In this document: piece after piece, positions 1-64,000 of the stretch
How the letters are laid out: every line of letters begins with the position of its first letter
How positions within the stretch are numbered: position 1 is the first letter of the stretch
From: Candidatus Binataceae bacterium
GTDB lineage: Bacteria > Desulfobacterota > Binatia > Binatales > Binataceae
Reading direction: 5' to 3'
Assembly: GCA_030038355.1 (NCBI GenBank)
Contig: JASHPB010000273.1
Location: 85,221 to 149,220 of the forward strand
Length of the DNA: 64,000 nucleotides
The notes under the pieces: generated by a model
Told to the model about the DNA's origin: nothing
The model's database searches: none
What the model saw: only the letters and a program-made list of their open reading frames with translations
Program-made: the position numbers and the translations under genes

Positions 1-9405: not shown

Positions 9406-10203
9406 ATGCCCAATCAGGCGGCCGAGCACAAGCAACTCATCCGCGAAGAATTCACCCGCCAGGCCGACGCATTCGCCGCTTCGCCGACGATCAAGAACCC
9501 CGATCGTATCGCGATACTGGTCGATTCGGTCAATCCGGGCCCGACGACGCGCGTGCTCGAGATTGCGACGGGGCCGGGCCATATCGCGCTCGCGTTCGCG
9601 CCGCGATGCGGCGAAGTTGTGGGCATCGATCTCACCGCAGCTCCGCTCAAGATCGCCGAGCGGATGCGCGCCGAGCGCGGCATCATCAACGCCCGCTTCA
9701 TCCAGGGCGACGTCGAGGGCCGCTTGCCGTTCGAGGACGACGAATTCGACGCGGCGGTCTGCCGCTTTTCGTTCCATCACTTTCAGAATCCTGCCGCCGT
9801 GGCCCGTGAGATGGCGCGCGTATGCCGCGCCGGTGGGCGTCTTGTAGTCGAGGATATAGGAGCGAGCGAGCATCCCGAACGGGCCGCCTATCACAATAGG
9901 TTCGAGTTGCTGCGCGATACTTCGCACACCCGATTCCTCCCGCTGAGCGACTTGATCGCGATCATCGCGGCGGCCGGTCTCGAGATTTCGAGTGTCAGGA
10001 CCGACGACATCGCAAATCCCGTCGAGCGATGGCTCGCGACGAGCTACACACCTGATGACAAGGCGGCCGAAGTGCGCGCGATGATCGAGCGCGACATCCG
10101 CGAGGACTTAAGCGGCACTGACGCGAGGCGCATCAACGGCGAGCTCTACTTCACGCATCGCTCGGCGATTATCGTCGCGCGAAAACTCGCTCCGCGCGCG
10201 TAG
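9406..10203 (+). CDS. Class I SAM-dependent methyltransferase (UbiE/COQ5-type)
   Basis: The start is taken at MPNQAAEHK, which has an AGGAGAG Shine-Dalgarno. The SAM-binding motif VLEIATGPGHIA is present. The long upstream extension in the ORF track has no Shine-Dalgarno. Confidence 0.85.
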   Translation: MPNQAAEHKQLIREEFTRQADAFAASPTIKNPDRIAILVDSVNPGPTTRVLEIATGPGHIALAFAPRCGEVVGIDLTAAPLKIAERMRAERGIINARFIQGDVEGRLPFEDDEFDAAVCRFSFHHFQNPAAVAREMARVCRAGGRLVVEDIGASEHPERAAYHNRFELLRDTSHTRFLPLSDLIAIIAAAGLEISSVRTDDIANPVERWLATSYTPDDKAAEVRAMIERDIREDLSGTDARRINGELYFTHRSAIIVARKLAPRA

Positions 10204-10329
10204 TCGACTACTCTACTCGTTGTTGGAGTTCGCGCGCCAAATTGACATATTGGCCCGCGCCGCTCGACGGTTGGTGCTGGTGAAGGGGGAATGCGCGCCT
10301 GCCGAGAGCTTATCGACCGAGATCAGGAT

Positions 10330-10822
10330 GACGATACGGGACGGATGAATGAGGCTGGATACGCGCTGCTCCGAACGCACGAAGGCCGCATCCCGCACGC
10401 CTAAGACGATGCAAACGACCAGCCCGTCAATCCGGGGTGCACGTGTACGGAACGCTGACGCTGCCGGTAACCTATGGGCACACGGGCACGATGTCTATCC
10501 CGGTCTCACCAGCCGCAAGCAGCTCGGGTGCCCGTCAATGACGTCAACGCGGTGGTAGCCGAGATCAGCCGCCTGATCACAGCGACCTTGAATGAGAATC
10601 AGTGCTCGGCGTGCGTCTGCCTCACCTTCAATATCGGACCCACGACTTCTCCGGAAGCTCGGCGCTGCCAATCGGGGAGATTTGGCCGACGTGCTGGCCC
10701 ACATTGCTCTCTGGGATAAGACGACGGTCAACGGACACCTCGTGACGAGCCCCGGATTGCTAAACCGGCAAAACGCGGGCGATCGCACTCTGGAAAACCC
10801 CGATTGCCGGTCCTGCGAGTAG
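10330..10822 (+). pseudogene. Phage-type lysozyme (GH24) pseudogene with frameshifts
   Basis: Three consecutive plus frames carry collinear GH24 motifs. The first is LLRTHEGRIPHA followed by RGARVRNADAAGNLWAHGHDVYPGLT, which matches the fEGxRLxAYxDxxGxxTIGyGHT pattern. The second is NQCSACVCLTFNIGPTT, matching NQfdALvSFaFNvG. The third is DPRLLRKLGAANRGDLADVLAHIALWDKTTVNGHLVTSPGLLNRQ, matching STLLRKLNAGD...LRWdkAGGkvlpGLvrRR. The catalytic Glu position is substituted. Confidence 0.6.
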
Positions 10823-10867
10823 TTAAGGCTTCGGGACCTGTGAGGCGGCCGCTCTTAGGCAGACCCT

Positions 10868-11050
10868 CTAGAACAGGTAAGCAGGGGAGATCGACCCGAA
10901 CGCGTCCAGCAATAGCCGATCGATAGTTTGTCGCCGGCGAGGCCGCGGACACCGAAGGCCGAACAGCCGACTGTACGCCGACCTTATGAACCTGTTCAGT
11001 CGCTGACGCTGCGCTTGCTCGATTTCTGCCGCTTCAGTGATGGTAGTCAT
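10868..11050 (-). CDS. Small hypothetical protein (60 aa)
   Basis: ATG start with a GAGAGG Shine-Dalgarno 7 nt upstream, reading MTTITEAAEIEQAQRQRL. It sits inside the gene-poor island that holds the lysozyme remnant. Confidence 0.3.
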   Translation of the reverse strand: MTTITEAAEIEQAQRQRLNRFIRSAYSRLFGLRCPRPRRRQTIDRLLLDAFGSISPAYLF

Positions 11051-11171
11051 TTGGAAGCCTCTCTCGCCCTTCGTCTCTCACCTTCAAGGCGTAAAAAAGA
11101 CTTGAACAAAGATAGTTCCATGGAAATGAACGTCGATTTCGTGGAAGCTTCGCTACCCGGGAGCCCCCAAG

Positions 11172-12047
11172 TCACAATCGCTCCGCCATCCGCACCGCAC
11201 CTTCTCTCGGCGGAGCGTCGCGCCCCCGCTGACGAACCCATACCTGGGTAAATTCCACTCCAAGCAGCAGGATGAGCGCGGAGTAGTACGCCCACATCAG
11301 GAGCAGGGCGAGCGAGCCGGCGGCGCCGTAAGCGCTCGCCTTGCCCGCATGCGCAAGGTAAATCGCGATCAGGAATTTCCCGATCACGAACAACACGGCG
11401 ATAAACAGGCCGCCGATCCAGACATCAGTCCATGCGAGGCGCACGTCGGGAAGGACTTTCAAAATCGTCCCAAACAGAAACGCGAACATCACCAGCGACG
11501 CCACCATCTCGCCAGCGTGGGCTGCGCCCGCAAACGGCAGCATCCTGGCGAGGGCGGAAATCACGGAGCTCGCCGCCAGCGAAATCAGCGCGAGAATTCC
11601 AACCCCCACCAGCAGCAGGCCCGAGCGTACCCGCTTCATCGCGAAATGCCTGATGCCGGAGCCGACCACCTTAACCTTCCAGGCTTTGTTGAGGCACTGC
11701 TGGAGCTGCATCAGTACGCCGGTCGCGGAAACGATCAGCCCGATAATCCCAAGTGCGGTGGCGAGCAGTCCGCCGGTTCGATTGTTCGCGACGCCACTAA
11801 CCATGGTCTGGATTTGCCCGGCCGCTTGAGGTCCGATCGCGCCGCTCAAGCGGGCCTCGATCTCGCCACTCGCGGCTTTCGGACCGAGGACGAGGCCGGC
11901 GATGAAAATGATGATCAGAAGCAAGGAAGGGAGTGCGAAAAGCGTCGCGTAGGCCAACGCCGCCGCCATCGAGGGGCACTCATCACCGCTGAAATCGCGA
12001 AACACCTGTAGAACGAACTCGCGCGCAAGTTTGAGCATGTTGGTCAT
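11172..12047 (-). CDS. YihY/BrkB family inner-membrane protein
   Basis: A multi-pass membrane protein with a YihY-like N-terminus (ECPSMAAALAYATLFALPSLL). The start may be the second ATG, nine codons in, given the GGAG spacing. Confidence 0.85.
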   Translation of the reverse strand: MTNMLKLAREFVLQVFRDFSGDECPSMAAALAYATLFALPSLLLIIIFIAGLVLGPKAASGEIEARLSGAIGPQAAGQIQTMVSGVANNRTGGLLATALGIIGLIVSATGVLMQLQQCLNKAWKVKVVGSGIRHFAMKRVRSGLLLVGVGILALISLAASSVISALARMLPFAGAAHAGEMVASLVMFAFLFGTILKVLPDVRLAWTDVWIGGLFIAVLFVIGKFLIAIYLAHAGKASAYGAAGSLALLLMWAYYSALILLLGVEFTQVWVRQRGRDAPPREGAVRMAERL

Positions 12048-12328
12048 CTCCAGTGTTCAGCGATACTGAATCGCGTGACAGCGCCAGAAGGGAACAGCCG
12101 CAAGCTCGAACAATTCTGGAGCTCAGCTCAGTCAGGTAAATGAGCTTGGCGATCCAGAGGTCTCGCGTCGGCAGTAAAAAACAGGTCGGCGAGCATGGTC
12201 GCGCCGGTTACGAGTTCGCCGGCAAGGATGCTCTCGATACTTTCGTCCCAAAGCGCGCGCCGAAAGTCTGAATCGAGGGCGATGCGAATCTTAATAGTTC
12301 GCTTGAAGTTTTGTGTCGGCAGCAGGTT

Positions 12329-13507
12329 CTACTTCCTCTCAGAGAGCAGCGTCAGCACGCCGGAGTATTGCAGCAGGCCGGTCGCGCCGCCGACCGGGCC
12401 GATCTCGAAGCCCGTGAAAAAGCCGCCGAGCGCGATCGCGCCGAGCGTTCGCCGGATATATGCCGAGTCGTGCCCCGGCATGCCGTAAAGCCCTGCGCCC
12501 CGTGACACGCAATCGAAGTACAGCCCGAGCGCAGGCGGCGCCGGTATCCGCTCGGGTAGCTCTTCAAGCATCGCTTTAAGATCTTGCCGTGCCCGCGCGC
12601 CGTCGCGCAGCACTAAGCCGACCATGTCGCCGACCTTCGGCTGATGCGCCACCGCGATGACGCCGTGCTCCTTGCTGGTGCCGACGATATTGCGCACGAG
12701 GTAGCTGCCGCGCTCGAGCTTCTCCACGCCTGCCTTGAGCGGCACGGCGAGGAACACGAAGGTGAGCGCGCGGCGGAGGTCGCTCGCCAGCGGACCTGCT
12801 GCCTCGGCGAAGACCTCGAACGCCGGGCGCCCGTCGAGCTCGATCAATACGTTGTCGCGTGCCGCGGTGACCCGATGCGCAGCGCCGATCGGCGTGCAGG
12901 CGAGCGAGCTCGCGGTGGTGATATTGAATTCGCCCGCGAGCAGCATCCCCGCCACCGCGTTCGAGCTCACGACGTCGCCGCAGAACTGGAACGTTTCGCC
13001 GATTGTGCCGTCTTCGCTCGCGCCGCCGCCCGCGATCACGGCCTCGGGCACTTCCGCCTTCAGCGTTGCCAGAAACTGTTCCGCGTCGAGGTTGTAGGTA
13101 TCAGGGAAAACGCAGAGCAGGTTACTTGCGCCGAGGGACGGCCTAATCGCGCCAGCGATTTCGGTGGCGGCCTCGCGAGAGCGGCCACGCAGCGACGGGA
13201 CGAAAAAGCGTCGCGCAGTCAGCGCGTCGCCGCCGATCACGATCACGGCGAGCGCGTGTCCGCTCTCGACCTCCTGCTCGTTGGCGATCACGCCCATGCT
13301 GGAGCAGCCGGCGACTTCGCGCGTGCTGGCCTGCTCCGCGACCATCCGCAGGATCATCGGATACGCCGCTCCGTAGGCGCTTGTGGCGAAGCAGAGCGCG
13401 CCCTCGGCCCGGTCGAGTCCGGCCTGCGCGAGCGCAGCCGCAGTCGCCTCGCTGGCAGCAGTGCGCGGGTTCAACGCGCTCGAATTTCCGACTCCCGCAC
13501 GCAGCAT
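12329..13507 (-). CDS. FIST-domain sensory protein (FIST N plus FIST C)
   Basis: A 392-aa ORF. It begins 11 nt after the M20 peptidase stop, and a GAGG Shine-Dalgarno sits in that spacer. Confidence 0.8.
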   Translation of the reverse strand: MLRAGVGNSSALNPRTAASEATAAALAQAGLDRAEGALCFATSAYGAAYPMILRMVAEQASTREVAGCSSMGVIANEQEVESGHALAVIVIGGDALTARRFFVPSLRGRSREAATEIAGAIRPSLGASNLLCVFPDTYNLDAEQFLATLKAEVPEAVIAGGGASEDGTIGETFQFCGDVVSSNAVAGMLLAGEFNITTASSLACTPIGAAHRVTAARDNVLIELDGRPAFEVFAEAAGPLASDLRRALTFVFLAVPLKAGVEKLERGSYLVRNIVGTSKEHGVIAVAHQPKVGDMVGLVLRDGARARQDLKAMLEELPERIPAPPALGLYFDCVSRGAGLYGMPGHDSAYIRRTLGAIALGGFFTGFEIGPVGGATGLLQYSGVLTLLSERK

Positions 13508-13517
13508 CCTAGCCTCG

Positions 13518-14993
13518 CTACGAACGCTCGCCGAAAATCTCCAGCAGCTCGACCATCCGCTTGATTCCCTCGCTTAGCTCGTTGACTCCGATACTCTCAT
13601 TCAGTCCATGGATACTCTCGGCTTCCGGGGCCGCGAGCTCAACCGGCATGAAGCCATAAGCGATGATCTTCTTCTGGCGGAAGAAATGACAGTCGGTGAA
13701 TCCGGGTAGCAGCAGCGGAGCGACAGGACACTTGTCGGTGTCTCGCGCCAGGGTTTCAATCGCCGTCATCAACTCCGAGCGCGAAGGCGACGACACGGGA
13801 GAAAAGTTCAGCAGCACCTCGACCTTGATCGAATCGTCGCCGATGACCTGCTTCAGGCTCTTGATGAACGCCTGTGGGTCGGAGCCGGGGAGCAGGCGGC
13901 AATCCAGTTCGGCATAGGCAGTTGCCGTCAGCATGTTCGTCTTCGGACTCCCCGAGAGAACGGTCGGTGTGATCGTATCGCGTATCTGCGCGTTCTGAAA
14001 CGGCACCTCGATAAACTTCTTCAGAAACTCGGGGTCCTTCAGCGAAGTATCGAGGTTGTAATACTCCTTGGGGCCGTGCTCGAGCTCCGCTTGCGTGCGA
14101 TATACGTCCTGTACAGGGCCAAGGATCCGAATCGGCGTTTGATAGGCGATCACCTTGTCCAGCGCGCGCACGAGCTTGGTCACTGCGGTGTCCGGCGGCG
14201 GCGTCGAAGGATGTCCCGCGGGGCCTTGAGCAGTGAGGCGAAGCCAAAGTGGCGTCTTCTCGGTCACCGACACGGCATAAAATCTCTTGCCGTTGTCGAG
14301 ATCGCGAATACCGCCGCCCTCATTCAAGAGAAAACCGGCATCCGCATAAACGTTGTGTTCGTGATCGACGAACCATCCCGCGCCGTTCTGGCCGCCGGCC
14401 TCTTCGTCGCCAGTGGCGACGAACAGCACATCGCGATTGAGCAGGATTCCGGCGCGCTTGATTGCAAGCATCGCCATCAGCTCCATCACGCCCATGCCCT
14501 TGTCATCGATCGCGCCACGGCCCCAGACCTTGCCGTCCTTCACCAGTCCTGAGAACGGCGGCACTTTCCATTCCTTGGCGACCGCAGGCACCACATCCAT
14601 GTGACTGAGAAGAATCAGAGCCTTGCTGTGTGTGCCGATCCCGCGCAGCCGCGCCGCGACGATCCCGCGCCCGGGCTGCGGCTCCCAGGTTGTCGCCGGG
14701 ATTCCATTTTCGAGGAATACATCCTTGAGCATCTTGGCCGCGGGCAATTCGTCCCCAGGAGGATTGCTCGTATTGATCTGGATGTACTTGGCAAGTAGGT
14801 TGGTTGCCTCCTGCGTGACTTTGTCCCAGTCAATTTCTTTCGGCGGCGGAGCCTTGCGCACCAGCGACGGATGCCTCGGAGTCACGGAATTGTCCTGCTC
14901 GGCAAGTGCTCGCGACGATGCGAAGCAAATCATCGCCGTGGCAATGGCAAGGAGTGCGATGAATGGCCGCGTCGGCAATCGAGCAGCCTTCAT
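13518..14993 (-). CDS. M20/M25/M40 family metallopeptidase, secreted
   Basis: It has a signal peptide. Typical M20 motifs are present: LSHMDVVP, GAIDDKG and GDEEAGG. The start overlaps the E2 stop by 4 nt. Confidence 0.85.
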   Translation of the reverse strand: MKAARLPTRPFIALLAIATAMICFASSRALAEQDNSVTPRHPSLVRKAPPPKEIDWDKVTQEATNLLAKYIQINTSNPPGDELPAAKMLKDVFLENGIPATTWEPQPGRGIVAARLRGIGTHSKALILLSHMDVVPAVAKEWKVPPFSGLVKDGKVWGRGAIDDKGMGVMELMAMLAIKRAGILLNRDVLFVATGDEEAGGQNGAGWFVDHEHNVYADAGFLLNEGGGIRDLDNGKRFYAVSVTEKTPLWLRLTAQGPAGHPSTPPPDTAVTKLVRALDKVIAYQTPIRILGPVQDVYRTQAELEHGPKEYYNLDTSLKDPEFLKKFIEVPFQNAQIRDTITPTVLSGSPKTNMLTATAYAELDCRLLPGSDPQAFIKSLKQVIGDDSIKVEVLLNFSPVSSPSRSELMTAIETLARDTDKCPVAPLLLPGFTDCHFFRQKKIIAYGFMPVELAAPEAESIHGLNESIGVNELSEGIKRMVELLEIFGERS

Positions 14994-16225
14994 CGCTCGC
15001 CGTAGTTCAGGATTTCGATCACAGTCTGAAGGAACTCTGCCGCAGGCGCCCCGTCGATCACGCGATGGTCAAATGTGAGGCTTAAGGTGAGCATCGCACG
15101 GCGGGTGATTTCGCCGCGATAGATTGCGGGCTTTTCGACGATTCGGCCGACGCCTAGGATTCCGGTCTCGCCAGGGTTTAAAATCGGCGTGAACGCGTCG
15201 ACACCGTACGTCCCGAGGTTGCTGATCGTGAACGTGCCGCCGTGCACGTCTTCGAGCCGAAGCCTCGATGCGTGCGCCTTCTCGGCGAGCGCCCGGCTCT
15301 CGACCGCGATCTCGCGGAGCGCGAGGCGATCAGCACTGCGAATCACGGGTACGATCAAACCTTCGTCGAGCGCGACGGCGATTCCGATATTGACCTCGGG
15401 GACTGAAATGATCACTTCGCCCTCGAGCCTAGCGTTCATCCGCGGATGCTTCAGCAGCGCGCGGGCGCACGCATGAACCAGCATGTCGGTGTATGTGAAA
15501 TCGAAATCGCGGGTGAGACGAGCGCGAAGCTCGGTCGCGGGCGTCACATCGGCTTCGGATGCGATCGTCAGCTGCGCGGATGTTTGCAAACTCTGATGCA
15601 TGCGCTCGGCAATCACCTTGCGCGCGCCACGCATCGCCGTACGCTTCGCGCCGGGCGCGGCAGTAGATGCGCGCGCCTGCGGCGCGGGCGCCGTCTTCGC
15701 TGCGGCCGGCGCCGCGCCTTCGCTGGCGGCGTGCTCGACGTCCTCGCGCGTCACGCGGCCACCGGGTCCTGTACCCGCAACGCGCGCGAGATCGACTCCG
15801 AGCTCTGCCGCGAGCTTGCGCGCGATAGGGCTCACGGCGCGGCGTGAGCCCACGCCTTGCGCTGTTGCAGAGGCGTTAGCCCCCGCATACGCAGCTGCAT
15901 GAGGGCGATGTGCGGCATGAGCATGATTGGAGACGGGCGAGGTCGCGGCGCGCCGATAGCGCGCCGCGACCTCGCCCACGTCCTCCCCGGGCTCGGCAAT
16001 CACGGCAACTGCGACGCCGCACTCGACGATCGCACCTTCATCGAAGAGCGCGACGGCGAGCGTGCCGCCCGCGGGCGATTCGACTTCGTAGAGAATCTTC
16101 TCGGTCTCGACTTCGTAGAGTGGCTCGCCCTGTTTGACGCTCTCACCCGGCGACTTGAAGAAGCGCTGGATCGTCCCCTCGTGCATCGTGAGCCCAAACT
16201 TGGGCATGGTCACTTCAACCGCCAC
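14990..16225 (-). CDS. 2-oxo-acid dehydrogenase E2 component (dihydrolipoamide acyltransferase)
   Basis: A lipoyl domain (EVETEKILYEVESPAGG) is followed by an E3-binding segment and then the catalytic domain with DHRVIDG. The inter-domain linker is unusually rich in His and Ala. Confidence 0.9.
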   Translation of the reverse strand: MAVEVTMPKFGLTMHEGTIQRFFKSPGESVKQGEPLYEVETEKILYEVESPAGGTLAVALFDEGAIVECGVAVAVIAEPGEDVGEVAARYRRAATSPVSNHAHAAHRPHAAAYAGANASATAQGVGSRRAVSPIARKLAAELGVDLARVAGTGPGGRVTREDVEHAASEGAAPAAAKTAPAPQARASTAAPGAKRTAMRGARKVIAERMHQSLQTSAQLTIASEADVTPATELRARLTRDFDFTYTDMLVHACARALLKHPRMNARLEGEVIISVPEVNIGIAVALDEGLIVPVIRSADRLALREIAVESRALAEKAHASRLRLEDVHGGTFTISNLGTYGVDAFTPILNPGETGILGVGRIVEKPAIYRGEITRRAMLTLSLTFDHRVIDGAPAAEFLQTVIEILNYGER

Positions 16226-16339
16226 AACTGGCCGCTTCCTTTCTTTCTATGCCATCGCTCGAATTGCGCCCTCGAGGGATTGATAGCTTGGCAATGCACT
16301 CATTGTTTCACGTTCGCCACAGTGTCAATTTCCATCCCA

Positions 16340-16527
16340 TCATCCTGAGCGCAGGCTTCCGAGCGAAGGATCTCGCGCGGTGCTTGCGCGCAATTTCTGC
16401 GCGAACAATTGAGCGTTTGGCGGATACTCGCGTGTCGGCGGTCGTCGAGCGTTGGTTGCCCCACCGACAAACCCGGGCGGGCGAGACCCTTCGACTCCGC
16501 TCGACGTCTCGCTTCGCTCAGGATGAC
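16340..16527. repeat. MITE-like repeat, copy 1, with 12-bp perfect terminal inverted repeats
   Basis: TCATCCTGAGCG at 16340-16351 is matched by CGCTCAGGATGA at 16515-16526. The interior holds a GCGAGAC/GTCTCGC stem and the palindrome TTGCGCGCAA. It is related to the second copy at 42143-42298. Confidence 0.5.
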
Positions 16528-16588
16528 CCAAGCCACGAATCCCGCGATCTCTGTCGAATCGTTCGTCCAATGAGTAGCTCCAGACTCT

Positions 16589-17560
16589 TCAGCGGCCCAT
16601 CAGGTCGCGAATCGCCGCTTCGATCCGATCCTCGCCGGGAATCGCCGCCTTCTCGAGCGGCGGGCTGAATGGGATCGGCACGTCGAGCGCGGTGACGCGT
16701 TTGATCGGCGCGTCGAGATGATCGAAGCCCTGCTCGGCGATCAGCGCGGCGATATCCGCTGCAGCGCCGCCACGTAGATGACCCTCGTCGGCGATCACGA
16801 CGCGGTTGGTCTTTTCAACCGACTCGAGCAGCGCCGTTTCATCGAGCGGAATCAGCGTGCGCGGATCGATAACCTCGACCGAGATACTTTCCTTGACGAG
16901 TTTGTCGGCGACCCTGAGCGCCTTCGGCACCATCGCTCCAATCGCGATCACAGTGACATTGTCGCCGGCGCGTTTAATGGCGGCTTTTCCGAGCGGTACG
17001 AGATGGTCACCCTCGGGGATTTCCTCGCGAAGCCGCCCCAGCGCGCCGTGCTCGAAGACGATCACGGGATTGTCGTCGCGAATCGCGCTCTTTAAGAGTC
17101 CTTTCATATCCGACGGGCTCGAGGGCACGACCAACTTGAGGCCAGGGACGCTCAAGAATTGTGCATAGACGGTTTCCGAGTGCTGCGCCGCCGCGCCGCC
17201 CATCGCGCCGTATACCGCGCGGAACGTTATCGGCAGGCTCGCCTGGCCGCCCGACATGTAGCGGAGCTTCGCCGCCTGATTACATACCTGATCGAACGCG
17301 CAATAGAAGAAGCTCGCGAACTCGACCTCGCAAATCGGGCGTGCTCCCGCCATCGCAGCGCCCACCGCCGCGCCGACGAAGCCCGCCTCCGAGATCGGAG
17401 TATTGCGCACGCGCGACGGCCCGAACTTGTCGATGAGTCCCTTGGTCGCGCCGAACGCGGCCAGCACGACGTCCTCGCCCATCAGGAAGGTGTTCGGGTC
17501 GCGCCTCATCTCTTCCGAAAGAGCCTGGTTGATCGCCTGGATAAAATTGGTTTGCGGCAT
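16589..17560 (-). CDS. 2-oxo-acid dehydrogenase E1 component, beta subunit
   Basis: A 323-aa ORF typical of the transketolase-like E1 beta family (MPQTNFIQAINQALSEEMRRDPNTFLMGEDV). Confidence 0.9.
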   Translation of the reverse strand: MPQTNFIQAINQALSEEMRRDPNTFLMGEDVVLAAFGATKGLIDKFGPSRVRNTPISEAGFVGAAVGAAMAGARPICEVEFASFFYCAFDQVCNQAAKLRYMSGGQASLPITFRAVYGAMGGAAAQHSETVYAQFLSVPGLKLVVPSSPSDMKGLLKSAIRDDNPVIVFEHGALGRLREEIPEGDHLVPLGKAAIKRAGDNVTVIAIGAMVPKALRVADKLVKESISVEVIDPRTLIPLDETALLESVEKTNRVVIADEGHLRGGAAADIAALIAEQGFDHLDAPIKRVTALDVPIPFSPPLEKAAIPGEDRIEAAIRDLMGR

Positions 17561-17576
17561 GATCGTTACCTCCGCG

Positions 17577-18550
17577 CTAGGCGAACACGTCGTCGGTTAC
17601 TTCGCTCGCGGCGGGCAGCTCGCTCGAGCGTGCGAACGCGATCGCCTCGTCGAGTTCCTTCTCCGTCTCGGTGACGATTCGCTGCAGCTCGCCGGCGTCG
17701 ATCTTCTTATTCTCAGCGCACCATTTCTCGAAGCGGATGAGAGGGCACTTGAGCTTCCACGAATCGACTTCTTCCTTGCTGCGATACGCGTATTCACCGA
17801 GGATCGCGGCCTCGCCGACGACGTGACCTTCCCACCGATAGGTCTTGCACTCGATCAGCGTGGGACCTTCGCCGGCGCGGGCGCGTGCTACAGCTTCGCT
17901 CGCAACCTTGAAGACTTCGAGCACGTCGTTGCCGTCGACGATCACGCCCGGCAGGTCGTGGGCGCGAGCGCGCACTGCGATGTCGCTGACTGAAGTGACC
18001 GTGCGCATCGGAGTGAACTCACCGAAGCCGTTGTTCTCGCAAACGAAGATGACGGGTAGTTTCCACACCGACGCGAGATTGAGCGACTCGTGGAAGGTGC
18101 CCTCGTTCGAGGCGCCGTCGCCGAAGAAGCACGCGGTCACGTCGTCGCGGCCCGCGACCTGCGCCGCGAGCGCGGAGCCCGTCGCGATCGGGAGGCCGGC
18201 GCCGACGATTCCGTTTGCGCCCAAAATGCCGAGCGAAAAATCGACGATATGCATCGAGCCGCCCTTGCCTTTGCAGTAGCCGCCGCGCTTGCCGTAAATC
18301 TCCGCCATCATCTTGTCGAGGCGCCCGCCCTTGGCAATCAGATGACCGTGGCCGCGATGGGTCGAGGTGATGCGATCGGTTTTGCGGAGCGCTGCACAGA
18401 TTCCGGCGGCGCTTGCCTCCTCGCCAATCGACACGTGGACGAAGCCAGGAATTTCGTTGGCGGTCGCGAGGTCGCGGATTTTCGATTCGAAATGACGGAT
18501 CCGCTGCATCGAGCGGTACATCTCGAGCAGCTTGTCCTTTGTAATATCCA
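17577..18550 (-). CDS. 2-oxo-acid dehydrogenase E1 component, alpha subunit (TPP-dependent)
   Basis: The start is at MDITKDKLLEMY, which has a GAGGAGG Shine-Dalgarno 6 nt upstream. The TPP motif GDGASNEG is present. The 55-codon upstream extension in the ORF track has no Shine-Dalgarno. Confidence 0.9.
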
Positions 18551-18664
18551 TTGGCTGCCTCCTCGAGGGCGCGTGGCGACGGCGTTTAGCTCCAGCGAGC
18601 CGAAAACTATTCCGCTTCGCTGAAACCGTCAAACGCGGTTCGTTCGCGAGCGCCGCGATGCTAG

Positions 18665-19390
18665 ATGAAATCCGTGGCCCTCGTGGCGACAACATCGAAG
18701 CCGCTATCGAAAACACGGGCCAAGCATCCCCCGCTCACGCCCGCGACGATCGGCAGCGTGATGAAAGTTCTGCGTCGCGAAGCACCCAAGTGGAATGCGC
18801 CGATCGTGAGCTTCATCGCTGTGCAGTCGCGCGATCCATTCAAGACGCTGATTGGGTGCATCCTGAGCCTGCGGACTAAGGATGAAACCACCGCGCTCGC
18901 AGCGGCGCGGCTCTTCGAGCGGGCAGCGACTCCAGAGGCGATGCTCGCGCTGAGCCGCAAGACTCTTGAGCGCCTCATCTATCCGGTGGGCTTCTATCGC
19001 ACCAAGGCGCACGTTATTCGCGGAATCTGTCGCGACCTTATCGACAAGTTCGAAGGCCTGGTGCCCGATGACCTCAGTGCGCTGCTCACGCTGAAGGGCG
19101 TCGGGCGCAAGACAGCGAACCTGGTGGTGACCGAAGCATTCGGCAAGCCGGGGATCTGCGTCGACACGCATGTGCATCGCATTTCGAATCGATGGGGCAT
19201 CGTGAAGACGAAAACGCCCGAGCAGACCGAGATGGCGCTGCGCGAGAGTTTGCCACGGCGGCATTGGCTCGAATACAACGGCATACTTGTAGCCTTCGGG
19301 CAGACAATTTGTCATCCAACGTCGCCCTGGTGCTCACGATGCAGCATCGCCGAGATTTGCCCGCAAATCGGAGTAACGCGCTCGCGCTGA
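18665..19390 (+). CDS. nth: Endonuclease III (HhH-GPD base-excision glycosylase with a 4Fe-4S cluster)
   Basis: The HhH-GPD motif ([15 protein letters not shown]) is present. A C-terminal Cys cluster reads [17 protein letters not shown]. The true start may be the MKVLRR Met at about 18761. Confidence 0.85.
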
Positions 19391-19402
19391 AGGAGAATCG
19401 CG

Positions 19403-20587
19403 ATGGCTGGTCCACTTGATGGATTTCGGATTGTCGACGTGACGCAGATGGTTTCCGGGCCGATGGCCACGATGATCCTCGCCGACCAGGGCGCCGACGT
19501 GATCAAAGTTGAGCCGCCCGGCTCGGGCGACCTGACGCGCGCGCTGGCCGCCTCGAAGCGTGCGATGTCGCCGATGTTCGCGGTCATCAATCGGAACAAG
19601 AAGTCGATCGTGATCGATCTGAAGAAGCCGCGCGGCGTCGGGCTGCTGAAGGACCTGGTACGTGGTGCGGACCTGTTCGTGCAGAACTTCCGGCCGGGGG
19701 CCGCCGAGCGGATGGGAATCGGATACGAAGCTTTGGCCGCGGTTAATCCTGAACTCGTGTACGTTTCGATAAGCGGCTTCGGCGAACGAGGACCTTACAT
19801 CCACAAGAGAGTTTACGACCCCGTTGTGCAGGCGCTGTCGGGCCTCGCCGCTATCCAGGCCGACCAGGCAACGGGCCGCCCGCGAATGATGCGGCTCATT
19901 GTGCCCGACAAGGTGACCGCGCTCACTGCCGCGCAGGCGATGACGGCGGCGCTGCTCGGGCGCGAGCGCACGCACAAAGGGCAGCATCTCAAGCTCGCGA
20001 TGCTCGACGCGGTGGTCGCATTTCAGTGGCCCGAGGGGATGACGGCCTACACGTTCAGGAGCAGCGAGCCACCCGCGGTCGTGCGCCAGACCGTGCGCGA
20101 CCTCGTTTACCAAACCGCCGACGGTTACATCACGGTCGGCGCCGTCTCGGAGGTCGAATGGCAGGCACTCGCACGCGCCATTGGGCATCCGGAGTGGCTC
20201 GACGATCCGCGCTTCAGCACGCCAGCTGCGCGCGTGCGTCACACCGAGGATCGCCTGGAGCTTACGGCGCAGGCGCTCAAGGAGAAACCATCGGCCGAAT
20301 GGATCAAGCGCTTCGACGCGGCGCAGGTTCCATGCGCGCCGATTCTGAGCCGCGCCGATATTCTCACCGATCCGCAGATCGCCGCAAACGAGCTTATCGT
20401 CGAGGTCGAGCATCCCGCCGTCGGTGTGATGCGTCAGCCGCGCCCGGCCGCGCGCTTCGATGGCGCATCGACGAAGATCCGGAGCGCTGCGCCCGTTCTC
20501 GGTGAGCACACCGACCAAGTGCTGCGAGACGCGGGTTTCGATGCGTCGGCGATCAAACGGCTCCGTGCCGCGGACGTGATCGCGTAA
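19403..20587 (+). CDS. CoA-transferase family III (CaiB/BaiF) protein
   Basis: AAGGAGAA Shine-Dalgarno. The N-terminus is typical of the family (LDGFRIVDVTQMVSGPMATMILADQGADVIKVEPP). Confidence 0.9.
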   Translation: MAGPLDGFRIVDVTQMVSGPMATMILADQGADVIKVEPPGSGDLTRALAASKRAMSPMFAVINRNKKSIVIDLKKPRGVGLLKDLVRGADLFVQNFRPGAAERMGIGYEALAAVNPELVYVSISGFGERGPYIHKRVYDPVVQALSGLAAIQADQATGRPRMMRLIVPDKVTALTAAQAMTAALLGRERTHKGQHLKLAMLDAVVAFQWPEGMTAYTFRSSEPPAVVRQTVRDLVYQTADGYITVGAVSEVEWQALARAIGHPEWLDDPRFSTPAARVRHTEDRLELTAQALKEKPSAEWIKRFDAAQVPCAPILSRADILTDPQIAANELIVEVEHPAVGVMRQPRPAARFDGASTKIRSAAPVLGEHTDQVLRDAGFDASAIKRLRAADVIA

Positions 20588-20631
20588 AGCGCTGCTCTGC
20601 TCAACTGCTACGTGATGCTAGCCTTTGCGGC

Positions 20632-21525
20632 ATGGCACAGCGAATCGGATTCATCGGGCTCGGGGCGATGGGTTCCGCGATGGCGGGGAACCTGATCGCC
20701 GCCGGTTATCATCTCGACGTTTACAACCGCACCGCTTCGAAAGCCGCGCCGCTGGTCGCACGCGGCGCGCATCTATGCGAGCGGCCGTTCGACACCGCGC
20801 ACGGGCGCGGAATTATCGTCTCGATGCTCGCCGATGACGCGTCGCTCGAGCATCTGGTGACGAGCGAGCCGTCGATCGCCGAGCGACTGGCGCCCGGCGG
20901 AGTTCACATCTCCATGACCACCGTGTCGCCGTCAATCTCGCGCCGGCTCGCCAAGTATCACGAGCAGTGCGGCTCCGCGATGGTCGTCGCGCCAGTGTTC
21001 GGACGTCCCGAGGCAGCTGCAGCCAAGCGGCTTTGGATTTGTACATCTGGTTCCGCTGCCGCAAAGGAAAAAGCACGCCCCGTGCTCGAGGCCATGGGGC
21101 AGGCGATCTTCGATTTCGGCGAGGAGCCCGGCGCCGCGAACGCGGTCAAGCTCGGCGGCAACTTCATGATCGCGGCTGCCATGGAAGCGATGGGCGAAGC
21201 GCTCGCGATGGTCGAGAAGTGCGGCGTCGATCGAGTCGCGGCGATGGATCTCTGGTCGAAGACGCTCTTCGCCTGCCCGGTCTACCAGGGCTATGGCGCG
21301 GCCATCGCAAGGCGCGTGCATGAGCCGGCCGGATTTCGCCTGCCACTCGGCATGAAGGACGTCGATCTTGCATTGAAGGCTGCAACTGAGGTCGCCGCGC
21401 CGATGCCGCTCGCGAGCGTCGTGCACGATCGCTTCGTCGCAGCGCTAGCGAAGGGGCGGGGCGAGATGGATTGGTCCGCCGTCGCGCTCGGCGCCTCCGA
21501 TGATGCGGGCCTTACGCCCAAGTGA
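20632..21525 (+). CDS. NAD(P)-dependent oxidoreductase, 3-hydroxyisobutyrate dehydrogenase family
   Basis: A Rossmann GxGxxG motif at the N-terminus (IGFIGLGAMGSAMAGNL). The ORF is 297 aa. Confidence 0.9.
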   Translation: MAQRIGFIGLGAMGSAMAGNLIAAGYHLDVYNRTASKAAPLVARGAHLCERPFDTAHGRGIIVSMLADDASLEHLVTSEPSIAERLAPGGVHISMTTVSPSISRRLAKYHEQCGSAMVVAPVFGRPEAAAAKRLWICTSGSAAAKEKARPVLEAMGQAIFDFGEEPGAANAVKLGGNFMIAAAMEAMGEALAMVEKCGVDRVAAMDLWSKTLFACPVYQGYGAAIARRVHEPAGFRLPLGMKDVDLALKAATEVAAPMPLASVVHDRFVAALAKGRGEMDWSAVALGASDDAGLTPK

Positions 21526-22310
21526 TGGCCGAGGCTGCGCTGCGTGCAATAATCATCATTGCGGCGCTGCTATGCGTGCTCCTTGCGCTGCCGCAAGGCG
21601 CATACGCGATCGACTTCTACGAAATCCAGATCTACACGACTGAGACGACGCCGCCCGAGCGCCTCGAGCTCGAGCTTCACTCCAACACCGTCAGCACCGC
21701 GACGGGATACGAGGCGAAACAGGCACTGAACCCGTATCAGATCCACGAGACACTGGAGGCAACCTACGGACTCCTGCCGTGGCTCGAGGTCGGCCAGTAT
21801 CTCGCGACGGCCAAGCTCGACAACGGCAATTACGAGTACGCGGGAGCACGCACCAAGATGCATTTCGGCGTGCCGCAGACTGATTCGTGGCCGGTACAGT
21901 TCGGCGGCAATATCGAGCTTGATTACATGCGGCACGCCGCCGAGGATAATCCGACGACGCTGGAGCTGCGGCCGATTCTGCAGACGAGCTACAAGAAGTT
22001 AACGATCGTCGGCAACTTTGCCTTCGAGGATCCGTTCAGCGGACCGGGCGCGCACAAGGGGTTCCAGTTCGAGCCTTCGGGCGAGATCGAATACGATCTC
22101 ATCAAATGGGTGACGCCGGCGCTCGAGTACTACGGCGACATGGGCTCGCTTCGCGATATGCCCGGTGCTCAGAAGCAGCAGCATTTTATTGTGCCGGCGG
22201 CCAACCTCAATATCGTCGACAACCTGGAGCTTAACCTGGGCGTCGGCTTCGGCGTGACGCGCACGAGCAACGGCGTGTTCCTGAAGTCGATCGTGGGCTG
22301 GACGTTCTGA
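21522..22310 (+). CDS. Outer-membrane beta-barrel protein
   Basis: It has a signal peptide. Amphipathic strands alternate through the body. The last residue is Phe (IVGWTF). The start overlaps the upstream stop by 4 nt. Confidence 0.7.
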   Translation: MMAEAALRAIIIIAALLCVLLALPQGAYAIDFYEIQIYTTETTPPERLELELHSNTVSTATGYEAKQALNPYQIHETLEATYGLLPWLEVGQYLATAKLDNGNYEYAGARTKMHFGVPQTDSWPVQFGGNIELDYMRHAAEDNPTTLELRPILQTSYKKLTIVGNFAFEDPFSGPGAHKGFQFEPSGEIEYDLIKWVTPALEYYGDMGSLRDMPGAQKQQHFIVPAANLNIVDNLELNLGVGFGVTRTSNGVFLKSIVGWTF

Positions 22311-22363
22311 AAGCCGCAGCTGGCAGGCGCGCGGCATTAACAGAGTTTTTGCGCTAAAATTAA

Positions 22364-23779
22364 ATGTCGTTGCGCCCACTGGGGTTGCACACTATTGTCG
22401 ATTTTTACGCAACTGAAGCCCGCATGCGTCCCAGCGAAAACTTGAGACCTCGAGACGAAAAACTCTGGCAGATTCTCGGCCAGGTAGGCCGTCTGCGTTC
22501 GCGTCTCAACTCGCTCGCCTTCCAGCACGCATTCTTCTATGCAGCCGCGGCGCTGATCGTGGCGGGAGCGCTCATCTACATCTCCGCCTTCATGCTGACG
22601 CCGATCAATTTCATCGTGGTAACAGTGACGCTTTCGATTCTCGCCGCGTTCGCGATTGTCGCCGCCTTGCGCCAGGGATGGTTGATGCGTTCGAACGCGC
22701 GCCGGGCCGCGACTCTCGCTGATGAACGCGCGGATCTGAAGGGACGCCTCGCGACCATCGTTACGATCGCCGAGCATCGCAAGAAAGGCCCGATGTGGTC
22801 GTACCTGGTCGAGGATACCCTCGGCCGGCGCGCGGAATTCGCCCCCAGCCGGATCGAGAAGCGTCGCATTTCGCGGGCGATATACGCTTTCGTCGCATCG
22901 CTCATCGTCGCGGGATTAGTCTGGCCGCTCTCGCGAATCCGTCACGCGATTCCTATGCCCGCAAGCCAGGGCCAGGATGACCTCACGCTCGACCTCAATG
23001 ACCTGCACTTAAGGCCGGCCGGCCCGGGCGACGACAACGCGATGACGGTGCAGGCAGACCCCGAGACGATGCGCCGGCTCGAGGACAAACTCGCGCGCGA
23101 GGGCGTCGAACCAGGACAGGGCTCTTCCACATCGTTCGGCAAGTTGATGGATCAGGCTCGCAACATGGCCAACAACCTGCAGGACAAGCTTACGGGGCAA
23201 ACGCAGAACCATCGGCGGCTCAACCTGAAGCTCGCCGATGCGACCGATCCGATGAGCGGCCCTGGCAATCACAATCCACTCGATGCCGCGAACCACAAGC
23301 GGCGCGACGCCGCCGGCCAGTTCCAGCGCGATCAAACCAACGATAACAGTGGCCCGCTGCCGCGCGGCAGCCTCCGCGACAACAGCAGCGACGAACCAGA
23401 ACAGGCCGCGGGTCGCTCCGATCTCGCCAACCAGCAACCGGGAGCCAACGACCCCAACGCTGCCACCAAGCCATTGGACGATCAGGGAGATCAGCAAAAC
23501 GGTGACCAGGGAAGCAGCGGCGGTGCGGCGCATGGAATCGGCGTCGATCCTGACAGCCTGTTTGGCGCGCCGACCCAATCCAAGCTCGGTAACGAGGGCT
23601 TCGAGATCGCGATAGAGGCGCGACCGATGGAGCACGGCGCCAAGGGCGCCGGTCACGCCTACGAGCCGCCAAAGGTCCGCACACCGTTGGCCGCAGTTCA
23701 GGAGCCTGACGAACCGGTGGTACGGACGGAAGTTCCGCCCGATGATCGAACCACAATCAAGCGGGTATTCGAACGATGA
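22364..23779 (+). CDS. Hypothetical membrane protein with about three TM helices and a long D/N/Q/G-rich disordered C-terminal tail. It is the lead gene of the Bat-like locus.
   Basis: A 471-aa ORF. TM segments include FFYAAAALIVAGALIYISAF and INFIVVTVTLSILAAFAIVAAL. The stop overlaps the MoxR start as ATGA. Confidence 0.6.
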   Translation: MSLRPLGLHTIVDFYATEARMRPSENLRPRDEKLWQILGQVGRLRSRLNSLAFQHAFFYAAAALIVAGALIYISAFMLTPINFIVVTVTLSILAAFAIVAALRQGWLMRSNARRAATLADERADLKGRLATIVTIAEHRKKGPMWSYLVEDTLGRRAEFAPSRIEKRRISRAIYAFVASLIVAGLVWPLSRIRHAIPMPASQGQDDLTLDLNDLHLRPAGPGDDNAMTVQADPETMRRLEDKLAREGVEPGQGSSTSFGKLMDQARNMANNLQDKLTGQTQNHRRLNLKLADATDPMSGPGNHNPLDAANHKRRDAAGQFQRDQTNDNSGPLPRGSLRDNSSDEPEQAAGRSDLANQQPGANDPNAATKPLDDQGDQQNGDQGSSGGAAHGIGVDPDSLFGAPTQSKLGNEGFEIAIEARPMEHGAKGAGHAYEPPKVRTPLAAVQEPDEPVVRTEVPPDDRTTIKRVFER

Positions 23780-24819
23780 GTGAGCTAGCTGCCGTCGAAG
23801 TGCCGACCGTAGCCGATTTCGCACGTACCTTCCGTCGCATCCAGGCCGAAATTCACAAGGTCATTGTCGGTCACGGCCAGGCGGTCGAAGAGATGCTTGC
23901 GGCGCTGTTCGCGGGCGGCCACGTCCTGATCGAAGGTGTCCCCGGCACGGGCAAAACCACGCTGGTCAAGACCCTCGGGCTCGCGATGAACCTGAGCTTC
24001 AACCGCATCCAGTTCACCGTTGACCTGATGCCCGCCGATATCACTGGTACGCGCGTCATTCTCAGCTCCGATGACGGCCGGCGCGAATTCACTTTCCAGC
24101 CCGGCCCCGTCTTTTGCCATATCCTGCTCGGTGACGAGATTAACCGCGCCACGCCCAAGACGCAGTCGGCGCTGCTCGAAGCGATGGCCGAGCTGCAAGT
24201 CACAGTGGCTGGCGTGACGCATCGCCTCGCGCCGCCGTACTTCGTGATGGCGACGCTCAACCCGATCGAGATGGAAGGCACTTATCCGCTGCCCGAGGCA
24301 CAGCTCGATCGATTTCTGTTCAAGGTGCGGCTCAGCTACCCCGACGAAATCGAGCTCACGAGGATCATAACCTCCACTACTGGACCCGAGGAGGCCGGCG
24401 TCGAGCCTGTCTTCCATGCCGATGAAGCTCCCGCTCGCGTTGAGGCGCTCAAAAAGCTGGTACGCGACGTAATCGCGGCGCCCGAGATGGAGCACTACGC
24501 GGCGCGGATCGTGCGCGCCACGCAGCCGCAGAATTCGCGCTACGTGGCGGACGAGGCGCGCTCGGTGCACGACGAGATGGTCAACCGCTACGTGATGTTC
24601 GGATCGAGCCCGCGTGGCGCGCAGGCCCTGATCCTCGGCGCCAAGGTGCGTGCACTGCTCGACGGGCGCGCCAACATCGCGCGCGAAGATATCGACCGTG
24701 TCGCAATTCCCGCGCTCGCCCATCGCATCATGCTCAACTACGCGGCGCATTCCGACGGAATCGATGCGACCCACGTCGTCGAACGCGTGCTGAAATCGGT
24801 GCGCGCGGCGCGCGCCTGA
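23776..24819 (+). CDS. MoxR-family AAA+ ATPase
   Basis: Walker A is GVPGTGKT and Walker B is HILLGDEINRA. Confidence 0.9.
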   Translation: MSELAAVEVPTVADFARTFRRIQAEIHKVIVGHGQAVEEMLAALFAGGHVLIEGVPGTGKTTLVKTLGLAMNLSFNRIQFTVDLMPADITGTRVILSSDDGRREFTFQPGPVFCHILLGDEINRATPKTQSALLEAMAELQVTVAGVTHRLAPPYFVMATLNPIEMEGTYPLPEAQLDRFLFKVRLSYPDEIELTRIITSTTGPEEAGVEPVFHADEAPARVEALKKLVRDVIAAPEMEHYAARIVRATQPQNSRYVADEARSVHDEMVNRYVMFGSSPRGAQALILGAKVRALLDGRANIAREDIDRVAIPALAHRIMLNYAAHSDGIDATHVVERVLKSVRAARA

Positions 24820-24828
24820 GGTCCTGCA

Positions 24829-25734
24829 ATGCTCGAGACCCGCGCGTTCGAGCCCGACTATCTGCGAAAGCTCGACCGTCTCGTCCTCGGCATCAAGCGC
24901 GCGCGTTCGGTGCGCACGGGAGAGCGCCGGCTTGGCCGCGTGCAAGGTCTCGGTCTCGAGGTCGAAAATTTCAAGGAATACGCCGAGGGCGATGACCTCC
25001 GCTTTCTCGACTGGAACGCGCTGGCCCGCCTCGACCATCCGCTGATTCGCACCTTCCGCTCCGAGCGCCAGATCGAAATCACGGCGCTGGTCGATGCGAG
25101 CGCTTCGATGGGGATGCCGGAGCGTGACGACAAGCTCGGACTCGGCCTCGCGCTGGCTGCCTCGATCGCGTACATCGGGATGGCCGACAACGACCCGGTG
25201 CGGCTCGGCGCATTTTCAATGCGGCGCGGCGCGATGCGCTTTGAGACCACGCCGTTCCATCGCCGCCGCGAATCCTACGTCAACTTCCGCCCGTTCGTGA
25301 GTTCGGTGAGCGCGGGTGGCGAAACGCGCCTCGGCGTGGCTATCGATCAATTCCTGTTGCAGCATCGCCCGGCCGGCGTGGTCGTGGTGATATCAGATTT
25401 CCTGGTCGCCGAAGGCGATACCGACGACGCCCTGAAGCGCCTTACTTCCGCGCATCACGAAGTCAAAGTCGTGCACGTGCTTGGCGAGATGGAGAGCACC
25501 GGCGCCTATCCGCCCGGTCTCTACCGCATCCGCGATGCCGAGAGCGGTGAGACTCGCGAAGCGGTACTCGGGCCCGAATATGCGGCGCACTGCCGCGCGA
25601 AGGTCGAGCGCATCGCGAGCATCGTGCGTGCGATCTGCGACCGCTTGGGAATCGCCTACGCGCAGGCGTTCGGCGCCCGCACGCTCGACGATTTCATGGA
25701 GCGCGAACTGCCGCTGCTGGGCGTGGTGCGATAG
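24829..25734 (+). CDS. DUF58 domain protein, the usual MoxR partner
   Basis: DUF58-like motifs are present: EFKEYAEGDDLRFLDWNALARLD. GAGG Shine-Dalgarno. Confidence 0.85.
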   Translation: MLETRAFEPDYLRKLDRLVLGIKRARSVRTGERRLGRVQGLGLEVENFKEYAEGDDLRFLDWNALARLDHPLIRTFRSERQIEITALVDASASMGMPERDDKLGLGLALAASIAYIGMADNDPVRLGAFSMRRGAMRFETTPFHRRRESYVNFRPFVSSVSAGGETRLGVAIDQFLLQHRPAGVVVVISDFLVAEGDTDDALKRLTSAHHEVKVVHVLGEMESTGAYPPGLYRIRDAESGETREAVLGPEYAAHCRAKVERIASIVRAICDRLGIAYAQAFGARTLDDFMERELPLLGVVR

Positions 25735-25737
25735 GCG

Positions 25738-27618
25738 ATGGGCTTCCTCGATCCACGCAACCTCATCTGGGGCTTGAGTATCGCGGTGCTCGTGATCATA
25801 TACCTGCGCTCGCACGCGCGGCCGTTGATCGAGGTGTCGAGCCTGATGCTGTTCGACGAGCAGCCGGCGCCTGCCGCCAGCGTGCGCCGAGTACAGTTCG
25901 ATCCGCTGTTCTGGCTCGAGGTGGCGGCGCTCGCGGCTCTCACGCTCGCGATCGCGGGCTTCTTTGTGCGGATTCCTGAAGCGCCCGCCCACGGCCGGAG
26001 CCGAGCGCTCGTGTTCGATCTCGGCGCCGCGATGGGCGCCACTGACGGCGGAGTATCGCGTCTCGACCATGCCAAGTACGAAGCGCTCGACATGATCTCG
26101 TCCGCTGCGCCCGGCGACCAGTTCAGCGTCATTTCGTACGCGCTCGAGGCGCAACTGGTGCAGGCGCCTACCTCCGACGAAAAGGAGCTTCGCGCCGCTA
26201 TCGCCGGCCTTCGGCCGTTCGCCGTTGCCGCGCGTCCGGTGGCTCTCAGAGCCGCACTGATGCGCGCGCGCGCCGCAGCCGAGATCGATCTTTTCTCCGA
26301 TCGCCCTCCGCCGCAGCCCGCGGTTGCGAATCTCGCTTCGGCCGGGCGCTTCGATTTCCATCGCATCTCGGGTAGCGACGCCAACCTTGCGATCGTGTCG
26401 CTCGATCCCGGCGCGCCAGGCTCGGCGTGGGCCCGCGTCAGCGTGCGCAACTTTTCCGAGCATCCCGCGACCTGCGACGTTGCGGTCGATGTGTCCGGCA
26501 CCGAAGTGATGCGCCGCACTCTAGTGCTTGCGCCGCGCGAGCAAGCGACGGATCGCTTCCCGCGCTTAGGCCCGCTGGCCACCGGCGGACTGGTCCGCGC
26601 GCGGATACTAAATGCGGACGCTTTGGCCGCCGACAACACTCGCTATGCGCTCGCGCCGGCATCAGACCGGGTCTCAGCGATCGTATTCTCGCCCGACCCG
26701 GCAGTGCGCGACGACCTCGCTCGAACGCTGCTCGCGGTCAATCCGAACTTCCGAATTGAGACGATCGATCCGGCCAAGTACAAGGCCGACGCGAGCCACG
26801 CCTCGAACCCATATGCGCTCGCAATCTTCCACGATTCGTTCGTGCCCAACGTTCCGGCACAGGCGAGCCTCCTGATTTACCCGCCCGTGGGAACGGCCGC
26901 ATCCGCTCTCGCACCCGATCTCAAGGTCGAGGCTACGGCGCCCGCGGCCGAACTGCGCGATGCCTCCGGTTCGGCTGCGACCGCTATGCCGATGGGCGAG
27001 ACGCGAGTGCTCAAACTCGGCGAATGGATGGAACCTACGGCGTCGGCGGTGCTGAGCGGTCACGGGCGCGCTCCCGCTGTTGCATTCGGTCAGAGCGCCC
27101 ACGGTTCCGTGGGTGTTATCGCGTTCGATATTGGCGATCACATGCTGCTCGATCCGGATCATCTGAATGCGCTGGTCGCCACTATCGACCTCGTCAAGCG
27201 CCTCGTGGCACCGAGCGACATGCAAATCGTCCCCACCGGAAAGTACGTAACTATTCCGGCGGCGTCTCCCGCCCGCGTGACTGCGCCAGACGGCGCGGTG
27301 CGCAGCCTCGCGCCCGACAAATGGGGCCGCATCACGCTTCGACCGCTCGAAGCGGGCGACTACACGGTCGCGGTTGGCGGCACGACCACGCAAATTCTCG
27401 CCAACTACTATGACGCGACCGAGTCGGATCTCGCCGCCACGGATTCCGCGGCGTCCTCGTCGAGCGCCGAGCGCGGGGTGGCAGCCACTAGCGTGCCGCG
27501 CGAGAATCAGCTTCAGCCTCTTGTGCTGATGCTCGCAGCGTTGGCTCTGATCGCACTGGTGGCCGAATCTGCGCTGCTCGCGCGTCATGCGGCGCGATGG
27601 GGAGTGCGTCATGTTTGA
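25738..27618 (+). CDS. BatA-like membrane protein with a degenerate VWA domain
   Basis: An N-terminal double-TM aerotolerance-regulator-like segment (LIWGLSIAVLVIIYL). A degenerate VWA core reads ALVFDLGAAMGA. There is a C-terminal TM segment. Confidence 0.75.
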   Translation: MGFLDPRNLIWGLSIAVLVIIYLRSHARPLIEVSSLMLFDEQPAPAASVRRVQFDPLFWLEVAALAALTLAIAGFFVRIPEAPAHGRSRALVFDLGAAMGATDGGVSRLDHAKYEALDMISSAAPGDQFSVISYALEAQLVQAPTSDEKELRAAIAGLRPFAVAARPVALRAALMRARAAAEIDLFSDRPPPQPAVANLASAGRFDFHRISGSDANLAIVSLDPGAPGSAWARVSVRNFSEHPATCDVAVDVSGTEVMRRTLVLAPREQATDRFPRLGPLATGGLVRARILNADALAADNTRYALAPASDRVSAIVFSPDPAVRDDLARTLLAVNPNFRIETIDPAKYKADASHASNPYALAIFHDSFVPNVPAQASLLIYPPVGTAASALAPDLKVEATAPAAELRDASGSAATAMPMGETRVLKLGEWMEPTASAVLSGHGRAPAVAFGQSAHGSVGVIAFDIGDHMLLDPDHLNALVATIDLVKRLVAPSDMQIVPTGKYVTIPAASPARVTAPDGAVRSLAPDKWGRITLRPLEAGDYTVAVGGTTTQILANYYDATESDLAATDSAASSSSAERGVAATSVPRENQLQPLVLMLAALALIALVAESALLARHAARWGVRHV

Positions 27619-30196
27619 GCGGCCGCATCTTCTCTGGCTGCTGCTCTTGCTACCGATCGTGATAGCGCCGGGAATCCTCGCGCTTCGCGGCGGGCAGCGT
27701 CCTCTCGCGTTGTTGCTGATCTCAATCCGCACGCTCTTGCTCGTCACGCTTGTTGCACTGATCGCGGGGCTCAGGATTCCCGGGCACGTGGCGGCGCGAA
27801 AGCTCGCCGTGGTCGCCGCAATAGATGAATCTCGCTCGATTGCGCCGGACCAGGCTGAGTGGATGCGCAAGCGGGTAAGGGAACTCAGGCGGGCGATGTC
27901 GCCGCGCGACGAACTCGCGGTGGTGGGCTTCGGCCGCGATGCGCGGCTGCTCGCGCCGATGTCCGATCCGCGTCTGGTACGCGAGATCGGGCGCGGCGCC
28001 GATCCCGGCGCAACCAATATCGCTGATGCCCTTACGACCGCCGAAAGTCTTTTCGCGCCCGACACCGACCAGCGTATCTTGCTCCTGAGTGACGGCAATG
28101 AGACGGAGGACTCCGTGCGCGCCGCGATTCCGTCGCTGACTGAGAGTGGAGTCCGGGTTTTCACCGCAACGCCGCCGCCCTCGGCGACCGAACGCGTCGC
28201 TCTCACCGATTTCAGCGCGCCTGGAATGGTGCGAGCCGATCAGCAGTTTGCCTTTCGAATCGCCGTCGCGAGTGAAGCGCAAGCGCCCGCCAGTGCCACG
28301 CTGAAGCTCTACCAGGACGGAGCCGCGTTGGGGGCTGAGACGGTGATGCTGAAGCCGGGGCTTAACCGCTTCGAGTTGCCCTACAGGATGAGCCAGCGAG
28401 GCGCGTTTATCATGGGCGCCGAGGTGAGCGTTGCGCCGCCGCGGCTCGCGATCAATCCGCGGCTCGAAACCGGTATCTCGGTGATCGGCGCGCCGCGCGT
28501 GCTGATCGCGACGTTGACGCCGCCGGAGAGCTTGATGACGGCGCTTAAGCTCCGCGGCTACCGGATAGATACGGTCTCGCCGCTGAGTCTCAGCTCCAAC
28601 CCGCTCGACTACCTTCCTTATCAGCTCGTGATCATGGCTGACGCGCCGGCGAGCCAACTCAACGCCCAGGTGCAGCACGCATTGAATCGTTACGTCGCTG
28701 ACCTCGGCGGCGGATTGATCGCAACGGGGGATACGCTCCGCGAAGACGGCTATCGCGGCGGCGAACTGGAAAAGACGCTGCCAGTAAACTTCGAATTACA
28801 GCCGCCGCCCCCCTCGCGCGAGCCGATCGCAGTGTATCTATGCATCGACCGGTCGAACTCGATGAGCTACGACTCGCGGTATCCCGCGGTGCGCGATGGC
28901 GAGAGGATTCGCTATGCCAAGCAAGCGGCGATCGCTCTCCTGCGCCAGCTCGATGACACTGATTTTGCCGGTGTGATCGCGTTCGACTCGCAGCCCTACG
29001 TGCTCGGACATCTCGAGCCGCTCGGCGACGATCGCTCGGACCTCGAGAACCGCATCGAGCGGCTCCAGCCGGGCGGCGGCACCGATTTTAAGGATGCACT
29101 CGAAATCGCGGAGCGGGAAATCCTGCAGAGCAAGATCGCCGTGCGCCAGGTCATCCTGCTGACCGACGGCGACACCAACCGGCAGTATCACGACCACGAT
29201 GATCTGATCGCGAGTTTCGTGCGCGAGAAAATTCCGGTCTCGACGATCCGTATCGGACCTGATCTCGCCAACCTCCAGTTGCTGCAGGACTTCGCGCAGG
29301 CGACCGGCGGCGTTTTCTACCGCGTCGCTGATATCGAAAAGCTTCCTCTATTGCTGGTCGGGCTCACGCGCGAGGCGATGAACCGGCGCAAGCAGGATCG
29401 AACCGCGGTGGTGGCGGGTGAGCCGAGCGCGATCCTCACCGGCATCAGCGCCAAGGAAGTTCCGCCCATCGACTTTTTTGCTTCGACCTCGGCGAAAAAC
29501 GGCGCACAAGTGCCGCTCAGCGTCACCCGCGGCGATCGCTCGGCGCCGTTGCTGGCTGCCTGGCAGTATGGCCTCGGCCGCGCCGCGGTTTTCGCTGCCG
29601 ATCCCGACTCGCTCGCCACGCTCAGCTGGATCCGATGGAGCCGCTATGCGGAATTTTGGTCGCAACTCGTTACGTGGACGATGCGCGAGGGCGACGCAGG
29701 CCCCTTCACGATGAGAATTATGCCGAGTCCCGACGGTTCGATCGCGGTCGAAGCCGAGAAAGCTGACAACGATCCGGTCAGCAACCTCGTCTGCCGTCTC
29801 AGCGGACCTTCACATGCGACCGATATCGCGATGACGCAGGCCGACGCCTCGCTCTATCGCGCCGATCTCGGGCCGCTAGCGCGCGGCAAATACACCGTAA
29901 CCCTGATGCTCAAGGCGGGCGACACCGAGCGCATCATCGAGCAGCGGGAATTCGCCACGCCCGGCTCGATCGCGGCTGACAGTGCGGAGCTTCGAATTCG
30001 TCCACCCAACATCGAGTTGCTTCGTGATTTGGCCACCGCGACGCGCGGCGCCTTCGACGCCGATGACGCCGAAATCGTGCGGCATGCCGGCGCGACGGTC
30101 GCTGTGCGGACCCGCGCGGATGCGATCCTGTTACCAATTATCATCTTGTTGTTTCTCAGCGAGGTCTTTGTCCGTCGCAGGTTCCTGGGCCAGTGA
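27611..30196 (+). CDS. Large membrane-anchored protein with two VWA domains (BatB-like)
   Basis: The start is at MFERPHLLW, with a GGGGAG Shine-Dalgarno. VWA cores are VAAIDESRSI and VYLCIDRSNSMS. There is a C-terminal TM segment. The stop overlaps the downstream start. Confidence 0.8.
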   Translation: MFERPHLLWLLLLLPIVIAPGILALRGGQRPLALLLISIRTLLLVTLVALIAGLRIPGHVAARKLAVVAAIDESRSIAPDQAEWMRKRVRELRRAMSPRDELAVVGFGRDARLLAPMSDPRLVREIGRGADPGATNIADALTTAESLFAPDTDQRILLLSDGNETEDSVRAAIPSLTESGVRVFTATPPPSATERVALTDFSAPGMVRADQQFAFRIAVASEAQAPASATLKLYQDGAALGAETVMLKPGLNRFELPYRMSQRGAFIMGAEVSVAPPRLAINPRLETGISVIGAPRVLIATLTPPESLMTALKLRGYRIDTVSPLSLSSNPLDYLPYQLVIMADAPASQLNAQVQHALNRYVADLGGGLIATGDTLREDGYRGGELEKTLPVNFELQPPPPSREPIAVYLCIDRSNSMSYDSRYPAVRDGERIRYAKQAAIALLRQLDDTDFAGVIAFDSQPYVLGHLEPLGDDRSDLENRIERLQPGGGTDFKDALEIAEREILQSKIAVRQVILLTDGDTNRQYHDHDDLIASFVREKIPVSTIRIGPDLANLQLLQDFAQATGGVFYRVADIEKLPLLLVGLTREAMNRRKQDRTAVVAGEPSAILTGISAKEVPPIDFFASTSAKNGAQVPLSVTRGDRSAPLLAAWQYGLGRAAVFAADPDSLATLSWIRWSRYAEFWSQLVTWTMREGDAGPFTMRIMPSPDGSIAVEAEKADNDPVSNLVCRLSGPSHATDIAMTQADASLYRADLGPLARGKYTVTLMLKAGDTERIIEQREFATPGSIAADSAELRIRPPNIELLRDLATATRGAFDADDAEIVRHAGATVAVRTRADAILLPIIILLFLSEVFVRRRFLGQ

Positions 30197-30213
30197 ACGA
30201 CGAGGGAGGAAGG

Positions 30214-30753
30214 ATGAAACCGAGCCGCGGTCGCTTCCAGGGTAAAATTCTGTCCACCATTTGTGCTTGCGCTGTCGTGCTCGCCGCGAGTGTCTCTGCA
30301 AACGCGGCGTTCTCGGAGCGCGATCTGAGGGCGCTCGGCAAGGCAAGCCTGATTTACATCGCGACCGTCAGGAAGGACGGCAATCAGAGCACGTCGGCGC
30401 CGGTCTGGTTCATCATGAGCAAGGACAAAACGCTCCTGATCCAGACGGGCGCGACCAGCTGGAAGGCCAAACGCATCCGGCGCGGCAGCCCGGCGATGAT
30501 CTGGATCGGCGAAAAAAGCGGTCCCGCGTTCATGGCTGAGGCGGCGATCGAAAGCGGCAAGGATTCGCAGCAGGAGATCCTTGAGGGCATTCCGCGCAAG
30601 TACACGCTTGCACGGCTCGGAATCGTCGGACCGAGTCAGAAGAAGTTCGACGCCGGCACGTTGGTGGTAATTCGCCTCACCCAGGTGCGCGATTTGCCGG
30701 ATGGTTACGCTTCGCAGCCGGGCACGCCTGCGCCGCCACTGGAATCGAAGTAG
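30214..30753 (+). CDS. Secreted pyridoxamine 5'-phosphate oxidase-like FMN-binding split-barrel protein
   Basis: GAGGGAGGAAGG Shine-Dalgarno. It has a signal peptide. A PNPOx-like core reads LIYIATVRKDGNQSTSAPVWFIMSKDKTLLIQT. Confidence 0.7.
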   Translation: MKPSRGRFQGKILSTICACAVVLAASVSANAAFSERDLRALGKASLIYIATVRKDGNQSTSAPVWFIMSKDKTLLIQTGATSWKAKRIRRGSPAMIWIGEKSGPAFMAEAAIESGKDSQQEILEGIPRKYTLARLGIVGPSQKKFDAGTLVVIRLTQVRDLPDGYASQPGTPAPPLESK

Positions 30754-31024
30754 GCAGTTATAGACCAATCAATCTTGCCCTTGAGGTAGCGGCCTTGCTC
30801 CATCGGGAATAATCACGCGCCATCGAGTTATAGTAACCCTGATCGCGTGATGTCCCTCGCGGATCGCAATTCCAACCGCCCGCGCCGCTGAGTCGAGTCC
30901 ACTGAGCAGAACCTGCTCACCTCTATATCGGATTGATATCCGAAGGCGACGATAGCTACGAATTCCTGACTCGAACGGCGTCATTCGTAGCCGGATCGAT
31001 TCCTCGCTCGACGGCGCGATCCGC

Positions 31025-31680
31025 TTGGGGTCTGGCCTTGGAAGCACTACGATGCAGATGCCGCAATTGACCGGCACTTTTTGGTTCAACAGCGAGAACG
31101 CGGCGCCGTTCCAGTTGCGCTACTTCGGCAACACCGGCAACAACTTTAGCACGACGCCCTTCTGGTTCGGCCTCGCGAAGATAGCACCTGGGCAGAAGCT
31201 CGATACCGGCGGGACGCGCTGCTTCACCTTCGGCGGCTGCTACCAGCGGCGGCTGACTCGATGGTACCGGAATCGCGAATCGAACCTGCCGGCGTTTCTG
31301 CAGGGATGGGATCTGCGGACGAAGGTTGGAATCGAATTCACCTACAACGACTTCCCGATCAATGACGGCAGCCCAAACTTCACTACATTTGCTTAGTACG
31401 AGGCCCGCATCCGGTTCCACGAGAAGGGATTGCCGGTTCCGCTCCTCGGCATGGAACTGCGGCGACGGATCCTGCCGAATCCTCGTGCTTGAGGGGAGCG
31501 CGCAGGCTATTGGACCAACAAGTGGAACTCGGCACGCAACGAGGGCGAAACGGTTTACGATTGGCAATCGGGATTCGAAACGCATCGGCGCGCGATCTAC
31601 TTCAATTCGTTGCTGCGCGGTGTAAGTCCGTTCCTCGGAATCGACTACAACTACACCAAGGACGCGCAGAACTTAGACTG
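31025..31680 (+). pseudogene. Outer-membrane beta-barrel protein remnant, fragmented across frames
   Basis: Aromatic-rich beta-strand-like segments (FWFNSENAAPFQLRYFGN...IEFTYNDF) break into two further frames (YEARIRF... and ...AIYFNSLLRGVSPFLGIDYNYTKD). There is no intact N-terminus and no signal peptide. Confidence 0.4.
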
Positions 31681-31843
31681 AAGGTTTACAACTTGTAGCG
31701 CCTGCAGATGTTCGTCCTTGAGCTCGGCTTGGAGCATCAAACCGCTCTTCTGATTCGCCAAAGGCGCCAGGAAATTCCGAGCGAACAAAGAGTGAGCGCG
31801 AGTTAAAGCGAGCCTGATAGGCGGGCCCGCGCGATGGTAGGCT

Positions 31844-32769
31844 TTGCCGCTTCCGTCGATGAGTCCTGCGGCATCGCCAGCCATCAACACGTCGCAATCC
31901 TCGGTCTGCGAAGTCGCCGCTGCCAAGTTTGCCGGAATACCAAAACGATGGCCACCCCTAGCCACTGAACCATGTGGCAAGGATGTGCCGGCGTGCGCGG
32001 CGGATATCGACGCATGCCTCGCAAAAGCGAAGACCTTCGACGCGAGCGCCGCCGCGCGACGGGCATATGTTTATCTCAACCGGCTCGGCGTCCCTCGCGA
32101 TTACACTCTCGCGAGGAACTGGTCAGCGGTAGCGGCGGCCAGAGGCAACGCTCTCGGCGAGGATAATCTGGGACAGAATCCCCGCCATCGGCCTGGGTGT
32201 CACGCAGGACTATCCGACGGCGCAAGACAACTTTCAGCGTGCGGCGGCGCACAACTGCGCGCTGGCCCAGAACGACCCGGGCGATATGTACCTCTACGGT
32301 AAAGGCGTCGCCTGCGATCCATCAACCGCGTTGGAGTGGTATCGAAAGGCTGCGCAACAGAACGACGCGACGGGGCAAAGCAACCTGGGCTACAGGTGTC
32401 TTCACGGCTTTGGAGTTCAGAAGGATCCGAAGCAGGGCCCTCGATTGGCTTGCTAAATCAGCGGCGCAGGGAAATCCGTCTGCGCAGGATTCATTCGGAT
32501 ATATGTACCTCACGGGCCTTCGGGTGGAGCGCGACCCAGCGCAGTCGTTCCAGTGCTTCAAGGCCGCGGCCAAGCAAGGGTTTGCTGAGTCAGAGATTCA
32601 CCTCGCCGAGCTTTACAAGAAAGGACTCGGCGTCGAGCAAAGTAGCGACGACCGATGGTATTGTGCGGCGGCAGCGACAGGCAATGTCGCCGCGCAGCTG
32701 CAGATCCAGAGTCTGAACGCGAGTTGTCCCGCAATTGCCGCACAGAACTCCACGCCGAACTCCGATTGA
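31844..32769 (+). pseudogene. Sel1-repeat (TPR-like) protein gene with at least two frameshifts
   Basis: Sel1 motifs run through three successive frames: AYVYLNRLGVPRDYTLARNWSAVAAARGNALGEDNLG, then DMYLYGKGVACDPSTALEWYRKAAQQNDATGQSNLGYRCLHGFGVQKD, then AQDSFGYMYLTGLRVERDPAQSFQCFKAAAKQGFAESEIHLAELYKKGLGV. Confidence 0.55.
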
Positions 32770-32820
32770 CGCCTCGCGATCAGGCTGAACAGGTCAGCCT
32801 TGAAAGAGAAGGATCGTCGG

Positions 32821-32839
32821 AAATGTTTCAGTGAAACAT
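32821..32839. promoter_or_regulatory. Perfect 19-bp palindrome AATGTTTCAGTGAAACATT upstream of the DUF983 gene. Candidate operator.
   Basis: The inverted repeat is read directly from the sequence. It lies about 70 bp upstream of the start at 32907. Confidence 0.3.
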
Positions 32840-32906
32840 TCGATGCGCCCGCCTCTCGAGCGATTTTCATTGGCGTCATTGCAGCGCGCGAGTAAAATTT
32901 AGTTAG

Positions 32907-33323
32907 ATGGCCACGATGCAACCCAACTCGATCCTCTTTCGGCGCGCGATCGAGCGCAAGTGTCCGGTATGCGGCCGTGGCGACGTCTTCGCGACGCACT
33001 TCCGGATGAATCGCGCCTGCCCACGATGCCACGTCGTGTTCTGGAAGGACCCCGGCGAATCGCTCGGCGCGATGTATCTTGACTACGCGGTCGCGACGGT
33101 TGCCTTCCTTGTCGCCTGGCTGGTGGTCGCATTCGGGACGCACCTTTCCGACACGGGGCAAATCGTTATCTTGTGTGCCGTCGCCGTGAGCGCCGTGATC
33201 GCAGCCTATCCATGGACGCGAAGCGCCTGGACAGTGCTGGTCTATCTCTCCGGTGGAATCGAGCGGCCGCGGATGCGCGCGATACGCGGCGGCAAGGAAC
33301 CGCCGAAAGCGGGCGCGGCTTAG
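32907..33323 (+). CDS. DUF983-like zinc-ribbon membrane protein
   Basis: Two Cys pairs: CPVCGRG...CPRC. They are followed by two TM helices. Confidence 0.7.
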   Translation: MATMQPNSILFRRAIERKCPVCGRGDVFATHFRMNRACPRCHVVFWKDPGESLGAMYLDYAVATVAFLVAWLVVAFGTHLSDTGQIVILCAVAVSAVIAAYPWTRSAWTVLVYLSGGIERPRMRAIRGGKEPPKAGAA

Positions 33324-34501
33324 GTGCGGCGCTCAGCGAGCTTCTGCTTCAATGTCTTGAACCTCGCGGCCGCCGCCGCGATCGTTTCATCGCTCTTGGA
33401 GAATGTAAACCTGAGCTTGGTGCGTCCAAGTTCCGGGCGATGGTAGAAACTTGACCCTGGTACCGCCGCGACCCCTATCGAATCGAGAAAGAAATCCGCC
33501 GCTTGGCCGTCATCGCGGAAACCGAGTGCGCCGATGTCGGCCATGATGTAGTAGGCCCCTTCCGGTGAGGTGCATTCGAGGTCTGCGCTGCGGAGCGCTT
33601 GGTAGAGCGCTGCGCGCTTGCGATCGTACATCGCGGCGAGTTCGACGTAGAACGATTCGGGCAACCGGAGCGCCGCGGCCCCGGCCTCCTGCAGCGGATG
33701 CGGCGCGCCGACGGTGAGAAAATCATGCACCTTCCGAATCGCCGACGTGATTGCTTCACTTGCGATCGCGTAGGCGAGACGCCAGCCGGTGATTGAGTAA
33801 GTCTTCGAGAGCCCGCTAATCGTGATCGTCCGCTCGGCCATCCCGGGCAAACTCGCGATCGAGACGTGGCGCGCCTCGCCATAGATGATGTGCTCGTAGA
33901 TTTCGTCGGTGATCGCGAGCGTGTCGTAGTGGCGGCTTAGCGACGCGATGACCTCGAGCTCGGCGCGGCTGAACACTTTGCCGCTCGGATTATGCGGCGT
34001 GTTGATCACGATTGCCTTGGTTCGCGGGCCGAACGCTGCCTCGAGCTCTGCCCGATCGATCGCGTAACCCGAGCCTCTGAGCGCCACGAACCGTGGCGTC
34101 GCGCCGGCTAGAATCACGTCAGGACCATAGTTCTCATAGAACGGCTCGAAGATGACGACCTCGTCACCCGGGTTGATGACGGCGAGCATCGTCGCGATCA
34201 TTGCCTCGGTCGCGCCGCAGGTTACCGTGACGTTGAGATCGGGATCGCACGCAATGCCATTGTAGGCGCGGACCTTGTCCGCGATGGCGCGCCGGAAGTT
34301 GGGCGAGCCGTGCGTGATAGCGTACTGGTTGTGATCTTCGTCGATGGCGCGCTTGGCGGCTTCTTTCAGCTCGGCCGGCGCGGCGAAATCAGGAAATCCC
34401 TGGGCCAGGTTGACGGCGCCCGACTTGAGCGCCCGCCGTGTCATCTCGCGGATTACCGATTCGGTGAAGTGGCGGGTCTTGGCGCTAACATCGGTCGGCA
34501 T
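33320..34501 (-). CDS. Pyridoxal-phosphate-dependent aminotransferase, class I/II
   Basis: A 393-aa ORF. The PLP-lysine region reads ISGLSKTYSITGWRLAY. The N-terminus reads NLAQGFPDF. Confidence 0.9.
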   Translation of the reverse strand: MPTDVSAKTRHFTESVIREMTRRALKSGAVNLAQGFPDFAAPAELKEAAKRAIDEDHNQYAITHGSPNFRRAIADKVRAYNGIACDPDLNVTVTCGATEAMIATMLAVINPGDEVVIFEPFYENYGPDVILAGATPRFVALRGSGYAIDRAELEAAFGPRTKAIVINTPHNPSGKVFSRAELEVIASLSRHYDTLAITDEIYEHIIYGEARHVSIASLPGMAERTITISGLSKTYSITGWRLAYAIASEAITSAIRKVHDFLTVGAPHPLQEAGAAALRLPESFYVELAAMYDRKRAALYQALRSADLECTSPEGAYYIMADIGALGFRDDGQAADFFLDSIGVAAVPGSSFYHRPELGRTKLRFTFSKSDETIAAAAARFKTLKQKLAERRT

Positions 34502-34582
34502 CGCCGCAGTTTAAGACTCATCGGGCAGGGGAACAATATCGCTCGCGAGCGGGTCTGGCTGCGAATCGAGGCGAATGATCGC

Positions 34583-34792
34583 TCAGTCTTCTTCTTCGCC
34601 CGCCGACTCGAGAACTGACGCACCCTGCTTCAAGCGCCACTCGTCGATGACCTCGACGTTGAAGCGCCAGTCGCTGCCAATCTTGAAGCCGGGTAGCTGC
34701 CCCTTCTTCAGGAGGCGATAAATTGTCGAGCGATGGACGCGGAGGTACTCGGCAAGCTCGTTTACGGTGAGGACCTTGGCCGCAGGCTGCAT
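34583..34792 (-). CDS. Excisionase/AlpA-family helix-turn-helix DNA-binding protein
   Basis: A 69-aa ORF whose HTH reads LTVNELAEYLRVHRSTIYRLLKKGQLPGFKIG. Confidence 0.75.
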   Translation of the reverse strand: MQPAAKVLTVNELAEYLRVHRSTIYRLLKKGQLPGFKIGSDWRFNVEVIDEWRLKQGASVLESAGEEED

Positions 34793-34972
34793 GTGATCTT
34801 GAAAACCTTTATTAGGCTTATCCGACCTTACTGCGGCGTTAAGTTATCACAAAATACGGTTTAGGCTATACCCCCTTGTAACAGATTATCCGAGCACTTT
34901 GCGAAAATCGCAGGTTTTCTGCCTACTCTTGGCTATACCTGTCCACAGAATATTGGCTTTCGTATCTTACGC
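34793..34972. promoter_or_regulatory. AT-rich intergenic region with direct repeats (GGCTATACC twice, TTATCCGA twice) upstream of the HTH gene
   Basis: GC content here is far below the window average. The repeats are read directly from the sequence. Confidence 0.35.
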
Positions 34973-36433
34973 TTAGCCGAAGAGCCGATTTGCCGCCTCT
35001 CGTAGTTCGGCGCGATGGTCCGGATGCGCCACCGCGATCAGCTCGTGAGCCCGCTCGCGATGGGTCTTGCCGAGCAGCCGCGCGATGCCGAACTCAGTCA
35101 CTACCGTGTCCGCGAAGTAGCGGGGAATCGTCACCAGTGCGCCCTGCTCGAGTTGCGGGACGATTCGTGAGATCGCGCCGCCCATTGCGGTCGACGGCAG
35201 GAGCGTGATCGCGCGACCGCCCGGGCATAGGAACGCGCCGATGTGGGTTTCCGGCTGGCCGCCGGTCCCGTTCATCATGCGGGCGCCGATCACGGTCTCC
35301 GAGTTGATCTGGCCGGTCAGGTCGACGCTTAACGCGTTGTTGATTGAGGTTTGCCGGTAGTTAGACGTGATGGTCGACAACCTCAACACGTATTCAGGGT
35401 CGTAGAGCTCGAAGGCCGGATTATCGTCGACTATGCGCAGATCCTCGGGATCAGAGCCCGACCAGGCGACCGCGATCGCCTTGCCGCGATGAATAGTCTT
35501 GCGTCGGCCGTTGATGATTCCGCGATCCACCAGGCGCGCGATTCCCGGCGCGACCATCTCCGTATGCAGGCCGAGATCTTGCTTGCGGTCGAATGCGCCA
35601 AGACGTGGCATCTGCGCACTGGGATCACCGACGCCGATTTGGATCGTCGTGCCGTCGTCAATCAGCTCCTCGAGGTAGCCGGCCATCGACTTGTAGGCCT
35701 CCGGCGGCGGCGCGATGCCGAGCAGCACGCGCACCTCGGTCGGAGACATCCGCTGCAGGTAACGCGCGATCGGCAGCATCCGCTCGATTCCGGCCTCCGC
35801 GACGATCGCGCGCATCTCACTTGCCTTCGCAGGCTCCATCTTTGCAAGTTCGCGCTCGAGCGCGACTGGATCCGGCGCCGGTGGCGTGCCCTCGACGAAG
35901 TAATCGAACTCCGACACGTGCATCCAGACGTCGCCGTAGGTGCGCGTGAGATTGCGATCGACCTCGGCCACCACGATCCGCGCGCGCCGCACGTACGAGC
36001 GCTTGTTCCACTGATGCGGTCCGAAGCTGACGAAGCCTTTCGCGTTGGGAGGAGTGACATTGACGAAGGTAATGTCGATCGGCTTTGCCTCGTCGGGGCG
36101 TTCATCGTGTGCCTTGAAGCCCATCGAGAACGTGTTCGGCAGGTAGGACCCGCGGCGCGCATCGTGCGCGGGACGGCCGATATTGCCGATGAACAGCTCG
36201 AACTCGATGCTGACCTTGGCGCTCATGTCTTGCGCGAACCATCCAGGATCGGCCAGCGGCGACGAGACGCGTATATCGATGCCGCTTTTGAACTCCGCGA
36301 CGTGCGCCGCGACGAGCGGCTGCATGATCGTGCCTCCGGCGAGCGGAAAGTGCACGCGCATCCCGGGTTTCACCAGCCGCGCCGCTTCTTCGATCGGGAT
36401 TTGCCGAGCCTTGTAATACTCCTGCCAATCCAT
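34973..36433 (-). CDS. Acetyl-CoA hydrolase/transferase family protein (4-hydroxybutyrate CoA-transferase-like)
   Basis: A 486-aa ORF. Motifs typical of the family include GDPSAQMPRLGAFDRKQDLGLHTEM and the Gly-rich C-terminal region NGTGGQPE. Confidence 0.85.
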   Translation of the reverse strand: MDWQEYYKARQIPIEEAARLVKPGMRVHFPLAGGTIMQPLVAAHVAEFKSGIDIRVSSPLADPGWFAQDMSAKVSIEFELFIGNIGRPAHDARRGSYLPNTFSMGFKAHDERPDEAKPIDITFVNVTPPNAKGFVSFGPHQWNKRSYVRRARIVVAEVDRNLTRTYGDVWMHVSEFDYFVEGTPPAPDPVALERELAKMEPAKASEMRAIVAEAGIERMLPIARYLQRMSPTEVRVLLGIAPPPEAYKSMAGYLEELIDDGTTIQIGVGDPSAQMPRLGAFDRKQDLGLHTEMVAPGIARLVDRGIINGRRKTIHRGKAIAVAWSGSDPEDLRIVDDNPAFELYDPEYVLRLSTITSNYRQTSINNALSVDLTGQINSETVIGARMMNGTGGQPETHIGAFLCPGGRAITLLPSTAMGGAISRIVPQLEQGALVTIPRYFADTVVTEFGIARLLGKTHRERAHELIAVAHPDHRAELREAANRLFG

Positions 36434-36625
36434 CGCGCTTCGATTCCTTTTGGTAGATAAAGTGCCGACGAAAGTTCAACAATGGCGGAGCGGCACGCGG
36501 CGCGCAAACTTGTTCGCGGCGAGCCGAGCGGATAGTTTTCGAGCCTGGAGAGAGTGCGCACGTTCGATTTGATTGCGCGCCACTTCAATTCGACTACTCG
36601 GCACTCTGACTCTCGGAGGATTCTT

Positions 36626-37483
36626 ATGAAATTCGGTATCGGCTTTGCCACTTCCGGAGCATTCAGCGATCCCACCCTTTTGGGGCAGCTCGCGGTCACT
36701 GCCGAGCGATGCGGGTTCGACTCGCTGTGGAGCGTCGAGCACGTTGCGATTCCAGTCCCGCACGCGCCTTACGCCGGGAGCAAGGACGGGAAGATGCCGG
36801 GGGGCGACGACGTTGCGATTCCCGACCCGCTCATCCCGCTCGCCTACGCTGCCGCGATCACGAAGACGATAAAGCTCGCGACCGGAATCCTGATTCTCCC
36901 GCAGCGCCATCCGATTTACACCGCCAAGGAAGTCGCAACCGTCGATCTTCTCTCGGGTGGGCGCGTGATCCTCGGTATCGGCAGTGGATGGATGAAAGAG
37001 GAGTTCGAGGCGCTTGGAATCAACTTCCATCACCGCGGCGCGATGACTGACGAAGCAATCCAGGCGCTGCGTGCGCTATGGCGCGACGGCACCTCGTCGT
37101 TCGCCGGCCAGCATTTCAAATTTGGTCCCCTCTATTCGTGTCCCAAGCCGGTTCGCAGGGACGTGCCGATTCATGTCGGCGGGCATTCCACGGCGGCGGC
37201 GAAACGTGCCGGGCGCTACGGCGATGGATTCTTCCCGACCGTGATGAATCCCGAGAAGCTGAAGGAACTATTCGGGATTGTTCGTTCCGAGGCGAAAAAG
37301 GCAGGGCGTGATCCCGAGGCGATCGAATTCTCCTGCATGACGCGCTCGGTTGACGCGGCCAACTTGAAGTCGCTGGCCGATCTCGGTGTCTCGCGCGTTG
37401 TGGTGAATCCCCCCGGCACCAAACCCGAAGCGCTGACGCGTGGCCTCGAGAAATTCCAGCAGGAAGTGATCGCGAAAGCTTGA
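36626..37483 (+). CDS. LLM-class (luciferase-like) F420-dependent oxidoreductase
   Basis: The start is at MKFGIGF, with a GGAGGA Shine-Dalgarno. LLM motifs SLWSVEHV and GRVILGIGSGW are present. Confidence 0.85.
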   Translation: MKFGIGFATSGAFSDPTLLGQLAVTAERCGFDSLWSVEHVAIPVPHAPYAGSKDGKMPGGDDVAIPDPLIPLAYAAAITKTIKLATGILILPQRHPIYTAKEVATVDLLSGGRVILGIGSGWMKEEFEALGINFHHRGAMTDEAIQALRALWRDGTSSFAGQHFKFGPLYSCPKPVRRDVPIHVGGHSTAAAKRAGRYGDGFFPTVMNPEKLKELFGIVRSEAKKAGRDPEAIEFSCMTRSVDAANLKSLADLGVSRVVVNPPGTKPEALTRGLEKFQQEVIAKA

Positions 37484-37490
37484 GCATCCA

Positions 37491-38228
37491 ATGGCCGCGA
37501 CGCGCATCGGTACCTCGGGCTTCGCCTACAAGGAATGGCTCGGCAGCTTCTATCCGTTCAAGCTGCCGGCAGCGAAGATGCTGGCGAGTTACGCCGAGCG
37601 GCTTTCAACCGTCGAAATCAACTACACCTTTCAGCGTACCGCGACACGCGAGTTGATCGAGCGCTGGGCTGCGAACACGGCGCCCAACTTCCGCTTCGCG
37701 CTCAAGGCACCGCAGGAGATTACGCATCGGCGCCGGCTCAAGGACGCGGGCGATGCGCTCAAGAAATTTTCCGATGTCGCGCTCACGCTCGGCGATCGGC
37801 TCGGCGCGGTGCTTTTTCAACTGCCGCCGTTTCTGAAATCCGATCTTCCGCTGTTGAAGGATTTTCTCTCGATCGTTCCTGAAGCCATCAACAGCGCCTT
37901 TGAGTTTCGCCACGAGTCATGGCTGAGCGACGCCACCTTCAGCGCGCTCGCCGATCGGAACGCCGCGCTTTGCGTCGCGGAGACCGAGGACCTCGTGACG
38001 CCCCCGGAGCGCACGGCGTCGCACGTTTATCTGCGGCTCAGGCTTGAGACCTACGATGACGCCCCGCTCGAAGACTGGGCGCGCAAGATTCACAAGCTCG
38101 AAGATGGTGCCGACCAAGTGCTCGGATACTTCCGCCATGGCGTCGATGCGCCCGCACTCGCGCTTAAGCTGATCGACAAACTCGGCGCGGTGCCCGCAAA
38201 GACCAGGCGCGCCGCGAAGTCGCGATGA
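37491..38228 (+). CDS. DUF72 (YecE-like) family protein
   Basis: The N-terminus reads IGTSGFAYKEWLGSFYP and the body contains VEINYTF. Both are typical of DUF72. Confidence 0.8.
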   Translation: MAATRIGTSGFAYKEWLGSFYPFKLPAAKMLASYAERLSTVEINYTFQRTATRELIERWAANTAPNFRFALKAPQEITHRRRLKDAGDALKKFSDVALTLGDRLGAVLFQLPPFLKSDLPLLKDFLSIVPEAINSAFEFRHESWLSDATFSALADRNAALCVAETEDLVTPPERTASHVYLRLRLETYDDAPLEDWARKIHKLEDGADQVLGYFRHGVDAPALALKLIDKLGAVPAKTRRAAKSR

Positions 38229-38809
38229 CGCTCCCGCTCGTAACCTGCCGCTACGAGATTCGCCGGGGCGGCGAAGTCGTTGCCCTCGAGCAAGAGACGC
38301 TCGCTGCGAATCGCATCGTTGGCGTGCGGCGCCCGCCTGAGCGGCCCGACAGCTATGAGGTCGAAGCCGACATCAACCCTGACGGGACGGTAGGCCGCAT
38401 TGCGGTGCGTTATAGCCGCGGGCCCTTCGTCCGCAACGCGACCTACGAGGCTGCCGACGATTTTCTTCGCGGCAACGTGAGCGCGCTCGCCGGCCGCAAC
38501 GTGATCACGACCAAGCTCGGGCGTTATCGCGAAGTGGACGCCGACCTGGTGGTCTTTCGCGCGCTCACGATCGCGCATATTCGCGCGCGCGGGCAGACGC
38601 GATGGACCGGCCGCGTCGCGTCGATCGACTCGAACACTCTCGTCGCTGCGACCAACAAGCAGTCATGCCGTCGCGCCGGCGACGATCCGCACAAATGGAT
38701 TTACGAACCGAGGATGGGTGACGTCGAGGAAATTGACATCGATGACGACGGGATGGTGGTGGTGCGGCGCGACAATCGCGGCACCGTGGCGCGCCTCGTC
38801 CGCGACTAA
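38225..38809 (+). CDS. Hypothetical protein
   Basis: A 194-aa ORF whose start overlaps the DUF72 stop by 4 nt (ATGA). No motif was recognised. Confidence 0.6.
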   Translation: MTLPLVTCRYEIRRGGEVVALEQETLAANRIVGVRRPPERPDSYEVEADINPDGTVGRIAVRYSRGPFVRNATYEAADDFLRGNVSALAGRNVITTKLGRYREVDADLVVFRALTIAHIRARGQTRWTGRVASIDSNTLVAATNKQSCRRAGDDPHKWIYEPRMGDVEEIDIDDDGMVVVRRDNRGTVARLVRD

Positions 38810-38816
38810 GCGGGCG

Positions 38817-39158
38817 TCAGGCCGCCTTGCGCGGCATCTTGCAGTCGCCGTCGAACTGCGCGCCTTCGTTCAGCACCAGGCTGGGCGTGCTGATCGTGCA
38901 CTGCACGCGCGCGCTGGCCATCAGCTCGACGCGCTCGCGAGCGCTGATTTCGCCGCTGAAAGACCCCGCGATCGTGACGCGGCTCGCGGCAACCTTGGCG
39001 TTGACGACCGCGCCGCTCGCGACCATCACCTCGTCGCCGGCGATTTCGCCGTCGGCCTCGCCCTCGATTTTCACGGCGCCGCGGAAGGTGAGCTTGCCAG
39101 AAGCCTTGGTGCCTTTGCCAATGCGTGATTCGAAATGATCGTCGCTTTCGGATGCCAT
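38817..39158 (-). CDS. Bactofilin family protein
   Basis: A 113-aa ORF. It shows the beta-helical pattern typical of bactofilin (DUF583) cores: short repeats rich in G, V and A. Confidence 0.75.
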   Translation of the reverse strand: MASESDDHFESRIGKGTKASGKLTFRGAVKIEGEADGEIAGDEVMVASGAVVNAKVAASRVTIAGSFSGEISARERVELMASARVQCTISTPSLVLNEGAQFDGDCKMPRKAA

Positions 39159-39315
39159 AATTCAAATTGCCTTTCGGCGTTTGGCGTCACACTATTGCTG
39201 GGAAGATTGAAGCGCAATTGGACTTGCCGTTAACGTTGCGTAAACGTGGTCTTCGCACATCAAACGTGTCGCTGCTTATCAATGCGTAAAAAAATATTTC
39301 CCGGAGTCGGCTAGA

Positions 39316-41226
39316 ATGAATCGTGAGTATGGCCCTGAGCGCCTCGCCGGACAAGGTCTCGACTCGAATCAGTATGAATCAGGCGACCGCGCGATTCTCG
39401 CGCTGCTCGACGGCACTCGCGCGCGTGACGAGGTCGATCTCGTGGCGACTTGGCGCAACGGCGCCTACGAAATCTGGTCGCGCCGCGGCATGATTCGTTT
39501 CAAGCGCACGATCGATGACCACGGCGAACTGCAATTCGAGACCATCGAGCGTTTCGGCGAAAACCCCGTCGCCAACCAGGATCCCTTCGCCATCTCCACG
39601 ATCGAAGAGGAAATCGACGGCGCACGCCGAAGCGGCCATCCGACCGAGGACGCGAACCGAGCATTCCTCGAGCCGCAAGCGATCACTCACCCATATGCGC
39701 TCGAACGTATCGCGCAGGTATTCGACAGTCCGCGCGGCCCCGATTTGATCGTGAGCCCCAAGGCGTTCACTTATGGCATCCAGCCCGGGCAGCACGGCGC
39801 GCTCGATGTCGTCCAGTCGCGCGCGCCGCTTATCTTCAGCGGCCCAGGCGTGCGGCTGGGAAGTGTCAAGCTCATGGCGCGCCATGTCGATGTGGCGCCG
39901 ACGATCGCGGAACTCCTCGACTTTCCGAAGATCGAGGGACACGACGCGGCCGGTCGTCCCGCCCAAGTTTACCTGAAGCGCCAGGACGGCCGTGCCCTCG
40001 ATGAGATCGCAGACTCATCCGCCGCGCGCGCCGAGCGTGTCTACATGATCCTGCTCGACGGCCTCTCGCATTCCGAACTCGTCTATCAACTCAGCAATAA
40101 CGTCGCTTCGATTCCGAATCTCGCCACGCTGGTCGATCGCGGTGCGATGCTTTCGCATGGATCGATAGTCAACTTCCCCAGCATCACGTGGCCGAGCCAT
40201 TCGACGATTCTGACCGGCGCATGGTGCGGTCATCACGATGTCGTCAACCCGACATTCCACCTCCGCGAGCATCGCGAGACCGTTCCGATCCAGGGCAACA
40301 TCTTCGAAACCGAGCGCTTCCTGAACTCCGCTGTCGAAACACTCTACGAGATGTTCAAGCGGGTGAAGGGCGCGGGAGCCATTACCGCGTCGATTCACGA
40401 GCCCCAGGGGCGCGGCGCCGATCATGCCGTTTTCGAGCGACGAATCGTCGGCGACAAGGTTCGACTCAAGGCGCTCACCCAGCAGATGAGCGGCGACATC
40501 AGCCCGCGCTGGATGGCCGACGACAATCCTAACCTGCGGCGCGAGGAAGTGGTCGATATCCGGGGGATGGCGCAGGTGCGCGTGCTGTTCGAGCATTGCG
40601 GCGACAATCCGCCCGTGTTCGTCGCGCACGAGTTCGTTCTCACCGATGGCGCCGGCCACGACTACGGCCCGCATCACGAGGGCTTGCGCGAGGCTCTCTA
40701 TCGCACCGACCGACGCATCGGAGAGCTGTTCGAGATGCTCCGCGCGCGCGGACTCTTCGAGAGCACGCTGTTCGTGGTCACCTCTGATCACGGGATGGCG
40801 GCGCAGCAGGTCGAGCTGAAAGCGAATCCCGCGGCTGAGCCAGCCGCAATCGGAATGAAGGGCGTCTTCGCCGAGCCGATGATTTATTTGCGTGACCTTG
40901 CACTCGAAATCGAACGCGCACGCGACCTTCGAAGCATTCGTGTGACCGTCATGGACAACGATCATCTCCCCGATGGGGAGCATCCGCCGTTGAACGGCGC
41001 GCGCGTTGTGCTCGAGCGCGCAGACGGACGCGTGCTCGCCGAGGCGACGACGTCGGTCGAGGGCCGCGTCGCGTTCGCTACGCCGGCGGATCTCAGCGAT
41101 CGCGAGTTGCGAATCGTCGTTGAGCATGAGGATTTCAACTCGCGCCATGTGCGCGGCGACGGCGCATCGCTGCATGAAGATATCCGCCGCATTCTCTACG
41201 GCGCGGGCGGTGCGGTGCGAGCATGA
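39316..41226 (+). CDS. Alkaline-phosphatase-superfamily nucleotide pyrophosphatase/phosphodiesterase with an extra N-terminal segment
   Basis: The phosphodiesterase core is present: YMILLDGLSH...ITWPSHSTILTGAWCGHHDVV...TSDHGM. Residues 1 to about 230 resemble the C-terminal half of an alkaline-phosphatase-fold domain (APLIFSGPGVRLGSVKLMARHVDVAPTIAELLDF). Confidence 0.8.
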   Translation: MNREYGPERLAGQGLDSNQYESGDRAILALLDGTRARDEVDLVATWRNGAYEIWSRRGMIRFKRTIDDHGELQFETIERFGENPVANQDPFAISTIEEEIDGARRSGHPTEDANRAFLEPQAITHPYALERIAQVFDSPRGPDLIVSPKAFTYGIQPGQHGALDVVQSRAPLIFSGPGVRLGSVKLMARHVDVAPTIAELLDFPKIEGHDAAGRPAQVYLKRQDGRALDEIADSSAARAERVYMILLDGLSHSELVYQLSNNVASIPNLATLVDRGAMLSHGSIVNFPSITWPSHSTILTGAWCGHHDVVNPTFHLREHRETVPIQGNIFETERFLNSAVETLYEMFKRVKGAGAITASIHEPQGRGADHAVFERRIVGDKVRLKALTQQMSGDISPRWMADDNPNLRREEVVDIRGMAQVRVLFEHCGDNPPVFVAHEFVLTDGAGHDYGPHHEGLREALYRTDRRIGELFEMLRARGLFESTLFVVTSDHGMAAQQVELKANPAAEPAAIGMKGVFAEPMIYLRDLALEIERARDLRSIRVTVMDNDHLPDGEHPPLNGARVVLERADGRVLAEATTSVEGRVAFATPADLSDRELRIVVEHEDFNSRHVRGDGASLHEDIRRILYGAGGAVRA

Positions 41227-41268
41227 GCGCACGTTTTCACCGCGCCGATTCGTGGTAAGCTCGCGCCC

Positions 41269-42048
41269 ATGCTCGACCTGAAAGGCAAAGCCGCAATCGT
41301 GACCGGCGGTACGCGCGGCCTCGGCCGCGCGATTTCCATTGAACTTGCGAAGCTCGGCGCGACCGTCGCGATGAACTATCGGCGCGACGAAGCAAGCGCC
41401 GAAAGCGCGCTCCGCGACGTGCGCGCGCTCTCGGCCAAATCAATTCTGATAAAAGCTAACCTCGAGGAAGACGGCGAGGTGCGCGCCATGGTCGCCGAGG
41501 CTGTCCGCGAGATGGGCCGGCTCGACATCCTGATCGCCAACGCGGCGGCGACCGCGTTCAAGCCTCTCCTCGAGATGAAGCCGCACAATCTCGCTCGCAC
41601 CTTCGCGCTCAGCGTCAACGGCTTCGTCGCCGCCGTGCAGGAAGCGACCAAGACGATGGGCCAGGGCGGCAGAATCCTGATGATCTCGGGAATCGATTCG
41701 ATCCGGAATCTGCCGCTCCATGGCGCGCTCGCCGCCGCCAAGGCCGCCCTGGAAGCCATGGTGCGCGACTTCGCGTTCGAGCTGGGGCCGCGCGGGATCA
41801 CCGTCAATGGCCTCAACTGCGGCTATATCGATACCGATTCCTCGCGTTACTACGCCGAAAAGCTGGGTGACACCTACGAGGAATTCAGCCGCCGATCGCG
41901 CGATCGATGCGCGCTGAAGCGCCTGCCGCGCCTCGAGGAGGTCGCGAGCGTGGCGGCGCTGCTGTGCCTGCCCGCGACCAGCTACCTGACGGCGCAGACG
42001 ATCATGGTTGACGGCGGCTTGAGTCTCGCCTTCCCCGCCACGCCTTAA
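41269..42048 (+). CDS. SDR-family oxidoreductase, FabI-like with H-x6-K spacing
   Basis: The cofactor-binding motif TGGTRGLGRA is present. The catalytic region reads LHGALAAAKAA. This places His where FabI-type enzymes have Tyr in the Y-x6-K motif. Confidence 0.85.
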   Translation: MLDLKGKAAIVTGGTRGLGRAISIELAKLGATVAMNYRRDEASAESALRDVRALSAKSILIKANLEEDGEVRAMVAEAVREMGRLDILIANAAATAFKPLLEMKPHNLARTFALSVNGFVAAVQEATKTMGQGGRILMISGIDSIRNLPLHGALAAAKAALEAMVRDFAFELGPRGITVNGLNCGYIDTDSSRYYAEKLGDTYEEFSRRSRDRCALKRLPRLEEVASVAALLCLPATSYLTAQTIMVDGGLSLAFPATP

Positions 42049-42142
42049 GAGAATCCGCCAGGCTGAGCTCTTTGTCATCAGACCGAAGGTCGCCCGAGTC
42101 GGGATCTTATTCGTCCCGCTTCACAACGAGTCCGGCGATCCT

Positions 42143-42298
42143 CTTGGCCGCTATCCTGAGCGAGCGCTGCGCGAGTCGAAAGATCCCCACGATCACCTTG
42201 CGTCACCCTTCAGCGTTGGCGAACGTACCACTCGAAAAAGCTGTGCTTTTTCGACTCCGTTCGCGGACTCGCTTGGCTCACAATGACGGAAAAAGACT
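42143..42298. repeat. MITE-like repeat, copy 2 (diverged)
   Basis: It shares TATCCTGAGCG...GAGTCGAAAGATC and ...TTCGACTCCGTTCG..CTCGCTTGGCTCACAATGAC with copy 1. It also carries a perfect hairpin, TCGAAAAAGC-TGT-GCTTTTTCGA, at about 42232-42254. Confidence 0.4.
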
Positions 42299-42318
42299 AA
42301 GCGCTTCTCTAGCGCCGG

Positions 42319-42347
42319 TGGGCGTCCGCGCCCGCTCTTTTTAGGCT
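42319..42347 (+). terminator. Intrinsic-terminator-like hairpin GGGCG-TCCG-CGCCC followed by GCTCTTTTT
   Basis: A GC-rich stem with a T-run on the plus strand. It lies 10 nt beyond the stop of the convergent minus-strand gene 42355..43125, so it may act as a bidirectional terminator. Confidence 0.4.
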
Positions 42348-42354
42348 CGCCGCG

Positions 42355-43125
42355 TTACGCTGCGGGCGTTATCTTGATGCGGATATTGCCCCACTTGCCG
42401 ATCGCGCCCTGGCCATGGCAGGAGACGCTGCCCTTACCGGGCGCGATGTCCTTTTCGCTCATGAGGCCGAGCGCGAGGATACACGCGCCGAGCTTGAACG
42501 GCACGTTCGAGTAGCGGCGAAGTTCGCTTCCGTCCGCAAGAAAGGTCACGCGCTCGGCGGGCGAGTCATAGATGATCTCGAAATGATGAAGTTGGCCGGG
42601 TGTCGTGGTTCCGCGCGTCTCTTCGAACAGACAGAAGTTACGCGGGCCGTGAGTCGGATCGACGATCGGCACTCCGGGGAAAGGCAGCTTGCCGTACACC
42701 GTGGCGAGCACGTCGTTGCCGACAAAGAAATCGAGCGCGGCGCCGGTCGAAAAATCCAGCACGTTGAACGACACGAAGGCGTCGTAGAGATCGCCGGGAG
42801 CGTTCTTCACGATCGTCGCGGCGAGATCGACCGAAAATGAAATTTTGCCACCCGGCGGACATGCGAAAGTGCGCGTCGAGAAGTACATGTGCTTGGCGTT
42901 GTCGAGGAATTGGACGGTGCTGTGCCCGCGCGTGTACGGCACGGCGGCCACACGCAGGAAACCGTCCTGCACGATGACGACGGCATCCGGCTCCTGGTAG
43001 CGCCAAAAGCCGCCATCCGGCTCCGGGAATCCGCCGATCGTCCAATCTCCCTCGCCGGTTATCGCCGAGGCGAAATTGCCGTAGTCGATGGTTTCTTCGC
43101 AGGATGAAGTCCGCTTATCGCTCAT
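42355..43125 (-). CDS. Hypothetical protein
   Basis: A 256-aa ORF, apparently soluble (MSDKRTSSCEETIDYGNF...). No motif was recognised. Confidence 0.65.
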   Translation of the reverse strand: MSDKRTSSCEETIDYGNFASAITGEGDWTIGGFPEPDGGFWRYQEPDAVVIVQDGFLRVAAVPYTRGHSTVQFLDNAKHMYFSTRTFACPPGGKISFSVDLAATIVKNAPGDLYDAFVSFNVLDFSTGAALDFFVGNDVLATVYGKLPFPGVPIVDPTHGPRNFCLFEETRGTTTPGQLHHFEIIYDSPAERVTFLADGSELRRYSNVPFKLGACILALGLMSEKDIAPGKGSVSCHGQGAIGKWGNIRIKITPAA

Positions 43126-43283
43126 GAAATATTCCGAATGACTAAACAGATTTGCGCCTAAGGCGGCGCGCGCGCCGCATCAGCGACGAAACCATGCGGG
43201 CTCGCCGCGCGCAAGTGTTCAATTTCGAATTGCTTACTCTGCAGCCCGCTGCTTCACTGCGCCAGTTCAGTTATATGACCTAA

Positions 43284-44066
43284 ATGGCGCTCTACGACCG
43301 GATTGGGATTGGTTACGACGGTACACGCCGTGCCGATCCGTATCTGCTCTCGCGCATCCTGCACCACCTCGCGCCGCGTCGCGACGCGCGTTACCTCGAC
43401 GTCGGCTCAGGTACCGGCAATTACACAATCGCGATGCGGCGGGCGGGAGTTCCGATCTGCGGCGTCGAATTATCGTCCACCATGCTCGAGCGCGCCCGCG
43501 CGAAGTCACGTGAGGTGTCGTGGTTCAACGGCAACGTGCTGGCACTGCCGTTTCGCGATCGCGTCTTTGCCGGCGCGACGATGACTTTCGTCCATCACCA
43601 CCTTGGAGACCACGCGGTTGCGGGCTTCCGCGAGATTGTCCGCCTGCTGGCTCCCGGGGCGCGATTCGTCTTGCTCAACGCCACGGCGGAGCAACTTCGT
43701 CATTACTGGTTGCTCGAGTATTTTCCGAAAACTTGTGCTGAATCGAACGCGCCCTACGAAAAGCTCAACACGGTCGAGGCGCTCACCCGCGCAGGATTCA
43801 GGTTTGTTGCAGAGGAAAAGTACGACGTCGCCGAGGACTTACAGGACTGGTTCATGTATTGCGGCAAGCATCATCCGGAGCGCTATCTCGATCCGCGAGT
43901 GCGATCCGGAATTTCAGGCTTCGCGAACGCGACCGACCAAGGCGAGATCGTGCGGGGGCTGGAGCGCCTCGCCGACGATATCAAGAGCCGACGAATCGCC
44001 GCGGTGATGCGCAAGTATGCGTGGGACGGCGGCGACTACATGTTCACGATCGGCGCGAAACCGTGA
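43284..44066 (+). CDS. Class I SAM-dependent methyltransferase
   Basis: The SAM-binding motif YLDVGSGTGNYT is present. The ORF is 260 aa. Confidence 0.85.
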   Translation: MALYDRIGIGYDGTRRADPYLLSRILHHLAPRRDARYLDVGSGTGNYTIAMRRAGVPICGVELSSTMLERARAKSREVSWFNGNVLALPFRDRVFAGATMTFVHHHLGDHAVAGFREIVRLLAPGARFVLLNATAEQLRHYWLLEYFPKTCAESNAPYEKLNTVEALTRAGFRFVAEEKYDVAEDLQDWFMYCGKHHPERYLDPRVRSGISGFANATDQGEIVRGLERLADDIKSRRIAAVMRKYAWDGGDYMFTIGAKP

Positions 44067-44855
44067 CTAGACGCGGGCGCGCAGGCCGCCGTCGACGGCG
44101 ATCGATTCTCCGGTAACGAAGCTCGAGGCGGACGACACCAGATAAATCAGCGCGCCGCCAAGCTCCTCCGGCTTGATCAGCTTGTTGTCGGGCAGGTACT
44201 TGAGGAGGGTTTTCCCGAACTCAGCATCCTTCGCTGCCACGCTCGATTCGTCGTCGAGCCATCCCGCTTCGAGCGCGTTGACGCGAATTCCACGCCGCGC
44301 CCATTCGAGCGCGAGTGCGCGCGTGAGATTCAAAACTCCCGCCTTCGCCGCGCAATAGAGAACAGCGTTGGGGACGCCGCGCTCTGCGAGCACGGAAGTG
44401 ATGTTAACGATCGAGCCGCTGCCCTGCTTGAGCATCACGCGCCCGCCCTCCTGGCACGCCATCCACACCGTCTTCAGATTGTTCTCGATAATGCGCTCGA
44501 AGCTGGTGTCGTCCGCCTCTTCTGCCGGCCCGAAGGCCGGCACGTCGAGCGCGTTGACAAGAATATGCAGGCCGCCAAGCTCATTGACGGCAAGATCCGC
44601 GGTGGCGCTCAGTTCGGCGCGGATCGCGGCGTTCTGCGTGCGAGTAGTCGTCTTGTTTCCGTTCGCGGCCTGGATTGCCTTGGCGACTTCCTTGAGCGCC
44701 TTGTCGGTGCCCGGCTCCTGCGAAGCGACCAGCAGCTTGGCGCCCGCCTCGGCCAGCGCGACGGCAGCGGCGCCGCCGACGGCGCTCTCGGCGCCGATTA
44801 CCAATGCGCACTTCCCTTCGAGTGAAAATCCATCGAGTACGTTGCCGGATGCCAT
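44067..44855 (-). CDS. SDR-family oxidoreductase
   Basis: A canonical YCAAK (YxxxK) motif. The NAD-binding motif is degenerate (IGAESAVGGA). Confidence 0.9.
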   Translation of the reverse strand: MASGNVLDGFSLEGKCALVIGAESAVGGAAAVALAEAGAKLLVASQEPGTDKALKEVAKAIQAANGNKTTTRTQNAAIRAELSATADLAVNELGGLHILVNALDVPAFGPAEEADDTSFERIIENNLKTVWMACQEGGRVMLKQGSGSIVNITSVLAERGVPNAVLYCAAKAGVLNLTRALALEWARRGIRVNALEAGWLDDESSVAAKDAEFGKTLLKYLPDNKLIKPEELGGALIYLVSSASSFVTGESIAVDGGLRARV

Positions 44856-44872
44856 ATATTGGTGACCGAGGC

Positions 44873-45676
44873 TCAGTGACTTGAAGGCGGTACTACGCCA
44901 GTTGGTGAGATGCCGCCGGCGAGGCCACCGCCGTCGATGGCGATGAATTCGCCGGTGATGTGATTCGAGGCGTCGGCGGCGAGGAAGATCGCCAGCGGTC
45001 CGAGCTCAGCGTCCTCGCCCAGGCGGCCGACCGGGATGAACTTGCCACCCTTGAAAAACTTCATCATCTGTTCGTTCTCGCCGCCGTGCGGAAAAATCCC
45101 GGGCACGATGCAGTTCGCCTGGATGTTGTGCTGCGCGTAAGTGAGCGCGAGCGTCCGTGTCAGCTGGATCACGCCGCCCTTGGCACAGACATACATGTAG
45201 TTGTGCTTGCCGCCGCGAAGACCGTAGCCGGACGACAAATTGATTATTTTGCCACGTTGCTGTTTGACCATCTGTGGCAGCACGGCGCGGCAGGCGTAGA
45301 ACTGGCTCGAGAGGTTGGTGTCGAGGCCGCGGCGCCATTCGGCGTCGGTGATCTGCTCGATCGGCCTGGCGGCGGAATCGTCACCCCCGCCCGCGTTGTT
45401 AACCAGGATATCGAGGCGGCCGAATTCCTTGATCGCAGCCGCCGCCATCGCATTGACCTGCTCCGAGTTGGTCACGTCGGTCGGAACGATCAGGCATTTG
45501 CGCCCAGTCTGCTTCACTTCGGCTGCCGTCTGCTCGAGCTGCGCCTGGGTGCGCGACGCCGCGACGATATCCGCGCCGGCCTCGGCGAATGTCACCGCCA
45601 TGGCGCGCCCGAGTCCGCGGCCAGCACCGGTGATGAGCGCGATTTTGCCGTCGAGCTTGAGAGAATCCAGGATCAT
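44873..45676 (-). CDS. SDR-family oxidoreductase
   Basis: The start is at MILDSLKLDGK. Motifs TGAGRGLGRA, NNAG and YVCAK are present. Confidence 0.9.
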   Translation of the reverse strand: MILDSLKLDGKIALITGAGRGLGRAMAVTFAEAGADIVAASRTQAQLEQTAAEVKQTGRKCLIVPTDVTNSEQVNAMAAAAIKEFGRLDILVNNAGGGDDSAARPIEQITDAEWRRGLDTNLSSQFYACRAVLPQMVKQQRGKIINLSSGYGLRGGKHNYMYVCAKGGVIQLTRTLALTYAQHNIQANCIVPGIFPHGGENEQMMKFFKGGKFIPVGRLGEDAELGPLAIFLAADASNHITGEFIAIDGGGLAGGISPTGVVPPSSH

Positions 45677-45838
45677 CGTCCACCTCGGAAAGGAAGCGTG
45701 TGGTGACGCTCCCATTTAAGGTAACTAACACAGCCACGCGCGTTCGGAAAATCGAGCGCGGTGCGGCGGCGTCGGCGTCGATAGTGCTTTTGACGGCGCG
45801 GCGCGGCCGCCTGTATTGTGGCGGAAGGAGAGTCCGCT

Positions 45839-46468
45839 ATGGCGTTCAAAATCGCAATGTTCTCCGATTTTATCTGCCCATTTTGCTTCATCGGTTTCGA
45901 AGTCGTGCGCCAGCTTAAGCCCGAGTTCGATTTCGAGCTGCAATGGCGCGGCTTCCAGATTCATCCCGATTGGCCGGCCGAGGGAATCGCGCCCGAGCGT
46001 GCGATGCCCGGCGCGGAAGCTGACTCGCGCAAAGCCGCCTGGCAACGCATCACGGAAATGGCGACCTCCGTTGGCCTCACGATGAAACCGCCGTCGGTGT
46101 TCACCAACTCGCGAAGCGCGCTGCTGATCGGCGAGCACGCGAACGACGCTGGCTGCGCCGACGCGTTCGAAGAGCGCGTTTATCGTGCGTACTTCCAGGA
46201 GGGCGCGAATATTGGCGACCCCGAAGTCATCGTTGCGCTCGCAGCCCAGGTGGGAATCGATCGCGACGCTGCGACCTCAGCACTCAAATCGCCGAAGTAC
46301 GAGCTCCGCCTGAAGAACAACGCGCTCTTTGCCAATCAGCGCGGCGTTGATGGCGTGCCAACCTTCTTCATCGGCGAGTATGCGCTTCGCGGCGCGCAGT
46401 CACCCGAAACGATGCGCAAGGTTCTAAAGCGGGCGAGCGAAGTCTTCGCCAACCCGGAGAGTCGCTAG
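45839..46468 (+). CDS. DsbA-family thiol-disulfide oxidoreductase (FrnE-like)
   Basis: The start is at MAFKIAMF, with a GGAAGGAGAG Shine-Dalgarno. The active site reads CPFC. Confidence 0.8.
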   Translation: MAFKIAMFSDFICPFCFIGFEVVRQLKPEFDFELQWRGFQIHPDWPAEGIAPERAMPGAEADSRKAAWQRITEMATSVGLTMKPPSVFTNSRSALLIGEHANDAGCADAFEERVYRAYFQEGANIGDPEVIVALAAQVGIDRDAATSALKSPKYELRLKNNALFANQRGVDGVPTFFIGEYALRGAQSPETMRKVLKRASEVFANPESR

Positions 46469-46491
46469 CGAAAGCGTTGGGGAGCGACGAG

Positions 46492-46962
46492 ATGGCAAAA
46501 TCACTCGAGCAGCGGATCCAGGTACTCGAAGATCGCGACGCGATCAAGGAACTCACGGCGAAATATTGCTGGCACGTCTCGCACGGCGAGGGCGAAGCGG
46601 TCGCGCACCTGTTCACCGATGACGGCGTGCTCGAAATCACCGGAGGCGACACGGCTCCGGTGCGTGGAAAGGATGCTCTGCTCAAGTTTTATCGCGCGTC
46701 GGTGCGGGAGCCCGAGGCCGCTATTCCATTCATTCAGAATCACATAATCGTGGTCGAAGGCGACGAGGCGCACGGCAGCTGTGGGATCGAGGCGCGCTTC
46801 ACGCGCAACGGCGAGAGTGTAACCGCAGCCGGCTATTACCAAGATCGGTACCGACGCGTGAACGGCGACTGGCGCTTCGTCCAGCGCAAGATTTTTTTCC
46901 ATCATGTCGTGCCGCTCAAGCAGGGATGGGCCGAGTCGAAGGGGCAGAGCCGCCGGCCGTAA
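46492..46962 (+). CDS. NTF2-like (SnoaL-type) family protein
   Basis: The start is at MAKSLEQ. NTF2-like motifs are present: LFTDDGVLE...YQDRYRRVNGDWRF. Confidence 0.7.
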   Translation: MAKSLEQRIQVLEDRDAIKELTAKYCWHVSHGEGEAVAHLFTDDGVLEITGGDTAPVRGKDALLKFYRASVREPEAAIPFIQNHIIVVEGDEAHGSCGIEARFTRNGESVTAAGYYQDRYRRVNGDWRFVQRKIFFHHVVPLKQGWAESKGQSRRP

Positions 46963-47243
46963 GCGACGCTCTCGAATCACACCGCGGCTCATTGCTAAAA
47001 CTGATCGTCGTGAAGCCGCATCAATCGGTCATCAGGTTCGACCTCCGAGGCGTCAAGTGCCCGCTCAACTGGGCGCACGCCAAGGTGCGCCTCGAGCGGA
47101 TGGTGATGGGCGAGATTCTTGATCTGGTGCTCGACGATCCGCGCGGCGCGCGCGATATCCCGCGCGCGGCGGAGGCCGAAGGTTATGCGGTGATCGAATC
47201 GTCGTCGGCGGACGGCATTTTTTATCTGCGCATCGAGAAGTGA
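46926..47243 (+). CDS. TusA-like sulfurtransferase domain protein. The start is uncertain.
   Basis: The CPxP-type motif FDLRGVKCPLN is present and the C-terminus reads GYAVIE. The ATG at 46926 overlaps the previous gene by 37 nt. Alternative TTG or GTG starts lie at about 46989 and 47007. Confidence 0.6.
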   Translation: MGRVEGAEPPAVSDALESHRGSLLKLIVVKPHQSVIRFDLRGVKCPLNWAHAKVRLERMVMGEILDLVLDDPRGARDIPRAAEAEGYAVIESSSADGIFYLRIEK

Positions 47244-47269
47244 TTTGGACCGGCCAGGGAGGGACCCGG

Positions 47270-48760
47270 ATGAGCGAAGAGCATGTTGACCTGGTGATTC
47301 GCGGCGTCACGATCTACGACGGCGGTGGCGCTGAGCCGAGCATCGGCGACGTAGCGATTCACGGCGTGCGGATTGCCGAGGTCGGCGCAGTCGCGCGCAA
47401 GGGCTCGGTCGAAATCGATGGACGCGGCCTCGCGCTGGCGCCGGGATTCATCGACGTACACAGCCACGACGACTTCGCGGTTTTCACCTCGCCCGAGATG
47501 GATTTCAAGGTGATGCAGGGCGTGACGACTGACGTCGTCGGCAACTGCGGCCTCGGTGTGGCTCCAGGAGCGGTCGGACGCGCGATGTTCCAGGGATGGA
47601 CGGGAGCGGCCGAGGTGCCGCTGTGGGACGACTATGCAGGCTACCTCGAGGCGCTGGATCGCGAGCCCGCCAGCCTCAACGTCGCGGTGCTCGCCGGACA
47701 CGGAACGCTCCGCGCCGCGGCGATGGGAAACGAATGCCGCCCGCCTGCTCCGCACGAGCTCGACGCGATGCGTCACTGGCTCGGCGACGCGCTCGACGCC
47801 GGCGTCGTCGGGCTCTCGACCGGGCTTATATATCAACCGGGCTGCCACGCGAGGACCGAGGAGATAATCGAGCTTGCGCGCGAGCTCGCGATCCGCGGCG
47901 GCCTCTATGCCAGCCACATGCGAGATGAGGGCAAGGGCTTGCTCGACTCGATTCGCGAGACCATTCGAATTGGCGAAGAAGCCGGCGCGCCCGTGCAGAT
48001 TTCTCATCACAAGGCCTCGGGCGCGGAGAACTGGGGCAAGGTGCGCGAGTCGCTCGGGTTGATCGAGGCGGCGCGAGCGCGCGGTGTCGATGTGACCGCC
48101 GATCAATATCCTTACACTTCCGGCAGCACCTCGCTCATCGCCGTGCTGCAGAACGACGCGCTCGGCGAGGGTCGTGGCGGAATGGGCAAGGTGCTCCCAG
48201 AGGGAGTCTTGTTCGCGTCGATGCCGAAGCATCCGGAGCGCGAAGGGCTGAGGCTCCGTGCGATGTGCGATGAGTGGAGTGTGGCGGGGCAGGAGGCGGC
48301 CCAGCGTATCGTCGATGAAGAAGGCGTGGGCGCGGTGGTCGTGGTCGAGACCATGCACGAGGATGACGTGCGCGTGGTGCTGCGGCATCCGACGACGATG
48401 ATCGGCAGCGATGGAATCGCAATCGGCAGCCGGCCGCATCCGCGTCTCTACGGAACTTTCCCGCGGGTGCTCGGTCGCTACGCGCGCGATGAAAAACTCT
48501 TCTCCATGGCTGAGGGTATCCGGCGCATGACCTCGATGGCGGCGGAGAAGTTCAGGCTCGAGGATCGCGGCTGGATTCGTCCGGGATACTTCGCTGACTT
48601 AGTGCTCTTCGATGCGAACAAGATTGCGGATGTTGGCAGCTACGACTCGCCGCGGCAGTACCCGTGCGGCATCGTCGCGGTGATAGTCAACGGCACGGCG
48701 GTGATGAGCGAGGGCAAACATACTGGTGCGCGGCCGGGGCGCGCGCTTCGGCGCGGGTGA
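47270..48760 (+). CDS. N-acyl-D-amino-acid deacylase (D-aminoacylase) family amidohydrolase
   Basis: The start is at MSEEHVDLVIRG, with a GGGAGGGA Shine-Dalgarno. Motifs DVHSHDD and GNCG are present. It is a paralogue of the partial gene at 1..957. Confidence 0.85.
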   Translation: MSEEHVDLVIRGVTIYDGGGAEPSIGDVAIHGVRIAEVGAVARKGSVEIDGRGLALAPGFIDVHSHDDFAVFTSPEMDFKVMQGVTTDVVGNCGLGVAPGAVGRAMFQGWTGAAEVPLWDDYAGYLEALDREPASLNVAVLAGHGTLRAAAMGNECRPPAPHELDAMRHWLGDALDAGVVGLSTGLIYQPGCHARTEEIIELARELAIRGGLYASHMRDEGKGLLDSIRETIRIGEEAGAPVQISHHKASGAENWGKVRESLGLIEAARARGVDVTADQYPYTSGSTSLIAVLQNDALGEGRGGMGKVLPEGVLFASMPKHPEREGLRLRAMCDEWSVAGQEAAQRIVDEEGVGAVVVVETMHEDDVRVVLRHPTTMIGSDGIAIGSRPHPRLYGTFPRVLGRYARDEKLFSMAEGIRRMTSMAAEKFRLEDRGWIRPGYFADLVLFDANKIADVGSYDSPRQYPCGIVAVIVNGTAVMSEGKHTGARPGRALRRG

Positions 48761-48783
48761 TCGAAGCGCGAGGGCAACCGACG

Positions 48784-49473
48784 ATGCCGCCAAAGCGCCA
48801 CTTCGCGCCTGCGTTCTTCGAGTTCTTCGAGGAGCTCAACCGCAACAACAATCGCGAATGGTTCCAGCAGAATCGCGAGCGTTACGAGCGCGACGTGCGC
48901 GATCCGATGCTCCACTTCATCTTCGACTTCGCGCCACGCCTTCGCAAGATCGCGCGCCACTATGAGGCTGACCCGCGGCCGACCGGCGGTTCGATGATGC
49001 GTATCTACCGCAACCTGCGCTTCTCGCGCGACAAGACTCCGTACCGCACCAACGCCGCGGCCGCGTTCGGGCATCGAGACGGTGGGTTCGGCGTGTCGCC
49101 GGCATTCTACATCTCGATGTCGCCGGCGGAAGCGTACGCCGGCGTCGGCATGTATCATCCCGAGTCTCCTACGCTCGACAAAGTGCGCCGCGCGATCGTT
49201 GCGCACCCAATGCAATGGAAGAAGGTGATCGGCGACCGGAAGTTCCTGAGGCGCTTCGACGTGACCGGCGACAAGCTGACACGGCCGCCGAGGGGCTACG
49301 ACCCGGAGCATCCGCTGATCGACGACATCAAGCGCAAGGATTTCATCGCCGGCACCCAGTTTACGCGCGTCGAGGTGTGCTCGCCGCGCTTCCTCGATCT
49401 GTACTGCGACGTCTGCGAACTTTCGGCGCCATTCATGCGCTTCCTCACCGAGGCGGTCGGACTCAAGTGGTAG
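48784..49473 (+). CDS. DUF2461 family protein
   Basis: The start is at MPPKRHF. Conserved motifs are FFEELNRNNNREWFQQNRERYE and RIYRNLRFSRDKTPY. Confidence 0.75.
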   Translation: MPPKRHFAPAFFEFFEELNRNNNREWFQQNRERYERDVRDPMLHFIFDFAPRLRKIARHYEADPRPTGGSMMRIYRNLRFSRDKTPYRTNAAAAFGHRDGGFGVSPAFYISMSPAEAYAGVGMYHPESPTLDKVRRAIVAHPMQWKKVIGDRKFLRRFDVTGDKLTRPPRGYDPEHPLIDDIKRKDFIAGTQFTRVEVCSPRFLDLYCDVCELSAPFMRFLTEAVGLKW

Positions 49474-49518
49474 CTTGACGATGGTGGACAAGCATCGCCC
49501 GCGCTAGATTCAGTTTTG

Positions 49519-52500
49519 ATGCGCTGTGGCAAGTGCAATACCGAAAATCCCGAGGGCATGAAGTTTTGCGGCAACTGCGCCGCGCCGCTCGGGAATCGAT
49601 GCGCGCGATGCGGTTTCGATAACCCCGTTGAGTTCAAATTCTGTGGCCAGTGCGGCTCGGCTCTGGGCGCGAGCGCTCCGCGGCCCGCGCCGTCGCGGCC
49701 GCCCCAGGAGCCGACGGTCAGGGTCGTTGAGGATCAAGCCGCGGCGACGGCCGCTGATGGCGAACGCAAGACGGTCACCGCGCTGTTTGCCGATATCAAG
49801 GGCTCGATGGACCTCATGGAAGGCCTCGATCCCGAAGAGGCCCGCGCGATCGTTGACCCCGCGCTGGCGCTGATGATCGAGGCGGTGCGGCGCTACGACG
49901 GTTACATCGTGCAGTCCACGGGCGACGGTATCTTCGCGTTGTTCGGGGCTCCCGTCGCGCACGAGGATCACGCGCAGCGAAGTCTTTACGCCGCGCTTAA
50001 GATGCAGGACGAGATGCGGCGCTACTCAGCGCATCTACGCGAAGCCGGTAATCCGCCGATGGAGATTCGCGTCGGCGTCAACACTGGTGAAGTGGTGGTG
50101 CGCTCGATTCGCACCGGAGCGCATGCGGAATACACGCCGATCGGACATGCCACCAGCCTCGCGGCGAGGATGCAGACGCTGGCACCGACGGGGGCGGTGG
50201 CTGTGACCGAAGCCACGCAGAAGTTGACGGCAGGATTCTTCGACTATCGTCCGCTCGGCCCGACTCGGGTCAAAGGCGTGAGCGATCCGGTCCAGGTGTT
50301 CGAAGTAGTAGGGATGGGACCGCTCAGAACGCGGCTCGAAATTTCAGCCGCGCGCGGGCTATCGAAGTTCGTCGGCCGTCAGGCTGAGATGAGCCAGTTG
50401 CGCCGCGCACTGGACCTTGCACATTCGGGTCATGGCCAGATCGTCGCCGCCGTGGCTGAGGCGGGCGTCGGCAAGTCGCGCCTGTTTCACGAATTCAAGC
50501 TGACCTCGGCGACGGGATGTGCGGTGCTGGAGGCGTTTTCAGTTTCGCACGGCAAGGCGTCGGCCTACCTTCCCGTTATTGAGTTGCTGCGCGATTACTT
50601 CAGAATCGGCGCGCAGGACGATGAGCGCACGCGCCGCGAGAAGATCACGGGCAAGATCCTGGCGCTTGATCGCGCGCTCGAGGACACGCTGCCGTTCATT
50701 TCGTCGCTGATGGGCCTCGAGGACTCCAACCTGCTCGAAGGGATGGACACCTCCATTCGCCGCCGCCGCACACGCGACGCGATCAAGAGTCTTGTCCTGC
50801 GCGAGAGCCTCAATCAGCCGCTCATCGTGATCTTCGAGGACCTGCACTGGATCGATGATGAGACGCAGGCTCTGCTTGATTTGCTGGCCGACAGTATCGG
50901 CACGGCGCGCGTGCTGCTGATGGTCAATTATCGTCCCGAATATCATCATCAATGGGTCAGCAAGACCTACTACACACAGCTTCGGCTCGATCCGCTCGGA
51001 CGCGAGATGGCTGACGAGATGCTGAGTTCGCTGCTCGGAGCCGCCGACCAGCTGCGGGCGCTCAAGCAGCTGATCGCCGAGCGCACCGAGGGCAATCCAT
51101 TCTTCATCGAGGAGATGGTGCAGGCGCTGTTCGACGAGGGCGTGCTCGCGCGCGATGGTAGCGTAGTTACGATGCAAAAGCCGATTGGCTCGGTGCACAT
51201 CCCGCCTACCGTGCGCGGAATCCTGGCCTCGCGAATCGATCGTCTGGGCGCCTCGGAAAAGGAGCTGCTGCAGACGCTCGCCATCATCGGCAAGGAATTT
51301 CCGATGGGCCTGGTGCGGCGAGTGACGAGCAAATCCGATGAGGTGCTGCTGCCGCGGCTCCAGAACCTTCAGCTCGGCGAGTTTATCTACGAGCAGCCTG
51401 CCTTTCCCGACAGCGAATACACCTTCAAACACGCGCTCACGCAGGAAGTAGCGGCGGAGTCGATGCTTATCGAACGGCGCCGACAGATTCACGAACGCAC
51501 GGCGGCAGCGATCGAGGAGATCTACGCCACCAAGGTTGACGACCATCTCGGCGAGCTGGCGCACCATTACAGCCAGAGTTCCAACATTCCTAAGGCGATC
51601 GATTTTCTAAAGCGCGCAGGCGAGCAGGCATATCTACGATCAGCTTACGATGATGCGCTGCGTCACACGCGCGATGCGCTTAGGCTGCTGGCGACTCAGC
51701 CCGCCTCGCTCGACCGCGATCTTGTCGAGTTGAGGCTCCTGATGCTCATCGGGCCGATGCTGGTCGCCACGCAGGGATTCAGCTCGCCGGAGCTTTTAAA
51801 AATCCTTGCTCGTTCGCAGGAGCTCGGCCGCCGCGCCGGCGAGAGACCCGAGATTTTTGGCGTGCTGTTCGGTCTCTGGAGCGTGCAGTTTGCGAGCGGT
51901 CAACTGCGCGAAGGACTTGCGACGGCGGAGCGACTGCTCAGTCTGGCGGAACGTATTCAGCAGCCGATGGCGCTCGGCGGCGCGAACTCGGCGCTCGGCT
52001 CGAATCTCACGTGGCTCGGCGAGTTCGAGCGCGCCCGCCTGCATCTCGAACGCGCGTGCGCGATCTACGACAGCGACCTGCCGTTATTTCTGCCGAGCTC
52101 GAAGGCGTCGGTGATTCCATCGCGATGCCAGCTTACGTGGGCGCTCTGGATGCTTGGGTTTCCCGATCAGGCTAAGAGACGCTGCGAGGAAGCGCTCGCG
52201 CTGGCAAGCCGTCTGAATCGCCCCTTCAGCACCGCATTCGCTCTCACTTACTCGATTGCGGCTGCGGCCCGGCGCCGCGAAACGGTCGGCATCCGGCAAA
52301 GGGCCGAGGGCCTCATCGAGCTCGCACGCGAGCACGGATTCCCTTACTGGAGCGCGGTCGGAACGATGTCGCTCGGATGCGCTATCGCCGACGAGGGCGA
52401 CGTCGATCTCGGGCTGCGTACGATGGGCGACGGTATGCGCGCGCTCGAGAGCTTTGGCGCTGATCTTATCTACTGCTACGCCCTGTCGCTGCTGGCAGAA

Positions 52501-52872
52501 ATCTACATGCACATCGGACGGACTGACGAAGGCCTCAACGCGATCGATGACGGCCTGGAGCGCGTCGAGTCCAAGGATCAACGCCTCGCAGAGAGCGAGT
52601 TGTACCGCGTTCGGGGCCTGCTGTTGCTGCAGAGACACAGCGGCAAAGAAGCGGCGATCGAGGCCTTGCGGCGATCGCTCGAGGTGGCCAAGCGCCAGCA
52701 TGCGCTTTCGATGGAGCTACGAACCGCGATGGCCCTGGCGCGCGTGTTGGCCGCCGATGGCGCGCGCGAGGATGCTCGCGTGCTGGTCGAGCCGATCTAC
52801 GCGCGATTTACCGAAGGATTCTCTACGCCCGATCTCAAGGACGCGGCCGCGCTGCTCGCCGAATTGCGCTGA
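49519..52872 (+). CDS. Multidomain signalling protein: double zinc ribbon, class III adenylate/guanylate cyclase domain, AAA/STAND ATPase and TPR repeats
   Basis: The zinc ribbons read CGKCNTENPEGMKFCGNC and CARCGFDNPVEFKFCGQC. The cyclase core is VTALFADIKGS...VGVNTGEVVV. The Walker A is GEAGVGKS. There is a long TPR-like C-terminal region. The ORF is 1118 aa. Confidence 0.85.
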   Translation: MRCGKCNTENPEGMKFCGNCAAPLGNRCARCGFDNPVEFKFCGQCGSALGASAPRPAPSRPPQEPTVRVVEDQAAATAADGERKTVTALFADIKGSMDLMEGLDPEEARAIVDPALALMIEAVRRYDGYIVQSTGDGIFALFGAPVAHEDHAQRSLYAALKMQDEMRRYSAHLREAGNPPMEIRVGVNTGEVVVRSIRTGAHAEYTPIGHATSLAARMQTLAPTGAVAVTEATQKLTAGFFDYRPLGPTRVKGVSDPVQVFEVVGMGPLRTRLEISAARGLSKFVGRQAEMSQLRRALDLAHSGHGQIVAAVAEAGVGKSRLFHEFKLTSATGCAVLEAFSVSHGKASAYLPVIELLRDYFRIGAQDDERTRREKITGKILALDRALEDTLPFISSLMGLEDSNLLEGMDTSIRRRRTRDAIKSLVLRESLNQPLIVIFEDLHWIDDETQALLDLLADSIGTARVLLMVNYRPEYHHQWVSKTYYTQLRLDPLGREMADEMLSSLLGAADQLRALKQLIAERTEGNPFFIEEMVQALFDEGVLARDGSVVTMQKPIGSVHIPPTVRGILASRIDRLGASEKELLQTLAIIGKEFPMGLVRRVTSKSDEVLLPRLQNLQLGEFIYEQPAFPDSEYTFKHALTQEVAAESMLIERRRQIHERTAAAIEEIYATKVDDHLGELAHHYSQSSNIPKAIDFLKRAGEQAYLRSAYDDALRHTRDALRLLATQPASLDRDLVELRLLMLIGPMLVATQGFSSPELLKILARSQELGRRAGERPEIFGVLFGLWSVQFASGQLREGLATAERLLSLAERIQQPMALGGANSALGSNLTWLGEFERARLHLERACAIYDSDLPLFLPSSKASVIPSRCQLTWALWMLGFPDQAKRRCEEALALASRLNRPFSTAFALTYSIAAAARRRETVGIRQRAEGLIELAREHGFPYWSAVGTMSLGCAIADEGDVDLGLRTMGDGMRALESFGADLIYCYALSLLAEIYMHIGRTDEGLNAIDDGLERVESKDQRLAESELYRVRGLLLLQRHSGKEAAIEALRRSLEVAKRQHALSMELRTAMALARVLAADGAREDARVLVEPIYARFTEGFSTPDLKDAAALLAELR

Positions 52873-52878
52873 TCCCGT

Positions 52879-54129
52879 TCAGAGCGCGCGCATGATGCGG
52901 TCGTGGATGCGCTTGAAGATACCGCCTTCAGCCACCGCCGATTCCGTCACGATGGGAATCGAGCCCCACAGCTTGTCGTTGAGTGAGATCTCAACTTCGC
53001 CGACTTTGGTGCCCTTGGGAAACGGCGCGTAGATGTATCGCGCGTTCGGCGCCCAACTAACGCTTACGCGGCGTTCCTGCCCGCGCACGAGCGTGATCGC
53101 AGGTGTCGTCTCAGGCCCGATCTTCACGCCGTCTACGGCACCGCCCGTGACCGGCATCGTGGGCGGAACCTTCGCCGCGAGATCGGGCTGATAGCTGATG
53201 TAGGTGCGAAACGCCCAGTCGAGCAGTTTCTCGGTCTCGTCGCGCCGCCTCTCTTCACTTGGCGTGCCCAGCACCGCCGAAATCAGATGAGTACCGTTCG
53301 ATTCCGCCGACGCGACGAGGTGGTAGCCGGCCTCGGACACGTGGCCGGTCTTGATCCCGTTGACGCGCGAATCGTGGAACAGCAACGAGTTGAAGTTGTT
53401 CTGATGGATATTGTTGAAGACATAGTCCTTGGCTGAGGTGTACTTGATCGCCTCGGGATGCGCGATCAGAAGGGCGCGCCCGAGCTTCACCATGTCTGCG
53501 GCACTGGTCGATTCACCCTCGACCGGCAGACCATCGGGGTTGGCGAAGTGCGTATCCTCGAGACCGAGCGCCTTCGCCTTGTCGTTCATCATGTTCGTAA
53601 ATGCATCGGTCGAGCCGGCGACGTATTCCGCAAGCGCGACGGCGGCGTCGTTACCCGACGAGACCATCAGACCATAAAGCAGATCACGCAGCGGCACCTG
53701 CTGCCCCACTTTCAAAAACATGTGTGAGACCGTCTGATCCATTGAGAGTCGCCACGCGTTTACGCTGATCGTTACCATCGAGTCGGACGACACCTTGCCA
53801 TTCTTCATCGCGTCCAGCACGAGAAAGAAAGTCATGATCTTGGCGAGGCTCGCGGGCTGAATCTTTTCGTGCTCGTGGTAAGAGTAGAGGACGTCGCCGG
53901 TCTTCGCGTCGATCAGCATGGCGGCGCGCGCGTCGAGCGCGAACGGCGCCGGCCCATTGCCGAGCACGTGAATCGCACTGAGTGGCTCCGCCGGCGGCGC
54001 CGCTTCGACTCGCGCCGTCGCGCGGCGATGACGCGCAGCATAGGCCGGTGAGACGGCCGCCATTCCGATTCCAATCAAGATCAGTGCTGTTAGTCTAGAA
54101 AGAGTGCCGAATCCGCCCCGCTCGCCCAT
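52879..54129 (-). CDS. D-alanyl-D-alanine carboxypeptidase (PBP5/DacC family serine peptidase)
   Basis: The active-site motifs are present: SxxK (SLAKIMT), SGN (SSGND) and KTG (IKTGHV). It has a signal peptide. The start is set at MGERGG, with an AAGGGGA Shine-Dalgarno. An upstream TTG is also possible. Confidence 0.85.
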   Translation of the reverse strand: MGERGGFGTLSRLTALILIGIGMAAVSPAYAARHRRATARVEAAPPAEPLSAIHVLGNGPAPFALDARAAMLIDAKTGDVLYSYHEHEKIQPASLAKIMTFFLVLDAMKNGKVSSDSMVTISVNAWRLSMDQTVSHMFLKVGQQVPLRDLLYGLMVSSGNDAAVALAEYVAGSTDAFTNMMNDKAKALGLEDTHFANPDGLPVEGESTSAADMVKLGRALLIAHPEAIKYTSAKDYVFNNIHQNNFNSLLFHDSRVNGIKTGHVSEAGYHLVASAESNGTHLISAVLGTPSEERRRDETEKLLDWAFRTYISYQPDLAAKVPPTMPVTGGAVDGVKIGPETTPAITLVRGQERRVSVSWAPNARYIYAPFPKGTKVGEVEISLNDKLWGSIPIVTESAVAEGGIFKRIHDRIMRAL

Positions 54130-54251
54130 CTTCGTCCCCTTCAATATTGCTAGTTAAAGAGGCTACGACCCACTGGAGTCGACAGCAAGACTCTTAAGCC
54201 TCTGGCGTGTTCCCTTTCCAAGCGATTGCGCGTAAAGGATCCTAGTCGTTT

Positions 54252-55559
54252 ATGGATGTTTCTGTAGTACTTCCCGTCAAGGACGAGCGCGACAACCTGC
54301 GCCAACTGGTTCCGCGACTCCACGCGATTCTCGATCGCGAGGGCGTCGAGCACGAGGTTGTCGTCGTTGACGGCGGCTCGAACGATGGCACGCGCGAGGC
54401 GGCGGCGGCGCTCGGCGCGCGCGTGGTGATGGAGCATCGGCACGGTTACGCCGGGGCGCTCGAGACCGGGTTCGCCGAGGCGAACGGCGACTACGTGCTG
54501 ACGCTGGACGCCGACATGTCGCACGAGCCCGACTTCAGCGCCAAGATGTGGCGCGCGCGCGAGCGCGGCGACATCGTGATCGCGTCTCGCTACGTGCGTG
54601 GCGGCGTCGCCTACACCTCGTTCGTGCGGCGCGCCACCAGCATGATGCTCAACGCGGTGCTGCGCCGGATGCTCTCGATGCCGGTGCGCGACTTGTCGAG
54701 CGGCTACCGTCTCTATCGGCGGGCTGCGGTCGCCGACATGCGTTTCGAGGGCCGTAACTTTGAAGTGCTCGAAGAGATCCTGGTCAAGGCATACGCGCGC
54801 GGCTTCAGCGTGGTCGAGGTGCCGTTCACCTATTTCCCCCGCGATTCGGGCCGCTCGCACGCGCGCCTGGCTCAGTTCGGCCTCGACGTGGCACGCTCCG
54901 CGCTGAAGCTTTGGAAGCTCCGCAACTCGCTCGAATCCGCCGACTACGACGAGCGCGGCTACTACAGCATCATCCCGATCCAGCGCTTTTGGCATCACCG
55001 GCGTCATCGCATCACCGTCTCGTGGGCGCGCGGCGCCGAGCGCATCCTCGATGCCGGCTGCGGCTCGAGTATCATCATCCAGAGCCTCAACCACGCCGTC
55101 GGGATGGACTTCAACTTTGACAAGCTGAGATATCTTCGCCGCTGCGGCATCCCGCTGGTGCGCGGCTCCGCCTTCGCGCTGCCGTTTTGTGCTGGCGCTT
55201 TCGATTGCGTCATCAGCTCGCAGGTCATCGAGCACATCCCTTACGAGGAAGTGTTGTTCGACGAGATGCGCCGCGTCATCCGCCCGGGCGGCACGCTGAT
55301 TATCGGCACGCCCGACTACGCGACGATCGGGTGGCGCGTGATCGAGCCGATCTACGGCTTCCTGATGCCGGGCGGCTACCGCGACGAGCACATCACGCAC
55401 TACACGCGCGAAGGACTTCGGCAAATCCTGCAGCGCCACGGCTTCCAAGTGGAGGAAGTCGCATACATCGCGCGCAGCGAGTTAATCATGCGCTGCCGCC
55501 GCGTCGAGCTCGCGGCGTCCCCGAGTGTCGACATTCACGCCGCCTCCAACGCGGCGTGA
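54252..55559 (+). CDS. Fusion protein: family 2 glycosyltransferase (polyprenol-phosphate sugar synthase-like) joined to a class I SAM methyltransferase
   Basis: The N-terminal half reads VVLPVKDE...VVVDGGSNDGT...LDADMSH, which is GT2 with the DxD motif. The C-terminal half reads ILDAGCGSSII...VIEHIPYEE...IRPGGTLIIGTP, which is Methyltransf_11-like. Confidence 0.8.
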   Translation: MDVSVVLPVKDERDNLRQLVPRLHAILDREGVEHEVVVVDGGSNDGTREAAAALGARVVMEHRHGYAGALETGFAEANGDYVLTLDADMSHEPDFSAKMWRARERGDIVIASRYVRGGVAYTSFVRRATSMMLNAVLRRMLSMPVRDLSSGYRLYRRAAVADMRFEGRNFEVLEEILVKAYARGFSVVEVPFTYFPRDSGRSHARLAQFGLDVARSALKLWKLRNSLESADYDERGYYSIIPIQRFWHHRRHRITVSWARGAERILDAGCGSSIIIQSLNHAVGMDFNFDKLRYLRRCGIPLVRGSAFALPFCAGAFDCVISSQVIEHIPYEEVLFDEMRRVIRPGGTLIIGTPDYATIGWRVIEPIYGFLMPGGYRDEHITHYTREGLRQILQRHGFQVEEVAYIARSELIMRCRRVELAASPSVDIHAASNAA

Positions 55560-56461
55560 ATGAAGCGCTAAGCTGAGCGACCTACCTTTGACGCTTTCTG
55601 CGCATCGTTTCTTGGCCTCGCTGGTTGCGGCTCTTGCGATCGTGGGATGGGCGTTGCTCGCGCACCAGTTGCGACCTGGACTCACATACAGAGATTGCGC
55701 TGAGCGGTGATAACCGCGGGGGAGTCTCGTCCTCCGCGACAGCGTCTAGGGGCCCTCCGCGTCTAGTCTAGATCGGGCGACCGTTTGCTATCGCCAAGGA
55801 CATGATCAGAGGATAGGAAGTTTAGGAACTTCTGACTGAGAGCGGCGCCATTGCGTTCTTCCTATCGAAGCCTTCGAACTCCAGCACTAGAAGCAATGTG
55901 ATCGGTTTCCGCGTGGCGAGCGATCGCTGTGCCTCCTTAGAACGATCAAGTCATGGTCCCAGTTGTGACAGGACCCCGACCAAGGGGAGCGAAGAAACTG
56001 TCGAGCAGACTATTGCCAATTTTCACCTCCGCCATCGTGTCGCAGCTTCCCGCTGCTGCAAGTCAGCAAAATTCCCGCCGCCCGCAATCGCGAGGACGCC
56101 ATCCACCGATGCGACCTGCAACATCGACGCGCGCAGGATCTGTGCCGCGATCGACCAAGGCGCGGCTTCGACGGCCGTCTCGTCTCAGCCGCCGCTCGCG
56201 CCATCCTACGGCCCTGAGGTGATGCCGGACTCCATCGATTTGCAGATTGCCGCCGCTCCTAAAGTTGGGCTTAAGTGCCACTTCGACCCCCAGCACATCG
56301 GGCTGGCGCGCGCCGACGCGAACGGCCAAGAGGCCGCTCGACGCTAACGCAGTCAAATATCTGAAAGGAGCAGGGCTTTGCGTTTCAAATCCGTGTAATC
56401 GTCCAACTCTTCAAATCAACCATACTGCGCGCTATAAGACCTGACTATTGGGAGAGTTGCA

Positions 56462-57280
56462 ATGCCCGAGGCGAAAATCGGCGAGATCAAGGTTCACTAC
56501 GATGTTTATGGCGCCGGCGAGCCGCTGCTCATGATCATGGGACTCGGCGCGAGCTCCGCGACGTGGCAGCCCGCGTTGGTTCAGACGCTAGCTGAGTCGT
56601 TCGGCGTAATCACGTTCGACAATCGCGGCACGGGCCAGACCGATAAACCGGATGCGCCGTACTCGATCGAGATGTTTGCGGATGACGCTGCGGGCCTGCT
56701 CGACAACCTAAATATCCCGGTCGCCCACGTCTTTGGCGTGTCGATGGGCGGCATGATCGCGCAAGAGTTCGCATTGCGCCACAAGCCGCGCGTTGCGACG
56801 CTCACCCTCGGATGCACGACTGCGGGCGGTCAGCACTCGGTGCCACCGCCGCCCGAATCGCTAAAAGTGCTCACTGCGCCGCGCGAGGGTGTGGCGCCCG
56901 AGGAAATCATCCGGCGCGGATGGCCCCTCGGCTACACCGCGGGGTTCATTGCCGAGCATCGCGAAGAACTCGAAGCCTCGCTTGCGCGGATGCTCAAGCA
57001 TCCGACGCCTCCGTTTGCGTTCCAGCGTCAGCTCGAAGGCACCTACACGCTGAAGACCTGGGATCGCCTGCCGCAGATCGATGCGCCGACTCTGGTAGTC
57101 ACGGGCGCCGCGGACGTTCTTATCCCGGCGAAGAATTCGGAGCTCTTGGCGAGCCAGATTCCGGGCGCCAAGCTGCATATCATCCCCGACGTCGGCCACA
57201 GTTTTATGCATGAGGCACAGAACGAATTCCTGAAGGTCTTCGTACCATTCGTGAAGGAGCATCCGATCGAGGACGAGTAA
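56462..57280 (+). CDS. Alpha/beta hydrolase
   Basis: GGGAGAG Shine-Dalgarno. The nucleophile elbow GVSMGG and a C-terminal His (VGHSF) are present. Confidence 0.85.
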   Translation: MPEAKIGEIKVHYDVYGAGEPLLMIMGLGASSATWQPALVQTLAESFGVITFDNRGTGQTDKPDAPYSIEMFADDAAGLLDNLNIPVAHVFGVSMGGMIAQEFALRHKPRVATLTLGCTTAGGQHSVPPPPESLKVLTAPREGVAPEEIIRRGWPLGYTAGFIAEHREELEASLARMLKHPTPPFAFQRQLEGTYTLKTWDRLPQIDAPTLVVTGAADVLIPAKNSELLASQIPGAKLHIIPDVGHSFMHEAQNEFLKVFVPFVKEHPIEDE

Positions 57281-57353
57281 GAGACGTTCGCAGTCGCCAC
57301 GCCATTGTTGTCCCGCCGTCGCAGCGCGTTCCGTCAGCGCTAGCGCTCAGCTG

Positions 57354-59075
57354 TTGCCAGAGCGCGTGCCACGCGTCTTAAACTCGGACGTGGCTTCATT
57401 TCACAACTTCGCGCTCGTATGCCAGGAACTTGGGCAGACGCAAAGCCGTCTCCAGATGGCCGAGACGGTCGGCACATTTCTCGCCGCGCTCAACATCGAT
57501 GAGGCAGAAATCGCGGCACGTTTCATGGTCGGTCGTGCGCTCGAGCAAGGCGAAGAAAAGCGCTTGCAGGTGAGCGGGCGCGCGATCTGGAAAATCGTCG
57601 CTGAAATCACGCGCGCCGAGGATGACGGCGAGGAGATTTTCACCGCGGCCGAAGATTTCGGCGAAGCGATGCAAATGATGCTGCGCCGGCGTGCCGTCGA
57701 TCCCGAGCCGACGCTCACGATCGCGGAGCTCGACGCAAAATTTCACGAAATCGCCGACATCGAAGGGCGTCACGCCCGCACTCGCAAGCTCGCAGCGCTC
57801 AAGGTGCTCTTTGAACGCGCGAGCGCGCTCGAAGGCAAGTACATCGCGAAGATCCTGATTCGCGAGATGCGCCACGGAGTGAGTGAAGGCCTGATGCTCG
57901 AGGCGATCGCGCGGATGGCGAATCATCCCGTGGCCGAGGTGCGCCGCATCAATCAGCTCGAGGGGGATGTGGGCCGCGTGGTGCGAATCCTGCGCGCGCC
58001 CGAGGGCGGCGCGATCGAAGCCGCGGCGTCGCGGCCGCCGTCGCGCGCCGTCAAGCCACTCAAGCCGATGCTCGCCCAGCCAGCCGACGAGGTTGCCGAC
58101 GCGTTCGCGATTCTCGGCCGCGACTTCGCACTGGAGCAGAAGCTCGATGGCGCTCGCGTGCAGATTCATCACTTTGCTGGCGGCGACGTCAAAATCTTCT
58201 CCCGGCGCCTGAACGAGATCAGCGAGAGCCTACCCGAAATTGCCGAGGCAGTGCGCAAGCTCGGCGACCGCGCCGCAATCATGGACGGCGAAGTGATCGC
58301 GATCGGTGCCGATGATCGCCCGCTCGCCTTCCAGGAGCTGATGCGCCGTTTCGGACGCACACGCGATATCGAGCGCTTGAAAATCGAGCAGCCGATCCGT
58401 CTCTACCTTTTCGATCTGCTTGCACTTGACGGCGCGCTCACGATCGACGGCAGCTACTCGGAGAGAACCGCCGCGCTGGCCGAGTTGGCGAACGGCGCGG
58501 GACTTACGATGGTGAGGCGGACGATCAATCCGACTCTGCCCGAGGCGGAGCAGTTCTTCCGCGATTCGATCGCGGCGGGCTACGAAGGTGTTGTCGCCAA
58601 GTCGCTCGCGAGCGCTTACACGCCCGGCGCGCGCGGCAAGGGTTGGCTCAAGATCAAGCAGGTGCGCACGCTCGACTTGGTCATAATCGCGGCGGAGTGG
58701 GGCTACGGCCGTCGCCACGGATGGCTCTCCAACTATCAGCTCGCGGCGCGCAACGGATCAGAGGCCGGCTTTGCGATGATCGGCAAGACTTTCAAAGGGC
58801 TCACCGACGATCAGTTTCGCGAGATGACCGAGCGGCTGCTCGCGCTCAAGACCGCCGAGCATGGCGGCACGGTTTTCGTCGCGCCGAAGATCGTCGTGGA
58901 GGTCGCCTACAACGATATCCAGCGGAGTCCGACCTACTCCGGCGGGATGGCGCTCCGTTTCGCGCGCATCGTGCGGATTCGCGATGACAAATCACCCGAA
59001 GAAGCCGACACGCTCGCGACAGTTGCCGAGGACTACGAGCGACAAATCCTGAAGCCGCTCGCGCGCAAGCAGTAG
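57354..59075 (+). CDS. ATP-dependent DNA ligase (LigB-like: DNA-binding, adenylation and OB domains)
   Basis: The adenylation motif I, KxDG, reads EQKLDGARVQIH. Further ligase motifs are FDLLALDG, EGVVAK and WLKIK. TTG start. Alternative starts exist downstream. Confidence 0.85.
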   Translation: MPERVPRVLNSDVASFHNFALVCQELGQTQSRLQMAETVGTFLAALNIDEAEIAARFMVGRALEQGEEKRLQVSGRAIWKIVAEITRAEDDGEEIFTAAEDFGEAMQMMLRRRAVDPEPTLTIAELDAKFHEIADIEGRHARTRKLAALKVLFERASALEGKYIAKILIREMRHGVSEGLMLEAIARMANHPVAEVRRINQLEGDVGRVVRILRAPEGGAIEAAASRPPSRAVKPLKPMLAQPADEVADAFAILGRDFALEQKLDGARVQIHHFAGGDVKIFSRRLNEISESLPEIAEAVRKLGDRAAIMDGEVIAIGADDRPLAFQELMRRFGRTRDIERLKIEQPIRLYLFDLLALDGALTIDGSYSERTAALAELANGAGLTMVRRTINPTLPEAEQFFRDSIAAGYEGVVAKSLASAYTPGARGKGWLKIKQVRTLDLVIIAAEWGYGRRHGWLSNYQLAARNGSEAGFAMIGKTFKGLTDDQFREMTERLLALKTAEHGGTVFVAPKIVVEVAYNDIQRSPTYSGGMALRFARIVRIRDDKSPEEADTLATVAEDYERQILKPLARKQ

Positions 59076-59134
59076 CGCGGCGCGCAAACCTCGACGCCTG
59101 AATTTGATGTGCTTCGTTGACGAAGAAAGCCGGC

Positions 59135-59356
59135 CTAGTGACGATAGTGATTGCGCTGATGGCTCGGGTCGTGTGCGTCATGCAACGCCATCGCGATCGC
59201 TTCAATCTCGGACTCGCCGAAATCTTCGAAGAGGAATTCTTCGGTGTCGCCCTCACGCTCGAATCTTTCGTAGAGATCGCAGCACCAGCATTGCGGGCCG
59301 AGCTGGCGCGTGCGCAGGATAAAGACCTCGTCACCAACCACTTCCACGCGTTCCAT
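59135..59356 (-). CDS. Small hypothetical protein (73 aa) containing CWCC
   Basis: ATG start with a GGAGGTGG Shine-Dalgarno 4 nt upstream. The sequence is acidic. No family was recognised. Confidence 0.5.
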   Translation of the reverse strand: MERVEVVGDEVFILRTRQLGPQCWCCDLYERFEREGDTEEFLFEDFGESEIEAIAMALHDAHDPSHQRNHYRH

Positions 59357-59476
59357 AAAGCCACCTCCAGTGTTCGGAATGGCCCTGGCGCGGAGGCCGA
59401 GGAGATTAACTTTTTAGCATAATCGCAGCAGCAAGGCTAATCGTGCGAATTGCAATTGCGCTTCAATTCTGCGCGA

Positions 59477-60043
59477 TTATTCGGAGCGATCCAACTTTTT
59501 GACCCAATCGCGGAGGGCCGCTTCGGTCGTGTGGAACGCGATGTCCTGCCAAGGGAGTTCGTTCGGCGCGAAGTACTTCACCTGCCACGCCTCCTCGGTG
59601 CACCTCGGAGGATCATCAGCGGGCGCGGCGAGGAAAACCGCGATCGCCGGGCTCGGATGCTTGGGGTCCGCGTAGATGCCGAGGAGCTCGCCAAGTTTCA
59701 CGTGCATCCCCACCTCCTCGAGTGTCTCGCGAAGCGCCGCTGTGCCTACCATCTCGCCGAAATCGACGTAGCCGCCGGGGAATGTCCACTTGCCGCGGCG
59801 CGGCTGATTGCCGCGGCGCAGCAGCAGCGCGCGACCGTCGGCGTCCACCACCAGGCATCCGGCGACCAGCTTCGGCTGTGGAAAGTGGACGAAGCCGCAC
59901 TGCGTGCAGGCCTTGAGCCGCTTGTTGTCGGGCATCACGGTGCGATATTCCATCGCCCCGCCGCATAGCGGGCAGAACTTGATCTGCGCGGGATACTTCC
60001 GCTGCAAATTGTGGTCGGCGTGGACGATTTCGTCGCTCATCAA
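59477..60043 (-). CDS. NUDIX hydrolase with an N-terminal zinc ribbon
   Basis: The Cys pairs read CPLCGG...CTQCG. The Nudix box reads GKWTFPGGYVDFGEMVGTAALRETLEEVG. Confidence 0.8.
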   Translation of the reverse strand: MMSDEIVHADHNLQRKYPAQIKFCPLCGGAMEYRTVMPDNKRLKACTQCGFVHFPQPKLVAGCLVVDADGRALLLRRGNQPRRGKWTFPGGYVDFGEMVGTAALRETLEEVGMHVKLGELLGIYADPKHPSPAIAVFLAAPADDPPRCTEEAWQVKYFAPNELPWQDIAFHTTEAALRDWVKKLDRSE

Positions 60044-60058
60044 CTTTCTCCGCGCGTG

Positions 60059-62641
60059 CTATGCCGTGAGACGCCGCACCAGCGCCTCGCCAATCAGCAG
60101 GAGCATCGCGGCGACGATCAGAAACCGATTCAATGACTCGCGCCGCTCGATAACCGGCCGCGCGTTGGTGATTTCCGAGATGGCAGGATTCAGCCGCCCG
60201 CCCGTTGCCGACGCGAGCTGCTCGAGCAGGCCGAAGTTCGGTTCGGGCCGCGGCACTTCGGCATTCACCGCCGGGCTCACCGTGTATGCGAGCGGCGGGA
60301 ACTTCTGCTCCCTGCCGAAGGCTGCGTGCACCTGGAAATAATAGTTGCCCGGCTCAGCCGCCTCGACCGAGCCCGACAACTCGCCCGGAACGTCTTCGCT
60401 GAGAGTAGTTTCGATCTTGCTGCCGTCAGGCCGCGTCACGATCGCATTGACAACGTGCACGATACCAGCGCTCGCGGTGCCGTAATCAGTCAACTTGATC
60501 TTGATCCGGCCGCCGATATAGCCGAGCGCCACGTCGATCTTCGGCTCCGAGGGCGCCTCCGGCGTCAGCCAAACGAGCAAACGGTCCCACACCGGCTGGA
60601 ACACGTTGGAGCGAACCCACTGCCCGGACCATCGCCCGCTCGCGTCGGTGGTGACGGCGAGGGCCTTGCCCGCGCCGTATCGCCAACTCGCGACGATCGG
60701 CTCTTTCGCGCCATTGCGATCGACGTACACGCTCATGTCGGCGCTCGGCTTCAGATCGGTAGAGTCGTAGCCCAGAATCGGAGGCAATTGGCGGCCGGCG
60801 AGATCCTTGAGCACCTGGTCGGGTGCGGTGGTATGCGGCGCGAAACTTTTCTCGACCATCGTCGCCTCGCCGCCATGGGCCTGGAAATCCTCCACGAACA
60901 ACTCGGGCAGATTCTGCGGGCTGTCGGTCTGGTAGTACGCGCCGCCGCCATAGCGCGCGATCGCCTGCAGCAATGCGACGTTCGCTTCGCGGCCGATCGC
61001 GATCGTCGAGATCGTCGCGCCCATCTCATGATGCATCCGCGAAACGAGATCGTAGTACATGTCGGGGGTGCCGCCCGTCTCACCATCGGTCAGGATGACG
61101 ACGTGCATTATCTGCGCGCCGCTGCTCGCCAAATCATGCTCCGCCTGTCTGAGCGCGGGAATCAGAAACGTCTGGCCGTGCGCCGCAAGCTGGCCGACCA
61201 TCTTGTCGAAGTAGGGCTTTGCCTGGCTGAAGGGCTCGAGCGGCACGACCACGAACGGCTGAGAGTCGAAGCCGATGACGCTCACGAGATCGGAATCCTT
61301 GAGACTTCTCGTGACCGTTACCGCCGCGGCCTTGGCGTAGTTGAGCTTATTGTCACGGCCCATCGAGCCCGACTTGTCGATAATCAGGACCAGAGCGCGT
61401 TGGCGCTCGCGATGCTGCGGCGGCTTCATGATGACCGGCAGCACCTTTTCGAGCGGGCTTGACTCATAGCCGCCGAGGCCAAAGCTCGAATCACCGCCGA
61501 TCATCGCAAGCGAGCCGCCCCGCTCGACGTAGGCGGCGAGCGCTGATTGCGCCGCGGGCGCGAGCCGCTCGCGCGGCACATTGTTGATCAGGATCGCGTC
61601 GTAACCGGCCAGGTTGCCGCTCCACTGGCCGGCTGTGACCGGGACAACCGTGGGATCGAGACCCATCCGGCGTACCACCGTGTCGAGATACTGCGCGTCG
61701 CGCGAGTTGTCAGTCAGGATCAGCATCTTGCGCTGCGCGCCGACACCGACCCAGCCCTTGAGGGAATCATCTTCAAGGTAAACATCGAGCGCGGGATCGT
61801 CGGCTTTGAAACTCGCGCTGTAGGAGGCGAGGCCCGCTTCTTCCGTCCGCACCGGGAAATCGAAGCGCTGCTCGCCGGGCTTGAGCGTCACCCTGCGCTG
61901 ATCGATTTGCGCGTCGTCGCGGTAGACGGTGATCGTTCCCGGCACGTCAGCGTCGTTGAGATTCAGCATCGTGACGCCGAGCGCAAAGGGCGCGGCCTTG
62001 GCGAGGGCGGGCGGTAGCGTGAGCGCGGTCATGGCGACGTTGGGAATCGACTTGGCGCCCGGCGGCGTGAAGATATCGAGGCGAATCTGCGCCGAGAGGA
62101 GGGAGCTGATGGCGCGCCCCATGTCACCGCGATTTTCCCATCCGTCAGTTACGAGCACGGCGGGGCCGCCGTGCGCGTCGGGATCGGCCGCGAGATGGAA
62201 GAGCGCGGTTTCGATATCGGTGGCCGAAGGAGCGCATGCTGTGCAAGGCCGCTCGGAATCGAAATCCTTCTCTACCGATTCGATTGTGCCGGGCAGGGTC
62301 TTCGAGCCGAACGTGAGCGCCGGATCGCTGCCGCGCAGTTTCAACTGATCGCGCAGCAAGGCGGCCGTCCAGGTGCGCATCGCCGGCGTGATGCTCGCGG
62401 AGGCGTCCACAACCGCGGGGCGCGCCGCGCCTTCGCTCCGCATCACCTGCTGAGGATTTGCGAGAGCGAACACGAATAGCGCCAGCACCAGCGCGCGCAT
62501 GACCGGCGCCCAGATGCCGCGCATCTCGGGCGAGAAGAGCAGTCCCCACACCAGCACCACCGCGGGAACAGCGAGCAGATAAAGCGCCTCGCGATGGGCG
62601 AGAATGAGGTCGTGCGGGATGAAATCGGGAAGCACGCTCAT
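60059..62641 (-). CDS. Large membrane-anchored VWA-domain protein, a paralogue of the protein at 27611..30196
   Basis: An 860-aa ORF. It has an N-terminal TM segment (ALYLLAVPAVVLVWGLLF), a VWA core (LVLIIDKSGSMG) and a C-terminal TM segment. The stop overlaps the start of the upstream gene by 4 nt. Confidence 0.8.
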   Translation of the reverse strand: MSVLPDFIPHDLILAHREALYLLAVPAVVLVWGLLFSPEMRGIWAPVMRALVLALFVFALANPQQVMRSEGAARPAVVDASASITPAMRTWTAALLRDQLKLRGSDPALTFGSKTLPGTIESVEKDFDSERPCTACAPSATDIETALFHLAADPDAHGGPAVLVTDGWENRGDMGRAISSLLSAQIRLDIFTPPGAKSIPNVAMTALTLPPALAKAAPFALGVTMLNLNDADVPGTITVYRDDAQIDQRRVTLKPGEQRFDFPVRTEEAGLASYSASFKADDPALDVYLEDDSLKGWVGVGAQRKMLILTDNSRDAQYLDTVVRRMGLDPTVVPVTAGQWSGNLAGYDAILINNVPRERLAPAAQSALAAYVERGGSLAMIGGDSSFGLGGYESSPLEKVLPVIMKPPQHRERQRALVLIIDKSGSMGRDNKLNYAKAAAVTVTRSLKDSDLVSVIGFDSQPFVVVPLEPFSQAKPYFDKMVGQLAAHGQTFLIPALRQAEHDLASSGAQIMHVVILTDGETGGTPDMYYDLVSRMHHEMGATISTIAIGREANVALLQAIARYGGGAYYQTDSPQNLPELFVEDFQAHGGEATMVEKSFAPHTTAPDQVLKDLAGRQLPPILGYDSTDLKPSADMSVYVDRNGAKEPIVASWRYGAGKALAVTTDASGRWSGQWVRSNVFQPVWDRLLVWLTPEAPSEPKIDVALGYIGGRIKIKLTDYGTASAGIVHVVNAIVTRPDGSKIETTLSEDVPGELSGSVEAAEPGNYYFQVHAAFGREQKFPPLAYTVSPAVNAEVPRPEPNFGLLEQLASATGGRLNPAISEITNARPVIERRESLNRFLIVAAMLLLIGEALVRRLTA

Positions 62642-64000
62642 GCCTCCGCGAGGATGCGCCGGCGCCGCCGGTATGCGATCAGCGCCTCGAGTGTGAGCAA
62701 GGCGATGATCGCGATGATCAAATCCGAGCTCAGTGAAGACTTCTCGTTGGCAGGCTGCACTTCCGCTCCGCCCGTCGTCTCGATTCTGAACTGCGGCAGA
62801 TTCTGCAAATCCGAGACGCTCAGATCAGCCAGGTTGATTGCGCGCGGCGTGCGCGAGCCGTCGCCGGTCTCGAGGTCATAGACGCCCTGCTGATCGACGT
62901 CGGTGAAAAGCGTGCCTGGCGTGGTCCTTCGCTTTCGTCCGGACGGCAAAATCACGCGCGTCACTCCAGCCGGCACCAGCCAAGGCTGCCCGGTGCGAAA
63001 TCCCGCGCTGCTCTGGCCAAGGCCTGCGAGGTAGCCGAGTGCGTTGAGCGTCAGAATCGACATCGGCAGGTTCCGCCGCCCGAGATATGGAAAGGGATTG
63101 AAGCCGGTAGCGACAAAGCGATGGCCACCGCGCTCGCCGCGAAGCATTAGCGCGCCGCCGTCGCCGCTGACTACGGCGGACATCCACTGGTTCTGCGCTA
63201 GATACTCGCCGCGCTGGAGGTTGAGCAACCGGAAATTTATCGAGTCGCTGAGCGGATCCGTGTTGCGCCATCCGGCGATTTGGAGCGGTGCCGCCGCGGT
63301 CGTCGTGAAATCGAAAACCGGGTCGCTGGCCGGCGGCATCACGAGCAGCGAATTCACCGGCGGCAAATCCTTGGGGACTGTGTATTCGAAAATGGCGAGG
63401 TCGGCTGCAGCGAGGTCAGCCGGTGTGAACGAATCAGGAGTCCGCGTCGTCACCGACACCCCGGGAATCGAGTCAAGGCCGTCGGCGTCGCGGGGAGTCG
63501 GGCTCACGAAGACGATTGGCACCGACCTGACCGCGCCCGCAGTCGCATAGGCAACGTTGTCGAGTGCGAAATCGTCGGGAGGCGTAAGCTCGGCACGATA
63601 GATGCCGGCGGGCGCGAGCGAGGGAAATTCGACGGCGCCAGTCTCGCCCGGGCCGAGCGCGAGCTTCGCGCGGGCCAGCTCGCGGCCGTCGCCAGAAATC
63701 GCGACCTCGAAGGTTTTCGACTCGGTGGAGAAGTTGCCGACGGTGAGGGCCGCGTGCAGCGCCTCAGCGCCGAATGCCTCGCGCCGGAGAGAGAATGATC
63801 CAATACCGGCGTTGGGCACGGCGTCGCCAACCGCGATCGCGTGAATCTTGGGCGGAATTGGCGCCGCAAATGCATTGGCTCCCGCATAGATGATTCGATT
63901 GAAACGCCCTTCCGACGCGATATCGGTCAGCATCGCGGTGACCGCCGATTGCTGGTTGGGCGCGTCGATCGGGTTCAACCCGGCGAGCGCGGCGCGAGCC
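62638..64000 (-). CDS. BatA-like protein, C-terminal part. The N-terminus lies beyond the right window edge.
   Basis: The minus-strand frame stays open to position 64000. The Met in the ORF track at 63978 is a TTG inside the open frame. There is a C-terminal TM segment (IIAIIALLTLEALIAY). The architecture matches the C-terminal region of the BatA-like gene at 25738..27618. Confidence 0.7.
   Translation of the reverse strand, partial: ARAALAGLNPIDAPNQQSAVTAMLTDIASEGRFNRIIYAGANAFAAPIPPKIHAIAVGDAVPNAGIGSFSLRREAFGAEALHAALTVGNFSTESKTFEVAISGDGRELARAKLALGPGETGAVEFPSLAPAGIYRAELTPPDDFALDNVAYATAGAVRSVPIVFVSPTPRDADGLDSIPGVSVTTRTPDSFTPADLAAADLAIFEYTVPKDLPPVNSLLVMPPASDPVFDFTTTAAAPLQIAGWRNTDPLSDSINFRLLNLQRGEYLAQNQWMSAVVSGDGGALMLRGERGGHRFVATGFNPFPYLGRRNLPMSILTLNALGYLAGLGQSSAGFRTGQPWLVPAGVTRVILPSGRKRRTTPGTLFTDVDQQGVYDLETGDGSRTPRAINLADLSVSDLQNLPQFRIETTGGAEVQPANEKSSLSSDLIIAIIALLTLEALIAYRRRRRILAEA

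What the first reader, a model, noticed from the sequence alone, without database searches (positions are those of the whole stretch)
10204..11170. Gene-poor island of about 1 kb containing a decayed phage-type (GH24) lysozyme
No intact gene of 60 aa or more with homology lies between the methyltransferase and yihY genes. Three successive plus frames spell collinear GH24 lysozyme motifs, from the EG..L.AY..GHT block through NQ..AL.SF.FN.G to LRKLNAGD...LRWDK..G. There are at least two frameshifts and the catalytic Glu is lost.

This looks like the last trace of a prophage or endolysin gene, which marks a former integration site. A 60-aa ORF with a good Shine-Dalgarno on the opposite strand (10868-11050) may be a surviving cargo gene.
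Basis: partly seen in the sequence, partly recalled or inferred. Interest (0 to 1): 0.5.

Follow-up and report, generated by a model that had tools for sequence, protein, structure and literature searches.

The report
Decayed chromosomal lysozyme gene, not prophage scar
The stretch holds a dead copy of a phage-type (GH24) lysozyme gene that is still intact at the same chromosomal spot in related bacteria, next to a small conserved gene of unknown function; it is an ordinary case of gene loss, not the footprint of a lost prophage.

Summary
The GH24 lysozyme pseudogene is real. It spans window 10345-10826 (+). Against an intact ortholog (L001) it has one TAC->TAA nonsense codon, six frame-shifting indels and one in-frame 6-bp duplication. 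Its ancestral-frame translation is 72% identical to the intact protein P0001 over 160 aa.

The prophage-scar interpretation is not supported.
- Five related metagenomic contigs share the flanking genes at 88-95% amino-acid identity.
- In four of them (L001, L004, L005, L172) the same single lysozyme gene is intact at this locus. Among three of these copies it is under purifying selection (dN/dS 0.11-0.14).
- In the fifth (L092) it has decayed independently, through different lesions.
- Nothing phage-like lies nearby: no integrase, tRNA, att repeats, phage structural genes or GC anomaly.
- The closest phage endolysins are at most 40% identical, against 51-88% among chromosomal copies.

Two details in the finding are wrong. 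The catalytic Glu codon is retained (GAA, 10381-10383). The 60-aa minus-strand ORF (10868-11050) does have homologues: a 13-member family of small proteins with an invariant FGSISPAYLF C-terminus and no known domain.

The "gene-poor island" is therefore fully accounted for. Interest is low.

The parts
9406..10203 (+). Class I SAM-dependent methyltransferase, the left flank (probable true start ATG 9406). It is a conserved neighbour of the lysozyme in relatives.
   Evidence: Pfam Methyltransf_11/25/31. It is 92%, 90% and 90% identical to the methyltransferases in L001, L092 and L172.
10240..10254 (+). Conserved upstream block AATTGACATATTGGC, containing TTGACA at 10242-10247. It may be the -35 region of the former lysozyme promoter (inference only).
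   Evidence: Identical in L001 and nearly so in L092 in the DNA alignments. The consensus promoter scan did not call it.
10345..10826 (+). GH24 (PF00959) lysozyme pseudogene. The ancestral reading frame runs through seven segments: 10345-10431 (frame of 10204), 10432-10488 (10206), 10489-10509 (10205), 10510-10638 (10204), 10639-10666 (10206), 10667-10779 (10205) and 10781-10826 (10206, with the stop TAG at 10824-10826).
   Evidence: DNA alignment to the intact ortholog L001, frame tracing, six-frame HMM search, Pfam and PHROG hits, and 72% identity to P0001.
10381..10383 (+). Retained catalytic Glu codon (GAA, in the motif THEG). The catalytic Asp codon at 10408-10410 is also retained.
   Evidence: Read directly from the sequence. 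This Glu is invariant in the family alignment.
10402..10404 (+). Nonsense mutation: TAA where all intact homologues have an invariant Tyr (TAC in L001, L092, L004 and L005).
10431..10432 (+). 1-bp deletion (CAAT-CCGG against CAATCCCGG).
10453..10464 (+). In-frame 6-bp tandem duplication (ACGCTG ACGCTG). Together with adjacent substitutions it disrupts the invariant TLTIGYGH motif that holds the catalytic Thr region.
10488..10489 (+). 1-bp deletion (GGCA-CGATG).
10509..10510 (+). 7-bp deletion. It removes the invariant Trp of the L-T-W-T-Q motif.
10638..10639 (+). 1-bp deletion just after the FNIG motif.
10666..10667 (+). 7-bp deletion (the SSAL[QL]AN region).
10780..10780 (+). 1-bp insertion near the 3' end.
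10868..11050 (-). Intact 60-aa gene convergent with the pseudogene. It belongs to a small uncharacterised protein family (N-terminus MTSNI.., an Arg-rich centre, invariant C-terminus LL..FGSISPAYLF).
   Evidence: Homologues in L001, L004, L005 and L172. A 13-protein family with no Pfam, NCBIfam or PHROG hit. Differences from L001 in the C-terminal codons are all synonymous. dN/dS is 0.26-0.57.
11051..11136 (-). Strongly conserved ~85-nt region upstream of the small gene: GTTCA / TGAAC / GTTCA half-sites, TTTTTTACGCCTTGGAAGTGAGAGA, and a purine-rich SD-like element. Presumably its promoter, operator and leader.
   Evidence: Four-way alignment. No Rfam hit. Only weak structure support.
11172..12047 (-). 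yihY/BrkB-family membrane protein, the right flank. It lies within a ~1-kb segment (about 11137-12177) that is present in the window and L172 but absent in L004, L005 and L092.
   Evidence: Pfam PF03631 and TIGR00765. Junction alignments. L172 yihY is 92% identical.

Best explanation
Window 10345-10826 is a unitary pseudogene of a stand-alone, chromosomally inherited GH24 muramidase gene. The ancestor of this organism and its close relatives carried a single ~164-aa lysozyme gene. It had no signal peptide or membrane segment. It lay just downstream of a SAM-methyltransferase gene and convergent with a 60-aa gene.

The gene was kept by selection in several lineages and became dispensable in this one. 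It then picked up a Tyr->stop mutation, six frame-shifting indels, a 6-bp duplication and many replacements at invariant residues. No active enzyme can be made.

The neighbouring 60-aa gene and its conserved upstream region are intact and probably still work on their own. The locus is a hot spot of small-scale gene gain and loss, not a prophage attachment site.

Shown: homology, the lesions, synteny, selection in relatives, and independent decay in a second lineage. Inferred: that the loss is neutral decay after relaxed selection, that the small gene still functions, and that intact copies are active muramidases.
For: Homology and lesions:
- Pfam, PHROG and six-frame HMM hits.
- 66-72% identity to the intact P0001.
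- Lesion map against the ortholog.
- 22 of 62 family-invariant positions are substituted or deleted.

Orthology:
- L001 has ACAD (95% identical), methyltransferase (92%) and an intact lysozyme.
- L004 and L005 have an intact lysozyme, the small ORF, and FIST (92% and 91%) and M20 (88%).
- L172 has ACAD, methyltransferase, two extra genes, an intact lysozyme, the small ORF and yihY (92%).

Selection:
- dN/dS among intact copies is 0.11-0.14. The window branch carries about 2-3 times more nonsynonymous change.
- L092 has the same flanks (90-95%) but a lysozyme decayed by different indels plus a 3' deletion.

No phage context:
- All neighbours within about 10 kb are metabolic.
- No tRNA, no Rfam hit, flat GC of 0.60-0.62, and only short chance repeats.
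- Other family members sit in housekeeping contexts.
- The best phage matches are 38-40% identical.

Not a sequencing artefact: the flanking genes in the same assembly are full-length and unbroken.
Against: - The GH24 fold is typical of phage endolysins, so an ancient phage origin for the whole bacterial clade cannot be excluded.
- The locus is structurally variable between relatives (yihY present or absent; two extra genes in L172), as insertion hot spots are.
- All comparison loci are short metagenomic contigs of unknown taxonomy, so orthology rests on flanking-gene identity rather than whole genomes.
- dS between lysozyme copies (0.7-1.6) is near saturation, so the timing of inactivation is imprecise.
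- No expression or activity data exist for any family member.
Confidence: 0.85

Rival explanations
1. Prophage scar. The lysozyme is the last surviving gene of a prophage that once integrated between the methyltransferase and yihY genes, and the 60-aa ORF is leftover cargo.
For: - PF00959 is the 'Phage_lysozyme' family and PHROG endolysin families match.
- The locus varies in gene content between relatives.
- A lysozyme without a signal peptide is the classical endolysin design (read from the sequences).
Against: - No integrase, att repeat, tRNA, phage structural gene or GC shift.
- Relatives carry just the single intact gene at the same place, under purifying selection.
- The nearest phage endolysins are at most 40% identical, while chromosomal copies in non-phage contexts are 51-88% identical.
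- Distant members of the small-ORF family are not linked to a lysozyme.
Confidence: 0.08
2. Assembly or sequencing artefact. The gene is really intact and the frameshifts are errors.
For: One of the 1-bp deletions lies in a short C run (CCC->CC at 10431). The source of the window and its read technology are unknown.
Against: - Eight separate lesions fall within 480 bp. They include two 7-bp deletions, a 6-bp duplication and a TAC->TAA substitution.
- 18 replacements and 4 deletions hit positions invariant in 12 homologues.
- dN is raised on this branch.
- The flanking ACAD, methyltransferase, yihY, FIST and M20 genes in the same assembly are unbroken.
Confidence: 0.03
3. The remnant still has a function, for example a truncated peptide, a regulatory or antisense RNA, or a cis element for the neighbouring small gene.
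For: Conservation relative to intact copies is still fairly high (about 80% DNA identity). The convergent small gene ends only 41 bp away.
Against: - L092 has deleted the 3' part together with the small gene.
- No Rfam match even at E<=1.
- No terminator-like or promoter-like sites in the remnant.
- The residual conservation is what a fairly recent pseudogene would show.
Confidence: 0.03

Closest known systems
Phage GH24 endolysins (P22 gp19 lysozyme, PDB 2anv; Acinetobacter phage endolysins 8app and 6et6; T4-like Acinetobacter phage ZZ1 endolysin)
   Same: Same Pfam family (PF00959) across the full domain. Intact relatives keep the Glu/Asp/Thr catalytic positions. They are single-domain proteins of about 160 aa with no secretion signal.
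   Different: - Only 38-40% identical.
- The bacterial clade has its own signature, AYDDANDQPVNPG, which is an insertion between the catalytic Asp and Thr, and two invariant Cys.
- It lies in non-phage chromosomal contexts with no holin or spanin nearby.
- The window copy is a pseudogene.
Cryptic-prophage lysozymes of E. coli (e.g. RrrD of DLP12, PDB 4zpu)
   Same: A GH24 lysozyme retained in a bacterial chromosome after phage decay. There is a sequence match, E 5.6e-11.
   Different: From my own knowledge, those genes still lie inside recognisable defective prophages with neighbouring lysis genes. Here neither this genome nor five relatives carry any other phage gene at the locus.
SpmX, a GH24 phage lysin co-opted as a Caulobacterales localisation factor (bioRxiv 10.1101/418723; NCBIfam NF051871)
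   Same: A precedent for a phage-type GH24 domain kept as a vertically inherited host gene under selection. There is a weak NCBIfam match of 65 bits against a cutoff of 700.
   Different: SpmX has extra intermediate and transmembrane domains. The proteins here are bare catalytic domains and fall far below the SpmX cutoff, so they are not members.
Gene-transfer-agent endolysin BgtA (NCBIfam NF058676)
   Same: It is the best NCBIfam hit. It is also a chromosomal GH24 endolysin encoded away from any phage genome.
   Different: The score is 83 bits against a cutoff of 315, so it is not an equivalog. No GTA genes are in the window neighbourhood.

Membership tests
GH24 / Pfam PF00959 Phage_lysozyme (by descent) | Significant full-length match to the family profile | tested here: met
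   The conceptual translation scores 51.4 bits (cutoff 22.3) over profile positions 3-124 of 125. An unbiased six-frame HMM search gives collinear fragments at E 1e-12 to 1e-13.
GH24 / Pfam PF00959 Phage_lysozyme (by descent) | Catalytic Glu and Asp (T4L Glu11 and Asp20 equivalents) | tested here: met
   The GAA codon at 10381-10383 and the GAT codon at 10408-10410 are retained and align with invariant E and D. The Thr-containing TLTIGYGH motif is disrupted by the 6-bp duplication.
GH24 / Pfam PF00959 Phage_lysozyme (as a functional enzyme) | Uninterrupted open reading frame | tested here: not met
   One nonsense codon and six frame-shifting indels. It is a pseudogene.
Prophage remnant / former integration site | Other phage genes (integrase, terminase, capsid, tail, holin) in the neighbourhood | tested here: not met
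   A Pfam scan of about 20 neighbouring ORFs from window 1097 to 20587 finds only metabolic and membrane proteins. The small ORF has no PHROG hit.
Prophage remnant / former integration site | att-like direct repeats, or a tRNA/tmRNA at the boundary | tested here: not met
   Only 12-15-nt chance repeats, none flanking the interval. No tRNA or tmRNA anywhere in the 64-kb window.
Prophage remnant / former integration site | Compositional difference from the flanks | tested here: not met
   GC is 0.60-0.62 across 10150-11050, against 0.57-0.67 in the flanks.
Prophage remnant / former integration site | An empty site or a full prophage at the orthologous locus in relatives | tested here: not met
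   Relatives carry the same single lysozyme gene, intact in L001, L004, L005 and L172 and decayed in L092. None has a prophage or a clean empty site.
SpmX (NF051871) and BaGTA endolysin BgtA (NF058676) | Score above the NCBIfam equivalog cutoff | tested here: not met
   65 bits against 700, and 83 bits against 315, for the intact ortholog P0001.

The most novel reading that the evidence does not exclude
The intact relatives may define an undescribed clade of domesticated GH24 muramidases. They are signal-less, stand-alone and chromosomal, carry the AYDDANDQPVNPG signature and two invariant Cys, and are under purifying selection in soil bacteria. Their cellular role and route to the cell wall are unknown, and they are repeatedly lost.

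In this lineage the gene is paired with a new 60-aa protein family (invariant FGSISPAYLF C-terminus). That gene is driven from an unusually conserved upstream region with GTTCA/TGAAC half-sites, which could reflect stress-type (e.g. SOS-like) regulation of a cell-wall or lysis function. The window itself would only be a decayed example.
Probability: 0.15. Interest if true: 0.45.

Novelty: new member of a known kind. Interest (0 to 1): 0.15.

Why it matters
For annotation, 10345-10826 should be marked as a GH24 lysozyme pseudogene and 10868-11050 as a conserved hypothetical small protein gene. The region should not be flagged as a prophage remnant or integration site.

More generally, it is a clean example of a 'phage-type' lysozyme behaving as an ordinary, vertically inherited host gene. 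It is dispensable in some lineages, with two independent decays among six related loci. A Pfam 'Phage_' name alone is therefore weak evidence for a prophage. The biological significance beyond that is small.

Tried and rejected
- **T4 lysozyme as a probe.** It gave no significant hit. P22 lysozyme hit only the central NQ..FNIG block (E 1e-5). Family-specific homologues were needed.
- **Exact-protein look-up of the window's yihY.** Not on record, so the source organism could not be identified. Taxonomy remains unknown. The closest named genomes carrying the lysozyme clade are 'uncultured delta proteobacterium' MAGs and a Candidatus Cybelea MAG (74-75% identity to P0001). They show no synteny with the window.
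- **att repeats.** The only exact repeat touching the region is CGCTGACGCTGC at 10453-10464 and 11001-11012. It is 12 nt long, lies inside the interval and includes the 6-bp duplication, so I rejected it as chance.
- **Promoter and terminator scan.** Nothing in the interval.
- **Rfam at gathering and at E<=1.** Nothing.
- **Lysozyme plus small ORF as an obligate two-gene module.** Rejected, because distant small-ORF homologues (L173-L175) have no lysozyme neighbour, and lysozyme homologues outside the close clade have no small ORF.
- **AlphaFold2 of the small protein.** Only a low-confidence two-helix model (pLDDT 65, pTM 0.26), so I did not run a fold search.
- **RNA structure in the conserved leader.** Weak (-12 kcal/mol, few covarying pairs), so no claim is made.
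- **First reconstruction.** It used a wrong-frame stretch (RLLRKLGA). I corrected it by tracing the frame against the ortholog.

Full report
**What is in the sequence**

The interval between the stop of a SAM-methyltransferase gene (10203, + strand) and the stop of a yihY/BrkB-family gene (11172, - strand) is 968 bp. Its GC content (0.60-0.62) matches the flanks.

GH24 lysozyme motifs occur in collinear order but in different frames.
- A hand-assembled conceptual peptide matches Pfam PF00959 (Phage_lysozyme) over profile positions 3-124 of 125, at E 1.8e-13 and 51.4 bits against a cutoff of 22.3. It also matches PHROG endolysin families.
- That peptide was assembled by eye, so I ran an unbiased control. 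I built an HMM only from 12 intact homologues and searched every stop-to-stop segment of all six frames of the 64-kb window.
- The four best hits of the whole window all lie here, in collinear order. They cover HMM positions 3-22, 32-54, 60-104 (E 2.7e-12) and 112-151 (E 3.4e-13).

**Closest relatives and the lesion map**

A search of the 5.8-billion-protein collection returned 12 intact lysozymes of 154-182 aa, at 51-66% identity and E down to 1e-48. They share a distinctive signature, EGC(I/V)L.AYDDANDQPVNPG...GTLTIGYGHTG...NQFSAF.C..FNIG...SSAL..AN...LWDKT.

The contig of the best hit (L001) carries an acyl-CoA dehydrogenase and a methyltransferase that are 95% and 92% identical to those of the window. 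The intact lysozyme follows directly downstream, so it is an ortholog at the same locus.

Nucleotide alignment of the window to L001, with the L001 reading frame traced through it, gives these lesions:
- TAC->TAA at 10402-10404, at an invariant Tyr.
- 1-bp deletions at 10431/2, 10488/9 and 10638/9.
- 7-bp deletions at 10509/10 and 10666/7.
- A 1-bp insertion at 10780.
- An in-frame 6-bp tandem duplication (ACGCTG x2, 10453-10464) inside the invariant TLTIGYGH motif.

The ancestral frame therefore changes six times, and the original stop is TAG at 10824-10826. The frame-corrected translation is 72% identical to P0001 over 160 aa.

Of 62 positions invariant in the 12 intact proteins, my first reconstruction keeps only 40. 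That reconstruction contains a short wrong-frame stretch, so a few of the 22 mismatches may come from it.

**Is it a sequencing artefact?**

Unlikely. The lesions include two 7-bp deletions, a duplication and a substitution to a stop codon. Many invariant residues are replaced. A three-taxon comparison puts about 2-3 times more nonsynonymous change on the window branch. The five flanking genes in the same assembly are full-length and 88-95% identical to their orthologs.

**Is it a prophage scar?**

The evidence points the other way. I recovered six related versions of the locus, counting the window:

| Locus | Gene order |
|---|---|
| Window | ACAD, MTase, decayed lysozyme, small ORF, yihY, FIST, M20 |
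| L001 | ACAD, MTase, lysozyme, small ORF (cut by contig end) |
| L004 | MTase 3' end, lysozyme, small ORF, FIST, M20 |
| L005 | lysozyme, small ORF, FIST |
| L172 | ACAD, MTase, FAD-monooxygenase, 251-aa ORF, lysozyme, small ORF, yihY |
| L092 | DUF1329, ACAD, MTase, decayed lysozyme, FIST, M20 |

- In four relatives the lysozyme is intact. Among the three copies compared (L001, L004, L005) dN/dS is 0.11-0.14, so it is a selected host gene.
- In L092 it has decayed independently. There are at least four frame-shifting indels, none of them shared with the window, and the first ATG is lost. Everything 3' of the FNIG motif is deleted together with the small ORF.
- None of these loci contains any phage gene. 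The roughly 20 kb around the finding in the window (ORFs from 1097 to 20587) also encodes only metabolic or membrane proteins.
- There is no tRNA or tmRNA, no Rfam element and no flanking direct repeat beyond 12-15-nt chance matches.
- More distant members of the lysozyme clade also sit alone in housekeeping neighbourhoods. Examples are a position between an HD-domain protein and gamma-glutamyltranspeptidase/YebC/RuvCA on a 4.9-Mb contig, and positions next to GHMP kinase, an Lhr helicase or an amidase.
- The nearest sequences in 50,697 phage genomes are 38% identical. The nearest in IMG/VR contigs are 40% identical, although that scan is pattern-limited.

An ultimate phage origin of the clade is plausible but ancient. 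What decayed here is a domesticated chromosomal gene, not the tail end of a recently resident prophage.

**The small ORF**

The ORF at 10868-11050 (-) is a real gene.
- Homologues lie in the same convergent position in L001, L004, L005 and L172.
- A profile search finds 13 proteins, all unannotated. They share the N-terminus MTSNI.., an Arg-rich centre and the invariant C-terminus LL..FGSISPAYLF.
- Over the C-terminal codons, the window and L001 differ only at synonymous positions. Overall dN/dS is 0.26-0.57.
- It has no Pfam, NCBIfam or PHROG match. AlphaFold2 gives only a low-confidence two-helix model.
- Distant members (L173-L175) are not next to a lysozyme, and lysozyme homologues outside the close clade lack it. 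The pairing is therefore lineage-specific, not an obligate module and not 'phage cargo'.
- The pseudogene took eight lesions in about 480 bp, so about three would be expected in 183 bp under neutrality. Finding none (Poisson P about 0.05) hints that the small gene is still under selection. This is an inference.
- About 85 nt upstream of its start codon (11051-11136) are more conserved than much of its coding region. This stretch includes GTTCA/TGAAC/GTTCA half-sites and an SD-like purine run. Its meaning is unresolved.

**Accounting for the 'island'**

| Coordinates | Content |
|---|---|
| 10204-10344 | Former lysozyme upstream region, with a conserved AATTGACATATTGGC block |
| 10345-10826 | Lysozyme pseudogene |
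| 10827-10867 | 41-bp spacer |
| 10868-11050 | Small gene |
| 11051-11171 | Its conserved upstream region, running to the yihY stop |

Nothing is left unexplained apart from the functions of the small protein and of the intact lysozyme clade.

**Comparison with known systems**

By descent the remnant belongs to GH24/PF00959. As an enzyme it fails the test of an intact ORF.
- It resembles cryptic-prophage lysozymes such as E. coli RrrD (sequence match), but without the surrounding prophage.
- It resembles SpmX in concept, as a phage lysin co-opted as a host gene (bioRxiv 10.1101/418723, found). It lacks SpmX's extra domains and scores far below the NCBIfam cutoffs for both SpmX and the Bartonella GTA endolysin.
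- The intact proteins begin only about 11 residues before the catalytic Glu and show no hydrophobic N-terminal segment. This is read from the sequences. How such an enzyme would reach peptidoglycan is unknown.

**Verdict**

The interpretation needs correcting: this is a unitary pseudogene of a vertically inherited stand-alone lysozyme gene, not a prophage scar. The finding is ordinary gene decay and I score it low. The only mildly novel threads are the uncharacterised small-protein family with its conserved leader, and the signal-less chromosomal GH24 clade that is repeatedly lost.

Noticed in passing
window 11137-12177 (contains yihY, 11172-12047, - strand): The yihY/BrkB-family gene lies in a ~1-kb segment that is polymorphic among close relatives. 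It is present in the window and in L172 (92% aa identity). In L004 and L005 it is replaced by about 260-300 bp of unrelated sequence, and it is absent in L092. No flanking repeats were seen at the junctions.
   Followed up: partly
window 11051-11136 (- strand); also L005:765-850, L004:1026-1110, L172:585-667: The ~85 nt upstream of the 60-aa gene are very strongly conserved. They hold three GTTCA/TGAAC half-sites (a perfect TGAAC-N6-GTTCA palindrome in L004 and L005; N7 with one mismatch in the window) and the block TTTTTTACGCCTTGGAAGTGAGAGA. This could be an operator or promoter, or a leader RNA. There is no Rfam match and only weak predicted structure.
   Followed up: partly
L092:6861-7282: A second, independent pseudogenisation of the same lysozyme in a related metagenomic contig. 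Its frameshifts are different, the start codon is lost, and a deletion removes the 3' ~40% of the gene plus the small ORF up to the FIST gene stop.
   Followed up: yes
L172:1397-3796: In one relative, two extra genes sit between the methyltransferase and the intact lysozyme. One is a 530-aa FAD-dependent monooxygenase. The other is a 251-aa ORF with no Pfam hit, 48 bp from the lysozyme on the same strand. The methyltransferase-FIST interval is a hot spot for small gene gains and losses.
   Followed up: no
window 12178-12328: The intergenic stretch between yihY and the FIST gene is well conserved with L005 (1116-1279) but not with L004. It overlaps short ORFs (e.g. 12140-12271 +, 43 aa). Its nature is unknown.
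   Followed up: no
P0001-P0012 (alignment A3) and loci L002, L088, L090: The lysozyme clade has no signal peptide, SAR or transmembrane segment and no adjacent holin-like gene. It has two invariant cysteines and an insertion (ANDQPVNPG...) between the catalytic Asp and Thr. How a cytoplasmic stand-alone muramidase is used by these bacteria is unexplained.
   Followed up: partly
window 9181-10203: The longest ORF for the methyltransferase (340 aa, TTG start at 9181) overlaps the divergent ACAD gene (8121-9248, - strand). Orthologs are called at 265-270 aa, so the true start is probably the ATG at 9406.
   Followed up: partly

What the first reader, a model, noticed from the sequence alone, without database searches (positions are those of the whole stretch)
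22364..30196. Complete Bat-like membrane module whose lead gene encodes a membrane protein with a roughly 270-aa disordered D/N/Q/G-rich tail
The five genes are tightly coupled: two ATGA overlaps and 4-10 nt spacers.

MoxR ATPases with DUF58 and VWA partners are widespread, but their biological substrates are mostly unknown. Here the operon opens with an uncharacterised three-TM protein carrying a long low-complexity acidic or polar tail. It ends with an 869-aa protein that has two VWA cores between terminal TM segments.

A secreted FMN-binding split-barrel protein follows 18 nt downstream of the VWA gene stop.
Basis: partly seen in the sequence, partly recalled or inferred. Interest (0 to 1): 0.5.

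Follow-up and report, generated by a model that had tools for sequence, protein, structure and literature searches.

The report
MoxR–VWA operon with unnamed membrane partner
A Binatia bacterium carries a five-gene operon for a MoxR ATPase and its membrane-bound VWA partners, a known module type of unknown function, and it opens with a conserved but unnamed three-helix membrane protein that turns out to be a constant member of the module.

Summary
Five co-directional, tightly packed genes lie at 22364/22424-30196:
- g1, a membrane protein with no family match
- g2, a MoxR AAA+ ATPase
- g3, DUF58
- g4, BatA_N + VWA, 626 aa
- g5, a double-VWA + GATase1-like protein, 861 aa

g1 matches no Pfam, NCBIfam, PADLOC or PDB entry. 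It is not junk low complexity. Residues 10-175 fold with pLDDT 92-98 into a TM hairpin, a helical insert and a third TM helix. That insert carries the only family-wide invariant residues (A-D-x-R-x-x-L-x-x-R-L-x-T). The ~280-aa acidic tail is modelled as disordered, yet it contains conserved blocks and a C-terminal motif.

The order g1-MoxR-DUF58-g4-g5 recurs in all 14 complete related loci, even where g1 identity falls to about 20%. A Deinococcus family, also placed just upstream of MoxR, is homologous in the N-terminal module (hhalign 97.5%).

My best reading is that g1 is an integral subunit linking cytoplasmic MoxR/DUF58 to the periplasmic VWA domains. This is inferred, not shown. The downstream split-barrel gene is not core.

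Verdict: a new variant of a known, functionally obscure module, of moderate interest.

The parts
22424..23779 (+). g1: lead gene, an unnamed membrane protein of 451 aa. The longest ORF starts at 22364 and gives 471 aa.
   Evidence: ORF. The M21 start is favoured by 120 homologues. There is no Pfam, NCBIfam, PADLOC or PDB hit. The family has 309 hits at E<=1e-3 among 1.84 billion representatives.
22424..22948 (+). g1 N-terminal membrane module (aa 1-175). It comprises TM1 ~35-57, TM2 ~62-84, a basic helical insert at 85-150 carrying the invariant motif A-D-x-R-x-x-L-x-x-R-L-x-T, and TM3 ~151-172.
   Evidence: AlphaFold2 with the diverse alignment A2 gives pLDDT 92-98. Charges are N-terminus +4 and insert +7. 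D100, L105, R108, T111 and L128 are invariant in 49 sequences that go down to 17% identity. This module is homologous to a Deinococcus family: hhalign probability 97.5%, E 8e-12.
22940..23776 (+). g1 tail (aa 173-451). It is acidic, mostly predicted disordered, and predicted to be periplasmic. It contains conserved blocks and short helices at 213-226, 236-256 and 439-449.
   Evidence: Net charge is -14 and 75% of residues are disorder-promoting. pLDDT is 38-50 outside the helices. Tail length across the family is 230-402 aa, median 282.
23504..23776 (+). g1 conserved C-terminal block (aa 361-451). In the window it ends ...VPPDDRTTIKRVFER. In distant relatives it ends ...IPPEYExIVRRVF/YS.
   Evidence: 64-94% identity (20-residue windows) among 120 homologues. 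The motif is kept in relatives at 17-24% identity.
23776..24819 (+). g2: MoxR-type AAA+ ATPase, 347 aa. It has a 4-nt ATGA overlap with g1.
   Evidence: AAA_3 E 6e-59 and AAA_lid_2 E 1e-15. It matches the uncharacterised protein in PDB 2R44 at E 2e-63. The junction is shown.
24829..25734 (+). g3: DUF58 protein, 301 aa. It has a VWA-like fold and no TM, so it is cytoplasmic. Its MIDAS motif DASAS is intact.
   Evidence: DUF58 E 2e-28. No TM segment. DxSxS is conserved in all 18 sequences compared (the window plus 17 relatives).
25738..27618 (+). g4: BatA_N double-TM domain plus a VWA domain, a ~400-aa unassigned region and a C-terminal TM (626 aa). MIDAS is degenerate here (DLGAA).
   Evidence: BatA E 8e-6 (26.6 bits vs 25.9 cut-off) and VWA_2 E 4e-8. 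TM segments. MIDAS is intact (D-x-SAS) in 12 distant relatives but lost in the window clade.
27611..30196 (+). g5: N-terminal TM hairpin, VWA-1 (DESRS), VWA-2 (DRSNS), a GATase1-like region and a C-terminal TM (861 aa). It has an 8-nt overlap with g4.
   Evidence: VWA_2 E 6e-29 in two stretches, VWA E 7e-24, and GATase1_like 27.3 bits vs 27 cut-off. TM segments. Both MIDAS motifs are conserved in all relatives. The junction is shown.
30214..30753 (+). g6: an adjacent gene for a secreted PNPOx/F420-type split-barrel-like protein (179 aa). It is not a core part of the module.
   Evidence: Sub-threshold PNPOx_N and TIGR03666 hits. Signal-peptide-like N-terminus. It is present after g5 only in L001 and L002. 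It is replaced by unrelated genes in L018-L020 and L022, and gave no tblastn hit in L005-L017.

Best explanation
The locus encodes an inner-membrane MoxR (MRP-type) chaperone/remodelling complex, and g1 is a constant, integral subunit of it.

Shown here:
- The five genes are translationally coupled, and they co-occur in the same order across very divergent relatives.
- g1 has a confidently folded three-TM module. Its basic helical insert carries the only family-wide invariant residues, including Asp100.
- g3 (DUF58) and both VWA domains of g5 keep intact MIDAS metal sites.

Inferred:
- By the positive-inside rule, g1 is N-in. Its helical insert then faces the cytoplasm and its acidic tail faces the periplasm.
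- The large VWA-bearing parts of g4 and g5 lie between an N-terminal hairpin and a C-terminal TM, so they also face the periplasm. This topology was found experimentally for the Borrelia BatA-like protein BB0173.

Proposed mechanism:
1. The MoxR hexamer binds the soluble VWA-like DUF58 adaptor. This follows the NorQ/NorD model, in which the VWA domain plugs the ring and recognises carboxylates on the target.
2. DUF58 docks through its MIDAS site on the invariant acidic motif of the g1 cytoplasmic insert, possibly together with the BatA_N loop of g4.
3. ATP-driven pulling is passed through the g1 helices to its periplasmic tail.
4. The conserved acidic linear motifs and C-terminal block of the tail are bound by the MIDAS sites of the periplasmic VWA domains of g5 (and of g4 in other clades).
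5. This controls assembly or conformation of a periplasmic VWA scaffold that acts on the cell envelope.

The physiological output is unknown. By analogy with MRP-type modules in Rhizobium, Francisella and Bacteroides, it is likely envelope integrity or stress tolerance.
For: Domain content.

Coupling: junction sequences.

Synteny: g1-like, MoxR, DUF58, BatA_N/VWA and double-VWA/GATase1-like genes occur in the same order in 14 complete loci. These are L001, L002, L006-L008, L010, L013-L016, L018-L020 and L022. Seven truncated loci are consistent with it, and none contradicts it. This holds although g1 identity falls to 17-30%.

Outside Binatia: Deinococcus aetherius has hyp477-MoxR (4-nt overlap)-DUF58-fused BatA_N...VWA. 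The hyp477 family is homologous to the g1 N-terminal module: hhalign 97.5%, E 8e-12 over 155 columns.

Fold: pLDDT is 92-98 for residues 10-175. The tail is low confidence apart from three helices.

Invariants: D100, L105, R108, T111 and L128 all lie in the insert.

Charges: g1 N-terminus +4, insert +7, tail -14. The large domains of g4 and g5 are net -11 and -15, with short basic termini.

MIDAS conservation.

Literature:
- BB0173 has its VWA domain oriented to the periplasm (PMC5700661).
- In NorQ/NorD, the VWA domain plugs the ring and target carboxylates are required (PMC9976466).
- MRP-type MoxR proteins are linked to membrane integrity and stress tolerance (PMC3893208).
Against: - No interaction was tested. 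No multimer prediction was available.
- Topology rests on charge bias and parity only.
- The g4 MIDAS site is degenerate in this clade, so at least one proposed contact cannot be MIDAS-mediated here.
- The tail may fold on its own, and AlphaFold2 may simply fail on it.
- The C-terminal motif shared with Deinococcus aligns in register but is not significant by itself (E 0.006, probability 6%).
- The Ketogulonicigenium protein in the analogous position shows no detectable similarity.
- The function of MRP-type modules is itself unknown, so the output is an analogy.
Confidence: 0.5

Rival explanations
1. g1 is the client or regulator of the MoxR machine rather than a structural bridge. MoxR/DUF58 would unfold, extract or gate g1 (for example to release or expose its periplasmic tail), or g1 would tune the ATPase.
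For: - MoxR ATPases act on dedicated clients encoded nearby (PMC3893208; PMC9976466).
- g1 is first in the operon and translationally coupled to MoxR.
- Long disordered regions are good AAA+ substrates. The tail has pLDDT 38-50.
Against: - The part of g1 conserved across the whole family is a folded membrane module with an invariant motif. That looks more like a docking surface than a degron.
- The tail is predicted to lie on the opposite side of the membrane from the ATPase.
- The computed data cannot separate this reading from the best explanation.
Confidence: 0.2
2. g1 is a remote, unrecognised member of the already named DUF4175/TIGR02302 group. These are alphaproteobacterial membrane proteins with 2-3 N-terminal TM helices and a long Gln/Gly-rich low-complexity C-terminal region. 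On this reading the lead gene is not a new family.
For: - The architecture is the same, according to my recollection of the TIGR02302 description (not tested here).
- One paper describes a DUF4175 match next to two TM helices in A. baumannii AdvA (PMC7481262).
Against: - There is no DUF4175 or TIGR02302 hit for g1 at E up to 10.
- 46 divergent family members scanned singly against Pfam at E up to 1 gave none.
- Deinococcus, Ketogulonicigenium and five distant members scanned against NCBIfam at E up to 1 gave none.
- No DUF4175 sequence was available for a profile-profile test.
Confidence: 0.15
3. g1 is functionally independent of the MoxR module. It would be a periplasm-spanning tether (TolA/TonB-like: membrane anchor, long flexible linker, small conserved C-terminal block) that is merely co-transcribed.
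For: - The anchor, linker and conserved C-terminal block layout fits.
- Tail length is rather constant (median 282 aa) despite variable sequence.
Against: - The position immediately upstream of MoxR is kept, often with overlapping codons, across relatives down to about 20% identity and into Deinococcota.
Confidence: 0.1
4. The module is an anti-phage or biological-conflict system of the MoxR-vWA ternary type.
For: - g2 gives a secondary hit to the bpMoxR model, E 2e-8 and 33.8 bits.
- g2 gives a weak PADLOC mad8 hit confined to the P-loop.
Against: - The AAA_3 score is far higher, 198 bits.
- No beta-propeller or effector domain is present.
- No other PADLOC hits.
- The flanks are stable housekeeping genes conserved between genomes.
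Confidence: 0.03

Closest known systems
Bat (Bacteroides aerotolerance) operon and its spirochaete homologues: MoxR, DUF58, BatA, BatB, BatC, BatD, BatE. Includes Borrelia BB0170-BB0176 and the Leptospira bat genes.
   Same: - MoxR followed by DUF58, then two membrane VWA proteins.
- The BatA_N double-TM domain is present in g4.
- A periplasm-facing VWA domain was shown for BB0173 (PMC5700661).
   Different: - There is no TPR (BatC), BatD or SH3/TPR (BatE) gene.
- g4 and g5 are two to three times longer than BatA and BatB. g5 has two VWA domains plus a GATase1-like region.
- The leptospiral BatA model scores 30.7 bits against a cut-off of 380.
- A g1-type lead gene is not listed among the Bat operon components described in the papers I read.
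Rhizobium leguminosarum RL3499-RL3502 and Francisella MRP-type MoxR operons
   Same: MRP-subfamily MoxR with DUF58 and membrane partners. These are linked to membrane integrity, cell morphology and stress tolerance (PMC3893208).
   Different: The sequences of those operons were not compared here. I could not determine whether they contain a g1-type gene.
NorQ/NorD, RavA/ViaA and CbbQ/CbbO MoxR-VWA chaperone pairs
   Same: An AAA+ MoxR ring works with a VWA/MIDAS adaptor that recognises carboxylates on the target (PMC9976466). This is the mechanistic template used for DUF58 plus MoxR here.
   Different: - They belong to different MoxR subfamilies.
- Their adaptors are soluble and their clients are known enzymes.
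- They have no DUF58 and no membrane-embedded VWA proteins.
Deinococcus 'hypothetical protein' family (WP_264778559.1 of D. aetherius pDAETH-2 and about 20 relatives)
   Same: - About 460-520 aa, with an N-terminal TM/insert module homologous to g1 (hhalign 97.5%).
- The 'ADRR.GL..LL.T' motif is kept, followed by a long low-complexity region and a C-terminus '...IP...V.AYF.R'.
- The gene lies immediately upstream of MoxR-DUF58 and overlaps MoxR.
   Different: - The tail carries a Cys-containing conserved block that Binatia lack.
- The g4-like and g5-like proteins are fused into one protein of 1334 aa.
- Similarity in the C-terminal motif is not significant.
DUF4175 (PF13779) / TIGR02302 family
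   Same: 2-3 N-terminal TM helices followed by a long low-complexity region. This comes from my recollection of the family description and from PMC7481262.
   Different: No HMM match for any of more than 50 family members tested.

Membership tests
MoxR AAA+ ATPase, MRP (MoxR proper) subfamily (g2) | AAA_3 ATPase core plus AAA_lid_2 | tested here: met
   AAA_3 E 6e-59 (198 bits vs cut-off 27) and AAA_lid_2 E 1e-15. Walker A GVPGTGKT and Walker B LLGDE are visible in the translation. PDB 2R44 matches at E 2e-63.
MoxR AAA+ ATPase, MRP (MoxR proper) subfamily (g2) | Adjacent DUF58 gene and VWA-domain partner genes. This is the Snider & Houry criterion, as cited in PMC12067865 and PMC3893208. | tested here: met
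   g3 is DUF58, and g4 and g5 carry VWA domains, directly downstream.
Bat aerotolerance operon | BatA-type protein: BatA_N double-TM domain followed by a VWA domain | tested here: met
   g4 has BatA 26.6 bits (cut-off 25.9) at residues 1-74 and VWA_2 at residues 91-181.
Bat aerotolerance operon | BatC (TPR), BatD and BatE (SH3/TPR) genes in the operon | tested here: not met
   No TPR, BatD or SH3 domain occurs in g0-g6, nor in the gene tables of the related loci.
Bat aerotolerance operon | Contribution to oxygen or oxidative-stress tolerance | not testable with these tools
   This needs genetics. Even in Leptospira the role is disputed (abstract of PMC3557215).
DUF4175 / TIGR02302 | Match to the PF13779 or TIGR02302 HMM | tested here: not met
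   No hit for g1 at E<=10, for 46 distant members at E<=1, or for seven further proteins in NCBIfam at E<=1.
DUF4175 / TIGR02302 | 2-3 N-terminal TM helices plus a long low-complexity C-terminal region | tested here: met
   The family definition itself is from memory.
DUF4175 / TIGR02302 | Profile-profile (HHpred-type) similarity to the family | not tested
   No DUF4175 sequences or profile could be obtained with these tools.
Unnamed g1 family (defined here) | TM hairpin, a basic helical insert with A-D-x-R-x-x-L-x-x-R-L-x-T, a third TM, an acidic tail of 230-400 aa, and a C-terminal '(I/V)P..(Y/D)...(V/I)..(V/I)(F/Y)' motif | tested here: met
Unnamed g1 family (defined here) | Gene located immediately upstream of MoxR-DUF58-BatA_N/VWA-VWA | tested here: met
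   This holds in all loci with enough DNA, and in Deinococcus.
MoxR-vWA-beta-propeller ternary conflict systems (bpMoxR) | bpMoxR-type ATPase with a vWA protein and a beta-propeller or effector partner | tested here: not met
   bpMoxR scores only 33.8 bits against AAA_3 at 198 bits. There is no propeller or effector domain, and PADLOC gives nothing beyond a P-loop hit.
PNPOx / F420-dependent PPOX split-barrel (g6) | Score above the curated cut-off of PF01243 or TIGR03666/TIGR03618 | tested here: not met
   PNPOx_N 25.3 vs 28.1 bits, TIGR03666 44.1 vs 84.9 bits, and TIGR03618 32.7 vs 79 bits. It is probably a divergent relative. The cofactor is unknown.

The most novel reading that the evidence does not exclude
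The g1 family would be a so-far unrecognised, cross-phylum core subunit (Binatota and Deinococcota at least) of MRP-type MoxR modules. It would carry the work of a cytoplasmic AAA+ ring across the inner membrane to periplasmic VWA/MIDAS domains. That would be an ATP-driven counterpart of TonB/TolA-type trans-envelope energy transduction. The invariant Asp-Arg motif of its cytoplasmic insert would be the DUF58 MIDAS docking site, and the conserved acidic tail motifs would be periplasmic MIDAS ligands.
Probability: 0.15. Interest if true: 0.65.

Novelty: new variant of a known kind. Interest (0 to 1): 0.38.

Why it matters
MoxR-DUF58-VWA membrane modules are among the most widespread bacterial gene clusters whose substrate and mechanism are unknown.

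g1 is a partner that is always present and always first in the operon. It has conserved sequence on both predicted faces of the membrane, and its invariant motif can be mutated. This gives a concrete handle on how a cytoplasmic ATPase could talk to periplasmic VWA domains.

The homologous family in cultivable Deinococcus species means the idea may be testable genetically, which it is not in uncultivated Binatia. At the least, the family deserves a name and a model in the domain databases, so that hundreds of 'hypothetical proteins' can be linked to MoxR biology.

Tried and rejected
- **Family scans of g1 and fragments.** Pfam and NCBIfam at E up to 10 gave only TM-driven noise such as Oleosin and WXG100.
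- **First AlphaFold2 run.** A shallow alignment limited to close homologues gave pLDDT 46 and was uninformative. The second run, with the diverse alignment, gave a confident N-terminal module.
- **PDB sequence search with the family profile.** No hits.
- **Second homologous-protein search.** Run with the mixed alignment A2, it returned only the close Binatia set again and added nothing.
- **The search for related loci with the 46-sequence alignment.** A narrower alignment worked, but 9 of 13 recovered loci are labelled Binatia; three are labelled delta-/Deltaproteobacteria and one Margulisiibacteriota.
- **Cluster look-ups.** They gave no organism names for the most distant relatives. The taxa of L018-L022 therefore remain unknown.
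- **Ketogulonicigenium hyp441.** It sits in the analogous position but shows no detectable similarity.
- **C-terminal motif, Binatia vs Deinococcus.** It aligns in register but is not significant.
- **Promoter and terminator scan.** At or below chance, so it is not informative for operon boundaries.
- **Defence-system reading.** Rejected.
- **DUF4175/TIGR02302 lead from memory.** Not supported by any HMM scan.

Full report
**1. What is there**

The window has about 62% G+C throughout. On the + strand between 22364 and 30196 lie five long ORFs in one direction.

| Gene | Coordinates | Size | Family hits |
|---|---|---|---|
| g1 | 22364-23779 | 471 aa | none |
| g2 | 23776-24819 | 347 aa | AAA_3 E 6e-59, AAA_lid_2: a MoxR ATPase |
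| g3 | 24829-25734 | 301 aa | DUF58 E 2e-28 |
| g4 | 25738-27618 | 626 aa | BatA_N at 1-74, VWA_2 at 91-181 |
| g5 | 27611-30196 | 861 aa | two VWA domains, marginal GATase1_like at 604-690 |

- g2 matches the solved uncharacterised protein 2R44 at E 2e-63.
- The junctions are:
  - g1/g2, a 4-nt ATGA overlap;
  - g2/g3, a 9-nt spacer;
  - g3/g4, a 3-nt spacer;
  - g4/g5, an 8-nt ATGTTTGA overlap.
- g5 begins at 27611 rather than 27587. Relatives show the same 8-nt overlap and 861 residues.
- g1 most probably begins at Met21 (22424, 451 aa). 96% of 120 homologues lack the first 20 residues. I use the 451-aa numbering below.

**2. The lead protein**

Hydropathy gives three TM helices, at about 35-57, 62-84 and 151-172.

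AlphaFold2 gave two different results:
- With a shallow alignment the model was poor, pLDDT 46.
- With a diverse 49-sequence alignment, residues 10-175 reach pLDDT 92-98. They form a TM hairpin, a small helical insert (92-144) and a third TM helix.
- In the second model the rest stays at pLDDT 38-50, except for helices 213-226, 236-256 and 439-449.

The tail (173-451) is 34% D/N/Q/G and 75% disorder-promoting residues, with net charge -14.

The tail is nevertheless not featureless. Among 120 homologues the blocks DDLTxDLxDLHLRP, DPxTMRRLxxKLARE, RLNLxLADA and AGQF are nearly invariant. The last ~90 residues are also nearly invariant (GGxAHGxGxDPDSLFGAP...EGFEIAIEARP...AGHAY.PPKVRTPL...PDEPV.R..VP.DDRTTIKRVFER). 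Only about 80 residues in the middle vary freely.

g1 has no hit in any of these:
- Pfam or NCBIfam, even at E up to 10
- PADLOC
- PDB sequences

**3. The family and its context**

*Close homologues.* They carry the label 'Candidatus Binatus' where they are named. The window therefore comes from the class Binatia, phylum Binatota.

*Family size.* A profile search of 1.84 billion cluster representatives found 309 proteins at E<=1e-3. The distant ones (17-24% identity, 412-567 aa) keep three features:
- the N-terminal module
- a tail of similar length (230-402 aa, median 282)
- a C-terminal motif, '...DDxxRKAx(I/V)PPEYExIVRRV(F/Y)'

*Invariant residues.* Across all 49 aligned sequences these are D100, L105, R108, T111 and L128. 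All lie in the helical insert, forming A-D-x-R-x-x-L-x-x-R-L-x-T.

*Synteny.* I looked at 21 related loci.
- In the 14 with enough DNA, the order g1-like, MoxR, DUF58, BatA_N/VWA (~615-630 aa), double-VWA/GATase1-like (~860-890 aa) is identical.
- The seven truncated loci are consistent with this order.
- None contradicts it.

*Taxa.* Nine of the 13 loci recovered by the genome scan are labelled Binatia. The others are three labelled delta-/Deltaproteobacteria and one labelled Margulisiibacteriota. I could not name the organisms of L018-L022.

*The g6 gene.* The split-barrel gene follows g5 only in the two closest relatives. It is replaced by unrelated genes in L018-L020 and L022 and gave no hit in L005-L017, so it is not core.

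**4. Outside Binatia**

A tblastn search of g5 against plasmids found two clusters.

- **Deinococcus aetherius pDAETH-2.**
  - A 477-aa hypothetical protein overlaps the start of MoxR by 4 nt.
  - It is followed by DUF58 (found by tblastn) and by a 1334-aa protein that fuses BatA_N with a g5-like VWA region.
  - The 477-aa protein has two N-terminal hydrophobic stretches, the motif 'AARLADRRLGLHDLLGTAL', a long low-complexity region, and a C-terminus '...DDIPAAAQDTVSAYFRRTP'.
  - Its family of about 20 Deinococcus proteins matches the distant g1 family profile at hhalign probability 97.5%, E 8e-12, over 155 columns that cover the whole N-terminal module.
  - The C-terminal motifs align in register but are not significant alone.
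- **Ketogulonicigenium plasmid.** It has a 441-aa hypothetical protein in the analogous position, with no detectable similarity.

The g1-type protein is thus an unnamed MoxR-associated family present in at least two phyla.

**5. Topology and metal sites**

g1 has a basic N-terminus (+4), a basic insert (+7) and an acidic tail (-14). By the positive-inside rule this gives N-in, the insert in the cytoplasm and the tail in the periplasm.

In g4 and g5 the large, net-acidic VWA-bearing parts sit between an N-terminal hairpin and a C-terminal TM with short basic ends. This predicts periplasmic VWA domains, as was found experimentally for the Borrelia BatA-like protein BB0173 (PMC5700661). MoxR and DUF58 have no TM segments.

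MIDAS motifs (DxSxS):
- conserved in DUF58 in all relatives
- conserved in both VWA domains of g5 in all relatives
- intact in g4 of distant relatives, but degenerate (DLGAA) in the window's clade

**6. How it most likely works**

The NorQ/NorD study proposes a general mode for MoxR/VWA pairs. The VWA domain plugs the AAA+ ring, and carboxylates on the target are required (PMC9976466).

Applied here:
1. DUF58 is the soluble VWA-like adaptor of MoxR.
2. Its natural cytoplasmic target is the invariant acidic/basic motif of the g1 insert, perhaps together with the BatA_N loop of g4.
3. g1 is the only component with substantial conserved sequence on both predicted faces of the membrane.
4. Its acidic periplasmic motifs are plausible ligands for the MIDAS sites of g5.

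I therefore propose that g1 couples the cytoplasmic ATPase to a periplasmic VWA scaffold.

Shown: gene content, coupling, conserved synteny, the fold of the N-terminal module, the invariant motif, and MIDAS conservation. Inferred: topology, all contacts, and the envelope-related output. The output is an analogy with Rhizobium RL3499 and the Francisella MRP-type MoxR (PMC3893208).

Rivals, none of which the computed data exclude:
- g1 is a client or regulator of the machine.
- g1 is a remote DUF4175/TIGR02302 member.
- g1 is an independent tether.

A conflict-system reading is unlikely.

**7. Comparison with known systems, and novelty**

The module is a member of the MRP-type MoxR-DUF58-VWA class. 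It is 'Bat-like' in its MoxR, DUF58 and BatA_N/VWA parts. It lacks BatC, BatD and BatE, and it has much larger VWA proteins.

The kind is known and its function is obscure. What is new is the recognition that an unnamed ~450-aa membrane protein is a constant, leading member of this variant. It has a confidently modelled membrane module, an invariant motif and a cross-phylum relative.

I rate this as a new variant of a known kind, with moderate interest (0.38). It does not overturn anything, and the mechanism is inferred. It does offer a concrete, mutable handle on a long-standing unknown, and a cultivable genus (Deinococcus) in which to test it.

Noticed in passing
window 25738-27618 (g4), residues ~91-96; compared with L001, L002, L006-L022: The MIDAS motif of the g4 VWA domain is intact (D-x-SAS) in 12 distant relatives. 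It is degenerate (DLGAA / ALGAG / DIGAA) in the window and its closest clade (L001, L002, L022). This suggests loss of metal-dependent binding in one subunit of this lineage.
   Followed up: partly
window 21522-22310 (+): A 262-aa ORF lies directly upstream of g1. It has a signal peptide ending AYA|I and a C-terminal ...GWTF, which looks like an outer-membrane beta-barrel. It has no Pfam hit even at E<=1. It is conserved in the same position in L001 (64% identity), but L002 has a cytochrome P450 gene there instead.
   Followed up: partly
window 22364-22423: The 20-codon N-terminal extension of the longest g1 ORF is absent from 96% of homologues. It is partly conserved at the protein level in P0002 and P0011 (…GL(H/R)TIV(D/N)…). 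It could be an alternative start or a conserved leader or regulatory sequence.
   Followed up: no
L014 176-1871 (- strand): One Binatia MAG carries a second, divergent MoxR (43% identity) plus DUF58 pair. It lies on the opposite strand, about 9 kb upstream of the main module.
   Followed up: no
L006 (DATKMS010000383.1) and protein P0064: Sequences that are clearly of the Binatia type (55% identity to the Binatia query, with the full five-gene module) sit in records labelled 'Candidatus Margulisiibacteriota bacterium' and 'Patescibacteria group bacterium'. These are probably taxonomic mislabels of MAGs.
   Followed up: no
L001, L002, L018, L022 flanks; window 18665-21525: Several genes recur near the module in different relatives, sometimes on the other side or the other strand. 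They encode HhH-GPD glycosylase, CoA-transferase III, NAD-binding dehydrogenase, FIST-domain and M20-peptidase proteins. This indicates a stable chromosomal neighbourhood rather than a mobile island.
   Followed up: no
L024 6973-10977 and L023 7372-10917: In Deinococcus aetherius and Ketogulonicigenium robustum the BatA_N domain and a g5-like VWA region are fused into single giant proteins (1334 and 1181 aa). In Ketogulonicigenium the ATPase and DUF58 genes follow the VWA gene rather than precede it.
   Followed up: partly
window 32197-32769 and 32907-33323 (+): Downstream of the module lie a Sel1-repeat protein (E 4e-11) and a small protein with a sub-threshold DUF983 match that begins with CxxC...CxxC. 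They are unrelated to the finding as far as I can tell.
   Followed up: no
literature (PMC7481262): The essential Acinetobacter baumannii division protein AdvA is described as having a DUF4175 match next to two TM helices. If g1 proves to be a remote DUF4175 relative, this would be the only characterised protein with that domain that I came across.
   Followed up: no

What the first reader, a model, noticed from the sequence alone, without database searches (positions are those of the whole stretch)
42143..42298. Second, diverged copy of the same repeat family, with a perfect 10-bp-stem hairpin
The copy shares its left end with copy 1: ATCCTGAGCG, then about 12 nt, then CGAA(A/G)GATC. It also shares a roughly 38-nt right-end block, TTCGACTCCG...CTCGCTT.GCTCA..ATGAC.

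The interior holds TCGAAAAAGC-TGT-GCTTTTTCGA. Twenty nucleotides downstream of the copy is a GGGCG/CGCCC hairpin followed by CTCTTTTT. That is a candidate bidirectional terminator for the convergent genes at 41269-42048 and 42355-43125.

The right-hand TIR is degenerate, which suggests an older, decaying insertion.
Basis: seen in the sequence. Interest (0 to 1): 0.5.

Follow-up and report, generated by a model that had tools for sequence, protein, structure and literature searches.

The report
Decayed Ssn-type hairpin repeat cluster
The flagged stretch is a worn-out cluster of short hairpin-forming DNA repeats from a family found across at least 17 bacterial phyla, a family that elsewhere flanks genes for small GIY-YIG nucleases; this is a new variant of a known kind, not a new kind of element.

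Summary
Every quoted string is at the stated coordinates, and the right-end similarity to the locus at 16340-16527 beats 1000/1000 shuffles.

The two loci share only 35-45-nt terminal units, not a common element body. The unit has these parts:
- a (C/T)GTC head
- a five-pair stem (A-T, T-A, then three covarying pairs)
- tandem G·A mismatches
- a variable inner hairpin that also covaries
- a C tail

Units mostly occur as heads-outward inverted pairs (113 vs 29 vs 27). The "perfect 10-bp hairpin" is the junction of two tail-to-tail units.

The closest relatives (Candidatus Binataceae) have 3-7 nt where the window has 306 nt, and 29 nt where locus 1 has 363 nt. Both spacers are therefore lineage-specific gains.

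The family fits the CGTC-tagged REP superfamily (Di Nocera 2013) and the Ssn-related motifs bound by GIY-YIG ssDNA nucleases (Chenal 2025). In other genomes, 8/8 small GIY-YIG genes examined are flanked by these units. The published SRM pattern misses this tandem-G·A subclass (0/393).

The window encodes no such nuclease, and most of its units carry defects. They are probably inert relics.

The MITE reading is partly supported. Interest is modest.

The parts
42049..42354 (.). Whole spacer between the convergent SDR (41269-42048 +) and DUF6081 (42355-43125 -) genes. It is a lineage-specific gain.
   Evidence: The orthologous pair is separated by 3 nt in L296 (93% aa, 87-88% nt identity) and by 7 nt in L297, L216, L254 and L276.
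42072..42108 (+). Possible fourth, strongly degenerate unit (GTCATC..AGA..CCGA...TCGGGATC).
   Evidence: Model R1 hit at 42071-42110: 12.3 bits, E 0.59. Not significant alone.
42151..42186 (+). Left unit (c2L): ATCCTGAGCG-AGCGCTGCGCGAGT-CGAAAGATC. The head is lost (GCT instead of GTC) and the stem has one C·A mismatch.
   Evidence: R1 hit at 42153-42189: 23.1 bits, E 0.0015. Sequence.
42200..42241 (+). Degenerate middle unit (c2M): CGTCACCCTTCAGCG...GCGAACG...TCGAAAAAGC. It is the inverted partner of c2R.
   Evidence: Shares CGTCA, GCGAACG and TCGAAAAAGC with the reverse complement of 42243-42287. 42196-42290 folds as one long imperfect palindrome (DNA z = -3.2, 0/200 shuffles).
42243..42287 (-). 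Right unit (c2R), degenerate: CGTCATTGTGAGCCAAGCGAGTCCGCGAACGGAGTCGAAAAAGC.
   Evidence: 31/38 identity to locus-1 right unit, 0/1000 shuffles reach it. R1 gives only 7.7 bits.
42232..42254 (.). Perfect 10-bp hairpin, formed by the tail-to-tail junction of c2M and c2R with a 3-nt spacer.
   Evidence: Inverted repeat I2, 100% complementary. Elsewhere the TCGAAGGATC/GATCCTTCGA tails of heads-outward pairs form the same kind of hairpin.
42290..42316 (-). Intrinsic-terminator-like site for the DUF6081 gene.
   Evidence: GGCGCTAGAGAAGCGCT followed by TAGTCTTTTT.
42317..42342 (+). Intrinsic-terminator-like site for the SDR transcript, which must first cross the repeat cluster.
   Evidence: GGTGGGCGTCCGCGCCCGCT followed by CTTTTT.
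16336..16376 (+). Locus 1, left unit (c1L). The head is mutated to ATC.
   Evidence: R1: 28.9 bits, E 6e-5.
16481..16530 (-). Locus 1, right unit (c1R). Nearly intact, with one G·T in the stem.
   Evidence: R1: 40.8 bits, E 9e-8.
16250..16585 (.). About 335 nt gained inside the E1beta-E2 2-oxoacid dehydrogenase operon spacer. It contains the locus-1 heads-outward pair.
   Evidence: The spacer is 29 nt in L304 (96% aa identity), about 70 nt in L305-L311, and 363 nt in the window. The 25 nt next to the E2 start are conserved.
3275..3324 (+). Third locus: a single degenerate unit (TGTCATCCTAGGCG...AGAGTCGGAGGATC).
   Evidence: R1: 14.0 bits, E 0.23. Lies in a roughly 660-nt stretch without long ORFs.

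Best explanation
The flagged region is a decayed cluster of REP-type hairpin units of the CGTC/TGTC-headed superfamily. This is the same kind of sequence as the Neisseria NTS/dRS3 and the 'Ssn-related motifs' (SRM).

Each unit is an imperfect palindrome. As single-stranded DNA it folds as follows:
- (C/T)GTC head
- A-T, T-A and three covarying pairs
- two sheared-type G·A mismatches
- G-C and C-G pairs
- an optional inner hairpin of any length
- an unpaired C tail

By analogy with N. meningitidis SsnA, a roughly 95-aa single-domain GIY-YIG nuclease binds this hairpin only as ssDNA and nicks a few nucleotides 5' of the head. In SsnA the tail C is critical for binding, the three head bases are critical for cleavage, and the loop is dispensable and extendable.

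Heads-outward pairs of units have the same architecture as the unit-nuclease gene-unit cassette. They are most likely gene-less derivatives of that cassette that spread into permissive intergenic sites.

In this Candidatus Binataceae genome, two such insertions were gained recently relative to sequenced relatives. One lies inside the E1beta-E2 operon spacer and one lies between the convergent SDR and DUF6081 genes. They have since accumulated defects in head or stem. At 42143-42298 they are probably inert relics. Their only likely present effect is to add stem-loops to the SDR 3' UTR upstream of two back-to-back terminators.

Shown here: family membership, secondary-structure covariation, heads-outward arrangement, association with GIY-YIG genes in other genomes, and lineage-specific gain.

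Inferred: Ssn binding and cleavage of this subclass, and the mobilisation mechanism.
For: 1. Family reality and spread.
- 85-87% of matches also carry the GTC head, which was not in the pattern (1.6% expected by chance).
- GTC-headed matches come from at least 17 phyla.
- A relaxed regex gives 513 hits against 10 in reversed-sequence controls, and 441 against 0 with the head required.

2. Structure.
- The inner three pairs of the outer stem are fully Watson-Crick in 422/465 units, with at least 9 complementary combinations.
- The inner hairpin is 94.7% paired with GC, CG, AU and UA types. Every change is double-sided. Covariation score is 0.246 against 0.085 in shuffles (0/500).

3. Arrangement. 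113 heads-outward pairs, 29 tails-outward and 27 tandem, with 4-155-nt spacers.

4. Window hits with a model built only from other genomes: 40.8, 28.9 and 23.1 bits.

5. Gain. Spacers are 3-7 nt against 306 nt, and 29-71 nt against 363 nt. An unrelated heads-outward pair sits 22 nt after the DUF6081 stop in L229.

6. Nuclease link.
- Small GIY-YIG genes or pseudogenes in L118, L126 and L134 are each flanked by units.
- Five homologues chosen only by protein similarity (L299-L303, different phyla) all have model hits on both sides, within 1-180 nt. Heads-outward flanks are seen in 6 of the 8 cases.

7. Literature.
- CGTC REPs have TGTC variants, stems starting with A-T, T-A pairs, mainly HH dimers, and no Y1 transposase (PMC3733652).
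- SsnA/NTS determinants and the NTS-ssnA-NTS layout are described in PMC11893778.
- The conserved head, the tail C (about 99% without being required) and the variable loop mirror the SsnA determinants.
Against: - No GIY-YIG gene is present in the 64-kb window or in about 360 kb of Binataceae-like contigs. A cognate nuclease in this genome is therefore unproven.
- The published SRM search pattern matches 0/393 of these units and nothing in the window.
- Membership of the flanked proteins in CDD family cd10448 was not tested directly.
- No Ssn has been shown to transpose anything.
- The gained DNA is larger than the unit pairs, and the exact junctions could not be defined.
- Single units are not thermodynamically exceptional (DNA fold z between -1.1 and +1.25).
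- c2R and c2M are too degenerate to score on their own.
Confidence: 0.72

Rival explanations
1. A classical MITE. In this reading it is a non-autonomous cut-and-paste element whose terminal inverted repeats are recognised as double-stranded DNA by a DDE transposase encoded elsewhere, and the flagged copy is an old, decaying insertion.
For: Inverted terminal blocks are shared by two loci. Both loci are absent from close relatives.
Against: - The interior is unrelated between the two loci.
- The gained DNA (306 and about 335 nt) extends well beyond the inverted blocks, and no target duplication is visible.
- Each 'TIR' is itself a hairpin with compensatory changes. A dsDNA-binding transposase would not select for that.
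- Units occur alone, in tandem and in arrays.
- The only gene repeatedly bracketed by them is a GIY-YIG nuclease, not a DDE transposase.
Confidence: 0.06
2. A REPIN. In this reading it is a pair of REP sequences mobilised by a REP-associated tyrosine (HUH/Y1) transposase (RAYT).
For: - REP-like size, and an inverted-pair organisation like REPINs/BIMEs.
- Relatives of this lineage do carry a Y1_Tnp gene flanked by REPs, and it sits in the very same DUF6081/SDR spacer (L248).
Against: - That Y1 gene is flanked by a different, GTAG-headed REP (GTAGGGCCGCCG...), and this REP is absent from the window.
- The units here have a (C/T)GTC head, not GTAG/GTGG.
- CGTC REPs were reported not to flank Y1 transposase genes (PMC3733652).
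- 8/8 GIY-YIG genes examined are flanked by the units.
Confidence: 0.07
3. A structured RNA element that acts in the transcript. Examples would be a 3'-end stabiliser, a processing site, or a protein-binding tandem-G·A (kink-turn-like) motif. Repetition would reflect reuse rather than mobility.
For: - Both window loci lie in transcribed spacers, one intercistronic and one in a 3' UTR ahead of terminators.
- Covariation and conserved G·A pairs are present.
- Di Nocera et al. argue that many REPs act as RNA.
Against: - No Rfam family matches, even on canonical copies.
- There are no single-sided (G-U) intermediates in any covarying pair. G·T and C·A departures in the outer stem are equal (9 vs 8).
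- Units are mostly in inverted pairs, so half are antisense in any transcript.
- They flank nuclease genes on both sides with heads outward.
- SsnA does not bind RNA.
- A secondary RNA-level effect is not excluded.
Confidence: 0.1
4. Chance similarity between two GC-rich intergenic regions.
For: The window has many 70-75% two-copy 'families' of 30-40 nt. c2R alone scores 7.7 bits.
Against: 0/1000 shuffles and 0/172 real tiles reach the observed score. Three window units are found by a model trained on other genomes, at E 9e-8 to 1.5e-3.
Confidence: 0.01

Closest known systems
CGTC-tagged REP superfamily (Di Nocera, De Gregorio & Rocco 2013, PMC3733652). Includes Neisseria dRS3 and Rickettsia RPE-4/RPE-6.
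   Same: - A CGTC/TGTC head.
- Stem opening with complementary A-T, T-A pairs.
- A short unpaired tail.
- Predominance of heads-outward (HH) dimers.
- Location between unidirectional and convergent genes.
- No associated Y1 transposase.
   Different: - The published families have continuous 8-9-bp stems and 4-5-nt loops. They were collected allowing at most one stem mismatch.
- Here the stem is 5 bp, then two G·A mismatches, then 2 bp, with an inner hairpin of 0 to more than 30 nt.
- The published spread was 5 phyla. This subclass is in at least 17.
NTS / Ssn-related motifs and the Ssn GIY-YIG ssDNA nucleases (Chenal et al. 2025, PMC11893778).
   Same: - GTC immediately 5' of the hairpin, and a C immediately 3' of it.
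- The loop is irrelevant and extendable.
- Units bracket a roughly 95-aa single-domain GIY-YIG gene (motif-gene-motif).
- Hundreds of copies in some genomes.
   Different: - The published degenerate SRM pattern matches none of 393 units of this subclass.
- The tandem G·A pairs and long inserts are not part of that definition.
- No biochemical test exists for this subclass.
- No ssn gene was seen in the window.
REPINs/BIMEs with RAYT (Y1/HUH) transposases.
   Same: - Short imperfect palindromes with a conserved 5' tetranucleotide.
- Inverted pairs separated by a short spacer.
- A single-copy enzyme gene flanked by the same repeats.
- Probably act as ssDNA hairpins.
   Different: - The head is GTAG/GTGG, not (C/T)GTC.
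- The enzyme is an HUH tyrosine transposase, not GIY-YIG.
- REP sequences are usually lineage-specific, whereas this unit is nearly identical across phyla.
MITEs (for example Correia/NEMIS, Nezha).
   Same: Small, non-coding, bounded by inverted repeats, intergenic, with presence/absence differences between relatives.
   Different: No target-site duplication. No conserved interior. The ends are themselves hairpins with covariation. No DDE transposase partner.

Membership tests
CGTC-tagged REP superfamily | Unpaired 5' tag CGTC (variants TGTC, CCTC). | tested here: met
   Heads across the family: TGTC 361, CGTC 72, GGTC 8. In the window, c2R and c2M have CGTC and c1R has GGTC. c1L (CATC) and c2L (CGCT) have lost it.
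CGTC-tagged REP superfamily | Stem begins with complementary A-T, T-A pairs. | tested here: met
   Columns 7-46 (AU) and 8-45 (UA) are invariant in 58/58 sequences. Present in c1L and c2L. c1R has a T·G at the second pair.
CGTC-tagged REP superfamily | Continuous stem of 8-9 bp with a loop of 4-5 nt. | tested here: not met
   5 bp, then tandem G·A, then 2 bp, with an inner segment of 5-50 nt.
CGTC-tagged REP superfamily | Units mostly in HH dimers (tags outside). | tested here: met
   113 HH, 29 TT, 27 HT. Both window loci are HH.
CGTC-tagged REP superfamily | Located between unidirectional or convergent genes. | tested here: met
   Locus 1 lies between co-directional E1beta and E2. Locus 2 lies between convergent SDR and DUF6081. 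Only the window loci were assessed.
Ssn-related motif (SRM) / NTS | Matches the published degenerate sequence HGTCWYN(0-2)YYVSBRHN(0-5)WNVSBRGN(0-2)RNCYNB. | tested here: not met
   0 of 393 unique units match, and there are no matches in the window.
Ssn-related motif (SRM) / NTS | Hairpin with three conserved bases 5' of the palindrome (cleavage determinant) and a C immediately 3' of it (binding determinant). Loop is free. | tested here: met
   GTC is present in 441/513 relaxed hits, and the tail C in about 99%, without either being required. The inner segment is variable. Determinants are from PMC11893778.
Ssn-related motif (SRM) / NTS | Units flank genes for small single-domain GIY-YIG (Ssn) nucleases. 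| tested here: met
   8/8 GIY-YIG genes or pseudogenes examined in other genomes are flanked. None was found in the window or in about 360 kb of related contigs.
Ssn-related motif (SRM) / NTS | The flanked protein belongs to CDD cd10448 (GIY-YIG_unchar_3). | not tested
   No CDD library or SsnA sequence was available. The proteins are 93-105 aa and carry PF01541 only. Their Tyr-Tyr-Glu spacing (Y9, Y19, E67) is close to that of SsnA (Y6, Y17, E64).
Ssn-related motif (SRM) / NTS | Strand-specific binding and cleavage as ssDNA by the cognate nuclease. | not testable with these tools
   Requires biochemistry.
MITE | Target-site duplication at the insertion boundaries. | tested here: inconclusive
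   Empty sites in relatives (87-88% nt identity at locus 2; 96% aa identity at locus 1) show the gain but not exact junctions. No direct repeat is evident.
MITE | Copies share the whole element, not only the ends. | tested here: not met
   The alignment of the two loci matches only the terminal units.
REPIN/RAYT | GTAG/GTGG head, and a RAYT gene flanked by the same REP. | tested here: not met
   The head is (C/T)GTC. The Y1_Tnp gene in relative L248 is flanked by a different, GTAG-headed REP.
Any Rfam RNA family | Covariance-model match. | tested here: not met
   Nothing at gathering threshold in the window. Nothing relevant at E up to 10 at either locus. No hit at unit positions in five unit-rich loci.
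Intrinsic terminators | GC-rich stem-loop followed by a T-run. | tested here: met
   + strand 42317-42342 and - strand 42316-42290. Function is untested.

The most novel reading that the evidence does not exclude
The tandem-G·A, insert-tolerant unit defines a distinct, nearly pan-bacterial lineage of Ssn/SRM systems. It is found in at least 17 phyla, its nucleases are about 60% identical across phyla, and both published search definitions miss it. In this reading, the unit-GIY-YIG gene-unit cassette is an active mobile element acting on ssDNA. Heads-outward unit pairs would be its non-autonomous, MITE-like derivatives. That would be the first transposon-like system driven by a GIY-YIG nuclease.
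Probability: 0.25. Interest if true: 0.6.

Novelty: new variant of a known kind. Interest (0 to 1): 0.35.

Why it matters
For this genome it matters little. The flagged copy is a decaying relic that mainly lengthens a 3' UTR and could mislead gene callers, because a spurious 90-aa ORF (42072-42344) spans it.

More broadly, the analysis links an extremely widespread repeat to the recently discovered Ssn ssDNA nucleases. This repeat is the source of the VILSEAKDL-like and SAQDD-like peptides that appear when units are translated. The analysis also shows that the published motif definitions miss a large subclass with G·A mismatches and extendable inner hairpins. That widens the set of candidate nuclease/site pairs for ssDNA tools. 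It also gives testable material for the open question of how CGTC-type REPs, which lack a transposase, spread.

Tried and rejected
- Rfam scans found nothing relevant. These covered the whole window at gathering threshold, both loci at E up to 10, and five unit-rich loci at E up to 1.
- I checked by eye for hammerhead, kink-turn, box C/D and attC resemblance. The order and identity of the conserved bases do not fit, and the units are too short and too closely spaced for gene cassettes.
- A literature search for the raw sequence and for the pseudo-peptide strings returned only unrelated primer matches.
- An exact-sequence look-up of the SDR protein found no record.
- My first GIY-YIG regex was too strict and gave 0 hits. 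A looser regex plus tblastn worked.
- Folding single units as DNA gave no excess stability. The structural claim therefore rests on covariation, not energy.
- The published SRM pattern gave no matches.
- A PDB sequence search with the flanked nuclease found only distant UPF0213 proteins.
- No GTAG-type REP of the kind seen in relatives occurs in the window.
- A batch fold request failed because the sequences were too long.

Full report
**Observation**

The region 42143-42298 lies in the 306-nt spacer between two convergent genes. One is a short-chain dehydrogenase (41269-42048, +). The other is a DUF6081 protein (42355-43125, -).
- ATCCTGAGCG at 42153, then 14 nt, then CGAAAGATC.
- The block TTCGACTCCG...ATGAC at 42250-42287.
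- The perfect inverted repeat TCGAAAAAGC-TGT-GCTTTTTCGA at 42232-42254.
- A GC-rich hairpin with a T-run at 42317-42342.

'Copy 1' is at 16340-16527. It lies in the spacer between the E1beta (16589-17560, -) and E2 (14990-16225, -) genes of a 2-oxoacid dehydrogenase operon.

The right-end blocks of the two loci are 31/38 identical. The best local alignment scores 41. Dinucleotide shuffles give mean 21.7, sd 2.8 and maximum 37 (0/1000 reach 41). So do 0/172 real tiles of the same window. The similarity is not chance.

The terminator is not one bidirectional hairpin. It is two adjacent terminator-like sites, one per strand (42317-42342 + and 42316-42290 -).

**What is actually shared**

A global alignment shows that the interiors of the two loci are unrelated. 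Only a 35-45-nt unit is shared. It is present once in each orientation at each locus:
- c1L 16340-16374 (+)
- c1R 16488-16527 (-)
- c2L 42151-42186 (+)
- c2R 42243-42287 (-)

The unit reads (C/T)GTC-AT-YYY-GA-GCG...(A)G(T)C-GA-RRR-AT-C.

**The family elsewhere**

The core pattern ATCCTGAGCG-N6-30-CGAARGATC was found in 95 IMG/VR stretches.

A pattern of this length would give some chance matches in 596 Gb. However, 85-87% of matches also carry the GTC head, which was not in the pattern (1.6% expected). GTC-headed matches come from at least 17 phyla:
- Acidobacteriota, Bacteroidota, Pseudomonadota, Patescibacteria, Bacillota, Actinomycetota
- Fibrobacterota, Verrucomicrobiota, Gemmatimonadota, Omnitrophota, Dormibacterota, Armatimonadota
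- Planctomycetota, Myxococcota, Binatota, Cyanobacteria, Spirochaetota

A relaxed search (AT-NNN-GA...GA-NNN-AT with complementary NNN) gives 513 hits in 1.8 Mb. Reversed-sequence controls give 10. With the head required, the counts are 441 and 0.

**Structure**

Without requiring complementarity, the three inner pairs of the outer stem are fully Watson-Crick in 422 of 465 units. At least nine complementary combinations occur (CCT/AGG, TCT/AGA, CCC/GGG, TTC/GAA and others).

The middle of the unit varies from 5 to 50 nt. In a 58-sequence alignment it forms an inner hairpin that is 94.7% paired. The pair types are GC, CG, AU and UA. All departures are double-sided. The covariation score is 0.246 against 0.085 in shuffles (0/500), and the signal collapses when the partner column is slid.

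Between the two stems lie invariant G·A/A·G juxtapositions and a G-C, C-G step, with an optional bulged T.

Two features favour a DNA hairpin over an RNA one. No pair shows a single-sided (G-U type) change. G·T and C·A departures in the outer stem are equally frequent (9 vs 8).

Single units are not unusually stable by nearest-neighbour energies. The structural claim therefore rests on covariation.

No Rfam family matches, even on canonical copies.

**Arrangement**

Neighbouring units within 400 nt fall into three classes:
- 113 heads-outward pairs, with spacers of 4-155 nt and modes near 22 and 39
- 29 tails-outward pairs
- 27 tandem pairs

Both window loci are heads-outward.

In such pairs the two tails (TCGAAGGATC and GATCCTTCGA) form a hairpin. 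At locus 2 the 'perfect 10-bp hairpin' is this same junction. 42200-42241 is a third, degenerate unit (CGTCACCCTTCAGCG...GCGAACG...TCGAAAAAGC). It faces c2R across a 3-nt spacer. Together, 42196-42290 folds as one long imperfect palindrome (DNA z = -3.2).

**Census in the window**

I built a covariance model from 58 units of other genomes (R1). It finds the following in the window:

| Unit | Coordinates | Bits | E-value |
|---|---|---|---|
| c1R | 16481-16530 (-) | 40.8 | 9e-8 |
| c1L | 16336-16376 (+) | 28.9 | 6e-5 |
| c2L | 42153-42189 (+) | 23.1 | 0.0015 |
| further degenerate unit | 3275-3324 (+) | 14.0 | 0.23 |
| possible unit | 42071-42110 (+) | 12.3 | 0.59 |
| c2R | 42241-42290 (-) | 7.7 | not significant |

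Apart from c1R, the units carry a lost head (c1L, c2L) or broken outer-stem pairs (c2L, c2R, c2M). c1R has one G·T pair in its stem.

**Source and gain**

Homologues of the flanking genes are annotated as Candidatus Binataceae.

For locus 2, 32 metagenomic loci keep the convergent DUF6081/SDR pair. The spacer is 7 nt in three of them. In the others it is 26-79 nt or holds unrelated inserted genes. In the closest relative (L296; 93% aa identity, 87-88% nt identity) the two stop codons are 3 nt apart. In L297 they are 7 nt apart. The entire 306-nt spacer, repeats and terminators included, is therefore a gain of the window's lineage.

One other lineage (L229) has a different heads-outward pair 22 nt after the DUF6081 stop. 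This looks like an independent arrival at the same permissive site.

For locus 1, the E1beta-E2 spacer is 29 nt in L304 (96% aa identity) and about 70 nt in seven other contigs. It is 363 nt in the window. The 25 nt next to the E2 start are conserved, and about 335 nt have been added after the E1beta stop.

In both cases the added DNA is larger than the unit pair. No target duplication could be defined.

Units are rare in this clade. There are 4 model hits in 359 kb of related contigs. One Binataceae contig (L163) has an intact pair scoring 45 and 42 bits.

**Comparison with what is known**

Di Nocera et al. (PMC3733652) defined a CGTC-tagged REP superfamily. Its features are as follows:
- the tag is often TGTC
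- stems open with complementary A-T, T-A pairs
- there is a short unpaired tail
- units are mostly in HH dimers
- they lie between unidirectional or convergent genes
- there is no associated Y1 transposase
- Neisseria dRS3 and Rickettsia RPE-4/6 belong to it

The present unit meets all of these except the continuous 8-9-bp stem with a 4-5-nt loop.

Chenal et al. (PMC11893778) showed the following:
- The Neisseria NTS (CGTCATTCCCGCG...GCGGGAATC) is bound only as ssDNA by SsnA, a 94-aa single-domain GIY-YIG nuclease, and is cut a few nucleotides upstream.
- The C just after the palindrome is critical for binding, and the three bases before it are critical for cleavage.
- The loop can be removed or extended.
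- ssn genes are typically bracketed by such motifs.

The conserved head, the tail C and the free inner segment of the present unit mirror those determinants.

**Testing the nuclease link**

A motif search and tblastn over all fetched DNA found three small GIY-YIG genes near units. One is intact (L118) and two are pseudogenes (L126, L134). Each is flanked by model hits.

I then took five homologues of the L118 protein, chosen only by protein similarity and contig length. They come from different lineages, including Gracilibacteria, Chloroflexota and Bacteroidales. All five have units on both sides within 1-180 nt. Over all eight cases, six show the clean heads-outward layout.

The proteins are about 60% identical across phyla. 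This parallels the near-identity of the units.

Four limits apply:
- The published SRM pattern matches none of 393 units.
- cd10448 membership was not tested.
- No such gene is in the window or in the related contigs.
- Nobody has shown that Ssn moves DNA.

**Mechanism**

Most likely, the units are ssDNA hairpin sites of Ssn-type nucleases. Heads-outward pairs are most likely gene-less derivatives of unit-gene-unit cassettes that entered permissive spacers. At 42143-42298 they have decayed.

Their present effect is probably limited to RNA or DNA stem-loops in the SDR 3' UTR. The DUF6081 transcript meets its own terminator before reaching them.

The rivals are weighed in their own section: a DDE MITE, a RAYT REPIN, a purely RNA element, and chance.

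**Verdict**

The element is a new variant (tandem G·A pairs, insert-tolerant) of a known kind (CGTC-REP / Ssn-related motif), and here it is present as relics. Interest is modest for this locus. It is higher for the family-level link to the nuclease.

Noticed in passing
L248:3775-4604 (also L243), the orthologous DUF6081/SDR spacer in relatives: A Y1_Tnp (IS200/RAYT-like) gene (L248 4036-4494, -) sits in the same spacer. It is bracketed by several copies of a different, GTAG-headed REP (CAGTAGGGCCGCCGTCCCGGCGGCC). The same REP flanks the unit pair in the Binataceae contig L163. It is absent from the window.
   Followed up: partly
window 3275-3324 (+): A third, single, degenerate unit (TGTCATCCTAGGCG...AGAGTCGGAGGATC; 14 bits, E 0.23). 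It lies in a roughly 660-nt stretch (about 2900-3560) without long ORFs.
   Followed up: partly
L229:3791-3895: An unrelated heads-outward unit pair (ATACT/ATTCT type) lies 22 nt after the DUF6081 stop codon in another lineage (78% aa identity). This suggests repeated, independent arrival at the same intergenic site.
   Followed up: partly
L299 (GCA_942493375.1, 8.2-Mb chromosome, 5818456-5821773): An array of more than 25 unit hits in 3.3 kb, alternating in orientation with about 130-175-nt periodicity. It surrounds an intact GIY-YIG gene.
   Followed up: no
L300:1501-1791 (Candidatus Gracilibacteria): The flanked GIY-YIG gene has several in-frame TGA codons under table 11. This is consistent with the alternative code (TGA = Gly) of this lineage, so it is not a pseudogene.
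   Followed up: no
L126:6817-7077 and L134:2709-2983 (Acidobacteriaceae): GIY-YIG genes carry a premature stop (L126) or a frameshift (L134) but are still flanked by high-scoring units. These are decaying nuclease cassettes.
   Followed up: partly
L043 (IMG/VR contig), 8 units: Seven of eight units share a longer repeat (about 170 nt). It comprises a roughly 40-nt upstream block (TAAATGATCGTTTA...), an ATCCT-type unit, a 39-nt spacer and an inverted ATTCT-type unit. All are on one strand, between genes of a putative viral contig.
   Followed up: no
window 42072-42344 (+): A 90-aa ORF (TTG start) spans the whole repeat cluster and would be a spurious 'hypothetical protein'. In L118 the nuclease ORF runs into a unit and ends in ...NSAQDD, the typical pseudo-peptide of these repeats.
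   Followed up: no
L262, L265, L266, L270 (orthologous spacer): A conserved small ORF (MAAV..RILTAKEVADYLRCHISTVYRLAKTGKLPGFRLGADWRFREDALQNWL, helix-turn-helix/excisionase-like) occupies the same spacer in four other relatives. The site is a hotspot for insertions of several kinds.
   Followed up: no
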